A stretch of 64,000 nt of DNA from Scenedesmus sp. PABB004. Its lineage: Eukaryota. Both the position numbers and the translations under genes were made by a program. Positions 1 through 64,000 of this stretch are shown here, piece after piece (positions within the stretch are counted from its first letter, which is position 1; every line of letters begins with the position of its first letter). The stretch is taken from contig JABVCE010000014.1 of assembly GCA_014905635.1 (NCBI GenBank), forward strand, positions 186,001 to 250,000, written 5' to 3'. The notes beneath the pieces were generated by a model. It saw nothing but the letters and a program-made list of their open reading frames with translations. It had not been told where the DNA came from and did no database searches.

Positions 1-111
1 GAGCGGGCGGGGCGGGGCGAGCGGGCGTGCGGGCCGGGCAGGGCAGGCAGGCGGCGGGGGCGTGCGCGCGGCGGGGGCGCAGCGCGGCGGGGGCGCTGCG
101 CGTGCGCGCAC

Positions 112-722
112 CCCGGTGTCGATGGCCTCGGGGTAGTTTGCGTAGCGCGGCGTGACGACCATGACGCGGTGCCCGCGCGCCGCGAGCGCCTGCGGCAGGC
201 TGCCCAGCACGTCGCCGAGGCCGCCCGTCTTGCTCCAGGGCGCGACCTGCGCGGCGGGTGGCGGCGCGCCGCCCCGCGTCGGGGCTGCGCCGCTGCTGCA
301 GCGCCCGGGCGCCGCCGCCGCCGCGCGCGCCGCATGCGCCCCGCTGCGCGCCTCCGGCGCACCTCGCTGGTCACGAACACCAGGTTGCGCGCCGTGGCGG
401 CCTGCGAGACCGTGCGCGCGGGGGCCTTGGTCGCTGCGGGCGCCTTGGCGGGCTCCTCCTCCGCCACCTCCGGCTCGTCGACGCTGTCGCTGGCCTTGGT
501 GGGCACCACGACCGTGAGCTCGCCCGTCGCGGGGGGCGCCGTGCTGGGCGGCTTGGTGGCCGGCGCCGCGGGCGCCGCGACCGCCTGCGCCGTGCTCGTC
601 TCCTGCGCCGCGGCGCGCAGCAGCCAGGGCCGCGCGCCCAGCGACGCTACAATGCACGGACGAACCGTCACGCGCCGGCCGTGGCCGGCCACGCGCGCCG
701 GGCGCGCCAGCGCTCCTCGCAT
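112..722 (-). CDS. Starch synthase (GT5 family), 5' exons only; gene continues off the left edge
   Basis: Exon 722-363 (ATG, transit-peptide-like N-terminus, ends RNLVFVTSE) splices via GT-AG to exon 246-112 [35 protein letters not shown], containing the KTGGL ADP-glucose-binding motif. Isoform class not assignable. Confidence 0.93.
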
Positions 723-877
723 CGCGAGCTCCGGCCGGTGCCTGCCGACAGTTGGGGCCCGTGCGGTCCACCGGCGGCGGTGATCTCGCCTGACGGACGC
801 TCCGGCCGCGGGCGTGGACGCGCAGCGGGTGCGGGCGGGCAGGGGAGAGGCGCTGCCTGGGTGCCGGGGCGCGTGCA

Positions 878-1176
878 GCGGCGGGGGCGCGCGCGCGGGC
901 GTGCGGGGGCTGGCGGCGGGACACGCGCGGCGTTGGCTCTCTCGACAGCGCCGGGCGCGGCGCGCGGCGGGTCGCGGGAGAGGGAGCTGGAGGGTTTGGC
1001 CGCTCGCCCGCGCGCCTGCCGCACGCCGGCCGCGCGCCGGCGCCGCCCCGGGGCAGCCCACGGCCGCCCTGCAACGCCCCCGGCCGCCGCACAGGCCCGC
1101 CCGCGCCTTCCCGCACTTGAACGCCCGCCCGCTGTCTGTCGGCGCCGCGCCGCGCGGGGAGGCCCCCGCCGCGCTC
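878..1176. repeat. Direct repeat A, copy 1 (~300 bp, upstream of the 1288 gene)
   Basis: Near-identical to 3003-3296; shared strings include ctctcgacagcgccgggcgcggcgcgcggcgggtcgcgggagagggagctggagggtttggccgctcgcc and gcacttgaacgcccgcccgctgtctgtcggcgccgc. Confidence 0.95.
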
Positions 1177-1287
1177 TTCACGGGTCCAGGGCGGTCCAGC
1201 ACCGCGCGTGGTCGCTAGTCAGGCCGCGGCGGGAGCTGCGTCGAGCGGCGGCAGCGGCGGCGACGGCGGCGCCGTCCTCGCGCCGCG

Positions 1288-2965
1288 ATGTCCGACCCGC
1301 AGCCGCCCCAGCAGCGGGAGCTGCCGGCGCTGCCGCAGTGGAACAGCCGGCTGCGCTTCTCGGCGCAGAAGCCCTGCGGCGACGCGGCGCCGCCCGCGAG
1401 CGCGCGCAAGACGCCGGGCCTGGGCGGCCCGCGCCGCGTGCCCGTGCCGACCGGCAAGACGCCCGCCGCGGCCAAGGTGGGCAGGCGGGGTGGCGCCTCG
1501 CCGCCGGCGCCCGGCGCCTGGCTGGGCGCCGCGACCCGAGCGCCGCCGCCGCCGCAGGCGCCCGACGCGGCGGGGGCGCCCGCGGCGGCGCCCGAGGCCG
1601 ACAAGACGCCGACGGCGTGCCTGTTCGCCAAGTTTGAGAGCCTCAGCCTCTTCACGCCCGCGACGCACCGCGCGGCGCCTGACGGCGGCGGCAGCGCCGC
1701 CCCGAGCGACCCCGCGGCGGCGGCGCGCGGCCGCAGCGTCGCGTTCGCCTCGCCCGCAGTCCTCACCTACACGCCCGCCGGCGCCGAGGGGGCGGGCGGC
1801 GCGCCGGCGGGCGGCGAGGGCACGCCGCTGTGGTCCAACGCGGGTGCGGCGGCGCGAAGACGTCGCGCGGGCCGGGCCGGCGCGTGCGGCGCCGCAAGTG
1901 GGCGCCGCCGAGCGCACGCACGCGCGCACCGCCGCGCAGGTCACACCCCGTACAGCCTCGAGGGCGGCGCGCAGGGCGGCGGCTGCGTGCGCGAGGCGGG
2001 CGCGGACGGCGCCGACGCGCCGGGCGTGCGGATTGAGCTCTTCACGAGCACGATCGGCGACGCGCCAGAGGGCCAGCCGGCGGCCGCCGCGACGCCGCCG
2101 CCGCGCCTCGGCGCGCCGCAGTCGCCCCCGGTGGCGGCCGCTGGCGACGCTGGCGACAGCCCGCCCGTGGCCGACGGCGACGGCGGCGCGGGGGAGCCGG
2201 AGGAGCAGCGCGGCGGCGGCGCGCCGGCCACGCCCGCCGCGGCCGGCGGCGGCTTTGGCGGCTTTGGCGCCGCGGCCGCGGGCGGGGGCACGCCGACGCT
2301 GCTCCCCGCGCAGCGCGCCGGCTGCGGCAGCCCGCCCGTCGCTGGCGGCGCGGCGCCCGGCCCGTTTGGTGCGCTGGCGGCGCCGACGCCCAAGTCGGCG
2401 CTGCGCCAGCCGGCGCGCGTGCCGGTGGGCCCCAAGTGAGCGGCGGCGACGCCGGCCGGCCGGCTGGACGCGCACGCGCCCGCGGCGCGCAGCGCCGCCA
2501 GCTCTCACACGCGCCGCTGCCACCCTCCGCGCGCGCCCAGGCCGCCGCTGGAGCTGCGGTCGCTGCTTGAAGACGCGGCCGCCGTGGCGGGCAGCGCGCC
2601 CGCGGCGGCCCTGGGCAGCTGCGACGTGCTCAGTCCTGTGCGGCCGCGGCGGCAGCTCGCGCACGCCCTGGGCGCCGGCGACTCGGTGCGCGGGGCCGGC
2701 CGGCGGGCGAAGGGGGGAGGGGGAGCTGGTCGCTTTGCTGCCGCCCCCGCGCCTGACCGCCCGCCGCCGCGCGCAGGTGCTCACGCCCGTGCGGCGCTCC
2801 GTGCGCAAGGCCGCCGCCGCCGCGCCCGGCGGGGGCCGCCCGGCGAGCGCCAAGCTCGGCGCCGGCGGCGGCGGCACCGTGCTGCCGATGCTGGAGGCGA
2901 CCAACTTTTGCTACCAGCCCAACGCCGCGCTGCAGACGCAGCTCGAGGAGGCGGCGCAGCGCTGA
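1288..2965 (+). CDS. Low-complexity Pro/Ala/Gly protein with C-terminal TPVRRS..R / YQPNAAL motifs (CKAP2 C-terminus-like)
   Basis: Exons 1288-1843, 1940-2435, 2541-2685, 2777-2965 join in frame through GT-AG introns; ends VLTPVRRSVRK...VLPMLEATNFCYQPNAALQTQLEEAAQR*. Family assignment is by recalled motif resemblance only. Confidence 0.7.
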
Positions 2966-3002
2966 CGCGGGCCGCCGGCGACCGCTCGGGGCGCGGCCCG
3001 CC

Positions 3003-3296
3003 GCGGCGGGGGCGCGCGCGCGGGCGTGTGGGGGCTGGCGGCGGGACACGCGGCGCCGGCTCTCTCGACAGCGCCGGGCGCGGCGCGCGGCGGGTCGCGG
3101 GAGAGGGAGCTGGAGGGTTTGGCCGCTCGCCCGCGCGCCTGCCGCACGGGGGCCGCGCGCCGGTGCCGTCCCGGGGCAGCCGCGCGCCCTGCAACGCCCC
3201 CGGCCGCCGCACAGGCCCGCCCGCGCCTTCCTGCACTTGAACGCCCGCCCGCTGTCTGTCGGCGCCGCGCCGCGCGGGGAGGCGCCGGCGGCGCTC
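3003..3296. repeat. Direct repeat A, copy 2 (upstream of SufB)
   Basis: Matches 878-1176 with a few substitutions and small indels. Confidence 0.95.
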
Positions 3297-3543
3297 GGCG
3301 CGCGGGTCCCGGGCGGCCGGCCCGCCGCCGCCGGGCGCCACGCGGCGCGCGTGCGGGGCAGCGCCCGCGCCACTCGGCGGCTCAGGCGCACGCGGGAGCT
3401 TGACGGGCTCTCCGGGGCTCTGTGGAACCGCGGCCCGCCCGCTCCTGCAGCAGCAGGCGCGCCCCGGTCCCGGCGAGGCGTCAATTGTTTCGTTCGGCCG
3501 CGACGTGGATCAAGCGCTCGTTCGGCGCCGCCAGCCCGGCGCG

Positions 3544-6500
3544 ATGCAGTCGACGCTGTGCGGGCGCTCGCTCGGCGCCCCCGGCGCGCCGCTGCGCCCC
3601 CGTGCCGCCCGTCAGGCGGCGCCCCGGGCGAGCGATGGCCGCCGGCTGCGCCTGGGCGTGCGTGCGGCGGCCAGCACGGAGCCGCCCGCGCTGGAGGAGC
3701 AGCCTGTCGTCGATGCTGTCGGTGGGTTGCCGCGCCCGGGCGCGTGGGGGGGCGCCCGCCGCGCCCCCGGCCCCGGCGCCGTGCCGGCCGGGGCGGGGCG
3801 GCGGCGGCGGCAGCATGCGGCCGCGCCGGCGGCGCCGGTGGCGCCAGCGGCTGGCCGCGAGCAGCGGCGACCGCGGCGCGCGGCGTGCGGCGAGGCCGCC
3901 CGCCGCCCAGCGGCGCCGCCCCCTCCCCCTGCAGCGCCCCAGCGGCAGCGGCAGGGCCCGCCGCGCCGCCGCCGACGCGCCCGCCGCGTGCCTCCGCCGC
4001 GCGGTTGCGCAGAGGCGCAGAAGGCTGAGATCAGCGCGATGCTCAACCGGCCGTACAAGTACGGCTTCAAGACCTTCATCGAGAGCGAGACCTTCCCCAA
4101 GGGCCTGAGCGAGGACGTGGTCGCCGCGATCAGCGCGAAGAAGGAGGAGCCCGCCTGGCTGCTCGAGTTCCGCCTCCGCGCGTACCGCAAGTGGCTCACC
4201 ATGGCCGAGCCCGCCTGGAGCGACAACGTGCACCCCGCGATCGACTTCCAGGACCTCTCCTACTACTCGGCGCCCAAGATCAAGGAGAAGAAGGCGCGCG
4301 CCGGCGGCGCCCCGCGCCCAGCAGCGCCGGCGGCGGCGCGGCGCGGGCGCCGGCCGCGGCGCAGCCGCCGGCCGCGGCGCCGGCCGCGGCCGCGGCAGCC
4401 AGCAGCGGCGGCGCCGCGCGCCGCGCGCCCCGGCCGCGCCGCGCCGCCGACGCGCACGCCCACCCGCGGTCCGCGCCACGACGCGCGCACGGCGCCGCGC
4501 GCAGGCGTCGCTGGACGAGGTCGACCCCGAGCTGCTCGCGACGTTTGACAAGCTCGGCATCCCCATCAACGAGCAGAAGCGCCTCGCCAACGTCGCGGTC
4601 GACGCGGTCTTCGACTCGGTCTCCATCGCGACGACGTTCAAGGCCGAGCTCGCAAAGGCGGGCGTCATCTTCTGCTCCATTAGCGAGGCGGTCAAGGAGT
4701 ACCCAGACCTCGTGCGCAAGCACATGGGCAGCGTGGTGCGCGCGCCGCCGCGCCGGAGGGGCGGCGCTGCGGCGGCGGCGCCGCGGGGCGCGGGGGCAGC
4801 AGCGCGGCGTGCTGGGGCAGCGGCGCCGCGCGCCGGCCGCCGGGCCCTGCGCGCGCCGCGCCGCACGCGCTCACGCCGCGCCGCGCCGCACTCAACTCGG
4901 CAGGTGCCTGTCGGCGACAACTACTACGCCGCGCTCAACTCGGCGGTCTTCAGCGACGGCTCGTTCGTGTACGTGCCCAAGGGCGTGCGCAGCCCCATGG
5001 AGCTGAGCACATACTTCCGCATCAACGCCAGCGAGACAGGCCAGGCGCGCGGCGCGGCGCGGCGCGGCGCGCGGCGCGGCGCGGCGCAGCGCGGGGCGCG
5101 GCGTGGGCGCGCGGCTGGGATGCGCGCGGCGCGGCGCGGCGGCGGCGGGGCCCTGCGTGGCTCGCGCCGGGCGGGGAGCGCGCGCTGCGGGCCCAGCACC
5201 CGCCATGCGCGCCGCCGCCGCGGCGCCGCCAAACCGCAGTTTGAGCGCACGCTGATCATCGCTGAGGATGACGCGTACGTGAGCTACCTGGAGGGCTGCA
5301 CCGCGCCCGCGTACGACTCCAACCAGCTGCACGCGGCGGTCGTGGAGCTGAGCGCGGGCGCGCGCGCGGAGATCAAGTACAGCACCGTGCAGAACTGGTA
5401 CGCCGGCGACGCGGAGGGCCGCGGCGGGATCTACAACTTTGTCACCAAGCGCGGCCTCTGCGCCGGCGAGCGCTCCAAGATCTCGTGGACGCAGGCGCGC
5501 GGCGCGCGCGCGCGCCCTCGGCGGGGGCGCCGGCGGCGGCGGCCGCGGCGGCGGCCGCGGGCGGCGGCCGGGCGGGGCGGCGCGACGGTCAGCGGGGCGC
5601 TGCCGCGGCCGCGCGCGCGCCCCCGCTCGCCCCCTCTGCCGCTCCCTCACTCTCCCTCTCACCCCCCCCCCCCCCCCCACTACCACCACCACCACCACCA
5701 CCACCCACACGCCCACACACACACACCCACACGCCCACCCACCCACCCACCCACACGCCCGCCCACCCACACGCCCACCCTCACACCAGGTTGAGACGGG
5801 CAGCGCCATCACGTGGAAGTACCCGAGCGTCGTGCTCAAGGGCGACCACAGCGTCGGTGAGTTCTACTCCGTCGCGCTCACCAACCACAAGCAGCAGGCC
5901 GACACGGGGACCAAGATGGTCCACGTCGGCAAGGGCACGCGCAGCCGCATCGTGTCCAAGGGCATCTCCGCGGGCGGGTCGGTCAACGCGTACCGCGGCC
6001 TCGTCAGCATCGCGCCCACCGCGACCGGTGCGGCTGCTTGCGCGCGCGGGCCTGCGCTGCGCTGCGCGGCGGGCCCCGGCAGCCCGGCACGCCCCGTGCC
6101 CGCGCGCGCCCACGCACGCCCCGCGGCGGCCCCGCGCAGGCGCGCGCAACTACAGCCAGTGCGACTCGATGCTCATCGGCGACCAGGCGGGCGCCAACAC
6201 GTACCCCTACATCCAGGTGACCTGCGCCCCCACCACCCCGCCCGGCGCCGCGCCGGGGAGGCTGGCCGGCTGGCTGCGAGGCTCGGCCCCGCGCGCGCGC
6301 GCCGCCGCCCACGCCGCGCGCCGCCGCGCGCCGCGCCCCGCCCGCCCGCGGCCAGGTGCGCGAGCCGAGCGCGGTCGTGGAGCACGAGGCGAGCACGAGC
6401 AAGATCGGGGAGGACCAGCTCTTCTACTTCCAGCAGCGCGGCGTCGCGCCCGAGGCGGCGGTCGGCATGATCATCAGCGGCTTCTGCCGCGAGGTCTTCA

Positions 6501-6574
6501 ACGAGCTGCCGCTCGAGTTTGCGGCCGAGGTGAACGAGCTGATGAACCTCAAGCTCGAGGGCTCCGTCGGCTGA
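3544..6574 (+). CDS. sufB: Plastid Fe-S cluster assembly protein SufB, 8 exons
   Basis: Transit peptide MQSTLCGRS..., then [121 protein letters not shown]. 7 introns, 3 with GC donors (4294, 5045, 5495). Confidence 0.97.
5640..5785. repeat. C-run/(CAC)n/(CA)n/(CCCA)n simple repeats in a SufB intron
   Basis: Directly visible low-complexity tract before the acceptor at 5789. Confidence 0.9.
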
Positions 6575-7024
6575 GCGCACACGGGCCGCGCGCGGCGGCG
6601 GCGGCGGGGCGGCGAGGACGCGAACTCAACCACAGGCGGCGTGTTGCAGGCGGCGCGCAGGACTGGTGCTGTGACGCGGAGCGGCGAGAGAGCGGCGCGC
6701 CTGGCGCGCAGGTTGTGCACCAGGAGGCGGTAACGCGCGGTGCCCTGCCTGCCTGCCGGCGGCGGCGCGGCGCGGCGGACGGGCGTGGCGCAGCGCGGCG
6801 GCGGCTCTGCGCTGCGCCGGCATGACGCCCCCCGCAGCGGCGCGTGCGCAAGCTCGCGCGGCGCGCCCGTCGCACCCAGAGCTGCTCGCCGCGCCCGTCG
6901 CGCTCGTTCGACGCCCCTCTCCCCGCGCCTGCCAGCGCCCCCCGGCAGCAGCGCGCCCCGTCTCGGCCCGCGCGCGGTGGCGCCATGCGCTGCGGGCGCT
7001 AGGCGCTCTCGCAACCCACCCACC

Positions 7025-10000
7025 ATGCCGCTCGCGGGCGGCCTGGTCACGCGGCGGCCGCTGTGCTTCAGCAGCGACGGCCGGCTGCTGCTCGCGCCCT
7101 GCGGCGCCGACATCCGCGTCTACAGCGCGCGCTCGGGCGACCAGCTCGCCACGCTGCGTGGGCACGCCGCGGAGGTCACGGCGGTGGTGCAGGAGCCCGG
7201 CGGCGCCCGGACGGTGCGCGGCAGCGGCGGCCGGCGGCGGCTGGCGGCGCGCCGGCGTGCCGGCGCGCCGGCGCGCCCGTCGCGGCCCGCCCCCGGCGCC
7301 CAGAGCTCAGCACTGCACAGCCGGCGGCGCGGACGCGGGCAGGGCGGCAGCGCCGAGCGCCGCGCGCCGCGCGCCGAGCGCCGCGCGCCGGCCGCCGCGC
7401 CGCGCCGCGCAGTTCCTGAGCGCCAGCCTGGATGGCACGCTGCGGCAGTGGGACGTCGAGGAGGGCACCAACACCGCGACCTGGACCGTGGGCGAGCCGA
7501 TCGAGTCCATGGTGCGCAGCGCCGAAGCCGCGCGGCGCAACGCGGCAGCGCCGGGCCGGCGCCGACGCCCGCGCGGCGGCGCCCCTGACCTCCGCAGGTG
7601 TACAGCAAGCCGGCGGGGCTGGCCTACGTGTCGGTGCACTACAAGCGCGGCCAGTCGGGCAGGGTGAGCGCGCCGCTGCCCACTGGATCGCCGCTGGCGC
7701 GCCTCCGGCGCACGGCACGCTCCCGGCAGTGCGCGCACGCCGCCGACACGCCGCGCGGCCCCGCGCGCGCAGGTCGTGCCGTTTGCGCTGCCGTCGGGCG
7801 AGGAGGCGCCCGGCCGCGTCAAGACGAGCCGCGCGGGGCGGCTCGTGCTGAGCCCGTCGGGCGCGCACGTCGGCGCGATCGACCGGAACAGCCTCTTTGT
7901 CTGGCCGGCCGCGCCGCCGCCGGGCGGCGCGGCGCGGCGCGCCAAGCCCCTCAACCTCGCGCACACCAAGCCCTACACCGTGCGCGCCACGCCGCGCCGC
8001 GCCAGCGCCAGCGCGCGGGCCGCGCGGCGCGACGCCGCCGCCGCCGACGCGCGGCCGCCGCGCCCGCCGCGCCCGCCACAGTGCGCCGCGTTTGACGCCC
8101 ACGACGGCGCCGTCGCCGCGGGGGACGCCACGGGGCGCATCCTCATTTGGCACAACCTGCCCGCCGCGCTCGCGGCGGCGGCGGCCGCGGCCGCGGCGGG
8201 CGACGCCGACGGCGGCGCCCCGCGGCTGCCGCCGGCGACGACGGTGCACTGGCACGCGCACGCGGTCGGCGCGCTCGCGTTCACGCTCGACGGCTCGCAC
8301 CTGCTGTCCGGCGGCCAGGAGGGCGTGCTGGTGCGGCGGCCGGCGCCGCACCAGCACCGGCGGGCGCGCGCCGCAGCGCGCGCCGGCCGCGCCGCAGCGC
8401 AGCGCTGACCGCCGTGCGCGCGCCGCCGCCAGGTGCAATGGTCGCTGCCTGCCGCCAAGCGCACCTACCTGCCGCGCCTGGGCGGCCCGCTCTGCGGTAT
8501 TACGCCCAGCGCCGCCGACCCGCGCGGTGCGCTGCGCGTGCGCCGCCTGCGCGCCCGCCTGCGCGCCCCGCCCGACGGCGGGCCTGCGCACCCCCTCCCC
8601 TCCTCTCCCGCCGCCAGCCGCACGCCCGGCCCACACCGCGCCGCCGCCGCCGCGCAGCTTCTGCGTGGCGCAGAGCGACAACACGCTGCGCGTCGTCAAC
8701 ACCGCAGCGATGGCGGTCGAGCTCTCCATTCATGGCCTGCGCCCGCCGCCGCCGGCCGCGCCGCTCGCGGCCGCGGGCTACGGCGCCGCGTGCGCGGCGG
8801 CGGCGAGCAGCCCCGGCGGCGTCGTGCTCGCGCCGCGCAGCGGGCAGCTCGTGCTCCCCGCCGACCACGCGATGCTGCAGTGGTTTGACCCGGCGCGCGG
8901 CCGCCACGTCGCGCGGCTGCAGGTGCGGCCGCGCGCTGCGCGCCCCGCGCCCGCGCCCCGCGCGCCGGCCCGCGGCCACAGGCGCCCACGACCGACTGAC
9001 CGACCGACCGACCGACCGACCGACCGACCGCCAGGTGTGCCCGCGCAACCCGGTGTCCCAGACCGAGGCCAGCACCAACTACGCCCTCGCCGCCGCCGCG
9101 GGCGTGGCGGGGCCGCCGCCGCTCGCGCCGTCGGTCGTGCTGCTCGCCTTCACCTTTGACGGCGACTGCCTCGTCACGGTGGACGTGCGCCCAGCAACGG
9201 GTGCGCCGCGCGCGGGCGGCGCAGCGGGCGCTCGCGTCGCGCGGCCCGCCGCCGCGCGCATTGTGCCGACGCCCGACGCGCGCCGCTGCCGCCGCCACCG
9301 CGCCCGCAGGCGCGTACGGCGGCGCGGCGGAGAGCACGCTGCGCTTCTGGGACGCCACCGGCGCGGGCGCGGCGCCGGCGGGCGGCGCGCCGTACGTGCT
9401 CAACACGAGCGCCGACGCGCCGCACCGGGGCGCGATCACCGGCCTCGCCGCGCACCCGCGGTCGCGCGCCGTCGTCACGACCGGCAGCGAGGGCGAGTAT
9501 CGGTCCTGGGCGCACGCGCCCGCGCGGCGCGGCGCCGGCGGCGGCGGCGGCGCGCAGCGCGGGCACTGGCGCTGCGCGGCGGTCGGCGGCTACCGCGGCC
9601 AGCCGCTCGGCGGCGCGGCGTTCAGCGCCGACGGCTCGCTGCTCGCCGTCGCGGCGGGCGGCACCGCGACGCTGTGGGACCCCGAGCAGCACGCGCTCGT
9701 GGCGGCGCTGCCGGCGCCGGCCGGCGCGGGCGGCGCGGGCGCGGCGCTGGTGAAGCTGGTGTTCATGCGGCGCACGCCCCACCTGGTGGGCCTGCTCAGC
9801 GGCGGCGACCCCGCGCCCGCGCTCGCGGCGGTGGGCCTCGGCGGCGGCGGCGGCGGCGGCGCGGCCGCGGGCGCCGCGAGCAGCCGCGGCGCGCGCGCGC
9901 GCCAGGCCGCGCTCGCGGGCGCGGTGTCGGGCGCGTGGGGCAGCGGCGTGGTGGTGTGGGACCTGCTCGCGTGCGCGCCGACGTGGTTCTGCTCCCTCCC

Positions 10001-10754
10001 GGTGTGCAGCCTGGCGGCCGACCCGGCGCGGCCGCTCTTTGCCGTCGGCGTGCCGGCGCTCCCCGTCGGCGGCGGCGAGCCCGACGGCGACCAGCAGCAG
10101 GCGGGCGAGGAGCAGCAGCAGGCGCAGCAGGAGGGCGCGGGGGAGCAGCAGCAGCAGCAGGGCGGGCGGGCGCAGGGCGGCAGGCAGCGGGGTGGCGCGG
10201 TCGTGCAGCAGAGGGAGGGCCTGGTGCTGGTCTTTGGCGCGGCCGACCCGCAGCCGCTGGCGGCGTGCCCCGTGCCGGGCGGCAGCCCGGCCAGCCTCAT
10301 CTTCACGCCCGGCGGCGCGCCGCCTGGCGCGGGCGGCGCCGCGGGCGCGGGCGGTGTTGCGCTGTCGCCGCTGCTGCTGCTGACCGACGACCGGCGCTAC
10401 ACGCACGTCGCGCTCGGAGGCGGCGGCGACGGCGACGCCAACGGCGCCGGCGCGGCCGGCGAGGGCGGCGCGCCCGCGGACGGCGCGCCCGCCGGCACGC
10501 GCGCCGCGATGGAGGCGGAGCTGGCGGCCGGCGCGGACGAGTCGGCGCTGGAGGCTATGTTTGGCCGCGCCGCGGCGCCGCCGGCCGGCGCCGCGGCCGC
10601 CGCGCCGGGCGGCGGCGCGGCGGCGGCGGCGGACGCGGCGGCGGTCAAGGCGGCGGTCGCGGCGCTCTTCGACGCGCCCTCGCACGCGCTGCCCGCGCCG
10701 ACCGCGCTGTGCCCGACGCTGCTGGAGCTGCTCATCGGCGCGGGGCGGCGCTAG
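7025..10754 (+). CDS. WDR75: WD40-repeat SSU processome protein WDR75/UTP17 (Nan1), multi-exon
   Basis: N-terminus MPLAGGLVTRRPLCFSSDGRLLLAPCGADIRVYS..LRGH, internal TTVHWHAHAVGALAFTLDGSHLLSGGQEGVLV-QW and YLPRLGGP, C-terminal FDAPSHALPAPTALCPTLLELL; TGTAA at 10795. Confidence 0.88.
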
Positions 10755-10813
10755 CGCGCGGCGTCGGCGAGCGGGGTGGCCGCCGCTCCTAGCCTGTAAC
10801 GGAGCGGCCGTGA

Positions 10814-11135
<322 letters not shown>

Positions 11136-11144
11136 GGGCCGCCG

Positions 11145-13132
11145 TCACCCCCAAAAGTCAAACTCGTCATCAGCGACGGACGCCCTGGCCGCGCCCGCGC
11201 GCGGCTGCGCAGACCCCTGACCGCCGCCGGGCTCGTCTGAGTCGCTGCCGCTGGCAAAGTCCGTCACCCCGCTGGCCAGCACCTTGCTGGCCAGCCGCGC
11301 AGCGTCGGCGGGGGCGCCGCTCGCCTGCGGTCGCTGCGCGTCCGCGGCACGTCCGCGGTGCTGCAGCGGTGGCTCATCGCCCGACGCCGCGCCCAGCTGC
11401 TGGCCGGCCGTGCGCAGCCGGTCCAGCCCCGGCAGCCGGGGCGCGTGTGCAGTGAGCGGGCCAGTGCCGCCGCCCGCGCCGCTGCCGTCGCCTGTGCCGC
11501 CGCCACCACTGGCGCGCCTGCTGCCGGGCAGCACGCCGCCGGCCGGCACGCACAGCGGCGCCGGCCCCAGCGACCAGCGACCCCCCGCCTCTGCCTCGCT
11601 CTCAGACGACAGCGAGGGCCGGCCGCTGGACGCGGCGTCGCCCGCCGCGCCCAGGCTGAGCCGGGTCGCGGGCGACAGGAGCGCGCGGGCCAGCCCGACT
11701 GGCGTGTGGTGGCCGGCTCCGCTGCCGCTGTTGCCCCCGGCCGCCAGGCTGCCCACCGCCGCCAGGCTGCTGATGCCCAGCTCGCGGCCAGAGGTGCCGC
11801 CCAGCAGCACGAGCGAGCCGGCCTGCTGCGCCGGTGACTGCGCCGCACCGCCGGCCTGGCTGCCGCCCCACGACGGCGCCAGGGGCGCCGCCGCTGCCGC
11901 CGCCGCCGGTCCAGCTCTCGCGGCCCCGGGGCCGTTGGCTGCATCGCTGCCCCTGGCCGAAGCCGGCGGGCTGCTCGCAACGCCCGCGCCACCCCCCGCG
12001 CCGCCGCCCGCGGGGCCTCCGTCGTCCAGTGGGAGGCCGCTGGCCTGCGGCACCGGTGCCGCCGGCACCGGCTCTGCTTCCGTCGCCGCCGTCGCCGGGG
12101 CAGGCTGCTCGTCGTCGCCGCCGCCAGTGCTGTCGTCGTCCCGCACATCGCCGTCCGAGCTCAGCTCTGAGGGCGACAGCACCACCGGCAGCACCGCGAG
12201 CGAGCTCTCCTCCGCAGCCGGCGTCGCCAGCTGCACCAGCGGCGGCGGCGGCTCCTGCTCTTCCTGCAGCGGCGGCACCTCCTCCTCCTGCGGCGGCGGC
12301 TCGTGCTGCTCCTGCGGCAGCTCTTGCGCTGGTTCTTGCGGCCGCCGGTCTGGCAGCTGCGGCGGTGGGGCTGCCAGGTGCTGCGCCGATGGCGGCCCCT
12401 GCTGGTGCACAGGCGGCTGCTGCGCCGCCGGCGGCTCCTGCTGGAGCGCAGGCGGCTGCTGCGCCGCTTGCGGCTCCTGCTGGCACACGGGCGGCGGGGC
12501 AGCTGCGGGAGGCGGCTGCTGCGCCGCTCGCGGCGGCGCTGGCGGCTCCCGGTCGCCCGGCTGAGGTTGCTGGTGCTGGCCCAGGAGCTGCTGCAGCAGC
12601 GCGAGCTGCTCCGCCAGGCTGCCGGCCAGCGCCTCCAGCTCGGCCGTGCTGCTGGCCGCGCGCTCGCCCCGCTCCCCGACCAACACCCAGCGCCGGCGGG
12701 GCGCGCCCGGGCTGGCCGCGCCGCGCCGGCGGCGCTCCTGCTGCGCGCGCAGCGCGCCCGCCGCGCGCGCGCGCCATGCCGGCAGGCTACGATCCACGAA
12801 TGTGACGTACGCCGCGGTGAGCGCGCACAGCTCGGCGTCCGCGCCTCCGGGGACGGCCGCGCAGCGCGCGCGCACCGCCTCCACGTCGGCCAGCAGCGCC
12901 GCGTTGCGCGCCCGCGCCGCCGCCGCCTCCGCTACCAGCTTGGCCTGCGCGGGGCAAGCACGCCGTGTGGGCGGCCGCGCCGCGCGCACGCCAGCCAGCG
13001 CTGCGCCGCGGCCGCGGACCGCACCTGGCGGCGCGCCGCGCCTGGCGCGCCAGTGCCGGCGCGCGGCATCATCAGCTCGCGCTCGGCGTCCAGCGCGGCC
13101 CGCGCCGCGCGCAGGCGCTCCAGCTGCAGCAT
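11145..13132 (-). CDS. Hypothetical protein: N-terminal coiled coil plus long disordered Pro/Gln/Ser-rich tail
   Basis: ATG 13132 MLQLERLRAARAALDAERE..., GT-AG intron ~13023-12945, then a long exon AKLVAEAAAARARNAALLADVE...ADDEFDFWG* with protein-like composition. Confidence 0.65.
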
Positions 13133-13612
13133 CGCAACGGAGCGCGCGGTCAGCCGCCGGTCAGCGCCGCACGCGCCCGCCGCCGGCGCGGCGCGCGAGC
13201 GCGTGCAGAGAGAGGCCAGCGGTGATAGTAGCTTCGGGCGCGGGCAGCTGGGCGGGCTCGACCAGCGGTAGCCGGGCCGCGGGCGCGCCGGCCGCAGCGC
13301 TTCACCGGCAAGCCCTGGCAGGGCTGCTGGTCCTGCGCTCCTCGCATGCTCCGCCCTGCGCTGCTCCGGTCCAGTCTGCGACGCCCACCGGTCAGCCCGG
13401 CCTCCCGCGCGCTCGGACGCACGACCATCTGCTGCCCGGCCGGCCCCTCGCCCGATCCGCGGCGCCCCGGCCCGCAGCGGCGCGGCCTCTTGCCCCAGCG
13501 CCGAGTCGCACCCCGGGCGCCACCCGGAAGCGCCCCGGCGGCGCGCGGCGGCGGCGGCGCGGCGGCGCAGCAGCAGCAGCAGCGGGCGGCGGTGCGCGGG
13601 CCGGCGCGCGCG

Positions 13613-14395
13613 ATGGCGTACCACGAGCTCGTGCTGGACAGCGCGGTGCGGGACTGGGTGTTCATCCCTCTCACGGTGTTCATCGTGCTCATGAAGCTGC
13701 TCATGCAGTACGCGCACAACATGACCAACGCGGCGCCGCCGAGCAGCAAGGAGCTGCCCGAGATCCGCGAGCAGCAGGCCGTCACGCGCAGCGGCCGCGT
13801 GCGCGGCGCGGCCAACTTCCTGCCCGAGACCGCGTTCCGCATGCGCCGCGACTACTTTGTGGGGCGCGAGGGCGGGCTCTTTGCCGCCAAGCCGGTGTCG
13901 CGCCCGATGCACGAGGCGATGGCGACCGACCCGTCGTTCATGGTCGACATGATGAAGAAAAACCTCACCGGCATGCTCCCCCAGATCGTCATGGGCGCGG
14001 CCGTGTCCTTCTTCTTCTCCGGCTTTGTCATGGGCAAGATCCCCTTTGGCCTCTCGCCGCGCTTCCGCCCGATGCTCCAGCGCGGCGTCGACCTGTCGTC
14101 GCTCGACGTGAGCTACTTCACGTCGCTCAGCTACTACTTTGCGCTGCTCTTTGCGAGCCGCGGGCCCTTCAGCCTCATCTTCCGCGAGGCGACGCTCGAC
14201 GAGACGGAGATGATGCGGCGGCAGATGAACCCCATGGCCGGCGGCGCGGCGGCGGGCTTTGACGCCGCGTCGGCGTTCAAGGCCGAGGTGGCCGGCTACG
14301 ACGCGGGCGAGCACGAGTGGGCGCTCGCGGGCGCGGAGGACGAGGCGCTCGCGGTGCTGCGCGCGCGCCGCGCGGCGGCGGCGGCGCCGCGCTGA
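13613..14395 (+). CDS. EMC3: ER membrane protein complex subunit 3 (DUF106), intronless
   Basis: MAYHELVLDSAVRDWVFIPLTVFIVLM...FFFSGFVMGKIPFGLSPRFRPMLQRGVDLSSLDVSYFTSLSYYF; TGTAA at 14461. Confidence 0.96.
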   Translation: MAYHELVLDSAVRDWVFIPLTVFIVLMKLLMQYAHNMTNAAPPSSKELPEIREQQAVTRSGRVRGAANFLPETAFRMRRDYFVGREGGLFAAKPVSRPMHEAMATDPSFMVDMMKKNLTGMLPQIVMGAAVSFFFSGFVMGKIPFGLSPRFRPMLQRGVDLSSLDVSYFTSLSYYFALLFASRGPFSLIFREATLDETEMMRRQMNPMAGGAAAGFDAASAFKAEVAGYDAGEHEWALAGAEDEALAVLRARRAAAAAPR

Positions 14396-15249
14396 GCTGC
14401 GCAGGCGGCAGCGGGCGGCAGCGGGGCGGGGCGCGCTGCCTCCCCCGCGCGCGCCGTCTGTGTAAACGGCTGCTCGGGGAAGCGCTCGCGCTGCTTGTCG
14501 CCGCCCCCCGCGGTCTGCAGCCCAGCCAGAGCGCGCCAGCGCGCCGCGTCGTGGGTCGCCGCCGTACTGCTGCTGCGCGCGAGCGGCCTGAGACGGCCGT
14601 GGCTGCGTTACCAAAGCACGCTCGGCATGCACACCAACTTGTCAGCGCTCGCAAGTGGACACCCGCCCCGCCCGCTCGCTGCGGCACGCGCTCCGCCCCG
14701 CCCGCTCCGCCCCCGGCGAGTGCAGCGCCCCGCTGCCGCTATCGCAGCCGGCGCTGCTGCTGCGCTGCTGAGCCCCCCGTGCCACCCGCCCACGCCCCGC
14801 TCCAGCCGCCTGCTCGTCGGGGCGGCTGCTGCCCTGAGAGGCTGCTGCTGCGCGCGCAGGCTCCCCGACGGCGCCGGCTGCCGGGCCGCCCTCAAGACCA
14901 CCAAAAAGGGGCGGCACGGCCGCCGCCTGGCCTTCCGCAGCCAGCGGTGCCGCACCAGCGCGCCCTCCAGCCAGCGCCGCCGCGCGCGGCGCCCGGCCCA
15001 CCACGGCGGCGCGCTGCCGCCAGCGCCGGCGCCGCCGCCCCCACGCGGCGCTGCTGCGCCGCACCGGCGGCGCCGTCCGCGCGCCGTCCACCGCCCCTGC
15101 ACAAACCCGCTGCCGCGCCAGGCCTCCGGCGCCGCGCAGCGCCCGCGCCGCGGCCGCCGCCGCGGCTGCCGCGCGCCGCAGCCGCGCGCGGCTCGCCAGC
15201 GCTCCGCGCTCGGCGGCGCTGCTGACGGCATGACCCGTCGTCGTCGTCG

Positions 15250-15296
<47 letters not shown>

Positions 15297-15307
15297 GGGC
15301 GTGGGGT

Positions 15308-16336
15308 CTAAATCTCGGCGATGTCGTCGAAGTCGAAGAACCTGCGCGCCGGCAGCAGCGGCGGCAGCAGCAGCGGCGGGCGGCAGCAGCGAGCGGCGTC
15401 AGCAGCGGCATCAGCGGCAGCGGCGAGGGCGCGCATGGCCGGGGCGCCGCCGGCGGCCGTGCGCGCGGCTGCCGCGGCCGGGCGCGCTGCCGCGCGCCGC
15501 GGCGGCGCCGCCAACTGCCGCAACCCCCGCAGCTGCCGCTGCGCTGCGCTGCTGCGCACGGCGCGCGGCGCGCCGGCCGCGCGGGGCCGGCGCGGCGCGC
15601 CGCGGCGCCGCCCAGGCCTGCCCCCGCGGCGGCCGCCGCCCCGGCGGCGGCGCGGCGCGGCCGGCGGCCGGCGCGCGACGCACTCGGCGTTCTCGTTCTC
15701 GTCGCCCTCCATCATCGCGTCGGTGTCGTTGACGCGGATGTTCTCCGGCAGCTCGCCGTACTGCTTCAAGCTGCGCGCCTCGTCGGCCATGTACTTGAGG
15801 ATCACGTCGCCCTTGGCGTCCTGGTACTCGCGCAGGCCGACCAGCACGATGTCGCCCTGGTTCACCCACACCTTCTTGCGCATCTTGCCGCGGATGTGGC
15901 AGAGGCGCTTGACGCCGTCGATGCACTGCGCCTCCAGGCGCCCGTTGCCGAGCATGCGCAGCACCTGCGCGTACTCCTGGCCGTCCTCCTTGAAAATGAG
16001 CTCCCGCTTCTCCTCGTTCTCGTTCTTGCCCCTCCTGCGAGCGCCAGCGCCGAGAGCGGCGATCGGGCCGCGCCCACGCGCGCGCGGCGGCCCGCCCCGG
16101 CCCCCCGGCCGGCGCCCAGGCCGGCGCCGCTGCCGCGCATCGCCGCCCCCGCCGCGCCGGCGCGCAGCAGCCCGCGTGGCGCGCACCTGCGGTTCTTACC
16201 ACCCTTGCCCTTGTTCTTGGGCTGCGGGACCGCCGCGGCGGGGGCGGTGCGCGTCAGGGCGGGCGGCCATCGCGCCGCGCCAGCGCGCCGCGCGCGGGGG
16301 CCGAGACAGCGCGCGACCGCGCTGCGGGCGCACCAT
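15308..16336 (-). CDS. eIF1A: Eukaryotic translation initiation factor 1A, 4 coding exons (first is the ATG alone)
   Basis: ATG|gtgcg at 16336-16334, [69 protein letters not shown]...FDFDDIAEI*. Confidence 0.97.
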
Positions 16337-16665
16337 GGCGACGCTCCGGGCGGGACGCTGCTGGGGCTGGGATCAGGGCCGGCCGGGCAGGCGCGTGCAG
16401 CGAGCTCTGGGGGCGCGCTCTCGCGGGCGGCTGCGCGCTGTGCGGGCGTGGCGACGCGGCAGGGCGCGGGGGCCGGCGCTGGAAAGGAGCGAGGCCAGCG
16501 GCGCCGGCGCCGGCATGCGCCGCCGCCCGCAAGACCGCCGCTGCTGCGCCGCCGCCGCGCCCCGCAGACTTCCCGCGGCGGGCGCGCATTTCGTGGCGCA
16601 GCACGTCGGGGCCCGCTTGCCTGCGCCTGCCAGGCGCCCAGCAGCGCTGGCGCGCGCGCGCGCGC

Positions 16666-18969
16666 TCAGGCGCCGCCGCCGCCGCCGCTCGCGCCGCGCG
16701 TGGGTCCGCTCGGGTCATCGCCGCCGCGCGCGCCGCCGCCGAGGCGCATGCCGCGCCCCAGGCGCTCCAGGACCAGGGAGACGTGCTTCTTGAGCCGCGC
16801 CGTGTCGGGCGCGGGCGCGAGCGCCGGCGCGGCCGCGGCCGTGTCCTTGGCCGACCGCGCCAGCGCCGTGCGCAGCAGGTGGGTCGTGGCCGCCTCCGTC
16901 ATCTCCTCCCAGCTCACCTGCGCGGCGCGGCGGCGGGCGCGGCGACGACGCCGATCGGCCGCGGCCAGGCGGCCCAGCTGTGCCTGCAGGACGGCCGGCG
17001 CGCGCTCCTCACTCACATCGTCCGCGCCGTCCTGGACCACGGGGCTCAGCACGCAGCGCAGCAGCTCGTACTCCTTGTCCGACAGCGCGTAGCGGTACCT
17101 GGACGCGGGGCCAGGAGGCGGCGGCGGGGGTGCGGGCACGGTCGGCGGCGGCCGCGGACGGCGGCGGCTGCCACATGGCCGCGCCCCGCGCCCACCTCGT
17201 GAGCAGCAGCAGCAGCTGCACGCCCGCGCCCAGCGCCTGCGCCGCGTCCGCCAGCTGCGCCTGGCCCTGCTCAATCTGCGCCGGCGGGCCGGCACGCGGC
17301 GCGCGCACGGCGTGGGCTGCGCACGCGCCGCCCCCGGCGGTGCCGGAGCGGCAGGCCCCGCGCGGCCCCGGCGCGGCCGGCCGCGCCGCCGCGCGCCTGC
17401 GTTGCCAGCTCCATGATCTGCTCGTGTGTCTCCTCCATCAGGACGTCCAGCTGGTTGAGCGGCGGCGCGCTGCTGTCCTGCAAGCCGGACACGGCGGCGC
17501 CGCGCCGCGCGGCCGGGGCGGGCGGGCGGGCGCGTCGGGCGGCGTGGCGGCACCGCCAGGCGGCCGCGCAGCCAGCCAACAGCCCCGGCTCTGCTTCGCG
17601 CGGCACACGCGGAGCAGTGCACGCGCCGCCGGCCCCGCCCGGCGCGGCGGCGCACCCGATACCGCACGAGCAGGCGCTTCTGCACGGCCCGGAACTGCGC
17701 CTCGCGCGCCTCCAGCGCCGCGCCGGCGTCGGCGAGGCGCCGCCGCGCCGCAAAGTGCGCGTCGACGAGCTCCAGCACGTCCTGCGGCCCCCGTCGCCGC
17801 GGCGGCGAGCGAGTCAAGCGCAGGGCCGCGGCAGCAGCGCCCCCCCCCCCCCCCCCGCGCGCGCCTGCAGGGGCAGCGCGTCATCAAAAGACATGCTGAA
17901 CGCGGGCTGGCCGCCGCCCGCCGCCGGCGCCGCCTGCGCCGCCGCGCGCCGCGCTGGCGCCGGCCCCCCTCGGCCGCCGCAAAGTGCGCGGCGAGGCGGC
18001 GCGCGAGCTCGTAGGCGGCGAGCCACATCGCGCCGAGGCAGCTGCCCTGCAGGCGGTAGCGGCCGCCGGCCTTGGACACCAGCACGCTCACGTCCTGGCC
18101 GCCGGCGAACACAAAGCTCAGCACGTTGGCGCCCTGCGCGCGGCTCAGCGCCTCCGCGTGCGCCGGGCTGGCCTGCGCGGCGCGGCGGCGGGCGGCGCGC
18201 GCGCGCGCGCGCGCGCGTGTGGGCGGCCGCGCCCTCGCTCGCCGCGCAGCAGCCCGCGCTGTCCCGTCACCCTCCCCTCCGACGCCCTCGCCGCCGCTGC
18301 ACCTGGACCAGCATGTCGCCGAAGAGCGCCGTGAGCTGCACGGGCTCGCGGTTGGTGTTGAGCGTGACTTTGAACGCGGCGGCCTTGATTGGCGGCACGA
18401 CCTGGCGGGCCCGGGGCGCGTGCGGGGCGGCGCGTGACGCCGGCGCGGCGCGTGAGCGTGACGCCGGCGCGGCGCGCGCGAGCCGCTGCGCCCCGCACCT
18501 GGCAGAACAGGCACATTGGCAGCTCCAGCGTGAGCTGGGCGCTGCACAGTGCCGTGTCGCCGGCCACCCGGTACGTGGCCACGACCTGGCGGCGGCGGCC
18601 CCGGCAGTGACTGGTCGGTCCTGCGCTGGCCGGCAGCGGCGGCGCTCACCGCCGGAGGCTGGCTGGCAGCAGCCGCCCTCACCTCGGCCGTGTTGGCCGA
18701 CGGCACGCCGGCCGCGCCGCCGCACGACGCGGGTGCCTGCAGCACGATGCGCACGGCGCGCGGCTCGCCCCGCCCCGCCCTGCTCGCTGGCGGCAGCTCC
18801 GGCAGCAGCACCTGCTGCTGCAGCGCGACGACCGGCGGCGGCGCGAGCACGCTGACGCACACGTCCTGCAGCCCCGCGCCGCCCGTGTTGCTGAGCAGCA
18901 GCGTGACGCTCAGCTGCCGCGCGCTGCCGCCGGCGCCCCCGGGCGGCCGCCAAAGCCGCCGCCGCCGCC

Positions 18970-19000
<31 letters not shown>

Positions 19001-19440
19001 CCGCTGTCGTCGCCGTCGTCCGGGCCGGCGCCGTCGCCGGCGTCGAGTCGGCCGGGCACCTGCGCGCGCAGCACGAGCGCTGCCGCGCTGCCGTCCGGCT
19101 CGTGCTGCGGCGCGTCCGCGTCTGCCGCCCGAATCTTCGCCAGCAGCGCGCGCCGCTCCGCCTCCATGGCTGCGTAGTCCAGCGGCCGCGCCTCAGCAAA
19201 CGCGGGCGCGTGCCGCGGCGGCTCGGTGCCGAGGTACAGCACCGCCAGCCTGCCTGCGTCGTCGAGCGCGACGAGCATGCCGTGGCTACCGCCCAGCTCC
19301 GCGACGCGCAGCGCGACCGGCACGAGCTCCAGCCGCGCCGCCCAGGCGAGCGCGTGCCCGCGATACACCATCAGCGCGCGCGTGTGCGTGCCCACGAGCA
19401 GGCTGTCCGGCGGTGCGTCGTCGGCGCCGGCGCCGGCGCC

Positions 19441-19472
<32 letters not shown>

Positions 19473-20745
19473 TGGGGAAGGGCCACGCCGCGGCGGGGTG
19501 GTAGTCGAGGCGGCGCTGCACCAGCAGCGCGCCGCGCAGGTCCAGCACGAAGAAAGTGTGCTCCGCGAGCACCAGGATGTCTGGCGGTGCGCCTGCGCCG
19601 CGAAAGGCGGGCGGCGGGCGCGTGCGTGCGCGCGGCGTCGCGCGCGTGTCAGCGCCGGCGCTGCCCGCCCGCCCCTGCGTGGTGCGGCCAGCGGGCAGCG
19701 CGCGCGGCCGCACCCCCGCGGCTGCCCGGCGACACGCGGCCGGTGCGGATGTCCAGCGCCGCCTCGCCCAGCACGACGGTCCAGTCCGCCTGCACGCGCT
19801 TGCCGCCGGCGCCGGCGCCGCCGCCGGCCGCAGCGAGGCCGCTGTAGGTGTAGCTCACCAGCTCCAGCGCCGCGGTGGAGGTGACGAAGCTGTCGGCGGC
19901 CGCCACGTACGCGAGCGGGCCGGGCAGCAGGAAGTCGGGCAGGCGCCGCGCAAACGCGAGCGCCTCGCCCTCGAACACCGCCAGCTCGCCGTCCAACGAC
20001 TGCACCGCGATGTGCTCCACGCCGGCGCCTGCGCACGCGCGCGCGCGCTTGGGCGGCGGGGGCGGCTCGGCCTGCGCGTGCGCGGCGCGGCGCGGCGCGG
20101 CGCGGCGCGGCGGGGCGCGGCTTGCCCCTGCGCCCGGGCCCTGCGGCGGCCCACCGCCGGCGCCGCCGAAGCAGCCGGTGGCCATGTTGGCGGCGGTGCG
20201 GTCCAGGGCGTGGTCGTAGAGCTTGTCGAGCTGCAGGTAGCTGCCGCCCACCGCGCGCAGCGCAAACACCGCCAGCTTGCGCGGGTGCAGCACCGCGAGG
20301 CGCAGCTCCGGGCCGCTGCGCCCGGCGGTCAGCGGGCGGCGGGCGCGCTGGCCGTGCGCGCGCCGCCAGCGCCGGCGGCCGCGCTCAGCACGCGCGCCGC
20401 GGCGCGCACCCCAGGAAGCGCCCCGCGGCGAGCTGCAGGACGCTGCCCTCGAGCTCGGCCTCCAGCAGCACGTCCTCGACGTGGTAGCCGCGGCCGTGGG
20501 GCTGGTGCACGCGCAGCACGCCCGCCAGGCTGCCGGTGACGATCTTGGCTGCGCCGGTCGGCGGCGGCCCCGCGGTGCGCGGCGCTGCTCGGCGGCCGGC
20601 CCCGAGCTGGCAGCGCGGCGGCGCGACCCGCCGCACCGTCGCCGCTGGGGTCGTTATCGATGTTGGCCACCACCAGGCCGCCCTGGTCGAACTCCTCGCC
20701 GCCCAGGCGCGTGGACCACCACTCGCGCGCCGCGAACAGCGACAT
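16666..20745 (-). CDS. BBS9: BBSome subunit BBS9 (PTHB1), multi-exon
   Basis: MSLFAAREWWSTRLGGEEFDQGGLVVANIDND, KIVTGSLAGVLRV, VLHPRKLAVF, FLLPGPLAYV, GGRYRLQG, AQFRAVQKRLLVRY, WEEMTEAATTHLLRTALARS. Confidence 0.94.
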
Positions 20746-21078
20746 GGCCGCCGCGCCCCGCTGGGGCCGCGAATCGGCCTCAGGGTGCTTGCCGCATGCG
20801 GTGTCACTCAGCGCGGCACTCTCACGCGCTGCGGGCACGCGAGGCGCCGTGTGGAGGGCGAGGCGGCAGCAGCGGCGGCGGCGGCGGGAACGCGGCCCGC
20901 GGCGCGAGGTGCGGGCGTGTCGTGCGTCCAGCGATGCGGGTGGGCTGAACAGGTGCGTGCCTATTTCGGAGCGGGGGGCCGTCGCGTTCTGGGGGCCGAG
21001 CGGCGCCGCCGCGTTTTCACGTCGCGCGAGCCAGAGGGGCCCGCCGCGGGGCCGCCCGCCCTGGCACCGGCGCCTCCC

Positions 21079-22383
21079 TCACGCCTTGACCTTGTACGAC
21101 ACGCTCGTGTCGACCTTGTGCACCTGCGCGGCGGCGGGCGGCGTGCTGGGCCCGCGCGGCGCGCAGCAGCCGCGCCGCGCCGCGCCGCCGCGCCGCCTGC
21201 CTTGGTCGTGAAGGAGCGCAGCTTCATGTCCTCGCTGTTGCTGATGTAGCGCGGGTCGCTCTCCTCCCTGCGGCGGCGGCGCGGTCAGCCAGCGCGGTCG
21301 GTCGCGCAGCGTGCGCTCTCGCGCAGCGCACGCGCGCGCCGCCTGCGTCCGCCGGCGCGGCGCCGGCGCCGGCGCGGCGCGCACCAGTCGGTCGGCACCG
21401 ACGACTCCTTGTGCGTGTAGACGAGCAGGTCAAACGTGCCTGCGCCGCGCCGGCGCGCGCGCGCAGCGGTCGACCGCCGAGCGCCGCGCGCTGCGCCCCG
21501 CTGCACGCTGCGCGCGGCGCGCCGCCGCCGCCGCGCGCGCGCCTCCGCCCCCTCTCCCTGCGCACGCACATGGGTCCTCCAGCAGCGGCAGGAAGGTCAC
21601 GCTCGCGGTGATCTGGCGCACCACCGCCTGAATCTCCTTCATTATTGTCTCACGCGGCTTGTCAGCCGCCGCCCTGCGCGGCACGGCGCAGCGCACGCGG
21701 GCTCGGGCGGCGTGCGGCGCGCAGGGCACGCCGGCACGCCTGCACGCCGCCGCGCGGGCCCGTGCGGCTGGCGCGCCCGGCCCGGCCCGCGCGGGCGCGC
21801 GGCGGCGCCACGCACTTGCCCTGCAGCACGTCGCCGTCGGTCTCGACGACAAACGTCCAGCGCTCGAGCACCTCGCGGCTGCCGACCGCGCTGCTGATGA
21901 CGAGCACGAGCCGCTGCAGCGCGCCCTCCTCCAGCCACGCTGCGGCGGCGGTGGCAGCGACGGCGGAGACATTAGTAATGTCTCCGTGAGCGCGGCGGCC
22001 GCAGTGATTGGTGGGCCGCGCCCCGGCGGACCACACGCGCGCGCGAGCGCGCACTCGACATCTGCTTGGTGACCGTCGCGAGGTACTTGGCGAGGCCCTC
22101 GTCCTTGGAGACCATGATGCTGAGGCCGTAGTGGGTCTCCTGCTTGAAGCTGTCGTTGGGGTAGATGCCGCGCTGGAACAGGATGCTGCGGCGCCGCGCC
22201 CGCGGCCGCGCGGCGGCGGTCGCGCGCCGCTGCTGCTGCGCCACGCGCTGTGTTGCCGGCCGCCGCCGGCGCGGCCCCCCCCCCCGCGCACTTGTTGACC
22301 GCAAAGTTGAAGTACTCCGCCACGATCGCGGCGGAGCCCTTCAGGCTGATGGTGTTTTTGCTCCGCGTCGCCGTGGTCGCCAT
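21079..22383 (-). CDS. MAD2: Spindle assembly checkpoint HORMA protein MAD2, 7 exons
   Basis: [40 protein letters not shown]...EVLERWTF...IMKEIQAVVRQITASVTFLPLLE-TFDLLVYT..VPTDW-EESDPRYI..MKLRSFTTK-VHKVDTSVSYK. Confidence 0.97.
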
Positions 22384-22790
22384 CCTGCGCTGCTGCGTGC
22401 CGGCCTGAGCTGCTGGGCTGCTGGGCTGGCCGGCCGGCGCTGCGGGCGGTGGCTGAGGGGGCGCCGCGTCCACTGGCTGCGGCGCAGGCAGCGGCGGTGC
22501 TCGAGCAGCGTACGGCGGCGCCGCGAGCGCTTGAACCGCCGCCAGCTGTCGTCATTCTTGGTGCTTGGCTGGGCGAACGGGCTCCCGCGGGCCCAGATGG
22601 CCCCTCCCACTTGCCAGGGCCTGGACAGCGGCTTTCACCGGCATCGCCGCCAGCCCTGCCGCCGGCGCTGCCGCTGCCGCTGCTGCTGCCAGCGCGTGCG
22701 CGGGGCTGCGCCGGCGGCTGCGGCGGCCGCGTCACCACCAACAACGCCGGTGCACACACAACTGCCCCGCCGCTCGCTCACTCCTGCTCC

Positions 22791-23257
22791 TCAGCCCGCG
22801 CCGGCGGCGCGGGCGCGGCCGGCGCCGCGAGCGGCGGCGCGGCCGGCGGCGCGGCCGGCGGCCCAGCGCTCGCGCTGCGGGCGCGACGGCGGCGGGAGCG
22901 GCGGCGTCAGCTGCGGGAGCGGCGAGCGTGCCCGCCGGCGCCGCCGCAGCACGCGTCAGCTCAGCACGCGCACCCGGCCGCGCCGCGCTCGCGCTCGCGC
23001 ACCTCCAGCGCTGCGTTCATCTTGCGCAGCTGATCCGCATACAGCGCGCGGGCCTCGGCCTCCCTCGCCGCGAGCGAGCGCGGCGGGCGCGCGGCCGCGG
23101 GCGGCGGCGCCGCGGCGACGCCGAGCTGCAGCGCGAGGCCGAACGCCAGCGCCGCCGCCGCCGCGCCGCGCAGCGCCGCGGCGCGCGCCGGCGGCGGCGG
23201 CCGCGCGGCGCGCGACGGCGCGGCGGCGCTCGGGGTCGGGCGCGAGCGCAGCTGCAT
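22791..23257 (-). CDS. Small hypothetical protein, possibly plastid/thylakoid-targeted
   Basis: MQLRSRPTPS... Arg/Ala-rich leader, hydrophobic stretch AAAAALAFGLALQLGVAAAP, then AREAEARALYADQLRKMNAALE|gtgcg; second exon inferred ~22874-22791. Confidence 0.4.
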
Positions 23258-23712
23258 CGGGCGTGTGCTGGGCCGCGGCGGCGGACTGGGCGTGGCACAC
23301 GGGCGCGGCGGTGGGCAGCGCGCGCCGGCGCGTCGTGACGGCCGTGGTTGCAGGCGCTTCAGCCCCGCCGCCTCTCACATCGCATCGGCTGCGCGCAACG
23401 CGCGCTCACACGCGCACACGCACACGGCCTCGCCTCGCCGACGACGGGCGGCGCCGCGCGCCGCTGCTGCCGTCTCGCGCCGCCGCCCACGGCGCGCGCC
23501 AGCCCCCAGCCGCCAGCCGCGCGTCCCCCGGCCATATCCGCTGCGGCTCGCACGCAGGAGCAGGCAAGGAGGTGAGGCGCGGCGCGGCGGCGCGGCGCCA
23601 GCAGCGCGCCGCGCCAGCAGCGCGCCGAAGCGCGAGCGTCTCGCCGCGCCAGCGTCGCGCCGCGACAGCAACGCAGCCGCTGACCGACGCGCGCGGCCAC
23701 GCCGCAGGCGCC

Positions 23713-25431
23713 ATGGCCTCGACGGGCCGCCGCACGCGCGCGCGCGCCGCGGCGCCGGCGCCGGCGGGCGAGGCCGACGGCAACGCGCCGCCGCCGCCGC
23801 CGGCGCTGGCGGAGCTGCCCGAGGCGCTGGACGTCTTTGCGCGCCTGCCGCCGGCGCTGCAGGCGTGGAGCGCCAAGCGAGTCTGCAAGGCCGCGCGCGA
23901 GCGCTTCCGCGGCGCCACGGCCGTCTCGCTGCGCTGCCCCGACCTGCCGCTGGCCAGCGGCCGCTGGCCAGCTGGCCAGCGCCATGGCAGCGGTGCGCGC
24001 GGCCTTTGCCGCCCACCGCGTGCCCAGGCCGGAGTTGTACCGGCGCGACGTGGACGAGTGGCAGGGCCGGGTCGCCGAGGCGCGCGCGGCGTGCGGCGAC
24101 GTGGCGGGGCTCGTCTGGCTGCGCAGCCAGGCGGGCACGATGGGCCGCGTGTGCACGGCGGCCGCGGGCGGTGGCCACGTCGCGGTGCTGGAGTGGGCGC
24201 GCGCGCGGCGGCCCCGCCTCGCGTGGGACGCGAGCACGTGCGCCGCCGCGGCGGGCGGCGGGCACCTCGCGGCCCTCTGCTGGCTGCGCGCGCAGGGGTG
24301 CCCCTGGGACGGCAGCACCTACGTCAGCGCCGCGCGCGGCGGGCACCTGGCCGTGCTGGCCTGGGTGGACGCGCAGCCGCGGCCGCCGGCGCTGCCCGGC
24401 GCGGACGTCTGCGCGGCCGCGGCGGCCCAGGGGCACGTCGCGGTGCTCGCCTGGGCGCGCGACCGCGGCGCCGCGTGGGACTTCCGCGTGTGCGAGCTCG
24501 CCGCGGCCGGGGGCACCTGCACGTGCTCGAGCTGGCGCGCGGCGCGACGCCGCCGTGCGCGTGGCCCGAGCAGCGCATGTGCCTGCTGGCAGCCCGGCAC
24601 GGGCACGTCGCGGTGCTGGCCTGGCTGCGCGCGCTGCCGCGGCCGCCGCCCTGGGACGAGTCGGTGTGGTGCGCCGCGGCGGCGGGCGGCCACCTGGACG
24701 TGCTGGCCTGGCTGGCCGCCGCGCCGGGCAACACGCCGGAGCCGACGGCCGCGGCGGTCGAGTCGGCCGCCGGCGCGGGCCAGGTGGCGGCGCTCGGCGC
24801 GCTGCGGGCGCTCGACCCGCCGTGCCCGTGGTCGGAGGCGGCGTGCGCGGCCGCCGCGCGCGGCGGGCACGTCGCGGCGCTCGCCTGGCTGCGGGCGCAG
24901 GCGCCGCCCTGCGACTGGGACGCGCGCGCCGTCACGATGCACGCCGCGGCCGCGGGTGACGTGGAGCTGCTGCGCTGGTGCCGCTTGCACGGCGGCGAGC
25001 CGTGGAGCGCCGAGCTCTGTGCTGCCGCCGCGCGCGGCGGCTCGCTGCCCGCCCTGCGCTACCTGCGCGAGGGCGAGCCCGGCGACGTCTGCCCCTGGTC
25101 GGTCGACGTCTGCGTGGCGGCGGCGCAGCGCGGTGACGTGGAGATGCTGACGTTTGCCCGCGCCGGGCCCGACCCCGCGCCCTGGGGCGTCGCCGTCAGC
25201 GCGGCGGCGGCGCGCGCGGGGAGCATGGACGCGCTCGAGTGGCTGATGGCGCAGCGCTGCGAGTTTGACGCGTCCGCGCCCCTGGCCGCCGTGCAGGGGG
25301 GCCAGCTCCAGGCGCTGCAGTGGCTGCGCGCGCAGCGCTGCGCCTGGGACCGCGCGGCGTGCTTGGCCGCTGCGCAAGTCGCTAACTTCTGGTGGATCGT
25401 GCAGTGGATCTGGAAGCAGCGCTACTATTAG
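23713..25431 (+). pseudogene. Ankyrin-like repeat gene (W....CAAAA.GGH..VL.WLR repeats) with two frameshifts
   Basis: About 10 repeats of the algal/large-DNA-virus-type ankyrin motif spread over two frames. Frame breaks at a 34-bp insertion (23954-23987) and a G-run near 24509-24513; the latter may be a sequencing error. Confidence 0.75.
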
Positions 25432-25713
25432 AAGCGCGGTGCAAGGCGGGCTCGGGGCGGGCTCGCGCGGGCCCGGGGCGGCGGCCTCGCGGCGGCGCTT
25501 TAGCGGACCTCGGCTTGGCAGAGGCGCTTTAGCGGCGCTTTAGTGAGCGCGGCCTCACGCGTCGCCGACTTGAGTTGCGTGGCGGCGCCGATGAGTTGCG
25601 TTGAGTGCGGCGCCGAGGAAACTCGCCGCTCCCCGCGTCGCCGCCGCGCGGGCAGCAGCAGCGGCCGCGCCCGACCGCGCCAGCGCGCCGGGCGGCCTGC
25701 TCGGCGAAGCAGG

Positions 25714-25912
25714 ATGGCGCTCACCGCCTCCACGGACGCGCTCGCTGACCTGAGCCTGCGGCCGGACGACGCGGAGCAGAAGCAGGACGACGCGGTCGAC
25801 GCGGCGGAGCAGCTCCAGGGGCCCGAACAGCAGCTGCAGCTGCAGGAGCAGCCAGAACAGCAGCTACAGCAACAGGAGCAGCAGCTGCAGGAGCAGCAGC
25901 AGCTGCAGGAGC

Positions 25913-25951
<39 letters not shown>

Positions 25952-27444
25952 CGCGCCCGTCGCCGCCGGCCGGGCCCGAGGCGGCGGTGGCCGACGAGTT
26001 CGTGGAGCTCTACGAGCAGGCCTTCCTCAGCCGCGCCGTCGCCGCGGTCGACGCCGCGGCCGCGCGCGGCGTGCCGGAGGCCGCCGTCGCGGCCGCGCTG
26101 CGCGGGCGCGGGCTCGACCTTGCACAGCTGCGCGCGCGCGCGGCGGAGGTGTCGCGCGGCATCGCCGAGTGCGGCAGCGACGACGGCTGGCGCCTCATCA
26201 GCGACGACGGCCGGCTGCGCGTGATGTACCGCCACACGCCCGGCAGCTCGGTGCACGGGTTCAAGGGCTCCGCGACCCTGCCCGCGCCCATGGCGGTGAG
26301 AGCCACGCGGCGGCGCTGCCCAGGGGCCCTGGGCGGCCGCTGCGCCGCGCGGGCGCGTCCCGCCGCGCTCACGCCTTGTCCGCGCCGCCGCGCCTGCGTG
26401 CGGCGCAGCAACCCGTGGCCATGGCGCGTGAGTTTGACCTCGTGACCAGCTGGAACTCCTACGTCACCACCAGCGACGTGCTGCGGGTGCGGCCCTGCGG
26501 TCCCCCGCGCGGGGCCCCCGCCGGGCGCCGCGCGCGCGCTGCGCCGCCTCTGCCGCACACCGCGGAGCGTCTAGCGCGGCCCCGCCCCGCGTCCCGCCTC
26601 GCCGCGCCCCAGACGTACTGCCTGATCGATCTGCTCGTGTACGCCTCGGTGTGGCTCCCCTGGCCGCTCGCCGAGCGCGACGTCGTCATCTCGGCCGTGG
26701 CGGACGACCAGCTGCGCGAGCACGGCGTCGTCGCCGTCAGCTTCGCGACGCCGCCGGCGCTGCCGGTGCGCGGGGCGGGCGGCGCGCGCGGCGCGCTGGC
26801 GAGCCGCGCGCCGAGCCGCGCGCCGAGCCGCGCGCCGGCGAGCGCCGCTCGCGCCGCCCGCGCCGCCGCGCCGCGCGCAGCCCGGGTGCGACCTGCCGGC
26901 GGGCGCGGCGCGGCGGGAGCACATCGCGTTCACGTCTGGCAGTTGCATGACGCTCACCCCGGTCGCGGGCGGCGGCGCGCCGGGCGGGCAGCAGCCGGCG
27001 GCGCAGCAGACCGCGGTGGTCGTCACGGCCAACGTCGAGACGCACATGGCGAGCGTGCCGGAGGCGCTCATACACTTTGTCCTGCGGGTGCGCGCGCGTG
27101 CGCGCCGCGCACGCGCACCCGCCCGCCCGGCCAGAGCTCCCCGGCCGGCCGGCGCTCGCTCCCTGTGCGCCCCGCGCCGCCGCCCCCTGAACCGCGCCCT
27201 GCGCCGTCGTCGCCCCTGAACCCTGCTCCAGGTCTTTGCGCCCTTCATGTACAGCACGGTGCTCAAGACGCTGCATGCGTCGTTCGACGACCCCGCCGCG
27301 CCGCTGCCGCGCCGCATGGCAGAGAACGCCGAGCTCTACGCCATGATCATGGCCCGCTGCGAGCACTTCCTGCAGGGCCACCCCGATGACGCTGACGCTG
27401 ACGCTGACGCCGCCGCCGCGCTGGGAGGAGCGGGCAGCGGCTGA
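25714..27444 (+). CDS. START/SRPBCC lipid-binding domain protein with N-terminal polyQ
   Basis: DDGWRLISDDGRLRVMYRH..HGFKGSATL, AMAREFDLVTSWN, YASVWLPWPLAERDVVISAV, VPEALIHFVLR-VFAPFMY; exons joined by GT-AG introns. Confidence 0.8.
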
Positions 27445-27651
27445 CCCGGGCCGTCGCTGACCGGGTCGGCGGCGGCTGACCGGGGCTCTGCGCGCTTGCG
27501 CCCCGCCGCGTGACCCTGCCGCCGCCAAGTAACTCGCGTGATCGCCGCCCCTCGCGTGATCGCCGCCCCCACGCCGAGGCAACCAGACACAGCCCTCCCG
27601 CGTCTGCCAGCCGGTCGCCTGCTCGCGCCACCGCCACCGCAGCTCGCCCGC

Positions 27652-29586
27652 ATGCTGCTGCGGCAGCAACTGGCCGCCACGGCCAGCGCTGCGCGCCAGC
27701 AGGCGCTGTGGCAGCTGGAAACGTTTCATAGCAGCCACCGACACCGCGGCCGGCGGTCGAGCGGGGGCGCCGCGCCCTGGGGCGACCGGGCAGCGGGTGC
27801 GCTGCTGCCGCCGCCGCTCCGCGGCTGCCGGCGCGCCTGGCGCGCCGGCAGCCTGCCCACGAGCGCGCTAGTAGGTGAGATTGAGCTTCGGCCTGGCGCT
27901 GACGCACCCGCACGGCGGCAGGGCACGCAGCAGCGGCGACGGCCCCTCCACGCAGCAGCGACGGCCCCTCCACCAGCGGGCGGCCGCCTGCAGAGGGCAA
28001 CGGCAGCAGCGCGGCCCCCGGCCCAGAACCGCTGGCCACCGAGGGCGAGGACACGATCGCCTCCCTGGTCACCGGTGCGCGCGCGGCGCGGCGCACCGCC
28101 TGGCGCACGCGCACGGGGGTGGCAGAGCTCGCCTGCAGCCGCCGCCGCGGCCCATGCTGACGCTGCCGCGCCGCACCCGGGCAGGCGGGAGCCGCTCCGG
28201 CGCGGTGGACATCATCCGCGTGTCGGGCAGCGACGCGGTGCAGATCGCGCAGCGAGTGTTCTGGCCGCAGGCGCGCGCCGCGCCGCGCCGCGCCGCGCCT
28301 TGGCGGCGCCGCCGCCGGGCAGCGAGCGGCCCGCACGCAGCCGGGCGCGCACGGTAGCGGCGGCGGCGCGCGCGACACCCCCGCCGCTGGCCGCCCGGGC
28401 GCGCGTTGCAGGGGCGCTTCCGCTTTGGCTGGCGGCCGGCGAGCCAGCGCATCTACCACGGGGCGGCCGTGGACGGCGAGGGGCGCGTGATCGACGAGGT
28501 GCTGCTGCTCGCGATGCTGCGGCCCAAGTCGTACACGCGCGAGGACGTATGCGAGCTGCACACCCACGGCGGCGGTGTGTGCGCGCAGCGCGTGCTGCGC
28601 GCGTGCATCGAGGCCGGCGCGCGCCCCGCGCGCCCCGGAGAGTTCACGCTGCGGGCCTTCCTCAACGGCCGGCTCGACCTCTCCCAGGCGCGCCGCGCGC
28701 CGCGCCGCGCCGCGCCGCGCCACGCCACGCTGCGCCGCCGCAGGCGGGCGGGCGGGCGCCGCGGGCGCGGCCCCCTGCCGGCCGCGCCGCGCCGCCGCCG
28801 ACGCGCGCGCGCCCGCGCCGCCGCCGCCGCCGCCCCGCGCCCGCGCCGTGGCTGGCAGGCGGAGAACGTGCTCGCCCTCGTCAACGCGCGCACGGCGACC
28901 GCCGCCGACAGTGCGCTCGCGGGGCTCGCGGGCGGGCTGGGCGCGCTCGTGTCGGAGCTGCGCGGCGACTGCCTGGAGATCCTGGCCGAGCTCGAGGCGC
29001 GGCTGGACTTTGACGACGACATGCCGCCGATGGACCAGGACGCGCTCGTCGCCGACATTGCGGGCGCGTGGGCGCGCACACGCGCGGCGCCTCGGCCGCC
29101 GGCGGGCGCCGGCGCCGCACGCGGGGCGCCCGCGTTGGGGCCGCGCCACGCCGCGCCGCGCCGCGCCGCGCCGCGCCCACCCCGGCCGCCCGTGCCGCGC
29201 GCGCCGCGGCGCCACAGCGCTGCAGCAGGACATTGAGGCCGCGCTGCGCACGAGCCGGCAGGGCAGCCTGCTGCGCCAGGGCCTCCAGGCGCGTGCATGC
29301 GCGCCGCGGCGCCCGGCTGGCGTGCACGTCTGCGCCGCGGCGCCCCGCAGGCGCGTGCGCCCAGCGCCGCGCGCCCAGCGCCGCCGCGTGCGTGTGTGTG
29401 CGCGGTGGCCGCAGGTGGCGATTGTGGGCCGGCCCAACGTCGGCAAGTCGAGCCTGCTCAACGCGTGGAGCCGCACCGACCGCGCCATCGTCACTGACAT
29501 CGCCGGCACGACACGCGACGTGCTGGAGGCGGGTGCGCCCCTGCCGCGGCCCGCGGCCCGCCGCCCGCGGCCCACCGCGCCGCTCA

Positions 29587-29618
<32 letters not shown>

Positions 29619-29862
29619 GCGCACTCACCGCGCCGCCGCCGCCGCCGGCACCGCCGCCGCCAAGGCCTGACCGTCGGCGGCGTGCCCGTGACGCTGCTCG
29701 ACACGGCGGGCATCCGCGACAGCGCCGACGCGGTGGAGCAGCTCGGCGTCGAGCGCAGCGCCGCGGCGGCGCGCGCGGCAGACGTGGTGGTCATGGTGAT
29801 CGACGCGGCGGCCGGCTGGACGCAGGAGGACCGCGAGATCTTCGAGGCGCTCTGGGGCGCCC

Positions 29863-29896
<34 letters not shown>

Positions 29897-30453
29897 GGGC
29901 GTACGGGGCCCCGCGCTGCTGGTGGCCAACAAGAGCGACCTCGCGGGTGCGGCGAGGCGCGGCGCGGCGGCAGCGCGCGCGTGCTGCGCTACGCTACTCT
30001 GCGCTGCGCTGCGCTGCGCTGCGCTGCATGAACGAGCGCCGCCCCGCCCGCCCGCCCGCCCGCCCGCCCGCCGCCCGCCCGCCGGCGCGCAGGGGCAAGG
30101 CGCTCTCGCTGCCGCTACTGGCCAAGGAGACGTTTGCGGCGGTCGTGCCCACGAGCGCGGTCACGCGCGACGGCCTGCCCGACCTCGACGCCGCGCTGCT
30201 CGCGCTCGCGGGCGCGCCGCAGCTCGCGGGCGGCGGCGTGTCGTGGGCGGTCAACGAGCGGCAGGCCGAGGCGCTCGTGCGCGCGCACGAGGCGCTCGGC
30301 GCGGTCGGGGAGAGCGTGGCGGGCGGGCTGCCGCTCGACTGCTGGACGATCGACCTGCGCGCCGCGCTGCTCGCGCTCGGCGAGGTGTCGGGGCAGGGCG
30401 TGAGCGAGGAGGTGCTGGACTCGGTCTTTGCCCGCTTCTGCATCGGCAAGTGA
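27652..30453 (+). CDS. mnmE: Organellar tRNA-modification GTPase MnmE/TrmE, 9 exons
   Basis: [116 protein letters not shown] at 30557. Confidence 0.97.
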
Positions 30454-32246
30454 GCGAGCGAGCGCGGCCGCCGAGGCGTGGCGCGGCGTGGTGGTGCGCG
30501 CGCGCCGCCGGGGCTGCCGCCGAGCCGCGGGGCGCTGCGGCTGGCGGCGCCGCTGCTGTAACTGGCGGCGACGCGAAACGGGCGCCGACCGGGGCAGTGC
30601 GCGCTCAACCGGGGTTTCATGCGGCGGCCTCTACCTGCCTGCTGGCCCCCCTTCCCTACACACCACACACCACAAGTGACGTGCTGCGGGATGCTGCTCC
30701 TGCTCCGTCACGCGCGTCCAGCGGCGCCGGCGCGCGGGCAGGGGCGCACGCGCGCCGCCGTCCAGGCGCCGCGCGGCGGCACCGCCATGTGCGCCGCGGC
30801 CGGTCAGTCGGGGTCGGTCAGTCAGTGCGGGGGTCAAGCTACCCTGCTGCGGCTCGCGGTCAGGTCATGGGAGGTCAAACATGTGCGGGGGTCAGTCGGG
30901 TCGGGTCGGTCAGTCGCGGCGGCCGCCGCGCGGCAAAGTGCGGCGCCGCCGCATTCATTCTTTGGGCCGCGGCCCTTGTTCGTGGTGCTGCTGCGTAGGT
31001 AGTGTACACTCAACGCTGCTCGCGGGGGGCGCGGCCGGCGCCGCGGCGGCGGCGCGCCCCCGCGCGCGCGCGCGACGCCAGGCCGCGGCGGCGCGGCTGC
31101 GCCCGCGCGCGGCGCCTCGTCGGGGCGCGAGCGCGTGGCGACGCTGGTCAGCAAGGCACAAGGGTGGTGGTGGGTGGGTGTGGTCGGCTGTGGTCGTGCG
31201 CCCCGCCCGTCGCCGTGCGGTGGTGGTTGGTGGTCTCCCGTCGTGTGCGCGCGCGCCCCCGGTCAGAGCGTTAAGCAAATGCCGCGGGCGGGGCGGGGCG
31301 GGCCTAGCCGCGCCCGCGCCCGCCGCGCGAGGGGTGGGTCAAAACGCCTGCGCTGCGCTCCTGCCTGCTGGGCGGCGGCGCGCGGCGCGCCGCCGCCCCT
31401 GCCCACAACCGCGCTGCTGCTGCCGCGAATGCGTGGCATTCGGCTGGGGGCAGCGTGCATGCATCGCTCGCGCGCCCCAGCCCCTACGTAGCTAAGTGAG
31501 GATCAGGCTGCCCGCACGCACGCACGCGCACACACGCAAAACAGACGGCGCCTGCAACAGACGAGACCGCGGCTGGCTGCTGGGGGGTGGCGCACACAGG
31601 GCACACACACACGCAGGGGGCGCGCGCGCGGGCGGCACGGCGCGCCGCGCCGCGCGCGCGCGCCCGAGGGAGGCTGCGCTTGCGGCAGGGGCGCCGCGCG
31701 CGCGCAGGGAATGGCAGTGCTGCAGTGCGTGCGTCGGGGTTGGGAGCGAGGGCCTCTGCCTACGTAACGACCTGTTGGGCAAAGATGCAGGCGCCTGCCA
31801 ACACACCATGGCGCCCGGCGGCCGCGGCGGCGCGCCGGGGCTGCTGCAAGCGCGCCGCGGCGCGGCGCCGCGGTGGCCCCGGCGGCGGCGTGCGGCCGGC
31901 CGGCGCCCCGCGCGGCGGCGCGCGCGCGTGGCGCGGCCGCGCCTGCCCTGGGCGCAACCTGGGTCTGGCAGCAGCAGACAAAACACTCGCAGCACGCTCG
32001 GGTGGCAACGCTCGTCCCCAATGAAATGCGCCCAAGCGCCAACCCATTGGCCGGCGCGCGGGGGAGGCCCTCGCTGCGCCGCGCCAAGCTGCTGGCCCGC
32101 AGCTCGGCGGCAGCTGGGCGGGCGCGGGGCGCGCCCGCCCGGGCTGCCGCACTGCCGCCAGCAGCAGTCGCGGCGGCAGCCGCCCCGCCCCGCGCGCCGC
32201 GCGCGGCGCCGCCGGCCGCGCGGCGGCGGCGGCGGCGGGGCGGCCG

Positions 32247-34134
32247 CTAGCTCGCCCAGCCCGCCGCGCCGCCGGGGCCGAACGAGGCAAACTCGGGCCT
32301 CGTGCCGAGCGGGCTGGTGCCGGGCAGGTGGCCGACCGGCTCGGCGCCGTAGCCCGCCGCCGCCGCGGCGCTCGCGACCGCCTGGTCGGCGGCCTGGTAG
32401 CCGCCGGCGTCGGGCGCGCCGCCAAACTGCTGCCCGCCGGGCGGCGGGAACGCGCCAAAGCCGCCGCCGCCGAGCCCGCCCGGCACGCCGCCGTAGGTCT
32501 TGGCCATCGCGGCCGCGGCCGCGGCCGCCGCCGCGGCGCCGCTCTGCGCGAGGTCGGGGCGCCCGAGCGCGCCGAGCTTGGCGCCGAGCACGTCGACGCC
32601 GCCGAGCTGCCCCGGGTAGCCGTTGAGCTGCGGCGGCGCCGGCTGCGCCCCCGCCTGCGCGGCCTGCTGCGCCTGCTGCGCCTGCTGCGCGGCCTGCTGC
32701 TGCGCCTGCGCGTGGAGCTGCTGCTGCTGCGCCTGGAGCTGCTGCAGCTGGCTGCTGATGTTGTACATGCCGCCCACGGGGCTGCTGCCGGGCTGCGCGA
32801 GGCCGCCGTCGCCGCCGCCGCCAAAGCCGAGCCCGCCGTACATGCCCGCCGCGGCCGCGGCGGCCGCGCCAAACTGCTGCGCGCCGGCCATGCCGAAGCG
32901 GCCGCCCGGCGGGCCGCCGCCGCCGGGCGGGCCGCCGCCGCCGCCGCCGTAGCGGCCGCCGCCGGGCACCTGCTGCGCGTACTGCACGGGCAGGCCGCCG
33001 CTGTACGCGCCGCCGCCGCCGCGCTCGGCGCCGTAGCCGCCCGGCGCGACGCCGGCCGTGAGCGGCGGGCGCCCGCCGGGCGCCGCGAACGCGCGGCCGC
33101 CGTAGCCGGGCAGCCCGCCCGGCGCGGCGCGCGGGAAGGCGCCGTACGGCGGCGGCGGCCGCCCCGGGAAGCCCGGCCCCGGCGGCAGCCCGCCGGGGCG
33201 GCCGGGGAAGAAGGGCGGCGCGCGGCGCGCCGCCGGGGGCATCTGGTCGCGCGGCACGGCGGGCTTGATCTCGATCTGCTTGTCGTGGATGTTCTGCATC
33301 GCGCCGTGGCTGAAGACGTTGTCCACCGCCTCCTCCTCGGCAAAGGTGATGAAGCCGAAGCCGCGCGGGCGCTTGTTGTCGTGGTCATACATCACGACCG
33401 CATCGTCGACCGTGCCGAAGGCCTCGAAGTACTGGCGCAGCACCTGCTCGTCCACGCTCGGCGCGAGGCCGCCCACGAAGATCTTGCGCGTCTTCTGGGC
33501 GCCGTCGCTGGGCGCGGGAGGGGGCGGCGTGTCCTCCTTGGGGACGGCCTTCTTGGCCTCCACCTGCGCAGCAGCGGCGGCGCGCCGCGCGGGCGCGCGC
33601 GGGTCGGCCCCACCCCCGGCGCGCCCCGGGGCGCCCCCCGCCGCCGGCCCGGGGTCCAAACCCGGGCTGTGCCGGCGCCCCGCACCCCGGGCGCGGCCCG
33701 CGGGGGCCCGCGCGGCGCGGCGCGCGGCGGCGCGGGCGCCGCCGCGCGCGCGGCGGCGCGCGTGCCGCACCTCGCGCCGGTCTATCGTGTGCTTGCTGGC
33801 CACGACCTTGTCCGCCACCTCGCTGGACTCGAACACCACGAAGCCAAAGCCGCGCGGGCGCCCGGTGTTGCGGTCATAGCTCACGAAGGCCTCCAGCACG
33901 GAGCCAAAGTTCTCAAAGTAGCTCCGCAGCTTGGCGTCGCTCGTCTGCGGCGCCCCCACGCGCTCGCGTCGGCCCCCCGGGCCCGCACGGCGCGCCGCGG
34001 CGGGCCCAGCGGCGCGGCGCGGGGGCGGGCCCGCGCGCGGCTGGCGCGGCGGGCCCCGCGCGCGCGCGGGGCGTGCCCACCTCCCAGGAGAGCCCGCCTA
34101 TGAAGACCTTGTTCGACTGCTTATTCTCGCTCAT
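32247..34134 (-). CDS. Two-RRM RNA-binding protein (Musashi/hnRNP A-D/Hrp1-like) with Gly/Gln-rich tail
   Basis: NKVFIGGLSWE-TSD, RPRGFGFVVF, RKIFVGGL, RPRGFGFITF, KQIEIKPAVPR; 3 exons. Confidence 0.93.
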
Positions 34135-35916
34135 GTTGGCGCGGGCGGGCGGCCGTGCGGAGCGCGCATGGGCACTGTTTCACGCGGCATGCATGGCGCA
34201 ACACCGGGCCGGGGGGTGCTCGCCGCGGGCTGCGCGGGGGCCGTGCGCGTGCCTGGGGGCCGCTCCGTCGCGACGGGAGCCCCGGGGGCGCCTCGGAACG
34301 CCCGCGCGCGCCGCAAAAGCCTGGCTGACAAGAGGCGCGGTAGAGGCCGTCGATGCGCGCACGGGCGAGGGCGGCGGGAGGCCAGGGCGGCCGCCGCGGA
34401 CGCGCTGCGCGCGCCCGGGCTGCGCGCGGGCGCCGCAGCGCGCGAGGCGCGCGCGGCGGACTGGCGGGCGCGGCTGGCGGGCGCGACTGGGCGAGCGTGC
34501 GGACAGCCCGCGCCCGGGACGGCGGGGCGGCCCCGCGAGGGCGAAGGACCAGCAGCAGCAGCATGCCCGCGCCCCGCCCTCCCTGCCCACAGCGCAAGCG
34601 GCGCCCCGGGCCTGGCACGCAGCCCCCACAGCTCCCGGGCCCGCCGCGCCGCCGCCCGGCACACCGCGCCGCCGCCGGGGCACGCCCGCGCAGCGGCGCC
34701 GCTCGCGCGCGCTGCCGCTGCCGCTGCCGCTGCCGCGCGCCGCCGCTGCTGCCGCCAGCCCCCACGCCCATGCACGCCGGCTCGCCGACCGCGCGCTGCG
34801 GTCGGCGCGCGCGCGCGGCGCAGCGGCCGCGGTCAGCAGCAGCGGCGCCCGGCGCCCCGACGCGTGCCCCGCTGCGCCCGCCGCGCCGCCGTGCCCCCGC
34901 CCGCTCACCGGCCGCCGCGTGGTGGGGAGGAGCAGCAGCCCTGCTGGGCGAGGGGGGAGCGCCGCCCTCGCGCGCGCCCCGCCGCGCCTGCGCCGACGCC
35001 GCCCCCGCCAGCCCGCCACCGCCGCGCCCTGCTGCTGCGGCCCGCACGTCGGCCGCCGCCGCCGCGCGCTCGGCGCGGCGGGCCGCGCGCCAGCCGGCCC
35101 GCCGGACCGGGGCAGCCGCCCCTGGTCAGTCCTGCCAGCGTGCGCGCAGCGCGGCGGCGGGCGGGCGGCGGGTGGGTCCCCGCGCGCGCGCAGCGGCCAG
35201 CAGCGCGCGAGCCGTCGGCGGCGGCGCACCTCCGCGGCGGGCGCCGCAGCGCAGCGCGCGCTGCCCGCGCGTGGCGCGCGCCGCTGCTCGCGGCGCGCAC
35301 GCGTGCGCCGGGCGAGGAGGGGCGTCGTGAAGGGTAGCTGCTGGGGCGCTGTTGCTCAGGGAGGGGGCGCCTGCGGCAGCGCGGCCGCAGGTCGGCGCGG
35401 GCCGCGCGCGCCGCGCGCCGCCGCCGCAGGCGCGCGGCCGCCGGGCCTGCCGCGCGCACCTCGGGGCTCGGCCAAGGCGCCCCGGCGCGCCTCAGCGGCC
35501 CGCCGGGGCCCCTGGCGGGCGCCGGCGGGCGGCAGGAGCGCGCCCGCGAGGCGCGCAGCGCCCCCGCGCGCCCTGGCGCCGTCGGGCGCCGCCGGGACGA
35601 CAGGGTGGCCGAGCCGCGCACCGGCGGGGTCGCCAGGCGGCTGATCCGGGCGGTCTGGGCCATTGCCGCGGGCGAGTGGCGCGTTTCTTGCTCGGTCGCG
35701 GCGCAATGCCCGCCGCGCCGCTCTCACTGTGCAGCCAGAGAGCGGCCGGCGCCTGGGCGTCGAGGCGGCGGGCTCGGCGTGCGCGGGCGGGCGGGCGGGC
35801 GCGATGCGAGAGCAGCACGCGCTCCACGCGCCGGGCGGCTGCGGCGCGGTGCCGGGCGCGCGAGACTGCCGCGGGGAAGACACGCAGCGCGCCGGAAAAG
35901 CAGCCGGGGCAGCGGT

Positions 35917-37770
35917 TCAACGACGCGCGCCCCGCTGCGCCGCCCCGCTGCGCCGCCGCGCGCCCGCCGCCGCCCCGGCTCCCGGGGGGTCAGAGGAGCC
36001 CCCCGGCGCCGCCGCCGCCGCCGTGGGCGGCCGCCGCCGGCGCAGGCGCCGCCGGCGCGGCGCGAGCCGCCGCGCCGCGCGCGCGCGCGCGCCGCCGCGC
36101 GCGGCGTGCGCGCGGCACCAGCGCAGGTACTGCAGCGCGCGCTGCAGGTTGCCGATGTCGCTCGGCGGCAGCGCGACGCCGGCGAGGCCGCGCACGCGGC
36201 GCACGTACGCGGCCGCCCAGGCGCGCGAGGGGCGCAGCCCGAGCTGACCGAGCGCGACGCCCGCGGCGCCGAGCGCGGCGCCGTCCATGCCGCCCAGCCG
36301 CGCGCGCGCCCAGCGCAGCAGCGCGCCGAGGTAGGGCGCCGGCAGGCGCGGCGCGAGCGTCGCGAGCCCGCTCAGCAGCGCCGCGAGCGTGCCGCCGCGG
36401 CAGCGCGGCAGCAGGGGCCGGCTGGCGCCGCGGAACGCGGCGAGCCACGGCGCCGGCAGGCGCGCGGGCCCGAGCTGCGCGAGGCCGTCGAGCAGCTCCG
36501 CCAGCAGCGCGGGGCTCCAGGCGGCGGCGCCCGCCGCGCCCGCCGGTGCCGCCGCCGGCGCCGGCGCGAGCAGCATGCGCTGCGACGCGGCGAGCACGGC
36601 GTCGGCCCACGCGGGCTCGGGCGCGTGCCGCAGCGCGGCGACCGCGCGCAGCAGGCCGACGAGGTCGCCCGCGCTGCAGTCGCCCGCGCGCAGGCGCCGC
36701 GCCGACGCCGCGAGCACCGCGTCGAGCCGCGCCGGCGCGAGCGCGTGCCCCGTCGCGAGCAGGCCGCGCAGCAGCTGCTGCAGCTGCGCCGCGCTGCACG
36801 CCGGCAGCTGCGCGAGCAGCGCGTCGTACAGCGCGTCCAGCCAGGCCGCGCCGGGGCGCAGCTGCAGGCGGCCGAGGCACCACAGCGCGGTCGTGAGCTG
36901 CGCGGGCGTGCAGCGCGGCAGCAGCGCGCCCAGGCGCGCCAGCAGCGGCCGCAGCCAGGCCGTGTCGGTGACCAGCTCCGCGGGCGGGCGCGCCCACGCG
37001 GCGGCCGCGTCGCCGGCCCGCCGCGGCGGCTTGGGCAGCAGGCCGCCGCCGCTGCCCGCGGACTGCGCGGACTCCGCGGCACTCGCAGGCCCCGCGGCGC
37101 TGGCCGCGACGGCGCGCGCCGGGGGTGGCGCGCTCGCTGCCCAGTGCGCCTCAACGCTGCTGGCGCGCCACACCGCCGCCGCGTAGAGGGCGTCCAGCAG
37201 CTGGTTCGGGGTCAGCGCCGCCGCCTGCCGTGCGAGGTGCATCCGCCACGCCAGCTGCCAGCGCAGGCCGGGCGTCGCGCCAAGGCGGGCAAGGGCAAAC
37301 GCAGCGTTGCCCAGGAACGCCGGCGAGGGCGGCGGCGGCTGCTGCTGCTGCAGCTGCTGGTGCGCCTGCAGCCCCAGCACTGCCGCACTGCGGTGCACGA
37401 GGGCGCGCATCCAGGCCTCTGCCGGCGCCGCGCCCAGCAGCGCGAGCGCGACGAGCGAGAGCCGCAACTCCTGCTCGCCGGCGCTCGCGAGCTGCGGCTG
37501 CGAGGCCGCCTGCCAGCCGGACAGCCAGGCGCCGCAGGGGCGCAGCCGCCAGCGGACCGCGTAGACCCACAGCAGGTCAACCAGCTCCCGCATGCCGCAG
37601 CCCGGCAGCAGCGCGAGCTGCTGGCGCTGCAGCTCAGCCAGCAGCGGCGGCGCCAGCGGCGCGCGCCCAGGAGGGCGCAGCAGCGACAGGCCCACCGCCG
37701 CCAGCGCCGCGCTGCCGGGCGCCGCCTGCTGCAGCGCGCTGCCGGGGGTGCCGCCCCCGCCCTGCTCCGG

Positions 37771-37805
<35 letters not shown>

Positions 37806-39438
37806 CTGCTGCTGCCAGGGCTGCGTCCCCTGCTGCTGCTGCCGCTCCTCCAGCAGCTGCCGCCACCGGTGGCACCGCGGCGTCGCTCCGCCCGCGCGCC
37901 GCCACCAGCGCCGCGGCCAGCTCCTGCACGCCCTCGTCGCTCAGGGGCAGCTGCAGCTGCGACGCCGCCCACACCGCCTGCGGGAGACGCCGCCAGGCGG
38001 CATCGGCGCCTGCGTCGGCGCCTGCCGCCGCCACCACGGCGCCGGCGGCAGCGGGCAGAGCCTCGGCCACGGCCTCCAGCCACGCTCGGGGCAGCAGCCC
38101 TTGTGGCGGCCGCCGCTGCTGCTGCCGCTTGTCCAGCACCACCGGCAGCAGCGGCAGCAGCAGCACGAGCTGCGCTGGCGCCATCGCCGAGAGCCTGCCC
38201 GCCTCGAGGTGCCGGCGCCAAAAGGCGGGCGGCAGGCGCGCGCGCAGCTGCCGCGCCGCGCCCGCCACCTCTAGCAGCTGCGCAGGGCCAAAGCCGTGCG
38301 GCAGCGCCGCCGCGGCCGCACCCCAGGCCGCCAGCCACTGCTGGTCGGGCCACGCCGGCTGCTCGTCTGCTTGCTGCTGCTCCTGCTGCTCGCACATCTG
38401 CTGCTGCTCGCACAGCTGCTGCTCCTGCTGCTGCTCGCGCACGTGGCTTGCCAGCCGCAGCGTGGCTGTCAGGAAGCTCTGGCTGGCTGCGCCGACGGAT
38501 GCCAGCCCGCTCTGCTGCTGCGGCTCCTCGTCTGGCCCCGCCGCGGCGCCCCACATGACGCGGCTGCTGGCGTCGCCAAACCACGCCGCCCAGGACGCGC
38601 ACGGCCGCAGCTGCAGCGCCACCACTGCCTGCGCCACGTCCGCCAGCAGATTCGCGTTGGCCAGCGCCGCCCTGGCCTGCCGGGCAGCCGCAGCGGCGTT
38701 GCCGTCGCCGCGGCCAGCGCACATGCGCGCCAGCATCTGCTGCCCCAGCTCCCGCCGCTGCGCGCCGCCGACATCCAGCAGCCACAGCGCGCGCAGCAGC
38801 TCCGCGGCCGCCACCGCGTTGCCGGGCGACACGCCTGGCACGGCCTTGCGCGCGAGGCGGCCCAGCAGCGCCGGCAGACCGCCGTCGGCGCCGGCGCCCT
38901 GGCGCTGCCGCCCCTCCTGCTGCGCCGACCGCGCCAGCAGCACGGCGTGCTGCAGCACGCGCCGCGCCTGCTGGCTGTCGAGCTGCTGCCACAGCCTCGG
39001 CGCCCGCCCCGCCGCCGGGCGCCGCGCGGCCGCCGCGGGCCGCAGCAGCAGCGCGGCCAGCGCCTCCGCCGAGCCGCACCGCGACAGGCTGGCCCCCAGC
39101 TCGGTGTCGCGCTGCTCCGCGGGCTGTGCGCGCGCCGCCGCCGGCCGCTGCTGCTGCTGCGGCTGCTGCTCCGGGCGGCCGCCGGTCGGCGCCTGGCCGC
39201 CGGGCGGCCCCTGGCCGCCGGGCGGCCCCCGCCGCTCCACCGGCGGCTGCCGCGCCGTGGGCGCGCCGCTGCCGGCCGGCTCCTGGCGCAGCGCCAGCTG
39301 CGGGCCCGGGGCAGCCAGGCCGCTGCAGGCGCTGCCGCCCCCGCGCCACGGCTGCGGCGGCGTGGGCGCGCGGGCAGCAGCGGCGGCCGGCGGCGGGCGT
39401 GGCGGCGCCGCGGCCCAGCAGGGCGGGCCCGCCGGCAT
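35917..39438 (-). CDS. Chlorophyte helical-repeat (OPR-like) organellar RNA-binding protein, apparently intronless
   Basis: Repeated ~38-aa units such as PAQLTTALWCLGRLQLRPGAAWLDAL and PAFLGNAAFALARLGATPGLRW in ORF 35917..40785; first plausible ATG at 39438; exact 3' end uncertain. Confidence 0.75.
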
Positions 39439-39842
39439 GCCCGCGGCGGTCAGGAGCCGCTCCTCATGGCACTCCCGCGCGGGGTGATGGCCCCCGGCAA
39501 GGCGTGCTGTTGTTGTCGCTGCTGCCGCCGGGGCGAGCTTGCGCAGGCGTGGGCGCGTGTGCGGTCGGCCCGAGTCACTGACGAGCTTGGGCGGGCGGGG
39601 AGCTGGGCGGGCCGCTCCACACGCCGCCGTCACGACGCCGGGGTTCGACGGCGCGGCGCCGCGCCGCGCGCAGGCCTCGCCGTAGGCCCCGCAAGGCTCC
39701 CAGTCACGCTCACCACCACGCTCGCCGCGCCACAGCCTCGGCCCCCGACCCGGCGCGCACCCACGCCACCGCACGGGCAGCGGCAACGGCGGAGGGCGGC
39801 GGCGCCGGTGGCGGCGGCGGCAGCGGCAGCGCCCGCGGGCGC

Positions 39843-40809
39843 ATGCAGCACCCGGGCGATGGCGGCCGGCGGCCCCGCATCCTGCTGGCGGCCACGGGTG
39901 CGCAGGCGGCGACGCGCTGCTGGCGGTCCGTCGCTGCTGGCGGTCCGTTGGCAGCCGGGCGCGCCGCCCCAGCGCGCCGCGCGCCCGCCCGCGCGACGGC
40001 CCGCCCTCCTTGCCCGTCGCTCGCTCGCAGGCAGCGTCGCCGCAATCAAGGTCCCGCAGCTCGCGGCGCTGCTGGCGGCGCTGGGCGAGGTGCGCGTCGC
40101 GTCGACGCGCGCGGCGGGCGCGTTCTTCGCGCCCGGCGCGCTGCCGGGCGGCGTGCCGCCGCCGCACGGCGACGAGGACGAGTGGCGCGCGTGGCGCGCC
40201 GTGGGCGACCCGGTGCTGCACATCGAGCTGCGGCGCTGGGCGGACGTGCTCGTGTTCGCGCCGCTCTCGGCCAACACGCTCGCGAAGCTCGCCAACGGGC
40301 TGTGCGACAACCTGGTCACCTGCGTCGCGCGCGCGTGGGACTTTTCGCGCCCCATGCTGGTGCGCGCCGTGGCGCCGGCGGCGGCGGCGGCTCGGCCGCG
40401 CGCCGTGCGCCGGGCGCTCGACCGCGCTGAGCGGCCGCCGCCGCCGCTCTCGCGTGCGCCGCTGCAGGTCGCCCCGGCGATGAACACGCTGATGTGGCAG
40501 AGCCCCTTCACGGCGCAGCACCTCGGCGCGCTGCGCGCGCTGGGCGTGGGCGTGATCGACCCCGTGGCCAAGCGCCTCGCATGCGGCGACGTCGGCGACG
40601 GCGCGATGGCCGAGCCCGCGGCGGTCGCGGACGCGTGCGCGGCGGCGCTCGCGCGCGCGGGCTTCGTGCGGGCCGCGCCGGCGGCTGGCAGCGCTGCAGC
40701 GGCAGTGGGCAGCGACGCGGCGGCGGGGGGCGACGCAGCGGCTGGGGGTGACGCAGCGGCTGGGGGTGACGGAGCGGCGGCGCACGCGCTGGGCAGGGGT
40801 GGCGGCTAG
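39843..40809 (+). CDS. PPCDC: Phosphopantothenoylcysteine decarboxylase (HAL3/CoaC flavoprotein), 3 exons
   Basis: RPRILLAATG-SVAAIK, DEDEWRAW..GDPVLHIELRRWADVLVFAPLSANTLAKLANGLCDNLVTCVARAWD, APAMNTLMW, KRLACGDVGDGAMAE. Confidence 0.96.
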
Positions 40810-40948
40810 GCGGCTGCTGGCAGTGACGAGCGCTCAGCCTGGCAACAAGCAGCAGTTGCACAACTCAACTGCGTGTCCGGCGCTCGCGCTGCGCCTCGCG
40901 AACACCGGCCAATGCGCCCGCGCAGCCGCTGGCCCCCGCCGCCCCTGC

Positions 40949-42982
40949 TCACTCCGTGAGCGGGAACTGCGCCTCTGCGTCGCCCCCGTCGTTGCCGCCG
41001 CCGCCCGCGGGTGCCGCGTCGCCCGGCGCGCGCTCCGCGAGGCCGAGGTGCCGCCGCAGGAACGCGGCTGCGGGCGCGAGCTCCTCCGGGCGCACGCCCT
41101 CGGCGTGGGCCTCGAGGTGCGTGACGTCGCGCTCCTGCACGACGACCTGGCCGCCCGGCAGCCCCGCGCGCGCGAGCGCGGCGCGCAGCACCGCGGGCGG
41201 GCAGAGGTGGTCCTTTGAGGCGACACGGAAGAAGAGCGGCGCCGTCACGGCGCCGAGGCGGGCCGAGGGGTCGTAGCCGAGCGCCTCCAGCACGACGCGG
41301 GCGAGCACCTTGTTCTGCCACCCGCCCTGCCGCCGCGGCGGCGCGTTCTCGCCGCGGATGGCCATCTCGCTGTCCTGCGGCGCCGGCGCGGCGGCGGATG
41401 CTGAGGCCGGCGCCGGCTGGCGCGCGGCGGGGGCTGCCGAGTGCACCGCGCGCTGCACGCGCGCGCGCGCCCGATCCGCGCCCGCTGCGCGCCGCGCGCC
41501 GCGCGCGCGCGCCTGGAGCTGCAGCAGCGAGAGCGCCGCCGGGTCGGACAGCGGCGCGAAGAGCCGCAGGTAGATGGGCGGCAGCCCCGGCAGCCCCAGG
41601 CGCTCGCCCAGCAGCCCGCGCAGCGCGTCCGCGACGCCGACGGCGAGCAGGCGCAGCGAGCGGGCCAGGCCACGCATGCGCACCGACGCGCGCACGGCCT
41701 CGGGCGAGACGTAGGGCTCCTGCGTGGCGCGGCGCGCGCGCGTGGGGGCGGGAGACGGCAACGCGCGGGGCGCGCGCGCGTGGGGGTGGCTGAGCGGTGG
41801 CGCGCGGGGCGGGGGCCCAGCGGCGCCGGCCGCGCTCGCTCGCTCACGTTGGCGATGACGGCGCCGATGGTCCGGCCAAACTTGGCGGCGGTCACGATGA
41901 CGTGCCCCCCGCCGTAGCTCACGCCCCAGAGCGCAACGCGCGACGCGTCGACGGCTCCGCCGAGGCCGGTCGCCTGCGCGCGGGCGGGCGGCAGGCGGCG
42001 CGGCGGGCGTCGGCGGCCGCGCGCAGCACGCCCCGGCGCGCCGCCCGCGCGCCCCGCCCCGCGCGGCCCGCCCGCGCCGCGCCGCGCCGCGCCTGCACGT
42101 GCGAGACGACCGCGTCCCAGTCCTCGAGGTGCCGCCGCGGGCTGACCCAGTGGCGCGGCAGGCCGCCGCTGCCGCCAAAGCCTCGATAGTCAAACACCAG
42201 CACCGCCATGCCCTCAGCCACAAACTGCCGGGCGCGGGCGCGCGGGTGTGCGCGGCCGCGCCTGGCCCCCGCGCCGGGCCCACGCGCCCGCCGCCCGCCG
42301 CCCCTGCCGGCCCGCCGCCGCCGCCGCCGCCGCCGCCCCTGCCGGCCCGCCGCCGCCGCCGCCGCCCTGCGCTCCTGGCCCCCCTGCCCACCTTTTCTGC
42401 GTACTTCCAGAGCCCGATGTCCTTCTGCGCGCCCATGCCGTGGCCCATGATGAGCACCGGCGGCGGCCTGGCGGCGGCGGGGCCTCGTAGGGGCGCGGTG
42501 ACCAGGGGAAGGGGGGGGGGGGGCACCGCGCCGCGCCGCGCCGCGCCGCGCCGCGCCGCGCCGCGCCGCGCCGCGCCGCACCCCGCCGCGGCCGCGCCGC
42601 CCGGCGTGTGCTTGGGCGTGTAGAGCCAGCACTCGAGCGCCTCGCCGCGGCTCTGGATGGTCAGCACGCGCCGGATCCAGCCCGCCGTCTCCTGCGCGCC
42701 CGCCTCCGGCAGCGGCGTGCTGCGCGGCGGGCGGCGCGCAACGCGTGGTGCCCAGGCGGCGCCGACGCCGCAGGCAGCGGCGCGCCGCGCCGCGGGCCGC
42801 ATCGCGCACCGGTCCCAATCAAAGCTCGTGTCCAGCCGCTCCCACGGGCACGCCACCAGCAGGGCCAGCGCAGCCGCGGCGGCGCCGAGCCGCGCGCCCC
42901 ACCGCGGCAGCAGCGCCCGCGCCGCCGCCGGCTTGCGCGCCGCCGGCGCTGCCGGTAGTCCTGCTGTCGCTGGGGGTGCCAT
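40949..42982 (-). CDS. Alpha/beta-fold hydrolase with N-terminal hydrophobic segment
   Basis: PVLIMGHGMGAQKD..YAEKFVAEGMAVLVFDYRGFGGSGGLPRH, nucleophile elbow ALWGVSYGGGHV, KDHLCP, VTHLE; start at 42982 or 43006. Confidence 0.88.
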   Translation of the reverse strand: MAPPATAGLPAAPAARKPAAARALLPRWGARLGAAAAALALLVACPWERLDTSFDWDRCAMRPAARRAAACGVGAAWAPRVARRPPRSTPLPEAGAQETAGWIRRVLTIQSRGEALECWLYTPKHTPGGAAAAGCGAARRGAARRGAARRGAVPPPPLPLVTAPLRGPAAARPPPVLIMGHGMGAQKDIGLWKYAEKVGRGARSAGRRRRRRAGRGGGGGGGGGPAGAAGGGRVGPARGPGAAAHTRAPAPGSLWLRAWRCWCLTIEALAAAAACRATGSARGGTSRTGTRSSRTCRRGAARRGRAARGGARGRRAGACCARPPTPAAPPAARPRAGDRPRRSRRRVARCALGRELRRGARHRDRRQVWPDHRRRHRQRERASAAGAAGPPPRAPPLSHPHARAPRALPSPAPTRARRATQEPYVSPEAVRASVRMRGLARSLRLLAVGVADALRGLLGERLGLPGLPPIYLRLFAPLSDPAALSLLQLQARARGARRAAGADRARARVQRAVHSAAPAARQPAPASASAAAPAPQDSEMAIRGENAPPRRQGGWQNKVLARVVLEALGYDPSARLGAVTAPLFFRVASKDHLCPPAVLRAALARAGLPGGQVVVQERDVTHLEAHAEGVRPEELAPAAAFLRRHLGLAERAPGDAAPAGGGGNDGGDAEAQFPLTE

Positions 42983-43359
42983 GGCGGCGGGTGTGGGACG
43001 CGGCATGGACGCGGGGGCGTTTGCCGCTTGCGTCAGAGCAGCGGCTGCGGCGGTTCTGCGCCCCAAACGCGCGGGCGCCTGGCCCGCTGCCCGTGGTCTC
43101 CGCGCTGCTGGCCCGCCCCTGCCACAGCCGACACACCGTCGCGAGCCCCGCCGCCGCCGCCGCCGCCGCGACCGCCGCCGCTGCTGTGCTGTCGAACGCC
43201 CGGCGCCCGGCATGGTGGAGCGCAGCGGGGGGCCGTGCGGCACGCCGCAAACCCTGCCGGCCAGGCCCAGAACAACGCTAGGCCTGCTGCAGCCTGGGCG
43301 CGCGCTCGCTCGCGCCGCCGCCGCTGCTGCCGCCGGCCGCAGCAGCAGGTAGCATGCTG

Positions 43360-43625
43360 GATGGAGATGAGGCGCCGGCGCGCCCGCTCGGTGTCCACGG
43401 CCGCGAGCGCGGCCAGGCGCACCACGCGCCACACGCCCGAGCACAGCGCCACCGCGCACGCCCGCGCGCCGCGCCGCCGGCGGCGGCGCGACCACGAGCC
43501 AGACGTGCTCGGGGCGCAGGCGCGGCGCGCCCCCGGCTGAGCGCGCCACTCAGCGGGCAGGGCGTCGAGCGTGGCCCGCACCACCACGGCCGTCCCCGGC
43601 GGCCCCGTCCAGGCCGGCCAGCGCT
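43360..43625 (-). mobile_element. Degenerate 3' fragment of an L1-type non-LTR retrotransposon ORF2
   Basis: Across two frames reads AVVVRATLDALPAEW..PRLRPEHVWLVVAPP..SGVWRVVRLAALAAVDTERARR, paralleling RLHCRHIWLGRRP..QMVWDMVCIAAIHACERGRR in the element at 44158-46045. Confidence 0.55.
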
Positions 43626-44041
43626 GCGGCTGATGCCGCGCTGCTGCGGCTGCTGCTGCTGCCGCGGCGGCGCCGTCGCCGCCGGTGCGGCGGCGGCCGC
43701 CGCCGCACCGGGGCCGGCGCGCGTGTCGCCGCCGGCTGCTGGCCCACCACCAACTGCCAAGCCACCGGCGGCGCCGCTGGCGGCACGCGGCGCGCCGGCG
43801 GGGCCACAGCCCCAGCGCTGCGAGCGCAAACGCGACGCGCTCGTCGCGCCGCTGCGTGTCCGCCCCCGGGCAAAATCGACTTCCAAGAACTCGGTCCGAT
43901 CGACCCGAGCGCGCCCAACCCGAATCAGGGGTCAAAATTGGCATTCCGCGAAAATCGGTAATTTGAGTAAAGAGCAATATAAACAGCAGGATAGCCCTGC
44001 TTGTCAGTCGGTCAGCTGCGCACAACTCGTGCGTCCAGCGA

Positions 44042-44112
44042 GCGCTCGTAGTCTAGTGGTATGATAGGTCCCTGCCACGGACCAGGCCCGAGTTCGATTC
44101 TCGGCGAGCGCA
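44042..44112 (+). tRNA. trnG-GCC: tRNA-Gly (anticodon GCC), intronless
   Basis: Cloverleaf: acceptor GCGCTCG/CGAGCGC+A, D loop AGTGG, anticodon arm GGTCC-CTGCCAC-GGACC, T arm CCGAG-TTCGATT-CTCGG; T6 Pol III terminator at 44121-44126. Confidence 0.97.
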
Positions 44113-44157
44113 GACACGCGTTTTTTCTCGGCGAGCGCAGACCACTTACCAAATCAA

Positions 44158-44247
44158 TCAAAAAGAAGGCGTTTGTCGCACAACATCAACCCCGTGCGGG
44201 GACACGGGGTGGGGGTTGATGTTGTGCGACAAACGCCTTCTTTTTGA
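44158..44247. repeat. Perfect 36-bp inverted repeat (44158-44193 / 44212-44247) at the element's 5' junction
   Basis: tcaaaaagaaggcgtttgtcgcacaacatcaacccc ... ggggttgatgttgtgcgacaaacgccttctttttga. Confidence 0.97.
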
Positions 44248-44718
44248 CAGCGGGCGCCAGCGGCTGCCGCAGCCCCTGCGCTCGTTCGCGCTCGGGCTGC
44301 GCGCGCTGCCGCCGCTGGAGTGGCTGGGGCCGGGCGAGTATGACTGGCGGGCCCACAGCTGGGATGCCCCCCTGTGGGGCAACCCGCTGCTCACGGTGCG
44401 GCAGCAGTGGCGCTGGCCGGCCCAGCCGGGGGAGGAGTGTGTGCGGGATGTGGCAGTGGGCTTGGAATGTGTGGTGGCCCCGGGCTTGCGCGGGCTGCCC
44501 TGCCTGCAGACGGTGGGCCAGGCGGTCACGCTGCTGGCCGTTCTTGAATCGGATCGGTTGACTCCGCCTCGTTGGGGCCTTGGGTTGGCGGAACACATGA
44601 ATTACCTGGCTGCAGTCTGGGTGCCATGCCTGGCTTCCCGGCAGTGTTACCAGGCAGGTAGGCAGCGTGCACTCGATGACGTGCGCGCGCTGGTTGACAG
44701 GCTGCCGCCATCCTGGGT

Positions 44719-44758
44719 AAAAGATAAAGATAAAGATAGTTACACCACAGGCTCGCGC
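44719..44758 (-). mobile_element. 40-bp nested retro-insertion with 11-bp TSD (ccatcctgggt, 44708-44718 / 44759-44769)
   Basis: Minus strand reads gcgcgagcctgtggTGTAActatctttatctttatctttt, i.e. a poly(A) signal followed by a (TATCTT)n tail. Confidence 0.8.
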
Positions 44759-46400
44759 CCATCCTGGGTGGCGGCGGCGCGAGCTCGGCTGGCGGCGGCG
44801 GCGCGCGCGGGCCAGCCCGTGAGCGCCCCGGCGCCGGTGCAGCCAGCAGCGTTGGCGGCGGCGCGTGCGGCGATTGCGGTTGGCCTGGGCTGGCCGCTTG
44901 TGGGTCGGCCGGTGCAGCCTGGTTGCCGGCCGGGGGTACGGCTGGGGCAGCTCACGGTGGCGCTGGCCACGCGGCTGCAGGCGCTGCCGGCGCGCGCTGA
45001 GCTGCATGCCCGCCACCACCGCCACTGTCTGACGGTTTCTGAGTTTGATGGTTTGCCGCACATTGGGGGTGATGAGCTTGCGATGCGCACGCGCCACGCC
45101 ACGGTGTGCCAAGCCCTGGCGCGCTGGTGGCAGCTCAAGGTGCCCAACACGTACAAGGAGGCGGCCTGGCGGCTCACGCTGCAGGCCTTTCCGACTGCCA
45201 GCCGCATGCAGCCGGGGCCGGGCATGGTGGACTATTGTGTCTACTGCTGCCCAGGGCCGCTGGAGGCGCCGGAGCCAGCGGAGGCGTCCGGACTGGGCGG
45301 CGCGCTGCACCCGAGCGAGGCGCACCATTTCTGGCGGTGCCCGGTGGCAGGCGAGGTGTGGGGTGAGATCGAGAAGCAGCTGGCTGCTTTTGACTGGTGG
45401 CCGGACGGCGCGCGCTTGCACTGCAGGCACATCTGGCTGGGGCGCCGGCCGCGGGAGCAGCTGTCCCAGATGGTCTGGGACATGGTCTGCATCGCTGCAA
45501 TTCACGCGTGCGAACGCGGCCGGCGCGTGGCCTGGATTTTCCTGCAAGTGCGGGAGCGTGCCTTGCCCTTTGACGTGGCTCGACACATTGTGAGGCGGGC
45601 GGCAGTGAGTGCGTTTTGGGAGGCGCTGGCCGACTTTGCGGCGACCGCTTACGTGCCCCGCGCTGCCCGTACGCCCGACCTGACGGGCCAGCCCTTTCTG
45701 GCTTGGTGCACTCCCCGCGTCGCGGGGAGTGGCTTGGTTGTTATTCGGCGATGAGGATGGTGGCATTCTCCCAGCACTCCCGCGCGCGCGGGTTGCACGC
45801 TCGCGGGCACGCGCGACCCGCGGTCACCGGCTGCCGCCGACACTGAAACACTGCTACTGCCCAGCAGCGAGCGATCGGTCAAGGTGTGTGCGCGGAGACA
45901 GCACTGAGTGTGTGCAGGCGACGCTTTTGGGCGTGAGCGTGGCCACAGGCGGCAGCTGCGCGTGAGTGACTGACTATACCAAAGTGATGGGGTCCGTGTT
46001 TGCGCCGTAGGCGCTTGTTCACCCCTGGTAACGCCCTTCTTCTTTCTGCCGCCGCTCGCCTTTTTTCAGCCACGCCGCGCCTGCTGGGGGCCGCCCGGGG
46101 CTGCGCGGGTCCCGGCCGGCCCGGCGGCGGCCGCGCAGCGCCGGTCAACGACCGCGCCGCCGCAGCCAGCCGCCCGCCGGGCGCGGCGCTTCCCCCGTCG
46201 CAGGGGCGGCGTGGTGGTGGCGGTGTGCGCCCCTCGGCGGCTGTCGCCGGGCATGGGCCGCCGACAGCCGGCAGTGGCTGTTTACCCTCGCCCGCAGCGG
46301 CGCCCGCGGCGGCGGCGGCGCGGCGCCCGGCCACAGCCCGCCGAGCCCGACGTGAGGGCCGAGGGGCCGCGCTCCCTCCCTCGCGCCCCGCGCCTCGCCA

Positions 46401-48776
46401 CTACCGGTTGCGCCGGCTGCCCGCGCCGGCCTCCTCGTACTGCCGCTTGGTGCGCACGCACTGCCAGTAGTTGTCGCCCGCCGCAAACGCCGACGCGCCG
46501 CGCCACGCGGCGAGCTCCGGCTCCTGCGGCGCCAGCACCACGAGCTCGCACCCCTGCGGCGCGAGGCTGCGCAGCTCCGCCTCGAACCGCCGCGCAAAGC
46601 CGGGCAGGTTGACGCAGCCGCCCGTGAGCACGACCTGGCCGAACAGCAGCGGCGCGAGGCCCGCCGGGCACGCGTCCACCGCCTGCACCACCACCTCGGG
46701 CAGCCCCGCCTGCTGCAGCCCGATGTCCGACGGCCTGCGCCGCGCCGGCGGCGCCGCGCCGCGGGCGGCGGTCACGTGGGCGCAGGCCCCCGCGCGCCGG
46801 CCGCCACCAGCGCCGGGCCGTCCCCGAGGCGGCCCTGCCCGCGCACGCGCGCCGCGCCGCGCCCGTGGCGCGCACACCCACCCACCCACCCACCCACCTG
46901 AACAGCGCCTCGGGGACCATGAAGAGCTCGTTGTTCAGCGACAGCACCTGCTCGCTCCCGCCGCCGCCGCCGCCGCCGCCGCCGCGCTTGGCGCCGCCGG
47001 CGCCGGCGCCCTGCGCCGCCGCGGCGCCCTGCGCCGCCGCGGCGAGGCGCTCGGCCGCCTCCTTGCGCTCCACCTCCTCGATGTGCTGCGGCTTGGCCGG
47101 CCAGGGGCCTGCGCAGCCGGCGGCGGCGCGCGCAGCTTTGCGCGGCGCCCCGCCGCGCGCAGCAGCCCCGGGCGCCGCCGCGCCGCGCCGCGCCGCGTTG
47201 CCGGCGCCGCACCCGTGGTGATGCCGGCCAGGCGGCCGCCCGGCGGCGTGAGCGCGGCGACGAGCTCGGGCGCGGGCGGCTTGACGTAGCCGCGCAGGTT
47301 GTGCACGCCGTCCGGCAGCACCACGTCGCGGCGGTGCGGCGACCGCGCCGCCGGGTTGGAGCGCCGCAGGTCGGCCACGGCGTCCTGTGTGCGTGCGGCG
47401 CGCGGCGCGCGGCGCGCGGCGCGCGGCGCCGGGGCGGGCTCAGGAAACACTGCGCGGGGGCACCCCTCCAGCTGGCGCTGCGCCCCGCACGCCGCCCCGC
47501 GCGCCGCGCACCTCGCTGACCCAGGCGAGCTGGTCCTTGAGCCGCTCCACCAGCACGCCCTCATCGGCCATGTTGAGGCTGCGGTACGACACAGTCTCCT
47601 TCAGCAGGTTGGTCAGGGCCTTGCCGCCCAGGTTGAGCCGCCGCACCGCGCCCGGGAGGAGCTGGCCGTCGTAGAAGGGCGCCGCGTAGCAGGCCGAGAA
47701 GCCCGCGTCCACGATCACGCCCGCGCCCGCGGCCTTGGCCGCCGCGCACGCCGCCGCGCCGGCGGCGCCGAGCGCCGCGACGGGCGCGCAGCGCGCCGCC
47801 GCGGGCGCGTGCGCCGCCGCCGGCGCCGCCCCCGGCGCGGGCGGCACGCCCGGGATGGCGCACGGCGGCGGCGGCGCGGGCGCGGTGACGACGGGCGTGT
47901 TGCAGGCGTGGTGCAGCGCGAAAAACGGCGCTGGCGCGGCGAGCAGGCTGTTGAAGCCAAAGCCCTCAAACACCATCTGCGCCACACGCGGCGGCGGCGG
48001 CGGCGAGGCGGCGGCGGCGGCGCGGTGGGCGCGCGGCCCCGGGGTGGCGGCCGGGTGAGCGCGGCGGCGGCGCGGCGCGGACGCCGTCGGGGCGCGCTGC
48101 GCGCACCTCCTCCGTCGCGGCGCGCACGTCGTCAAAGTTGAACAGTGGCTCCGTGAGCAGCAGGCTGTGCGCGCCAAACTCGAGCACCGCCCGGCCGCGC
48201 GCGGCGCCGGGCGGCGCGGCGCCGCCGGCGGTCGTGGCGGCGAGCGAGGCGAAGCCGCGTGCCCAGATGTCGCGCTCCAGGTCATAGTTGACCATAAAGC
48301 CCTGCGCGGCGCGCGCGTACGAACGGCCAGGTCAGCGCGTTGCAACACAGACGAGCGGGCAGCCGACGCAGCACAGCGCTCCCGTGCCGCGCGGCTGCAA
48401 CCAACACAAGCAGACGCTGCGCTGCGCGCACACCCGGTCGTGCGGGCGCCGCACGACCATGCCGCCGACCTCGCGCGCCTCCAGCAGCGCGTCGCCGACG
48501 TATAGCTGGCGCTCGCCCTTGGCCTTGGCGGTGCAGTTGGGGAACACGCTGCGACGGCGGCGGGGCGCCGCGCGTCGGCGCGCGGCCGCCGCGGGCGGCC
48601 GCGGCAGCTCGCCGCACGGCGCGCGGCGCACGGCGCGCGGCCCGCTGCCGCTGCTGCCGTGCAGCGCGCGGGCGCCGGTCTCACAGGCGCGGGTCGGCCT
48701 CGCCCTCAAAGCCGAGCTTGATGCTGCCGGCGCCGTTGTCGAGCACGACGACCTGCTGCTGCCCGCACTGCATCAT
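46401..48776 (-). CDS. ARP6: Actin-related protein 6 (SWR1 complex), multi-exon
   Basis: VVVLDNGAGSIKLG, VFPNC, RRPHDR-GFMVNYDLERDIW, LLLTEPLFN, VIVDAGFS, RLNLGGKALTNLLKETVSYRSLNM, VVLPDG, LNNELFMVPEALFRPSDIGLQQAGLPE, VVLTGG, KRQYEEAG. Confidence 0.93.
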
Positions 48777-48864
48777 GGTCGCCGCCGCCGCCGCGCCGCC
48801 GCCGCCGCGGCGCTGGCCCGCGGCCCGGGGCCGACACAGTGATCGGCGCCAGCCGCGAGCTGCT

Positions 48865-49536
48865 GCGCCGGGCGCGTCACGGGGGGCGCGGCGCGCCGCG
48901 AGCAGCGGGCCGCTGCGCCGCCGCCGCTGCCGCCCGGCTGCCGGCGGTGCGGCGCGGGGCCTGCGCCGGGGCGTGGCCGCTGGCGCAGCGCGTGACGGGC
49001 GGCTGGAAGCAGCTGGAAGCAGGCGGCGGCGGGGACGTGCGGCGCGGCGCCGCTGCCACGCTGCTGTTGATCGGCGCCGCCCGGGCGCGAGGGGAGCAGC
49101 AGGGGGGAAGGTGCTGCGGCCGTGGTGACCGAGCGGCCGCGGTGGTGCGGCCTGCGGTGCGGGCCTTTGACGCGGGCGTGCGCTTGTGTGCGTCACAAGT
49201 TGTAACGCGCCGCCCCGGCCGCTCCACCCATTCAGAGCCGCCCCCTCCCTCACGCCACATCGCTGGGCCGCGCCCGCCACTCACCGGCAGCAGCACGTCG
49301 CCAGCGCCGCCGCACCACGCGCTGCGGCGCAGGCTGCTGACGCGCCGCGCTGCGCCCGCTGCCGCCGCCGCCGCTGGTCGCTCAGCCCGCGAGGCGCGCG
49401 CCACGCACGCGCCCATGCAAGGCCCGGACGAGGCGACGCGGGGGGAGGTCGCCGCGAGGTGTGCGGCGGCGGCAGGCGCGTGCGCAGCAGCGGGGCGCGG
49501 CCGGGCGGCTCCACGCGCCGCCGCCCGCACACACCG
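48865..49536. repeat. Direct repeat B, copy 1 (~670 bp; upstream region, exon 1 and intron start of the LRR-like gene)
   Basis: Near-identical to 51318-51949. Confidence 0.96.
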
Positions 49537-51256
49537 CCCAGCCGTCGCCCGCCACTCACCCGCCGCCCGCCGCCGCAGCGAGGGCGGCCTGCTGGCCGTG
49601 GCGTTGCGCGCGCCGGGCGTCGTGTGGTCGCCGCCGCGGCGCGCCTGCTCGCAACCAGCCGAGCCACGGCGTCCGCGGTGGCGCGCGACCTGCGCGGCCG
49701 CGTCTCGGCGCGCGTCGCGCCGGCGCTGACGGACGTCGACCAGGTCAACGTCGGCCTTGATCGAGACGGGGGCGCACGCGAGGACTGCGCGTGGCTGCAG
49801 CGCCACGCCGCGCTGCTGGCCGAGCTCGACCTGACCTTAGCGCACGGGGTGCGGCGCCGCCGCGCGCCAGCTGCAGCGAGCGGCTGCGGCGCCCCTCTGC
49901 GCACCGCACGAGCGCGGCCCGCGCCGCCGTCGCCGCGCCCCTGCCTGCGCCCCGCGCGCCGCCCCGCAGTCGGCCAGCGGCAACGTCCACTGTTATGCAC
50001 GAGCGCTGGCCAGGGCGCACGTCGCGGCCGGCGGCGCGGAGCCGCCAGAGTGGCAGCCCCCCGCAGTCGAGTGCGAGTGCGGCGACGAGGGCTGCGGCAG
50101 CACGCTGCCGCCGTTCGGCGCCACGGGCGAGCCGCCGCGCGGGCTGCTGCTGCGGCGCGTGACCACCAACGGCGCCGACTCGGGCCTGCTCGCCGCGCTG
50201 CCGGGCGGCACGCTGGAGCAGCTCGAGCTGCGCCTCGCCTACAGGGACCTGCTCCCCCCCTGGGCCGACGGCATGCACGGCAAGCAATGCCCGTCGCACG
50301 TGCAGCAGCTGGTGGACGCGATCGCCGCGAGGTTCCCTGCGCTGCGCGTGCTGTGGCTCCCCGTGGGCTGGTTCCCAGCATGCTCCTTCGCCCACGTGCA
50401 CGGCGTCGACGCGGCCTGCGCGCTGCACGCGCCGGCGCTGCGCGCGCTGAGCCTGGGGCACGTCGTGGACGTCGCGTCGCTGCGGGCGCTGCCGGAGGGG
50501 CTCACCGCGCTCACCGCTGTGCTGCGCGGGCCGCCCGCGGCGCGGGTCCGCCTCGGCCACCTCACAGCGCTGCGCGAGCTGGAGCTCACGGTCGCCAACG
50601 ACGGCGGCAGCGACCCCGACCCTGCCCACCCCGAGCGGCTCGTGCTGCGCGGCAGCGGCAACGTGCTGCCGCCGCACCTCACGCGCCTCGTGCTCGGCCG
50701 CGGCGGCGCCGCCAAGCCGCTGCTCGCGCTCGCGGGCAGCCTGGAGTGCCTGGACATCCCCAGCTGCCGCATGGCCGGGGGCGAGATCGCCAAGCTCTCG
50801 GGCCTGCAGCGACTGCGTGAGCTCTCGCTCGCGTGGGACACCCCCGGCGCGGCGCGCGCCGCGGCGCCGGCCTGGCCGCGCCTGCCGGCGCTGCGCGCGC
50901 TGTCGCTGGCCGGCGCCGACGCGGCGCTGCTGGAGCAGGCGGCGACGGCGCGGGGCGTGACGCGGCTCTGTCTGCGCTCGCCGCCGCCGCGGACGGAGGC
51001 CCTGCTGGAGCCGCTGCTGCGGGCCATGCCGGCGCTGCGCGAGCTCGCGCTGGCGGAGCTGCGCGCCGGCGCGTCCGGCGACGCACTCGCCGCCGCGCAC
51101 CTCGCAGCCGGCACGCAGCTCACGCGGCTGGAGCTGCGCGGCTGCGAGCTGGCGCCCGGCGCCGTCGCGGGCGTCGCGCGGGCGTTCCCGGGGCTGCGCC
51201 GGCTCGCGGTGCTGCCCGCCGGCACGCAGAACGTGTGCCTGGGCTGCCGAGGCTGA
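49415..51256 (+). CDS. Leucine-rich-repeat-like protein, possible 1-bp frameshift near 49630
   Basis: ATG 49415, GT-AG introns, CAWLQRHAALLAELDL, then many LxxLxL units (LTALRELELT, LQRLRELSLA, LTRLELRGC) in ORF 50159..51256. Confidence 0.7.
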
Positions 51257-51317
51257 CGCGCGTGCCTTTGCAGTTGCACAGGCGGTTGCACAGGAGCCTG
51301 CAGTTGCTGCTGCCGCC

Positions 51318-51949
51318 GCGCCGGGCGCGTCACGGGGGGCGCGGCGCGCCGCGAGCAGCGGGCCGCTGCGCCGCCGCCGCTGCCGCCCGGCTGCCGGCGG
51401 TGCGGCGCGGGGCCTGCGCCGGGGCGTGGCCGCTGGCGCAGCGCGTGACGGGCGGCTGGAAGCAGCTGGAAGCAGGCGGCGGCGGGGACGTGCGGCGCGG
51501 CGCCGCTGCCACGCTGCTGTTGATCGGCGCCGCCCGGGCGCGAGGGGAGCAGCGGGGGGTGAGGTGCTGCGGCCGTGGTGACCGAGCGGCCGCGGTGGTG
51601 GCGGCCCAGGCCTGCGGTGCGGGCCTTTGACGCGGGCGTGCGCTTGTGTGCGTCACAAGTTGTAACGCGCCGCCCCGGCCGCTCCACCCATTCAGAGCCG
51701 CCCCCTCCCTCACGCCACATCGCTGGGCCGCGCCCGCCACTCACCGGCAGCAGCACGTCGCCAGCGCCGCCGCACCACGCGCTGCGGCGCAGGCTGCTGA
51801 CGCGCCGCGCTGCGCCCGCTGCCGCCGCCGCCGCTGCTGGTCGCTCAGCCCGCGGGGGGAGGTCGCCGCGAGGTGTGCGGCGGCGGCGGGCGCGTGCGCA
51901 GCAGCGGGGCGCGGCCGGGCGGCTCCACGCGCCGCCGCCCGACACACCG
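51318..51949. repeat. Direct repeat B, copy 2 (upstream of POLI), lacking the 49 bp that contain the ATG
   Basis: Matches copy 1 except that 49392-49440 is absent (cgcg microhomology at the junction) plus small indels. Confidence 0.96.
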
Positions 51950-52000
51950 TGCCAAACCCCGCCCCCCCCCCCCCCGCAGGAGCAGCTGCAGGGGCGCGGC

Positions 52001-54331
52001 ATGAGCGGCGAGCAGAGCGCGCGCGCCGCGTTCCGGGCTGCGCAGCACGCCGGCCCGCACCCGGCGGTCGCGACCGGCGCGGCGGCGCACGGCGCCCCGC
52101 CCGGCGGCGCCGGCGGCGCGGCGCTGCCGCTGCTCCCGCCCGACCAGGAGCGCGTGATCATTCACTTTGACGTGGACGCGTTCTACTGCCAGGTCTGGAC
52201 AGCCGCCCCCCGCCGCGACCGCCGCCGCAGCGCCGCCGCCGCGGCTGCCGCCGCCGCCGCCGCTGCGTCGCCGCCGCCGCAGCGCCGCCGCCGCCGCTGC
52301 GCCGTTCCGCCGCTGACGCCGCCGCCAACGCGCGCGCGGCGCGCCAGGTCGAGGAGGCGCGCAGCCCCGCGCTGCGCGGCGCGCCGCTGGGCGTGACGCA
52401 GAAGTACCTCGTGGTCACCGCCAACTACGCGGCCCGCGCGGCGGGCGTGACGAAGCTCATGGCCATCGGTGACGCGCGCCGCGCCTGCCCCGGCCTCGTG
52501 CTCGTCCCGGGCGAGGACCTCACGCCCTACCGCGCCGCCAGCGCCGCCATTCGCGCCGTGCTCGCCAGGTGGGCTGGTCTCATGCATGCGCGGCGCCGCC
52601 GCCGCCGCCGCCGCCGCCTCGGCCGGCCCCGCCGCCGCCGACCCCGCCGGGGCGCCGCCGCGCGCGCGTGCGCGCCAGGTGGGGCCCCGCCGAGAAGCTG
52701 GGCCTGGACGAGGCCTGGGTGGACGTCACGTGCGAGGTGCTCGCGCGCGTGGCGGCCGCCGGCGGCGCCGCGGGCGTCGCGCCGCCGCCGCTGAGCAGCC
52801 CGGGCGCGTGGCCGGCGCACCTCGCGACCGCCGCGACGCCGCTCGCGGCGGACAGCAAGCACCGCCCCCAGGACCTGCGCGCCACGGCCGGCGCGCCGGG
52901 CGCGCCGGGCGGCGATCGCGGCGGCGGCGGCAGCGGCGAGGCCGCGGCGCCCGACGACGCCGGCGGCGGCGCGCTCGAGTGGCGCGCGAGGCTGTTTGTG
53001 GGCTGCGCGGTCGCGGCGGAGATGCGCGCCGCGGTGGCGCAGGAGACGGGGTTTAGGTGCTCGGCCGGCATCGCGTTCAACAAGCTGCTGTCCAAGCTCG
53101 TCAGCGGGCTGCACAAGCCCGACGACCAGACGGCGCTGCCGCCGAGCGAAGCGCTCGCGTTTGTGTCGGCCCTGCCCGCGCGCGCGCTGCGCGGCGTGGG
53201 GTTCAAGGCCGAGGCCGCGCTGCGCGGCGGCTGGGGCGTGGTCACCGCCGGCGACGCGCAGCGCCTGAGCAGGCAGGCGCTGGTCGACGCGCTCGGCGAG
53301 CGCCAGGGTGAGCGCGCCGCGCTGCGGCTCCGCGCCGCACCGCTCACCGCGCCGCGCCTCGGACTGCGCGCCTCGCCTCGGACCTTGCCAGCCCACCGCG
53401 CGCCGCGACGCCCGCAGGCGCGTGGCTGTTTGCCGGCTGCCGCGGCGTCGACGCGTCGCCCGTGGTGGCGAGCGGGCCGCCCAAGACCATCTCCGTTGAG
53501 GACAGTTTCAAGCCGCTGAGCGCGTGGCCCCAGGTGGCGGCGGTGCTGCAGGTGCCCGCGCCCGCCCGCGCCCGCCCGCGCGCGCGTGCCCGCCCGCGTG
53601 CGCGTGCTCGCCGCGCGCGGTCGCCTGCGCCGCACGCGCGGTGCGTGAGCCCGCGTGCGCCGCCCGCCCGCCCGCCCGCTGCCGGCGCAGGTGCTCGTGC
53701 CCGACCTGCTGGAGCGGCTGGCCGAGGACGCGGCGGAGCACGGGCAGCGGCGCCCCGCGTCGCTCACCGTGCGGTGGCGCCGCGCGGGCAGCGGCTGGCA
53801 GCGCAGCAGCGCGTCGGCGCCCTGGCCGCCCGCCGCCGGCGGCCCGGGCGCCGCCGCGGTCGCGGCGGTGAGCGCCGCCGCGCTGGGCCTGCTGCAGCAG
53901 CACCTCGGCGGCGGCTGCGCCGACCTCACGCTGGTCAACGTGGGCGTGAGCCTCAAACAGCAGCCCGCGGCGGCGCCCGGCGGCGGAATCGAGCATTTCT
54001 TCAGGCCAGCAGCCGCCGCGCCGGGCGCCGCCGCAGCGCCGGCGGCGGCGCCGGCCGCGCCCGCGCAGGGCGCGCCCCCGCCCGCCGCGGGGCTGCAGCT
54101 GCAGTCGGCCCTCCGCGCGACGGCGGCGCGCCGCGACTATGCGCGCGCCGCTGGAGCCACGGCGGGCAGCCCGCCGGTGCTGAGTAAGCGGCAAGAGCGG
54201 AGACTGCTTGAGCAGGCGATGCAGCAGCAGCCCGGGCTGGCGCCGCGCGCGGCGGCGCCGCGCGCGGCGGCGCCGCCGCCCGGCCACAGCGGCGGCACGG
54301 GGCCGTCGCCGAACCAACAGCAGCAGCGCTC

Positions 54332-54393
<62 letters not shown>

Positions 54394-54659
54394 TGGGCGG
54401 CCCGCTGCCGCCGCGCAGCAGCACGAGCCCCGCCGAGCGGGCCGCCAAGCAGCCGCGGCTGGCGGCGGCGGCGGAGCAGCAGCAACCAGCTGCCGGCGCG
54501 GCGCCTGTTCTGGCTGCCAGCCCGGGCGGCTGCGCCGGCGACGGCAACCCGCCCTGCATCAACCTGCACAGCGTGAGCGGCTGGGGCGTCATCAGCTGCG
54601 AGCTCGTCGAGACGTACGGCGGCGCCGACGACGACGCGTGGGCGCAGCAGCCGGACTAG
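52001..54659 (+). CDS. POLI: Y-family translesion DNA polymerase, iota type
   Basis: RVIIHFDVDAFYCQVEE..PLGVTQKYLVVTANYAARAAGVTKLM..LVLVPGEDLTPYR..EKLGLDEAWVDVT, CSAGIAFNKLLSKLVSGLHKPDDQT, PPKTISVEDSF; the QKYLVVT and GEDLT motifs are iota-like; TGTAA at 54808. Confidence 0.88.
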
Positions 54660-54943
54660 GCAGCAGAGACGAACACAACGTCCTAGGTTAGGAGGGCGCA
54701 CGAGGCAGCAGGATGAGGGGGGGGGGCACGTGCGCGGAGCCGCGGTTTGTGGTCGCGCCGGCGCCGCCCGGGGACGCGGTGCCAGCCGTCGCGCCGCCGC
54801 GCTGATCTGTAACCCGTGCACCGAGCGGTCGCGGCCAGCCACCGACGGCAACGGTGTCACACCGGCGACGCGATCACGCCGCGCCCGGCCGCCCCGCCGC
54901 CCGGCCGAGCGCCGCGCCGCGCCCGCGCCGCGCCGCGCCGCGC

Positions 54944-57900
54944 TCACGGCCGCGCGTCGGGCAGCAGGTAGGGCCCCACCGGCAGCAGGCGATACGCGTG
55001 GATGCAGTCCAGCACGTACGCCAGCGGCACGAGCGGCGGGCAGCGCGGCCAGCGCGCGGCCAGCGCGCGCGCCGCCGCGGCCGGCACCGCGGCGCGGTCC
55101 CCCGGCGGCGCCAGCACGACCACAAACCGCGGCTCCGCGCGCGGCGCCGCGGCGCCGCCGCCGGCGGCGGGCGTGAGCGCGCCGCCGCGCGTCAGCCGCA
55201 GCTCCTCAAACGTGCCGCCGCCGAGCCCGACGAGCCCCCGCACCGCGTCGGCGGGGCCCTGGCCGACGTCCGCCGCCAGCATGGCCACGTGCGCACCCTC
55301 GAGCAGCCGCGGCCTGCCGGGGCCGCCCGCCGCGAGCGCGCGCGCGGGGCCGCCGTCGAGCGGCGGGACGCCGCGCCGCGTGAAGCCCCGCACGAGGTGC
55401 GGCCCCTCCGCGACGGGCCCGCCCGCCGCCACGCTCGCCGCGAGCCAGCTCGGGCGCAGCAGCGGGAGCCGCAGCACCAGCGCGCGCAGCACGCCCATCC
55501 CGCTGATGCCTGCCGCGCCCGCGTCGGTGGGGTGCGAGGGCGCGCGCCCCTCGGCGTCCACCGGGAGCACGAGCCAGCGCGTGTACCTGCGCCGCGCCGG
55601 GCGGCGGGGCGGCGGGGGCTTGTCAGCGCGCGCGGCAGGCACGTGCTTAGAGGGAGCCAGCTGCGGCGCCCGCCGCTGCCGTGCCAGCCAGCCAGCCGGC
55701 CGCTGGCGCGACGCGGACCTGTGGTCAAACGTGGCGTTGATGGAGAGCCCCGCCTGCACCGCTGAGCGGCGCAGGCTGATCTGGTCCTCGCGCTCGCCGT
55801 ACATCGTCACAAAGCAGGCGCCCGGGGTGGCGTGGAGCGCCGGGCTCCGCGCCGCACGTGCCGGCCGCGCGCCGCCGTCGCTGCCGTTGCCGCCGTCGCT
55901 GCTGCTGCTGCTGTCGCCGTCCGAGACCAGGTCACAGTAGAGCGGCTGCTGCTGCTGCTGCTGCTGCTCCTGGCGCTGCTGCTGCTCCTGCTCCCGCCGC
56001 CCAGGCTTTGGCTCACGGCGACGCTCGTCCAGGCGCGGCTCGCCGGGCGCGGCCGCGGCCTTGCAGCGCTGCGCAGGCGGGCGGCCGGCGGGCAGCTCCG
56101 GCGCCCGGGCAGGGCCGAGCTGCTGCGGCTCGGTCTCAGGCGGCAGCCAAGGGTCTGCTGGCGGCGGCGGCGGCGCCGCCCGCGCGGGGGCGTCCCCTGC
56201 CGCCGTCGACGCATCCCCGGCAGGGCGCTGGCGCTCGGACGCGGCCCCGCGCGCGCCGGGCTTCGGCCCGGCGGCGAGGCGCCCCGGGTCCGCCGCGTCG
56301 GCGCCCGCCTGCTGCGCCTCGCTGACGCCCTCCGCGCCGGGCAGCTCGCTGTCGCTGTCGCTGCTGCCCTGCGCTGCCGCTGCTGCTAGCTGGGCGTCCA
56401 GCTGCTTGCTGAGCACGTCCCACGCCGCAGCCGCCTCGCGCCCGAGCGCCGCGTCCGCCGCGCCCGCGGCGGCGGCCGCCGCCTCGCGCTGCTGCGCCTC
56501 GCGCCGCGCCTGCTGCCGCTGCCGGCGGCGCTGCTGGTCGGGCGTTGTGCCCTGGATGGGGTCATCCTCCTCGCCGCTGCTGCTGCTGACGCCGCCCTCC
56601 CAGCCCGGCAGCGCTGCCGCCGCGCGCCGGCCGCGCCCGCGCCCGCCGCGGCGCCCCGCCGCGGGCGAGCGCGGCGGCTCAGACGGCTGCCGCCGCCGCC
56701 GCGCACCCGCGCCGCCGCCGCGCCCGACCGGTGGCTCCGACGCGCCGCGCCGCCCGCGCGCCGGCTGTGCGGCCTTGCGGCCGCCGGCGCGCGGCGGCGG
56801 CTTGCTGCGCGCGCCGCGGCGGTGCCGGGAGGCAAGAAAGGCGTCGCTGCTCTGTGAGCCCGCTGCTGCCGTGCCGGCGGCGGCGACCTCGCGGTCAGAG
56901 GCGCAGCCCGACTCTACGAGCTCGGGCGCTCCCTCGGGCAGCAGCGCGCCGGCGGCGGCGCCGTCGCCTTCCGTGCCGGCCAGCAGCTCCGCGTCGGAGG
57001 GCTGGTGATACTCGTCGTCGCCGCCGCTGGTGGCGTCGCTGCCGCCCAGGCTGCTGCTGCTGCTGCTGCTGCTGCCACCGCCGCCGCCGCGGCCGCCGCG
57101 GCCGCCGCCGTGGCCGGCGCGGCGCTGGCGATCCGCGCGCCGCGGCCGCGCCTCGCCGCCTGCGCCCGCGCGCTCGCGACGCTGCCGCAGCAGCGCCTGC
57201 TGCAGCTGGAAAAAGGACGGCTGCTGCTGCTGCTGCTGCTGCGGCGCGCCCTCCTCCGCCGGCCGCCACACCTCGCGGTCCAGCTGCAGCGCCGGCTCCA
57301 CCTCGCCGTCGTCGTACGTCACGGCGTGGCTGCCGCGCGCGGCGTCAAAGCCGGTGACCGTGCCACTGGGAGGGGGGGGGTGGCAGGCGCGCGACAGCTC
57401 GGCGACGGCCGCGCCACGGCGCCCCTGACTCCCCCCGCGCCGCGCCGCGCCTCCCCCCGAGCCGCGCCACGCCGCCGCACCTGTAATAGCAGCCGTCTTG
57501 GGGCCAGAAGACCTCGATGCGTCGCCCCACCAGCGCCCGCGCCAGCGACGCGCCGGCCGCCGCGGGTTGCACCGGCGCCTGCGGCACGGTCGGGGGTTGC
57601 AGAGCTCGGGCGCGCGCCGCGGCGGCGGAAGCGCGTGCGGCAGTCCGTCCCGGCCCTGCGCTGAGGGGTCTCACCTTGGCCGCGGCAGCGGCGGCACGCC
57701 TGCGCAGCGCGCGCCCCGAGGCCGTGGCGTTGCTGCCGCTGCCGCCGCCAGCGTCGGCGCCGCCGCTGAGCGCTGGCGCCCAGCCGCGGCTGCGGTTGCC
57801 GCTCTGCTGCTGGCGCTGCGGCTGCTGCACGCGCTGCGCCGCCGGCTCCGGCTGCGGGGCGCCTGCGGGCGGCTGCGCCACGTCAGCGGGCACCCCTGGC

Positions 57901-59071
57901 GGCTCCGGCCCGGGGTCAGGCGCGCCGCGCGGCGCCCGCTCCGGCGCCGCCGGCGCCACCAGCTGCTGCTGCTGCTCCTGCTGTGCGTCCGCGGCTTGAG
58001 ACACCGCGGCGATGGCGGCGTCAAAGGCCCGGTCCATGCTGGGCCGCCCCCCGCCGCTGCCAGCCGCCCTGCGTGCCCCGCTCCCGCCGCCTGCACTGGC
58101 AGGCCCCAGCGACGCCAGCGTGCCGAGCGCGCTGCCGCTGCACTGCGTGCCGCGGCCGCTGCGGTGGCCGAGGCGCGGCCGCCGGCGCTGTTTGCCTGCT
58201 GGCCGCTCGCGCACGGCACCGGCCGGCTGCGGCTGCTCCGTTTGCTGCTCCGTCTGCTCTGCCCCCTGCTGCTGCAGCTGCTGCTGCTGCGCGTCCGTGG
58301 TGGTCGCCTGCGTGGGGTCAACGCTGCCCGTGGCCGCCACAAACGCCACCGGCGGCGGCTCCTGACCGCCCGCCGCCGCCGGCTGCGGCGGCTGCAGGCG
58401 CGGCCGCTGCCGCGGCGGCTGCATCGGCAGCTGCTCGGGGTCCGGGTCCGTCGTGCCACCGCTCGACTGCGGCAGCAGCGGCAGCCCCGGCGGCTCGCCG
58501 CCGCACTGCTGCGTGGGCGGCCGCCGCTCGCGCAGCGCGCGGCCGACCTGCGCCAGCAGGCCATCCACGTGCGCCACGTCGGCGCGCAGCTGCGCCAGCA
58601 GCGAGCCCGCCGGCGGGGGCAGCTGCCGCACCGCCGCGGCAAACTCGGGCGGCAGCGGTGGCAGCCCCTTGCGCGCCGCGTGCTCGGCGGCTGGGCCCGC
58701 GCCCGTCGACGGCGCCTCGAGCACGGCGGCCAGCATGTCAGCCAGCAGCTGCTGGAACTGCCAGTAAGCGCAGCCGGGCAGCTGCTCGTCGCTGCTGCGC
58801 AGCGAGGCGTGCTGCAGCAGGTGGCCGGGCGCCGCCGCGCCGCCCCGTCGCGGTGCCGGCGCCGCCGCCTGCTCGGCGTCGCTGGCCAGCTGCTCGGCCG
58901 ACGGCGGCTCGCCGGCCAGGCTGTCGCTCACGCGGGCCGGCGAGCCGCCCGACGGCAGGTCCCCGCCGGCGCGCGCCGGCCACGGCGGGCCTGCCGCAAC
59001 CGCTGCGTCTGCCGGCCCTGCTGCCGCCTCGTCCGCTCGCGACCGGTCCTCCTCGGACTGCAGCAGCTGCA

Positions 59072-59121
<50 letters not shown>

Positions 59122-60169
59122 GGTGGCGACGGCGCACACGCGTGCACCTCGCCGGCGGCGCCCTCGGCTGCAGTCGCGCCTCGCTTGGCCTCTGCCTGCG
59201 CCGCCGGCGCCGCCGCCGCCGCCGCCGCCTCCGGCGCTGGCTCAGCCTCGCCAGCCTCGCTCAGCCTCGCCGGCGCAGGCGCCGCAGGCTCGGGCTCGTC
59301 AGCTGCGGGCACTGCCGGCTGCGGCGCCGTCGCCGGCTCTCCTGGCGCCGCGCCGCATGGCGCCAGCCCGGCGCCCGCTGGCCCCGCTGCATCCGGCGCC
59401 GGCCCCGCCGCCGGCCCCAACAGCTCCTGCTCGTCCGGCTGCGCCAAGCCCAGCCCTGCGTCGCCAGCCGAGCAAGCAGGGCGGCAGCGGCGACGGCACG
59501 CGCGCCGTGAGCGCGGAGCGCACGGGGCCCCCGCCGCGCCGCGGCGGGGCACGCCGCTGTCCACGGCGCCGCGCCGCACCCTGCCGCAGCAGCGCCTGCA
59601 GCCGCCCCGTGGCCTCCGCGATGGCCGTGTACTTGTGGTTGGTGTGCAGGTCCTTCTTCCACCTGCAGCGCGGCGCAGCGCGGCGCAGCGGCGGCGGCGG
59701 GCGGGTTTCCTTGCGGCGCGCGCCGCTGCGGGGGCGCGCGGCGCGCGGCGCGCGGCCTGCCCGCGCACGCACGCCGGCTGCTTGCAGGCGGGGCACTGGC
59801 TCTTCACGATGCCCGGCCCCTCCAGCGTGTCGACCACGCACTCCCTGGCGGTGCGCGGGGCGGCGTCGGAGGCGCGGCCGGCGCGCGAGGCGGTGCGGCG
59901 GGCGCGGCGCGCACGCCGCACGCGCCTGCAGAAGGTGTGCCCGCAGCCCGAGAGGTTGAAGGTCTGCGGGTCCCGCATCGGCCCGGCGCTGCGCGGCGGC
60001 GGGGGCGGCGGTGCGCAGCAGCGCGGCGCCGCGTCGGCGGCAGGCCGTGCGCGCGCGGCGCATCCAGGGGTGCCCGGCGGCGGTCGGGCGGCTCCGTCGC
60101 GCCTCTTTCGCACCAGAGGGGGCAGCGCAGCTCGCCCTGGATCGCGGCCGCGGCCGCGAGGGCCTCCAT
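54944..60169 (-). CDS. BRCA1/BARD1-like protein: RING, long disordered region, Tudor-like domain, tandem BRCT
   Basis: ELRCPLC..CGHTFCRECV..CPACKQPAWKKDL (C3HC4); LVGRRIEVFWPQDGCYY-GTVTGFDAARGSHAVTYDDGEVE; LRALVLRLPLLRPSWLAASV..; PLAYVLDCIHAYRLLP. An upstream ATG at 60275 may add a short exon. Confidence 0.8.
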
Positions 60170-60927
60170 CGCGCCTGCGATGGGCCCCCCGGGCGCGGCC
60201 TCAGCGCCGCGCGGGGCGCCCGCCCGCCCGACCGACCTTCTGGTCGCGACTCAGCGCTACGTCTGGCCCGCGCATGGCACGGGGGCGCGGCCGCGCAGGC
60301 CGAGCGGCGATAGGCCGGAGCGAGGCCGGGAAGCGGCTGGCGCGGGTTCGGGACGTGACTTGTGCGATGACGGGAGCGATGGCGCGGACCGGGGGCGGCG
60401 GGCGGGCGCGCGAGTTTGAACAGCGCCGCGCGCGCGTGACGAGCAGCGGCGGCGCGTGCGGTTCGGCGCCGCGGCTGCCGCCGCGCCGCGCGCGTCGTCA
60501 CTGATGGGAGAGAGGCCCGGCGTGGCAGCGCCTTCCTCGACACGCCGCCCCGCCGCCGGCGACCGGGCGCCGCCGCCGGTGAGCGCCGCCGCCGGCGCCC
60601 GCGGCACGTGCGCGCCGCCGCCGCGTGGCGCGTTCGCGAGCGCCACTCCCGCGGCACCGCCACGCGCGTCCGCAGCAACTGAGCGTGGTGGCCTCGTGCC
60701 CCAGGCCTCTTCGTCTGGGCCCAGCGCCGCTTCCCGCAGCGCGCGCATGCCCTCGCCCTCGCCTCGCTCACGTCTCGCACACTCGTCGACGTTGCGCCAC
60801 CCGTGGACGCGCAGACGCGAGCTCGGCCAGCAGCAGCCCTCTTCGAGCATCTGCCCCGCGCCCACCGCACCCGACGCGCCCCTGGTGAGCAGCAGCCCCA
60901 CCACCGCTCCCGCATCAGCCCGGCGCC

Positions 60928-61419
60928 ATGGCCAAGGACCGCGCGGCAGTGCGGCAGCGGCGCGGCGGCGCAGCGGCGGACGAGCCGCCGAGCGCGCTGC
61001 AGCAGCGCGGCGCCGCCGACGGCGAGCCGACGCCGGCGGAGCGGGTCAACTTCTACGTCGCCCAGTACGCGGGCGCGGTGTGCTGCGTGCTCGGCATCCT
61101 GCTGCTCTGCGTCGGCTACGACCGCGAGTGGGTGCACAACACCACGCTCTGCCTGCTCTCCATGGGCCTCTGCCTCCTGGGCTGGTTCTTCCACGAGCTC
61201 CGCCCCTTCAACGTGCGCGCGCCCGCCACCGCGGCGTGCACACACCGCGCGGCGCGGCACGCGCGCCGCGGCTCGCCGGCCGGCGCCCCGCGCCGGCCCG
61301 GCGGCTCACGTTTTCGCGCGCTCGCGCCGCGTCGCCGCGTCGCCGCGTCGCCGCGTCGCCGCGTCGCGCAGGCGCAGGCCATCTTTGAGGAGGAGCAGAA
61401 GGCCAAGCAGGCGCAGTAG
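60928..61419 (+). CDS. Small membrane protein with two predicted TM helices
   Basis: YAGAVCCVLGILLLCVGY and TTLCLLSMGLCLLGWFF; intron 61213-~61371; ends AIFEEEQKAKQAQ with TAG TAG. Confidence 0.7.
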   Translation: MAKDRAAVRQRRGGAAADEPPSALQQRGAADGEPTPAERVNFYVAQYAGAVCCVLGILLLCVGYDREWVHNTTLCLLSMGLCLLGWFFHELRPFNVRAPATAACTHRAARHARRGSPAGAPRRPGGSRFRALAPRRRVAASPRRRVAQAQAIFEEEQKAKQAQ

Positions 61420-62120
61420 TAGCGCCGGGCGCCGCGCCGGGCGGCGCGCGCCGGCGCCGGAGAGCCGCGAGCGCCGCGTCGTCCGAGCTCGCCGCGCGCC
61501 GTCGGTTGGTCGGCCGACCCGCCTCGCATTGGGGCCACGGCCTGGCAGGAGGGGCCCACAGCACTGCCTGTACATTTCACAGCTGACCGCGCGCACGCGC
61601 TGACAACCACAACAACAACACGGACGGGACGGGGGAGCGCACGCTGCGCGTGCGGCGCCGCGGTCGTCGCGGCGGCGGGGGGCGAGGGGCCGCTTAGGGG
61701 CGCGCGCGCGGTGGCTGCGCAAGCCACGCTGCGGCGGCGCCTGGGCGGGGCTCTTGCGGCGGCGCGGCGCGCGGGGCTGGGAGCTGGCCGGCGCGGTCGG
61801 CGCTGCAGCAGGCACGGTGACCGCATGTCACACGCAGCGCCGCGCCCCACGCTGCTGCCCGCGCGAGCCCCCCAAGCCGCCGTCGGTCGGCGTCAGGAAG
61901 GCCTGCCAGGCCGGTCAGGCAGGCCGGTCAGGTCGGTCAACGCCAAAACAGGTCAGGTCAGGCCCCTCCGCCCCGCCCCTCGCGCGCACGCGCCCGCCCG
62001 CCGCCGCTGCACCCGCAGTAGCAGCCGCCCCTGCCGGCGCGCCGCGCCTGGCGCGCCCGGCCGGCGGCACGCAGGCGCCGCCGCCGGCGCGCCGCGCCCG
62101 GCGCGGCCCCGGGGCCGGGG

Positions 62121-62249
62121 TCAGTCGCCCCACGCGTCCCGCTCGTGTGGCTCGCCCTCCTTGATGATGCTGTGCTCCTGGGCGTAGCGCCCCAGGCGCT
62201 CCATGAAGCCGCCGCCTGGGGAGGGGGGGGGGGCGGCGTATGTGTGTGT

Positions 62250-62280
<31 letters not shown>

Positions 62281-63181
62281 TGCGTGCGTGCGTGCGTGTG
62301 TGTGTGTGTGTGTGTGGGGGGGGGGGGGGGGTCGTGAGGAGCGCCGGCAGCAGCGGCGGCGGCAACGGCGCGCGCGCGCGCGGCGCGCCGCGGCGGCAGA
62401 GCTGGCTGGGCAGCCGGCCGCGCGCCGCGCGCCGCGCCGCACCCTCGGGCGGGCCGGGGCCGTCGGGCAGCTCGTACTCTGGCAGCATCGCGTCGGGCGG
62501 GACCTCGGCAAACTGCACGCCCGGCGCGGCGCCGAGGTGGCGCAGGTTCTCCAGCACCTCCACGCGCATGCGCTCCACGTACTGCGCGCGGCGGCGGCGG
62601 CGGCGGCGGCGCGGCGGGCAGGCGGCGGCGGCGCGGGGGCGTGGGCGCTCGCGGGCGGCGCGCGCTCGCGGGCGGCGCGCGGGCGCGGCCGTGCTGCTGC
62701 CCGCTGCCCGTCGCTCCACCTCCCTCCCTGTCCTGAAACCAGGCCTCGCGCAGCCCGCGCCCGCCCGCCTTTGTGCCCCCCCCCCCGCCGCGCCCCGTGC
62801 CGCTGCCGCGCGCACGTCCTTCTTGTTGCAATCGTCCATCACGCGGTGCGCGGCGACGTTGAGGCTGTAGTCGGGCGCAAAGTACCTGCGGGCGGGCGGT
62901 TCAGGGGCGGTTTAGCGGCGGGGCGACGCGGGGCGGCAGGGTTCAGGGCGCGGCGCGCGGGGCGCGGGAGGGCGCGGCGCGCGGCGCGGGAGGGCGCGGG
63001 GCGCGGCGCGCTGCGGTGCGCGCGTCGCGCGTGCGCGGCGGGCGGGCGCTCACTCGTGGTAGTGCGTCTCTGGCAGCTCCTCGTGCACGCGCGCGCCGAC
63101 CAGCAGCGCTGTCTCGTACGTCCAGCACCTGCGCGACGGCACCGGCACCGGCGGCGGCGCGGCCGGCTCAGCTCCCCCGCC

Positions 63182-63215
<34 letters not shown>

Positions 63216-63779
63216 GCCCTCCCGCCCCCGTCCCGCCCCCGTCCCCGCCGGCTCGCCGCAGCAGCCCCGCGCCCCCGCGCCGCCGCCCTCCCCTCCCCCC
63301 CCCCTTCTCCCCCCGCGCCGCACCGCGCGACGTTGTGCTTGGTGTAGCCGCCGCCGCCCGTGACGAGCATGGGGACGCCAAAGCCCTTCATAAAGCTCAC
63401 CGCCTCGCCGTGGCCCTTCATGCTCAGGTTGAAGCACCCCAGGCGGTCGTTCGCGAGCGAGTCGGCGCCTGCGCGCGCGTGGGGTGTGTGCGGGCGCGTG
63501 GGTGTGTGGGTGTGAGCGCGCGCGCGCGGCGGCGGGAGCGCGCCGCCAGCAGCCCCAGCCGCGCCCCGCTCGCGCCGCCGCGATGCACCCGCCCGCCCGC
63601 CCGCCCGCCCGCCCGCCCGCCCGCCCGCGCCGCGCCCAGCCCGCGCCTCGCCCCGCCCGCGCCCCGCCCGCGCGCCCGCACCGCACTGCATGACCACCGC
63701 GCCGGGCTGGAACGTCTCCATGACCTTGGCCATGATGGGCTTGAACAGGCCGTGGAAGGTGCGGTCGTCGGTGCCGTCC
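62121..63779 (-). CDS. Class I (RPD3-family) histone deacetylase, HDA9/HDAC3-like, 3' exons; gene continues off the right edge
   Basis: [86 protein letters not shown]. Confidence 0.95.
62223..62335. repeat. G-runs and (GT)n microsatellite in the last HDAC intron
   Basis: Directly visible. Confidence 0.9.
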
Positions 63780-64000
63780 TGCGCGCGGGGCGTGCGCCCG
63801 GGGCGTGCGTCGGGGGCGTGCGCGCGCGCGCGCGCGCGTGGGTGCTTGTGTGCGCGTGTGTGCTTGTGTGCGTGGGCGGGGAGGCAGCGGCAGGGGCGCA
63901 CGAGCAAGCACACAAGCCAACGCTCCATCAGACGCACAAGCAGACGCGCAAGCAAACGCGCAAGCGAGCGCAAGCAAACGGAGAACGGGGCCTGCCCCGC

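Follow-up and report, generated by a model that had tools for sequence, protein, structure and literature searches.

Structure of the locus

The window, by which we mean the whole 64-kb stretch of DNA analysed, has a GC content of 80%; values published for Scenedesmus sp. PABB004 are 78.5% GC, 39.8 Mb, and 1.31% repeats (PMC12571836). ARAGORN called a tRNA-Gly gene with anticodon GCC in this window at 44042-44112 on the forward strand, with a canonical cloverleaf and no encoded CCA, and the Rfam model RF00005 matched it over its full length (1-71) at 64.2 bits, the gathering score being 29. Both searches agree with the preliminary description that this is the only tRNA gene of the 64 kb. A run of six T at 44121-44126 (forward strand), 8 nt past the tRNA, resembles a Pol III terminator and may function as one, and both the tRNA gene and this run are intact despite the LINE insertion that follows. 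The trailer also contains one copy of an 18-nt perfect direct repeat. Copy 1 (44098-44115, forward strand) comprises the last 15 nt of the tRNA and 3 nt of trailer, while copy 2 (44125-44142, forward strand) lies 9 nt beyond copy 1 and overlaps the end of the T6 run by two T; a repeat search found these two copies only in the window. The 15 nt at 44143-44157 (forward strand), which sit between the 18-nt repeat and the LINE, recur on neither strand of the window when up to 2 mismatches are allowed, and might be either original tRNA trailer or filler.

The young LINE copy

A young 5'-truncated element had been described from 44158, 46 nt past the tRNA 3' end, and this was borne out. The element lies in a 3.3-kb intergenic gap, with a hydrolase gene on one side and an actin-related gene on the other, as identified by Pfam. 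Its main part, at 44194-46048 on the forward strand, is a 5'-truncated LINE comprising the C-terminal third of an L1-type ORF2 (about 520 codons; 44195-45754, with the stop codon at 45752-45754) and a 3' UTR (45755-46048). In metagenome contigs, colinear homology to other copies extends from 44193 to 46042, across which the contigs are about 99% identical to the window copy (one contig, for example, has 10 differences in 1110 nt), and longer copies continue 5' of 44193. The copies depart from the window sequence from 46043 on. Since the 3' ends of relatives place a pyrimidine tail up to 46048, the LINE-derived sequence ends at 46042-46048, and the previously proposed end at 46045 is about right.

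Matches to the frame 44057-45754, which is open for 565 codons, comprise 22 proteins similar to it in length and 24 that are longer; Scenedesmus sp. PABB004 is the source of the closest named one. The full-length proteins among the longer ones, of about 1420-1430 amino acids, carry both APE endonuclease and RT domains, and the RT domain is also present in P0001, a longer copy that shares about 99% identity with the window copy. From its identity of about 99% to other copies, the insertion is judged to be recent, and on balance the young LINE would be a dead-on-arrival copy of an active L1-superfamily LINE family. For annotation purposes, the open frame 44057-45754 is transposon-derived and does not represent a host gene.

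The 5' junction is irregular. The 36 nt at 44158-44193 were found by a repeat search to be an inverted (minus-strand) copy of LINE positions 44212-44247, with arms that are 100% complementary and a loop of 18 nt, and contigs of other copies match the window from 44193 onward only. Such an arrangement could have arisen by either a 5' inversion or a snap-back at the truncated end, and an inverted 5' end, with an inverted piece of 23 nt, is also present in the relative L003. Positions 44137-44156 and 45471-45490 also match in inverted orientation (75% over 20 nt), which was judged to be due to chance.

At the 3' side, a second T6 run (46061-46066, forward strand) lies 12-18 nt beyond the LINE 3' end, and 46057-46067 match 44117-44127 at 10 of 11 positions. 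This region is a candidate target-site duplication, or might instead serve as a backup terminator. No exact repeat of at least 8 nt is common to both flanks of the young LINE, so that the 10/11 match around the T6 runs, 31 and 12-18 nt from the LINE ends, is the best duplication candidate.

The ORF2 part itself harbors a nested micro-insertion at 44708-44769 (minus strand), consisting of a 40-nt insert (44719-44758) within 11-nt direct repeats (44708-44718 and 44759-44769), with an ATCTTT-type repeat at its minus-strand end, which adds 17 in-frame codons. Other copies in metagenome contigs skip 51 nt at this point, with 11 letters shared, and the proteins of relatives do not have the corresponding residues; 43 nt at 44720-44762 were found again in other contigs of all four metagenome runs.

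Assignment to the L1 superfamily and the 3' module

The L1-type assignment made in the preliminary description is supported by the domains of the relatives and by a match to human LINE-1 ORF2p. The RT domain, lacking in the truncated window copy, is present in full-length relatives as RVT_1 (E about 4e-25), and an N-terminal APE endonuclease (PF03372) was found in P0024, P0026, and P0035, in P0026 below the Pfam cut-off. The best solved relative is human LINE-1 ORF2p, with an E-value of 1.7e-40 across endonuclease and RT and an alignment that starts at residue 13. The sole Pfam match of the young ORF itself is zf-RVT at E 0.022, and the same domain reaches 2.5e-4 in P0024, both being below the Pfam cut-off. 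In alignments of the putative C-terminal Cys/His region, the C, C, H, and C columns are invariant.

The young LINE has no poly(A). Its 3' UTR contains a hairpin at 46002-46014 (forward strand; 5-bp stem, GTA loop), for which 25 of 25 cells are paired in an alignment of 5 sequences, with changes on both sides in 2 of the 5 pairs. Such pairing was reached by 2 of 500 shuffles, and controls slid along the alignment were 19-52% paired. A pyrimidine (CTT-like) tail follows at 46034-46048 (forward strand), as placed by alignment with the 3' ends of relatives, and pyrimidine tails terminate all 5 aligned 3' ends, followed in the L001/L007 subfamily by an A-rich run. The hairpin and the CT/CTT-rich tail are common to the window copy and its relatives, and short copies could be traced by them. 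No further copy of this 3' module was found in the 64-kb window.

An older remnant upstream of the tRNA

A second, older fragment lies on the other side of the tRNA gene, on the opposite strand as previously described. It is a frameshifted remnant of the ORF2 C-terminal region, located by tblastn and profile search at 43219-43596 (minus strand), and its GC content of about 80% is host-like. Using 190 relatives as queries, tblastn gave 136 HSPs from 100 of them (best E 5.5e-4), which form colinear minus-strand matches within 42964-43596, first in frame -1 (28 HSPs) and then in frame -2 (96). The similarity to L1-type ORF2, on which the earlier description of this fragment depended, was likewise found when a profile of the relatives was compared with 748 window ORFs: the minus-strand ORF 44052..43036 matched at E 1.2e-4, while the runner-up had an E-value of 0.32. 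Profile positions 346-414 correspond to 43455-43219, and positions 331-349 to 43528-43472 in the adjacent frame. Based on the profile match and the colinear matches in two frames, the remnant is real, frameshifted, and derived from the same ORF2 C-terminal region as the young copy. It was missed by Pfam and by the 22 closest relatives, being found with the 190 relatives only, and it resembles distant relatives more closely than the young family. The 5' end of the remnant can be traced to about 390-450 nt upstream of the tRNA, and the 5' ends of both LINE fragments do point towards the tRNA, as had been noted.

The remainder of the window appears to be free of retroelements, which agrees with what the preliminary description had reported: none was found by tblastn of relatives, by Pfam domains, or by the 3' module. 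Elsewhere in the window, tblastn with the 190 relatives gave nothing better than E 0.02 among the 25 best bins, and no transposon-type Pfam domain was detected at E <= 1e-5 in 427 six-frame ORFs of at least 90 amino acids, a scan that excludes domain-bearing elements only, since its threshold misses the young ORF too.

Loci of the relatives

Scans of metagenomes and prokaryote genomes yielded 5 and 2 loci, respectively, and a viral scan yielded 1 marginal locus (25% identity, E 5e-4). Seven distinct relative loci (L001-L005, L007, and L008), 40-50% identical to the window family and with leading copies that have no upstream flank, were considered. ARAGORN found 0 tRNAs in these seven loci, the flanks of which are almost uninformative, and Rfam, run on L001-L005, found none there. 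In 4 of 4 relative contigs with at least 70 nt past the 3' end, the next feature is a 5'-truncated copy in the same orientation, and L001, L002, L003, and L007 are arrays of 5'-truncated copies, chiefly 3' ends, in one orientation. The second copy of L002 begins right after a TTC run; a putative third copy at 1116-1400 of this locus was unsupported by the 3' module profile. When the entire bin behind L007 was searched, no copies came up beyond the two already found.

Why the LINE lies beside the tRNA gene

We favor, with some reservation, the explanation that an ordinary LINE insertion was funnelled to a rare permissive site, for which recognition of the Pol III machinery would not be needed. 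In this scenario, an active L1-superfamily family would have inserted a truncated copy into the trailer of a working tRNA-Gly gene, presumably via target-primed reverse transcription, within an intergenic gap that would already have carried, on the opposite strand, what is left of a more distantly related, decayed LINE. The irregular 5' junction would have been produced by snap-back or twin priming, possibly accompanied by the copying of 15-18 nt from the tRNA end as template. That the LINE lies so near the tRNA would then most likely be a matter of site scarcity, a compact genome of about 80% GC offering few places that an insertion can use and the host can tolerate. Consistent with this, the tRNA flanks are AT-rich and contain the only two T6 runs of the 64 kb, between which the insertion lies. 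Host stretches in which a 40-nt window has no more than 50% GC amount to about 828 nt, of which 143 nt (17%, a post hoc measure of site scarcity) flank the tRNA, and the window has 9 runs of at least 5 T or A, including two within the LINE. Further, the relatives adjoin their own kind and not tRNAs. On the other hand, both LINE fragments of the window flank its sole tRNA with their 5' ends towards it, the uniform odds of landing within about 50 nt of the tRNA are roughly 0.2% per insertion, and the relatives, at 40-50% identity, may aim differently. No clean target-site duplication was found, so that any target preference of the family would be conjectural.

True tRNA targeting by the LINE family is possible but rather unlikely, and one locus cannot show that a family aims at tRNA genes. 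One route, which we regard as unlikely and which is drawn by analogy with TRE elements, is binding of TFIIIB/TFIIIC or Pol III by an ORF1 or ORF2 protein, which would place insertions at set distances from tRNA genes. The two fragments around the sole tRNA with their common orientation, the position of the young copy 46 nt downstream of an intact gene, the compact and repeat-poor host genome (PMC12571836), and convergent cases in dictyostelids (PMC5006619) are all compatible with such a route, and with repeats at about 1.3% of the genome, a preference for safe harbours would be reasonable. However, the case rests on a single locus, the old remnant belongs to a distant lineage and at about 390-450 nt off gives no tight spacing, and the seven relative loci, albeit with poor flanks, have no tRNA and their copies cluster with one another. 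Taken together, the self-neighbouring relatives, the hairpin and CT/CTT tail, and the AT-rich T-run site lean away from recognition of the Pol III machinery. Alternatively, the endonuclease or priming by a CU-rich RNA tail might favor T or pyrimidine runs. At 80% GC, such runs would be almost entirely confined to Pol III terminators, which would turn tRNA trailers into de facto targets, in the orientation of the tRNA. Under this reading, which we consider quite unlikely, CGC-G/C-TTTTTTC in the flanks would be a target-site duplication of 7-11 nt, and at the 5' junction the 18-nt repeat would result from TTC microhomology plus a stretch of 15 nt copied from a template. It would fit the bracketing of the insertion by the only two T6 runs in direct orientation with a 10/11 match, the pyrimidine tails in 5/5 aligned 3' ends, the L002 copy that starts after a TTC run, the 11-nt duplication at the nested micro-insertion, and the known preferences of Kibi and Koshi for TC and TTC (PMC3812793) and of Zorro3 for poly-A (PMC3956500). 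By contrast, 8.7% of random host segments align locally with a score as high as that of the two flanks, the reading leaves 8-18 nt unaccounted for at the 3' junction and 30 nt at the 5' one, the second T run may be a backup terminator, and the L001/L007 subfamily has an A-rich run after its tail.

Two further explanations dispense with targeting by the element. Replication forks pause at tRNA genes, and a break in the trailer of such a fragile site might have been patched by LINE cDNA and templated filler, independently of the endonuclease. The missing clean target-site duplication, the snap-back inverted 5' end, and the 18-nt repeat, whose copies are separated by 9 new nt in the manner of a templated repair insertion, are what such a capture would leave. 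Inverted 5' ends, however, also result from ordinary target-primed insertion and are present in L003, and the 3' end bears the complete family tail that normal priming predicts, making this explanation improbable. Template-switch products that join a small RNA to a LINE are exemplified by U6-L1 chimeras, and the tRNA could similarly be a retro-copy of a pre-tRNA joined to the LINE by a template jump of the RT, which might explain the partial second tRNA 3' end between the two. This we regard as very improbable, given that a 46-nt spacer including the T6 run parts the tRNA from the LINE, that the tRNA is full-length and canonical and the tRNA-plus-LINE unit has no flanking duplication, and that no contig joining tRNA and LINE was found in the four metagenome runs, although these contigs, among which an empty site was not seen either, show presence only and leave the unique flanks uncovered.

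The locus as it stands is most likely an ordinary truncated LINE insertion. A more far-reaching, and rather doubtful, hypothesis is that a chlorophyte LINE family is enriched at tRNA trailers or terminators, in the orientation of the tRNA, through a preference for T or pyrimidine runs. A full-text search of a limited literature collection found no report of green-algal LINEs enriched at tRNA trailers. If true, the hypothesis would provide a plant-lineage case of convergent Pol III safe-harbour targeting by a sequence-driven route, undescribed for green algae within the literature searched, and would imply that an extreme base composition is able to create target specificity.

Comparison with known elements

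The window family shares with the L1 superfamily the APE endonuclease, RT, and putative C-terminal Cys/His region of its relatives, as well as the 5' truncation and 5' inversion of the window copy. It differs in that the window copy has a hairpin and a CT/CTT-rich tail instead of poly(A), and in its C-terminal domain of about 500 amino acids, which matches zf-RVT only weakly. Among green-algal elements, the one-orientation arrays of the relatives fit the nested insertion described for Zepp (PMC8226300), whereas the window copy stands alone among densely spaced genes and is not part of an array, unlike Zepp/ZeppL.

Dictyostelid TRE5, TRE3, and NLTR elements likewise combine a non-LTR element near a tRNA gene, a compact genome, and an intact gene, and their tRNA targeting is described as convergent, at about 50 bp upstream, about 100 bp downstream, or 2-6 bp upstream (PMC5006619). 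However, this position-specific integration is documented for many copies (PMC5006619), whereas one young copy and one distant remnant are present here. That a LINE is able to live by tRNA genes is also illustrated by Dewa in the zebrafish tRNA-Leu spacer (PMC3706591). Kibi and Koshi, which target TC and TTC microsatellites, are similar to the window family in being of the APE type with tails that resemble pyrimidine-repeat targets (PMC3812793). Compared with such sequence-specific APE-type LINEs, one junction of the young family is visible here and no identical target recurs.

The tRNA-Gly Locus and Its Setting

The sole tRNA gene of the 64-kb window is a plus-strand tRNA-Gly(GCC) (44042-44112) with a full-length Rfam match of 64.2 bits; it does not encode CCA, and a T6 run follows 8 nt past its end (44121-44126, plus strand). 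According to the preliminary description, L1-type remnants flank this gene on both sides and a tRNA-targeting family might be involved; the flanking remnants are confirmed here with sharper boundaries, while the evidence on targeting leans negative for the family.

The Scenedesmus sp. PABB004 genome is described as 39.8 Mb with 78.5% GC and 1.31% repeats (PMC12571836), values with which the window agrees. GC content is ~80% throughout the window and 68% at 44001-46000, with the dip spanning 43850-46050 at 50-nt resolution. A or T runs of at least 5 nt are exceedingly scarce (nine in 64 kb, two of these within the LINE), and the only two T6 runs in the window are both at the tRNA/LINE locus. 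Pfam searches of 427 six-frame ORFs of at least 90 aa returned host-type domains only, representing about 15 genes. These include a Hydrolase_4 gene (41922-42818) and an actin-family gene (46404-48705), both on the minus strand, so that the locus fills the ~3.3 kb that separate the start of the hydrolase gene from the end of the actin-related one.

LINE Copies on Both Sides of the tRNA Gene

The young element (44158-46048) contributes most of an open frame of 565 codons (44057-45754). From 44195 on, its protein matches 22 proteins of similar length and 24 longer ones, and those of ~1420-1430 aa bear an APE endonuclease and an RT, so that the window copy comprises only the last third of ORF2 and the 3' UTR. 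At E ≤ 0.001, 435 cluster representatives match the element, and its closest solved structure is human LINE-1 ORF2p (E 1.7e-40, spanning endonuclease and RT). The best protein match is an annotated LINE-1 ORF2 of Scenedesmus sp. PABB004, and a longer copy, P0001, is identical to the window at 134/136 and 67/73 residues in two segments. Four freshwater metagenome runs contain contigs that agree with 44193-46042 at ~99% (e.g., 10 differences in 1110 nt); three of these contigs run on 5' of 44193, where they are unlike the window, indicating that longer copies exist and that the window copy is truncated. At its 5' end, 44158-44193 is a 36-nt inverted copy, without mismatch, of 44212-44247 (18-nt loop), which places the start of the LINE 46 nt past the tRNA, just as had been claimed.

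Within the LINE ORF, 44708-44769 holds a 40-nt insert with a flanking 11-nt duplication, which keeps the frame and adds 17 codons. Its 43-nt core recurs at 100% in unrelated contigs from all four metagenome runs, and its minus strand has a terminal ATCTTT-type repeat; the insert resembles a drastically shortened copy of some other abundant retroposon.

The old fragment upstream (43219-43596) is invisible to Pfam and to the 22 closest relatives. In a wider set, 100 of 190 relatives match within 42964-43596 (136 HSPs, best E 5.5e-4). Frame -1 accounts for 28 of the HSPs and frame -2 for 96, and these are colinear with the ORF2 C-terminal part. Of the 748 window ORFs, a profile derived from 209 matched domains ranks a minus-strand one first, at E 1.2e-4 (next best E 0.32), and aligned motifs carry on across the frameshift. 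Judged by these similarities, the old fragment is real, which bears out the earlier reading of a frameshifted ORF2 remnant on the opposite strand with its 5' side towards the tRNA; the distance to the tRNA is ~390-450 nt. Its GC has decayed to host level and its nearest relatives are distant family members. The interval from the old fragment to the tRNA includes a GC-rich CTG/GCC-type simple repeat (43600-43720), to which contigs of the metagenome runs show very high yet short matches that are spurious.

A Conserved 3' End and the Arrays of Relatives

Searching metagenome, viral and prokaryote-genome collections yielded seven usable loci of relatives, whose best matched segments are 39-50% identical to the query. 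Two of them (L007 and L008) are contigs of a bin recorded as uncultured Synechococcus (G001) and are in essence eukaryotic LINE copies; algal DNA has probably contaminated this bin.

Alignment of 3' ends revealed a module common to the window and its relatives, consisting of a hairpin, a GTAAC-type motif and a CT/CTT-rich tail (window 46002-46048; L001 6573-6626; L002 1056-1111 and 2269-2323; L004 1465-1520). In the window, the hairpin (46002-46014) has a 5-bp stem and a GTA loop. Pairing is kept in 25/25 cells in a small sample of five sequences, with changes on both sides in 2/5 pairs; its score was equalled by only 2/500 shuffles, and slid controls were 19-52% paired. The metagenome contigs cease matching or diverge at 46042, and the tail of the window copy extends to 46048. 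Poly(A) is absent from the window copy, and an A-rich run follows the tail in the L001/L007 subfamily. That the module is kept among LINE relatives with only 40-50% protein identity suggests that the RT may recognise its own 3' end.

All four contigs with at least 70 nt past a 3' end adjoin a same-orientation 5'-truncated copy within 300 nt (L001 6640-6714; L007 5248-5393; L002 1-2330; L003 1155-1266), although these relatives are distant and repeats may cause misjoins in metagenome contigs. The neighbouring copy in L002 begins directly after a TTC run, and that in L003 has a 23-nt inverted 5' piece, directly preceded by a T6C run. Spacing between 5'-truncated copies ranges from 11 to ~290 nt. 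Neither a tRNA nor a tRNA fragment was detected at the seven loci (ARAGORN on all, Rfam on L001-L005). However, none has flank upstream of its leading copy, where the window analogy predicts a tRNA, and this absence is therefore nearly uninformative.

Junction Anatomy and Choice of Target

The tRNA 3' end plus three trailer bases forms one copy of an 18-nt perfect direct repeat (44098-44115 and 44125-44142). From tRNA to LINE, the T6 run is followed by the second repeat copy and by 15 nt unique in the window. The repeat copies are 9 new nt apart, the last four of which (TTTT) form the T6 run with the opening TT of the second copy. The repeat may have originated as templated repair, as a micro-insertion or as a junction artefact of the LINE event. 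No exact repeat of at least 8 nt is shared by the flanks immediately before and after the LINE. T6 runs 31 nt before and 12-18 nt after it match at 10/11 positions, a match equalled by 8.7% of random host segments. Two reconstructions fit: a single event at the terminator, in which 7-11 nt are duplicated and the tRNA end is re-copied over 15 nt via TTC microhomology, or a blunt or deleting insertion into a trailer with two pre-existing T runs, plus a separate 27-nt templated micro-insertion. Under either, no more than ~45 nt separate the insertion from the tRNA 3' end, and the gene and one T6 run are left intact.

Were insertion uniform, the chance of landing within ~50 nt of the one tRNA would be ~0.2%. 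Host stretches holding a 40-nt window of at most 50% GC total only ~828 nt in the window, of which 143 nt (17%) are beside the tRNA. If the element requires an intergenic position with an AT- or T-rich site for nicking, its closeness to the tRNA is unremarkable. In addition, the locus was singled out because of this very coincidence. Taken together, the scarcity of such sites and the selection by coincidence favour an ordinary, bias-driven insertion, which we consider somewhat better than an even bet. The arrays of the relatives, distant as these are, suggest that sequence, not Pol III factors, guides the choice of target. Direction by Pol III appears unlikely, and strict sequence-driven targeting of the terminator we hold to be less probable still. 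Capture of the element at a break ranks below it as an improbable origin, and a template-switch chimera would be very surprising.

Comparison with Known Systems

Non-LTR elements associated with tRNA genes are known from dictyostelids, where TRE5 and NLTR-A insert upstream (~50 bp and 2-6 bp away, respectively) and TRE3 inserts ~100 bp downstream (PMC5006619), and from zebrafish, where Dewa occupies a tRNA-Leu spacer (PMC3706591); poly-A is the integration site of Zorro3, an L1-clade element from Candida albicans (PMC3956500). A full-text literature search of limited coverage returned no relevant report of green-algal LINEs tied to tRNA genes, and PMC12636532 proved to have no bearing on the question. 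The same-orientation arrays of the relatives recall APE-type LINEs whose insertion sites are TC or TTC microsatellites (PMC3812793), and they match what has been described for Zepp and Zepp-like L1 elements in green algae, namely nested arrays rich in 3' ends (PMC8226300).

What the first reader, a model, noticed from the sequence alone, without database searches (positions are those of the whole stretch)
48865..52003. Promoter and first exon shared by duplication between the LRR-like gene and Pol iota, with the ATG cleanly missing in one copy
Seen: a ~650-bp direct repeat brackets the LRR-like gene. Copy 1 covers the ARP6/LRR divergent spacer, the LRR ATG, exon 1 and the splice donor gag|gtgtgcg. 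Copy 2 lacks 49392-49440, including the ATG, between cgcg microhomologies, keeps the donor, and is followed by a C-rich cag acceptor (~51979) just before the POLI ATG (52001). Inference: the same exon is coding in one gene and a 5'-UTR exon in the other, a snapshot of promoter capture. The direction of capture is unresolved.
Basis: partly seen in the sequence, partly recalled or inferred. Interest (0 to 1): 0.72.

Follow-up and report, generated by a model that had tools for sequence, protein, structure and literature searches.

The report
Polymerase gene borrows neighbour's first exon
In a GC-rich green alga, a recent local duplication placed one gene's promoter and first coding exon in front of the neighbouring DNA-repair polymerase gene, where the exon has lost its start codon; this is a clean example of a known kind of partial gene duplication, and its use in RNA is untested.

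Summary
The repeat is real: 48859/65-49535 vs 51306/18-51948, 5 substitutions in 621 aligned bases, copy 2 lacking 49 nt with ATG 49415; two copies in G000. The direction can largely be resolved. Exon 49415-49458 belongs to the LRR-like gene: coding signature (0.6-1.4% of null 44-mers reach it), and both paralogues have a short exon 1 with a phase-2 intron. POLI's Met 52001 aligns with the start of 3 orthologues. So POLI most likely borrowed the exon (about 0.65). Had the ATG stayed, all three candidate acceptors give an out-of-frame uORF stopping on POLI's ATG, which would favour its loss (inferred). No RNA or reads were available: splicing and use are untested. Known kind (partial duplication). 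The scan noted promoter-plus-exon capture before in two other genomes.

The parts
46401..48776 (-). ARP6 (actin-related protein 6), 7 predicted exons; start codon 83-89 nt left of copy 1
   Evidence: Pfam Actin E 3.4e-9; best hits named ARP6/actin-related 6; exon model
48865..49535 (+). Repeat copy 1: ARP6/LRR divergent spacer, LRR 5' leader, exon 1 and the first 77 nt of intron 1
49201..49205 (+). TGTAA inside the repeat (copy 2: 51661-51665, 405 nt after the LRR stop); possible poly(A) signal for the LRR gene in copy 2
49388..49440 (+). 49-nt segment missing from copy 2 plus its CGCG microhomology; contains ATG 49415
49415..49458 (+). LRR exon 1 coding part (44 nt, phase-2 donor at 49459)
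   Evidence: coding LLR +3.0/+3.6 in the ATG frame, -7.7 to -10.8 in the other frames; paralogue exon structure
49459..49578 (+). LRR intron 1 (120 nt; CTCAC at -21); only its 5' 77 nt are duplicated
49579..49848 (+). LRR exon 2, N-terminal family motif; 11 nt at 49631-49641 where both paralogues have 15 (frameshift)
49970..51256 (+). LRR exon 3, open 428 codons, LRR-like; no near-identical copy in G000
   Evidence: Pfam LRR hits all below curated cut-offs
51318..51948 (+). Repeat copy 2, starting 50-61 nt after the LRR stop; ATG-less exon ending 51872, donor 51873
51873..51979 (+). Predicted chimeric 107-nt leader intron: 5' part from the repeat (CCGAC at -38), 3' 31 nt unique, C-run and CAG acceptor
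   Evidence: not shown in RNA
52001..54659 (+). Y-family polymerase (Pol iota by source names of hits), 5 predicted exons, conserved start Met
   Evidence: Pfam IMS E 4e-16 and 4e-9

Best explanation
Copy 1 is the original: the divergent spacer between ARP6 and an LRR-like gene, with that gene's own coding exon 1 and the start of intron 1. A recent local duplication (tandem duplication of spacer plus LRR gene followed by loss of the second gene body, or one template-switch repair event) put a second copy just behind the LRR stop and joined it, inside an intron, to the last 52 nt in front of POLI's native ATG, replacing whatever lay there. POLI is therefore probably transcribed from the copied promoter, with the former LRR exon spliced on as a 5' leader. 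The copied ATG would have opened an out-of-frame 18-22-codon uORF ending on POLI's own ATG; the 49-nt deletion removed it. Shown: sequence relations, exon ancestry, conserved POLI start, frame arithmetic. Inferred: mechanism, order of events, transcription and splicing, selection for the deletion. ARP6 and POLI were probably neighbours before the LRR gene arrived, so the ARP6-side part of the copy may descend from POLI's old promoter.
For: Exon 1 scores as coding in the ATG frame: 59th-68th percentile of 160 predicted first-44-mers, reached by 1.4% (k=2) and 0.6% (k=3) of 3,530 stop-free upstream 44-mers. Both G000 paralogues are predicted with a short exon 1 (14 and 116 nt) and a phase-2 intron ahead of the same motif; 55 of 208 first introns are phase 2. 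The start of exon 2 matches a paralogue in the frame set by this donor (11 of 19 identical, E 7.9e-5). Met 52001 aligns with Met 1 of Enallax, Hariotina and Astrephomene orthologues. All 3 in-frame-with-POLI acceptors (51980, 51986, 51992) give a stop at 52002-52004 if the ATG is kept. The LRR body has no near-identical source elsewhere (best 68% DNA over 569 nt, 51% protein), as expected for a resident gene. Left 340 nt of the repeat scores weakly as divergent-spacer DNA (LLR +1.6, +3.1, +4.3). A comparable locus on C2 shows a promoter plus coding start copied in front of an unrelated neighbour together with a fragment of a third gene.
Against: No transcript evidence at all. Hariotina ARP6/POLI adjacency is most simply explained by one insertion of the LRR body with the spacer duplicated, which would make the spacer POLI's; my reading needs two steps. 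The leader intron in copy 2 looks canonical across the junction (CCGAC at the modal branch distance, which copy 1 lacks by 1 nt), which fits a native POLI intron as well as a compensatory change. TGTAA occurs in only 1 of 54 divergent spacers but in 15 of 99 tandem spacers on the sense strand, which favours the left half being LRR 3' DNA; against that, 11 of those 15 lie within 339 nt of the stop and 8 within 102. The spacer classifier is weak (AUC 0.66-0.79; 14-31% of true 3' regions score as high). Only 3 of 11 POLI-like proteins viewed carry the conserved N-terminus; the others start nearer the catalytic motif or are truncated. All percentiles rest on my own self-trained gene finder, which in its last round fused LRR and POLI into one model.
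Confidence: 0.65

Rival explanations
1. One-step insertion: the spacer was the ARP6/POLI promoter with a POLI 5'-UTR exon; the LRR body (49536-51311) was inserted with the spacer duplicated like a long target-site duplication, and the LRR gene captured promoter, ATG and donor.
For: Consecutive ARP6 and POLI gene numbers in Hariotina (gene8319, gene8320); canonical leader intron in copy 2; staggered breaks are known to duplicate unique DNA at rearrangement ends (PMC1885836, abstract).
Against: Needs a chance ATG in the right phase with a coding-like signature in a POLI leader, then loss of that native ATG from POLI's own copy; no donor for the LRR body in G000; paralogues share the exon-1/phase-2 layout. 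Raphidocelis ARP6 and POLI lie on different contigs.
Confidence: 0.14
2. The copy is real and derived as in the best explanation but is not used as a spliced leader: POLI starts transcription late in copy 2 or beyond it, and the 49-nt loss is neutral decay.
For: Copy 2 has other indels (6, 7, 3, 1 nt); microhomology deletion needs no selection; no RNA seen.
Against: Only 52 unique nt lie between copy 2 and the ATG, 31 of them a near-ideal 3' splice site (0 of 172 upstream regions have an acceptor of 9.5 or more within 60 nt of the ATG; this one scores 10.6); the donor is intact.
Confidence: 0.1
3. The repeat is LRR 3' UTR plus LRR promoter and exon 1, i.e. the junction of an LRR tandem array or of a circular copy; about 1.3 units replaced the old ARP6/POLI spacer, so both ARP6 and POLI now run on LRR-derived DNA. 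A related two-step form: older duplication, later homogenised by gene conversion that carried exon 1 into copy 2.
For: TGTAA statistics; explains adjacency in Hariotina and exon ancestry together; 4 of 5 substitutions fall in 48 nt (P 0.008 under uniform placement), as conversion tracts would leave.
Against: 48865-49100 scores as divergent-type DNA in all three models; TGTAA is unusually far from the stop; ARP6 would have had to lose its promoter too.
Confidence: 0.07
4. Assembly artefact: two haplotypes or a chimeric read joined in tandem.
For: About a quarter of Scenedesmaceae strains are diploid (PMC13315243, passages); no reads could be checked; the LRR frameshift shows a possible local error.
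Against: The copies differ by 5 substitutions and 5 indels, both junctions of copy 2 are unique sequence, ARP6, LRR and POLI are each single, and similar pairs at 86-97% identity recur, too diverged for consensus errors.
Confidence: 0.04

Closest known systems
Partial gene duplication (5' flank, first exon, breakpoint in an intron) and chimeric duplicates across adjacent genes, as defined by Katju 2012 (PMC3449122, passages read)
   Same: Upstream region, exon 1 and part of intron 1 are copied; the downstream breakpoint lies in an intron; the copy is joined to other sequence.
   Different: No new ORF is made: the copied exon has lost its ATG and the recipient keeps its ancestral protein; the outcome is regulatory.
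Duplications of unique DNA at rearrangement breakpoints by staggered breaks (Ranz et al. 2007, PMC1885836, abstract: 17 of 29 Drosophila inversions)
   Same: A few hundred bases of non-repetitive DNA duplicated at the ends of a moved gene; fits the two inverted cases found elsewhere in G000.
   Different: The focal pair is direct, 2.4 kb apart, and the exon evidence says the copy is not a simple target duplication.
Tandem duplication followed by loss of redundant genes; microhomology-mediated template switching (FoSTeS/MMBIR) (recalled, no call)
   Same: Would leave a direct repeat of the intergenic DNA around a single-copy gene, with short homologies at junctions.
   Different: Cannot be told apart from each other here; no intermediate is preserved.
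Lineage-expanded LRR-like proteins of sphaeroplealean algae (family label recalled)
   Same: Two paralogues in G000 share the N-terminal motif, exon layout and LRR-like C-terminus; 28 distant relatives at 28-39% identity.
   Different: No Pfam LRR model reaches its cut-off; this copy is frameshifted in exon 2.

Membership tests
Partial gene duplicate (Katju 2012) | Derived copy is a truncated part of an ancestral gene | tested here: met
   Copy 2 holds 5' flank, part of exon 1 and 76-77 nt of intron 1 only
Partial gene duplicate (Katju 2012) | Ancestral and derived copy can be told apart | tested here: inconclusive
   Right end favours copy 1 as ancestral; left end weakly; no sister genome
Chimeric duplicate / partial duplicate with recruitment | A new ORF combining duplicated and other sequence | tested here: not met
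   No ATG in 51600-52000; POLI starts at its conserved Met
Promoter and leader-exon capture | Recipient is transcribed from the copied DNA and splices the copied exon | not testable with these tools
   No sequencing run was listed; splice signals only predicted
Promoter and leader-exon capture | Copied DNA lies directly upstream of the recipient with no room for another promoter | tested here: met
   52 unique nt between copy 2 and ATG 52001
Insertion with long target-site duplication | Empty-site state in relatives | tested here: inconclusive
   Consecutive gene numbers in Hariotina, orientation unknown; not adjacent in Raphidocelis; Tetradesmus POLI not retrieved
Insertion with long target-site duplication | A donor copy of the inserted DNA elsewhere | tested here: not met
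   Best other match 68% DNA, 51% protein
Dispersed repeat or transposon end | Many copies across the genome | tested here: not met
   2 full-length copies among 49 matches (counts are lower bounds)
DNA polymerase iota | Y-family (IMS) catalytic domain | tested here: met
   Pfam PF00817 above cut-off on two exons
DNA polymerase iota | Groups with iota rather than eta, kappa or Rev1 in a tree | not tested
   Label rests on source names of close hits, most 'iota', some 'eta' for fused proteins

The most novel reading that the evidence does not exclude
In this gene-dense alga (spacers about 450 nt, mostly promoter), gene order changes chiefly through local events that duplicate a whole promoter, so both affected genes stay transcribed; of the order of a hundred or more genes may run on a recent copy of an unrelated neighbour's promoter or first exon, and borrowed start codons are then purged, as at POLI. 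That would make promoter swapping between neighbours countable and testable within one genome.
Probability: 0.3. Interest if true: 0.65.

Novelty: new member of a known kind. Interest (0 to 1): 0.42.

Why it matters
If RNA confirms it, the locus is an unusually complete record of regulatory rewiring: donor and copy 2.4 kb apart and 99% alike, an exon turned from coding to leader, and the one deletion that frees the recipient's start codon. A translesion polymerase would share a promoter sequence with ARP6 and an LRR-like gene. The larger point is the recurrence: four more promoter-region duplications in 854 kb suggest a general route of gene-order change in compact algal genomes. Without RNA and a sister genome it stays a well-supported anatomical inference of a known type.

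Tried and rejected
Sequencing runs: none was listed for 48000-53500, so expression, splicing and the frameshift could not be checked; this is no evidence either way. Metagenome scan with a POLI exon gave 10 loci, 37-79% identity, on contigs of 1.2-8.3 kb; I did not examine them for synteny. Tetradesmus synteny: ARP6 accessions found but its POLI was not among the 120 hits listed of 207, and a paper search for the 6 neighbouring accession strings found 0 papers. Phase-0 donor at 49448, which would fit both acceptors in frame: rejected, 6th percentile and paralogues put the start of exon 2 in the phase-2 frame. Alternative LRR acceptor before 49659 restores a 506-codon frame but scores at the 4th percentile and skips the conserved motif: possible, not favoured. 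An ARP6 5'-UTR intron spanning the left half: no acceptor above the 30th percentile at the repeat edge. k-mer enrichment in divergent spacers gave no motif that assigns the left half. Transposon: only two copies. Print: searches (promoter capture; Pol iota uORF; duplicated promoter in green algae; partial duplication with non-coding exon) listed nothing on this locus or on such duplications in algal nuclear genomes, judged from listings and abstract starts only; the library lacks most subscription papers. Supplements of PMC13315243 (ploidy, synteny) were not read and may bear on adjacency and diploidy. Earlier scan notes for this genome: none.
Full report
Setting. The window is G000:C7:186001-250000 of a 39.97-Mb, 80-contig genome, about 79% GC. 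Its proteins have their best hits in Scenedesmaceae (ARP6 72% to Tetradesmus obliquus; POLI 48% to Enallax), so it is a sphaeroplealean green alga by inference. To get genome-specific yardsticks I trained a simple gene finder on 664 kb (window plus hand-picked stretches of C7, C1, C13): 212 genes, 1,295 introns, median intron 124 nt. It recovered the ARP6 and POLI exons I had read by hand, but its last round fused LRR and POLI into one model; all percentiles below are against its predictions, not against RNA.

Copy 1 is 48865-49535 and copy 2 51318-51948, with 5 substitutions in 621 aligned bases and indels of 6, 7, 3, 49 and 1 nt. The 49-nt gap sits between CGCG words and removes ATG 49415; copy 2 has no ATG before 52001. 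Such a microhomology has a 5.7% chance rate. The donor is ordinary (53rd percentile), the LRR acceptor good (67th), the acceptor before POLI the strongest class (100th); 0 of 172 predicted upstream regions have one of 9.5 or more within 60 nt of the ATG (the gene finder may absorb such sites, so this rate is a lower bound). Only these two full-length copies were found among 49 matches in G000.

Whose exon is it? Three results point to the LRR-like gene. First, 49415-49458 scores as coding in the ATG frame (LLR +3.0 and +3.6; other frames -7.7 to -10.8); 1.4% and 0.6% of 3,530 stop-free upstream 44-mers reach that. Second, the two paralogues in G000 (L023, L038) are each predicted with a short exon 1 and a phase-2 intron before the same N-terminal motif; 55 of 208 first introns are phase 2; and the first 19 residues of the motif match in the frame this donor sets (E 7.9e-5). 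Third, POLI needs no upstream coding exon: Met 52001 aligns with Met 1 of three orthologues, with a shared HP motif at residues 20-21. I chose these 3 from 11 POLI-like proteins viewed because they carry this N-terminus; by eye none of the other 8 has an extension like exon 1. So at the right-hand end copy 1 is native and copy 2 derived.

Why the ATG went. The donor is phase 2 and the three usable acceptors before POLI (51980, 51986, 51992) are all phase 0 to POLI. With the ATG kept, each gives a short out-of-frame ORF whose TGA (52002-52004) overlaps POLI's ATG. That such an overlapping uORF would lower POLI translation follows from scanning initiation (general knowledge); that selection fixed the deletion is inference. 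A 1-nt difference also gives copy 2 a CCGAC at -38, the commonest branch-region word here (207 vs 51 of 1,131 introns) at its modal distance; this can be read as compensation or as a sign that the intron is native to POLI, so it does not decide.

The left-hand end is less clear. A Markov classifier puts the left 340 nt with divergent spacers (LLR +1.6, +3.1, +4.3), but weakly (AUC 0.66-0.79). Against it, TGTAA is a 3'-end word in this genome (sense 15 vs antisense 2 of 99 tandem spacers; 16 of 53 convergent; 1 of 54 divergent) and lies in the repeat, 405 nt behind the LRR stop in copy 2; 11 of the 15 tandem cases are nearer than 340 nt. ARP6's start is under 90 nt from copy 1, so its promoter must lie in it. 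Four of five substitutions cluster in 48 nt (P 0.008), so gene conversion may have made the copies look younger than they are.

Synteny. Hariotina reticulata ARP6 and POLI are gene8319 and gene8320. Positional numbering and orientation are assumed, not shown. Raphidocelis has them on different contigs (GBF91703, GBF90329), and the Tetradesmus POLI was not retrieved. The simplest reading is that the LRR gene entered between old neighbours. Because its body has no near-identical source in G000 while the repeat is 99% alike, arrival and duplication were probably separate steps; the one-step insertion rival cannot be excluded.

The LRR gene is broken in this assembly. Between two anchored motifs exon 2 has 11 nt where both paralogues have 15 (49631-49641); paralogue matches switch frame there, and the product stops at 49729. 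Exon 3 is open for 428 codons. This is a young pseudogene, a weak alternative acceptor (4th percentile), or an error. Pfam LRR models all stay below cut-off.

It is not unique. Self-alignment of 854 kb (adding C2) for pairs of at least 150 nt lying 0.5-30 kb apart gave 16 rows. I count 5 as promoter-region duplications between unrelated neighbours: the focal pair; window 865-1194/2987-3316 (direct, 91%, same layout: minus gene, copy, plus gene, copy 22 nt after its stop, plus gene); C2:528231-528786/530689-531248 (direct, 97%, promoter and coding start copied before a neighbour, with a piece of a third gene); and two inverted pairs, C7:404183/406046 (90%) and C1:1066310/1071467 (87%), each upstream of two same-strand neighbours, as a one-gene inversion out of a divergent pair would leave. 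The 11 rows set aside are tandem arrays or internal repeats (5), paralogous or partial gene copies (3), two weak 76-78% rows and one 722-nt inverted pair of unclear nature. Four non-focal cases in 854 kb would extrapolate to well over a hundred genome-wide, from a small, hand-picked sample.

Comparison and verdict. It works like a partial duplication with an intronic breakpoint (PMC3449122, passages read) but makes no new ORF; duplicated unique DNA at rearrangement ends is known from Drosophila (PMC1885836, abstract read); diploidy in the family (PMC13315243, passages read) keeps a small artefact risk. Four searches showed nothing on this in algal nuclear genomes, from listings only. Two earlier scan notes describe promoter-plus-exon capture in other genomes (unchecked). 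No run was listed, so transcription and splicing are untested. New member of a known kind; interest 0.42.

Noticed in passing
window 865-1194 and 2987-3316: Second direct repeat (91%, 335 nt) with the same layout as the finding: minus-strand gene (looks like a starch synthase), copy, plus gene 1288-2965, copy starting 22 nt after its stop, plus gene from 3544 (looks like SufB). Names recalled from translations; Pfam gave no hit on the three pieces tested.
   Followed up: partly
window 49631-49641: LRR exon 2 is 4 nt shorter than both paralogues: frameshift, so pseudogene or assembly error.
   Followed up: yes
G000:C2:528231-531248 (L103-L104): Promoter and about 260 coding nt of one gene copied (97%) in front of the neighbouring methyltransferase-like gene, ATG retained, followed by a short piece matching the end of the nuclease-like gene upstream: a three-gene patchwork. 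Gene names recalled.
   Followed up: partly
G000:C7:404183-404529 / 406046-406391 and C1:1066310-1066777 / 1071467-1071952: Inverted non-coding repeats (90%, 87%), each copy upstream of one of two same-strand neighbours (IspD-like and acetyl-CoA-synthetase-like; CCCH-zinc-finger-like and an unknown gene; names recalled): fits single-gene inversions with a duplicated promoter.
   Followed up: partly
G000:C7:330410-331130 / 334194-334898: 722-nt inverted repeat (97%) around a small predicted gene; could be transposon ends.
   Followed up: no
window 53691-54659: POLI ends where several orthologue models (P0003, P0004, P0005, P0146) continue into a second Y-family-like domain; a search of G000 with that domain gave only 2 weak matches (34% and 46%), so it may be lost in this lineage.
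   Followed up: partly
window 49192-49206 (and 51652-51666): TGTAA lies within a near-palindrome (arms 6 of 7 complementary, 1-nt spacer) at the AT-richest part of the spacer; possible factor-binding site.
   Followed up: no
664 kb sampled: TGTAA marks only a minority of 3' ends (15 of 99 tandem spacers) and usually lies within about 100 nt of the stop; CCGAC is the commonest branch-region word.
   Followed up: partly
window 54729-54775 and 55097-55143: 47-nt inverted repeat, 91% complementary, between the POLI 3' region and the last exon of the convergent gene.
   Followed up: no
window 43000-46400: About 3.4 kb without a predicted gene and with lower GC (68% in 44001-46000).
   Followed up: no
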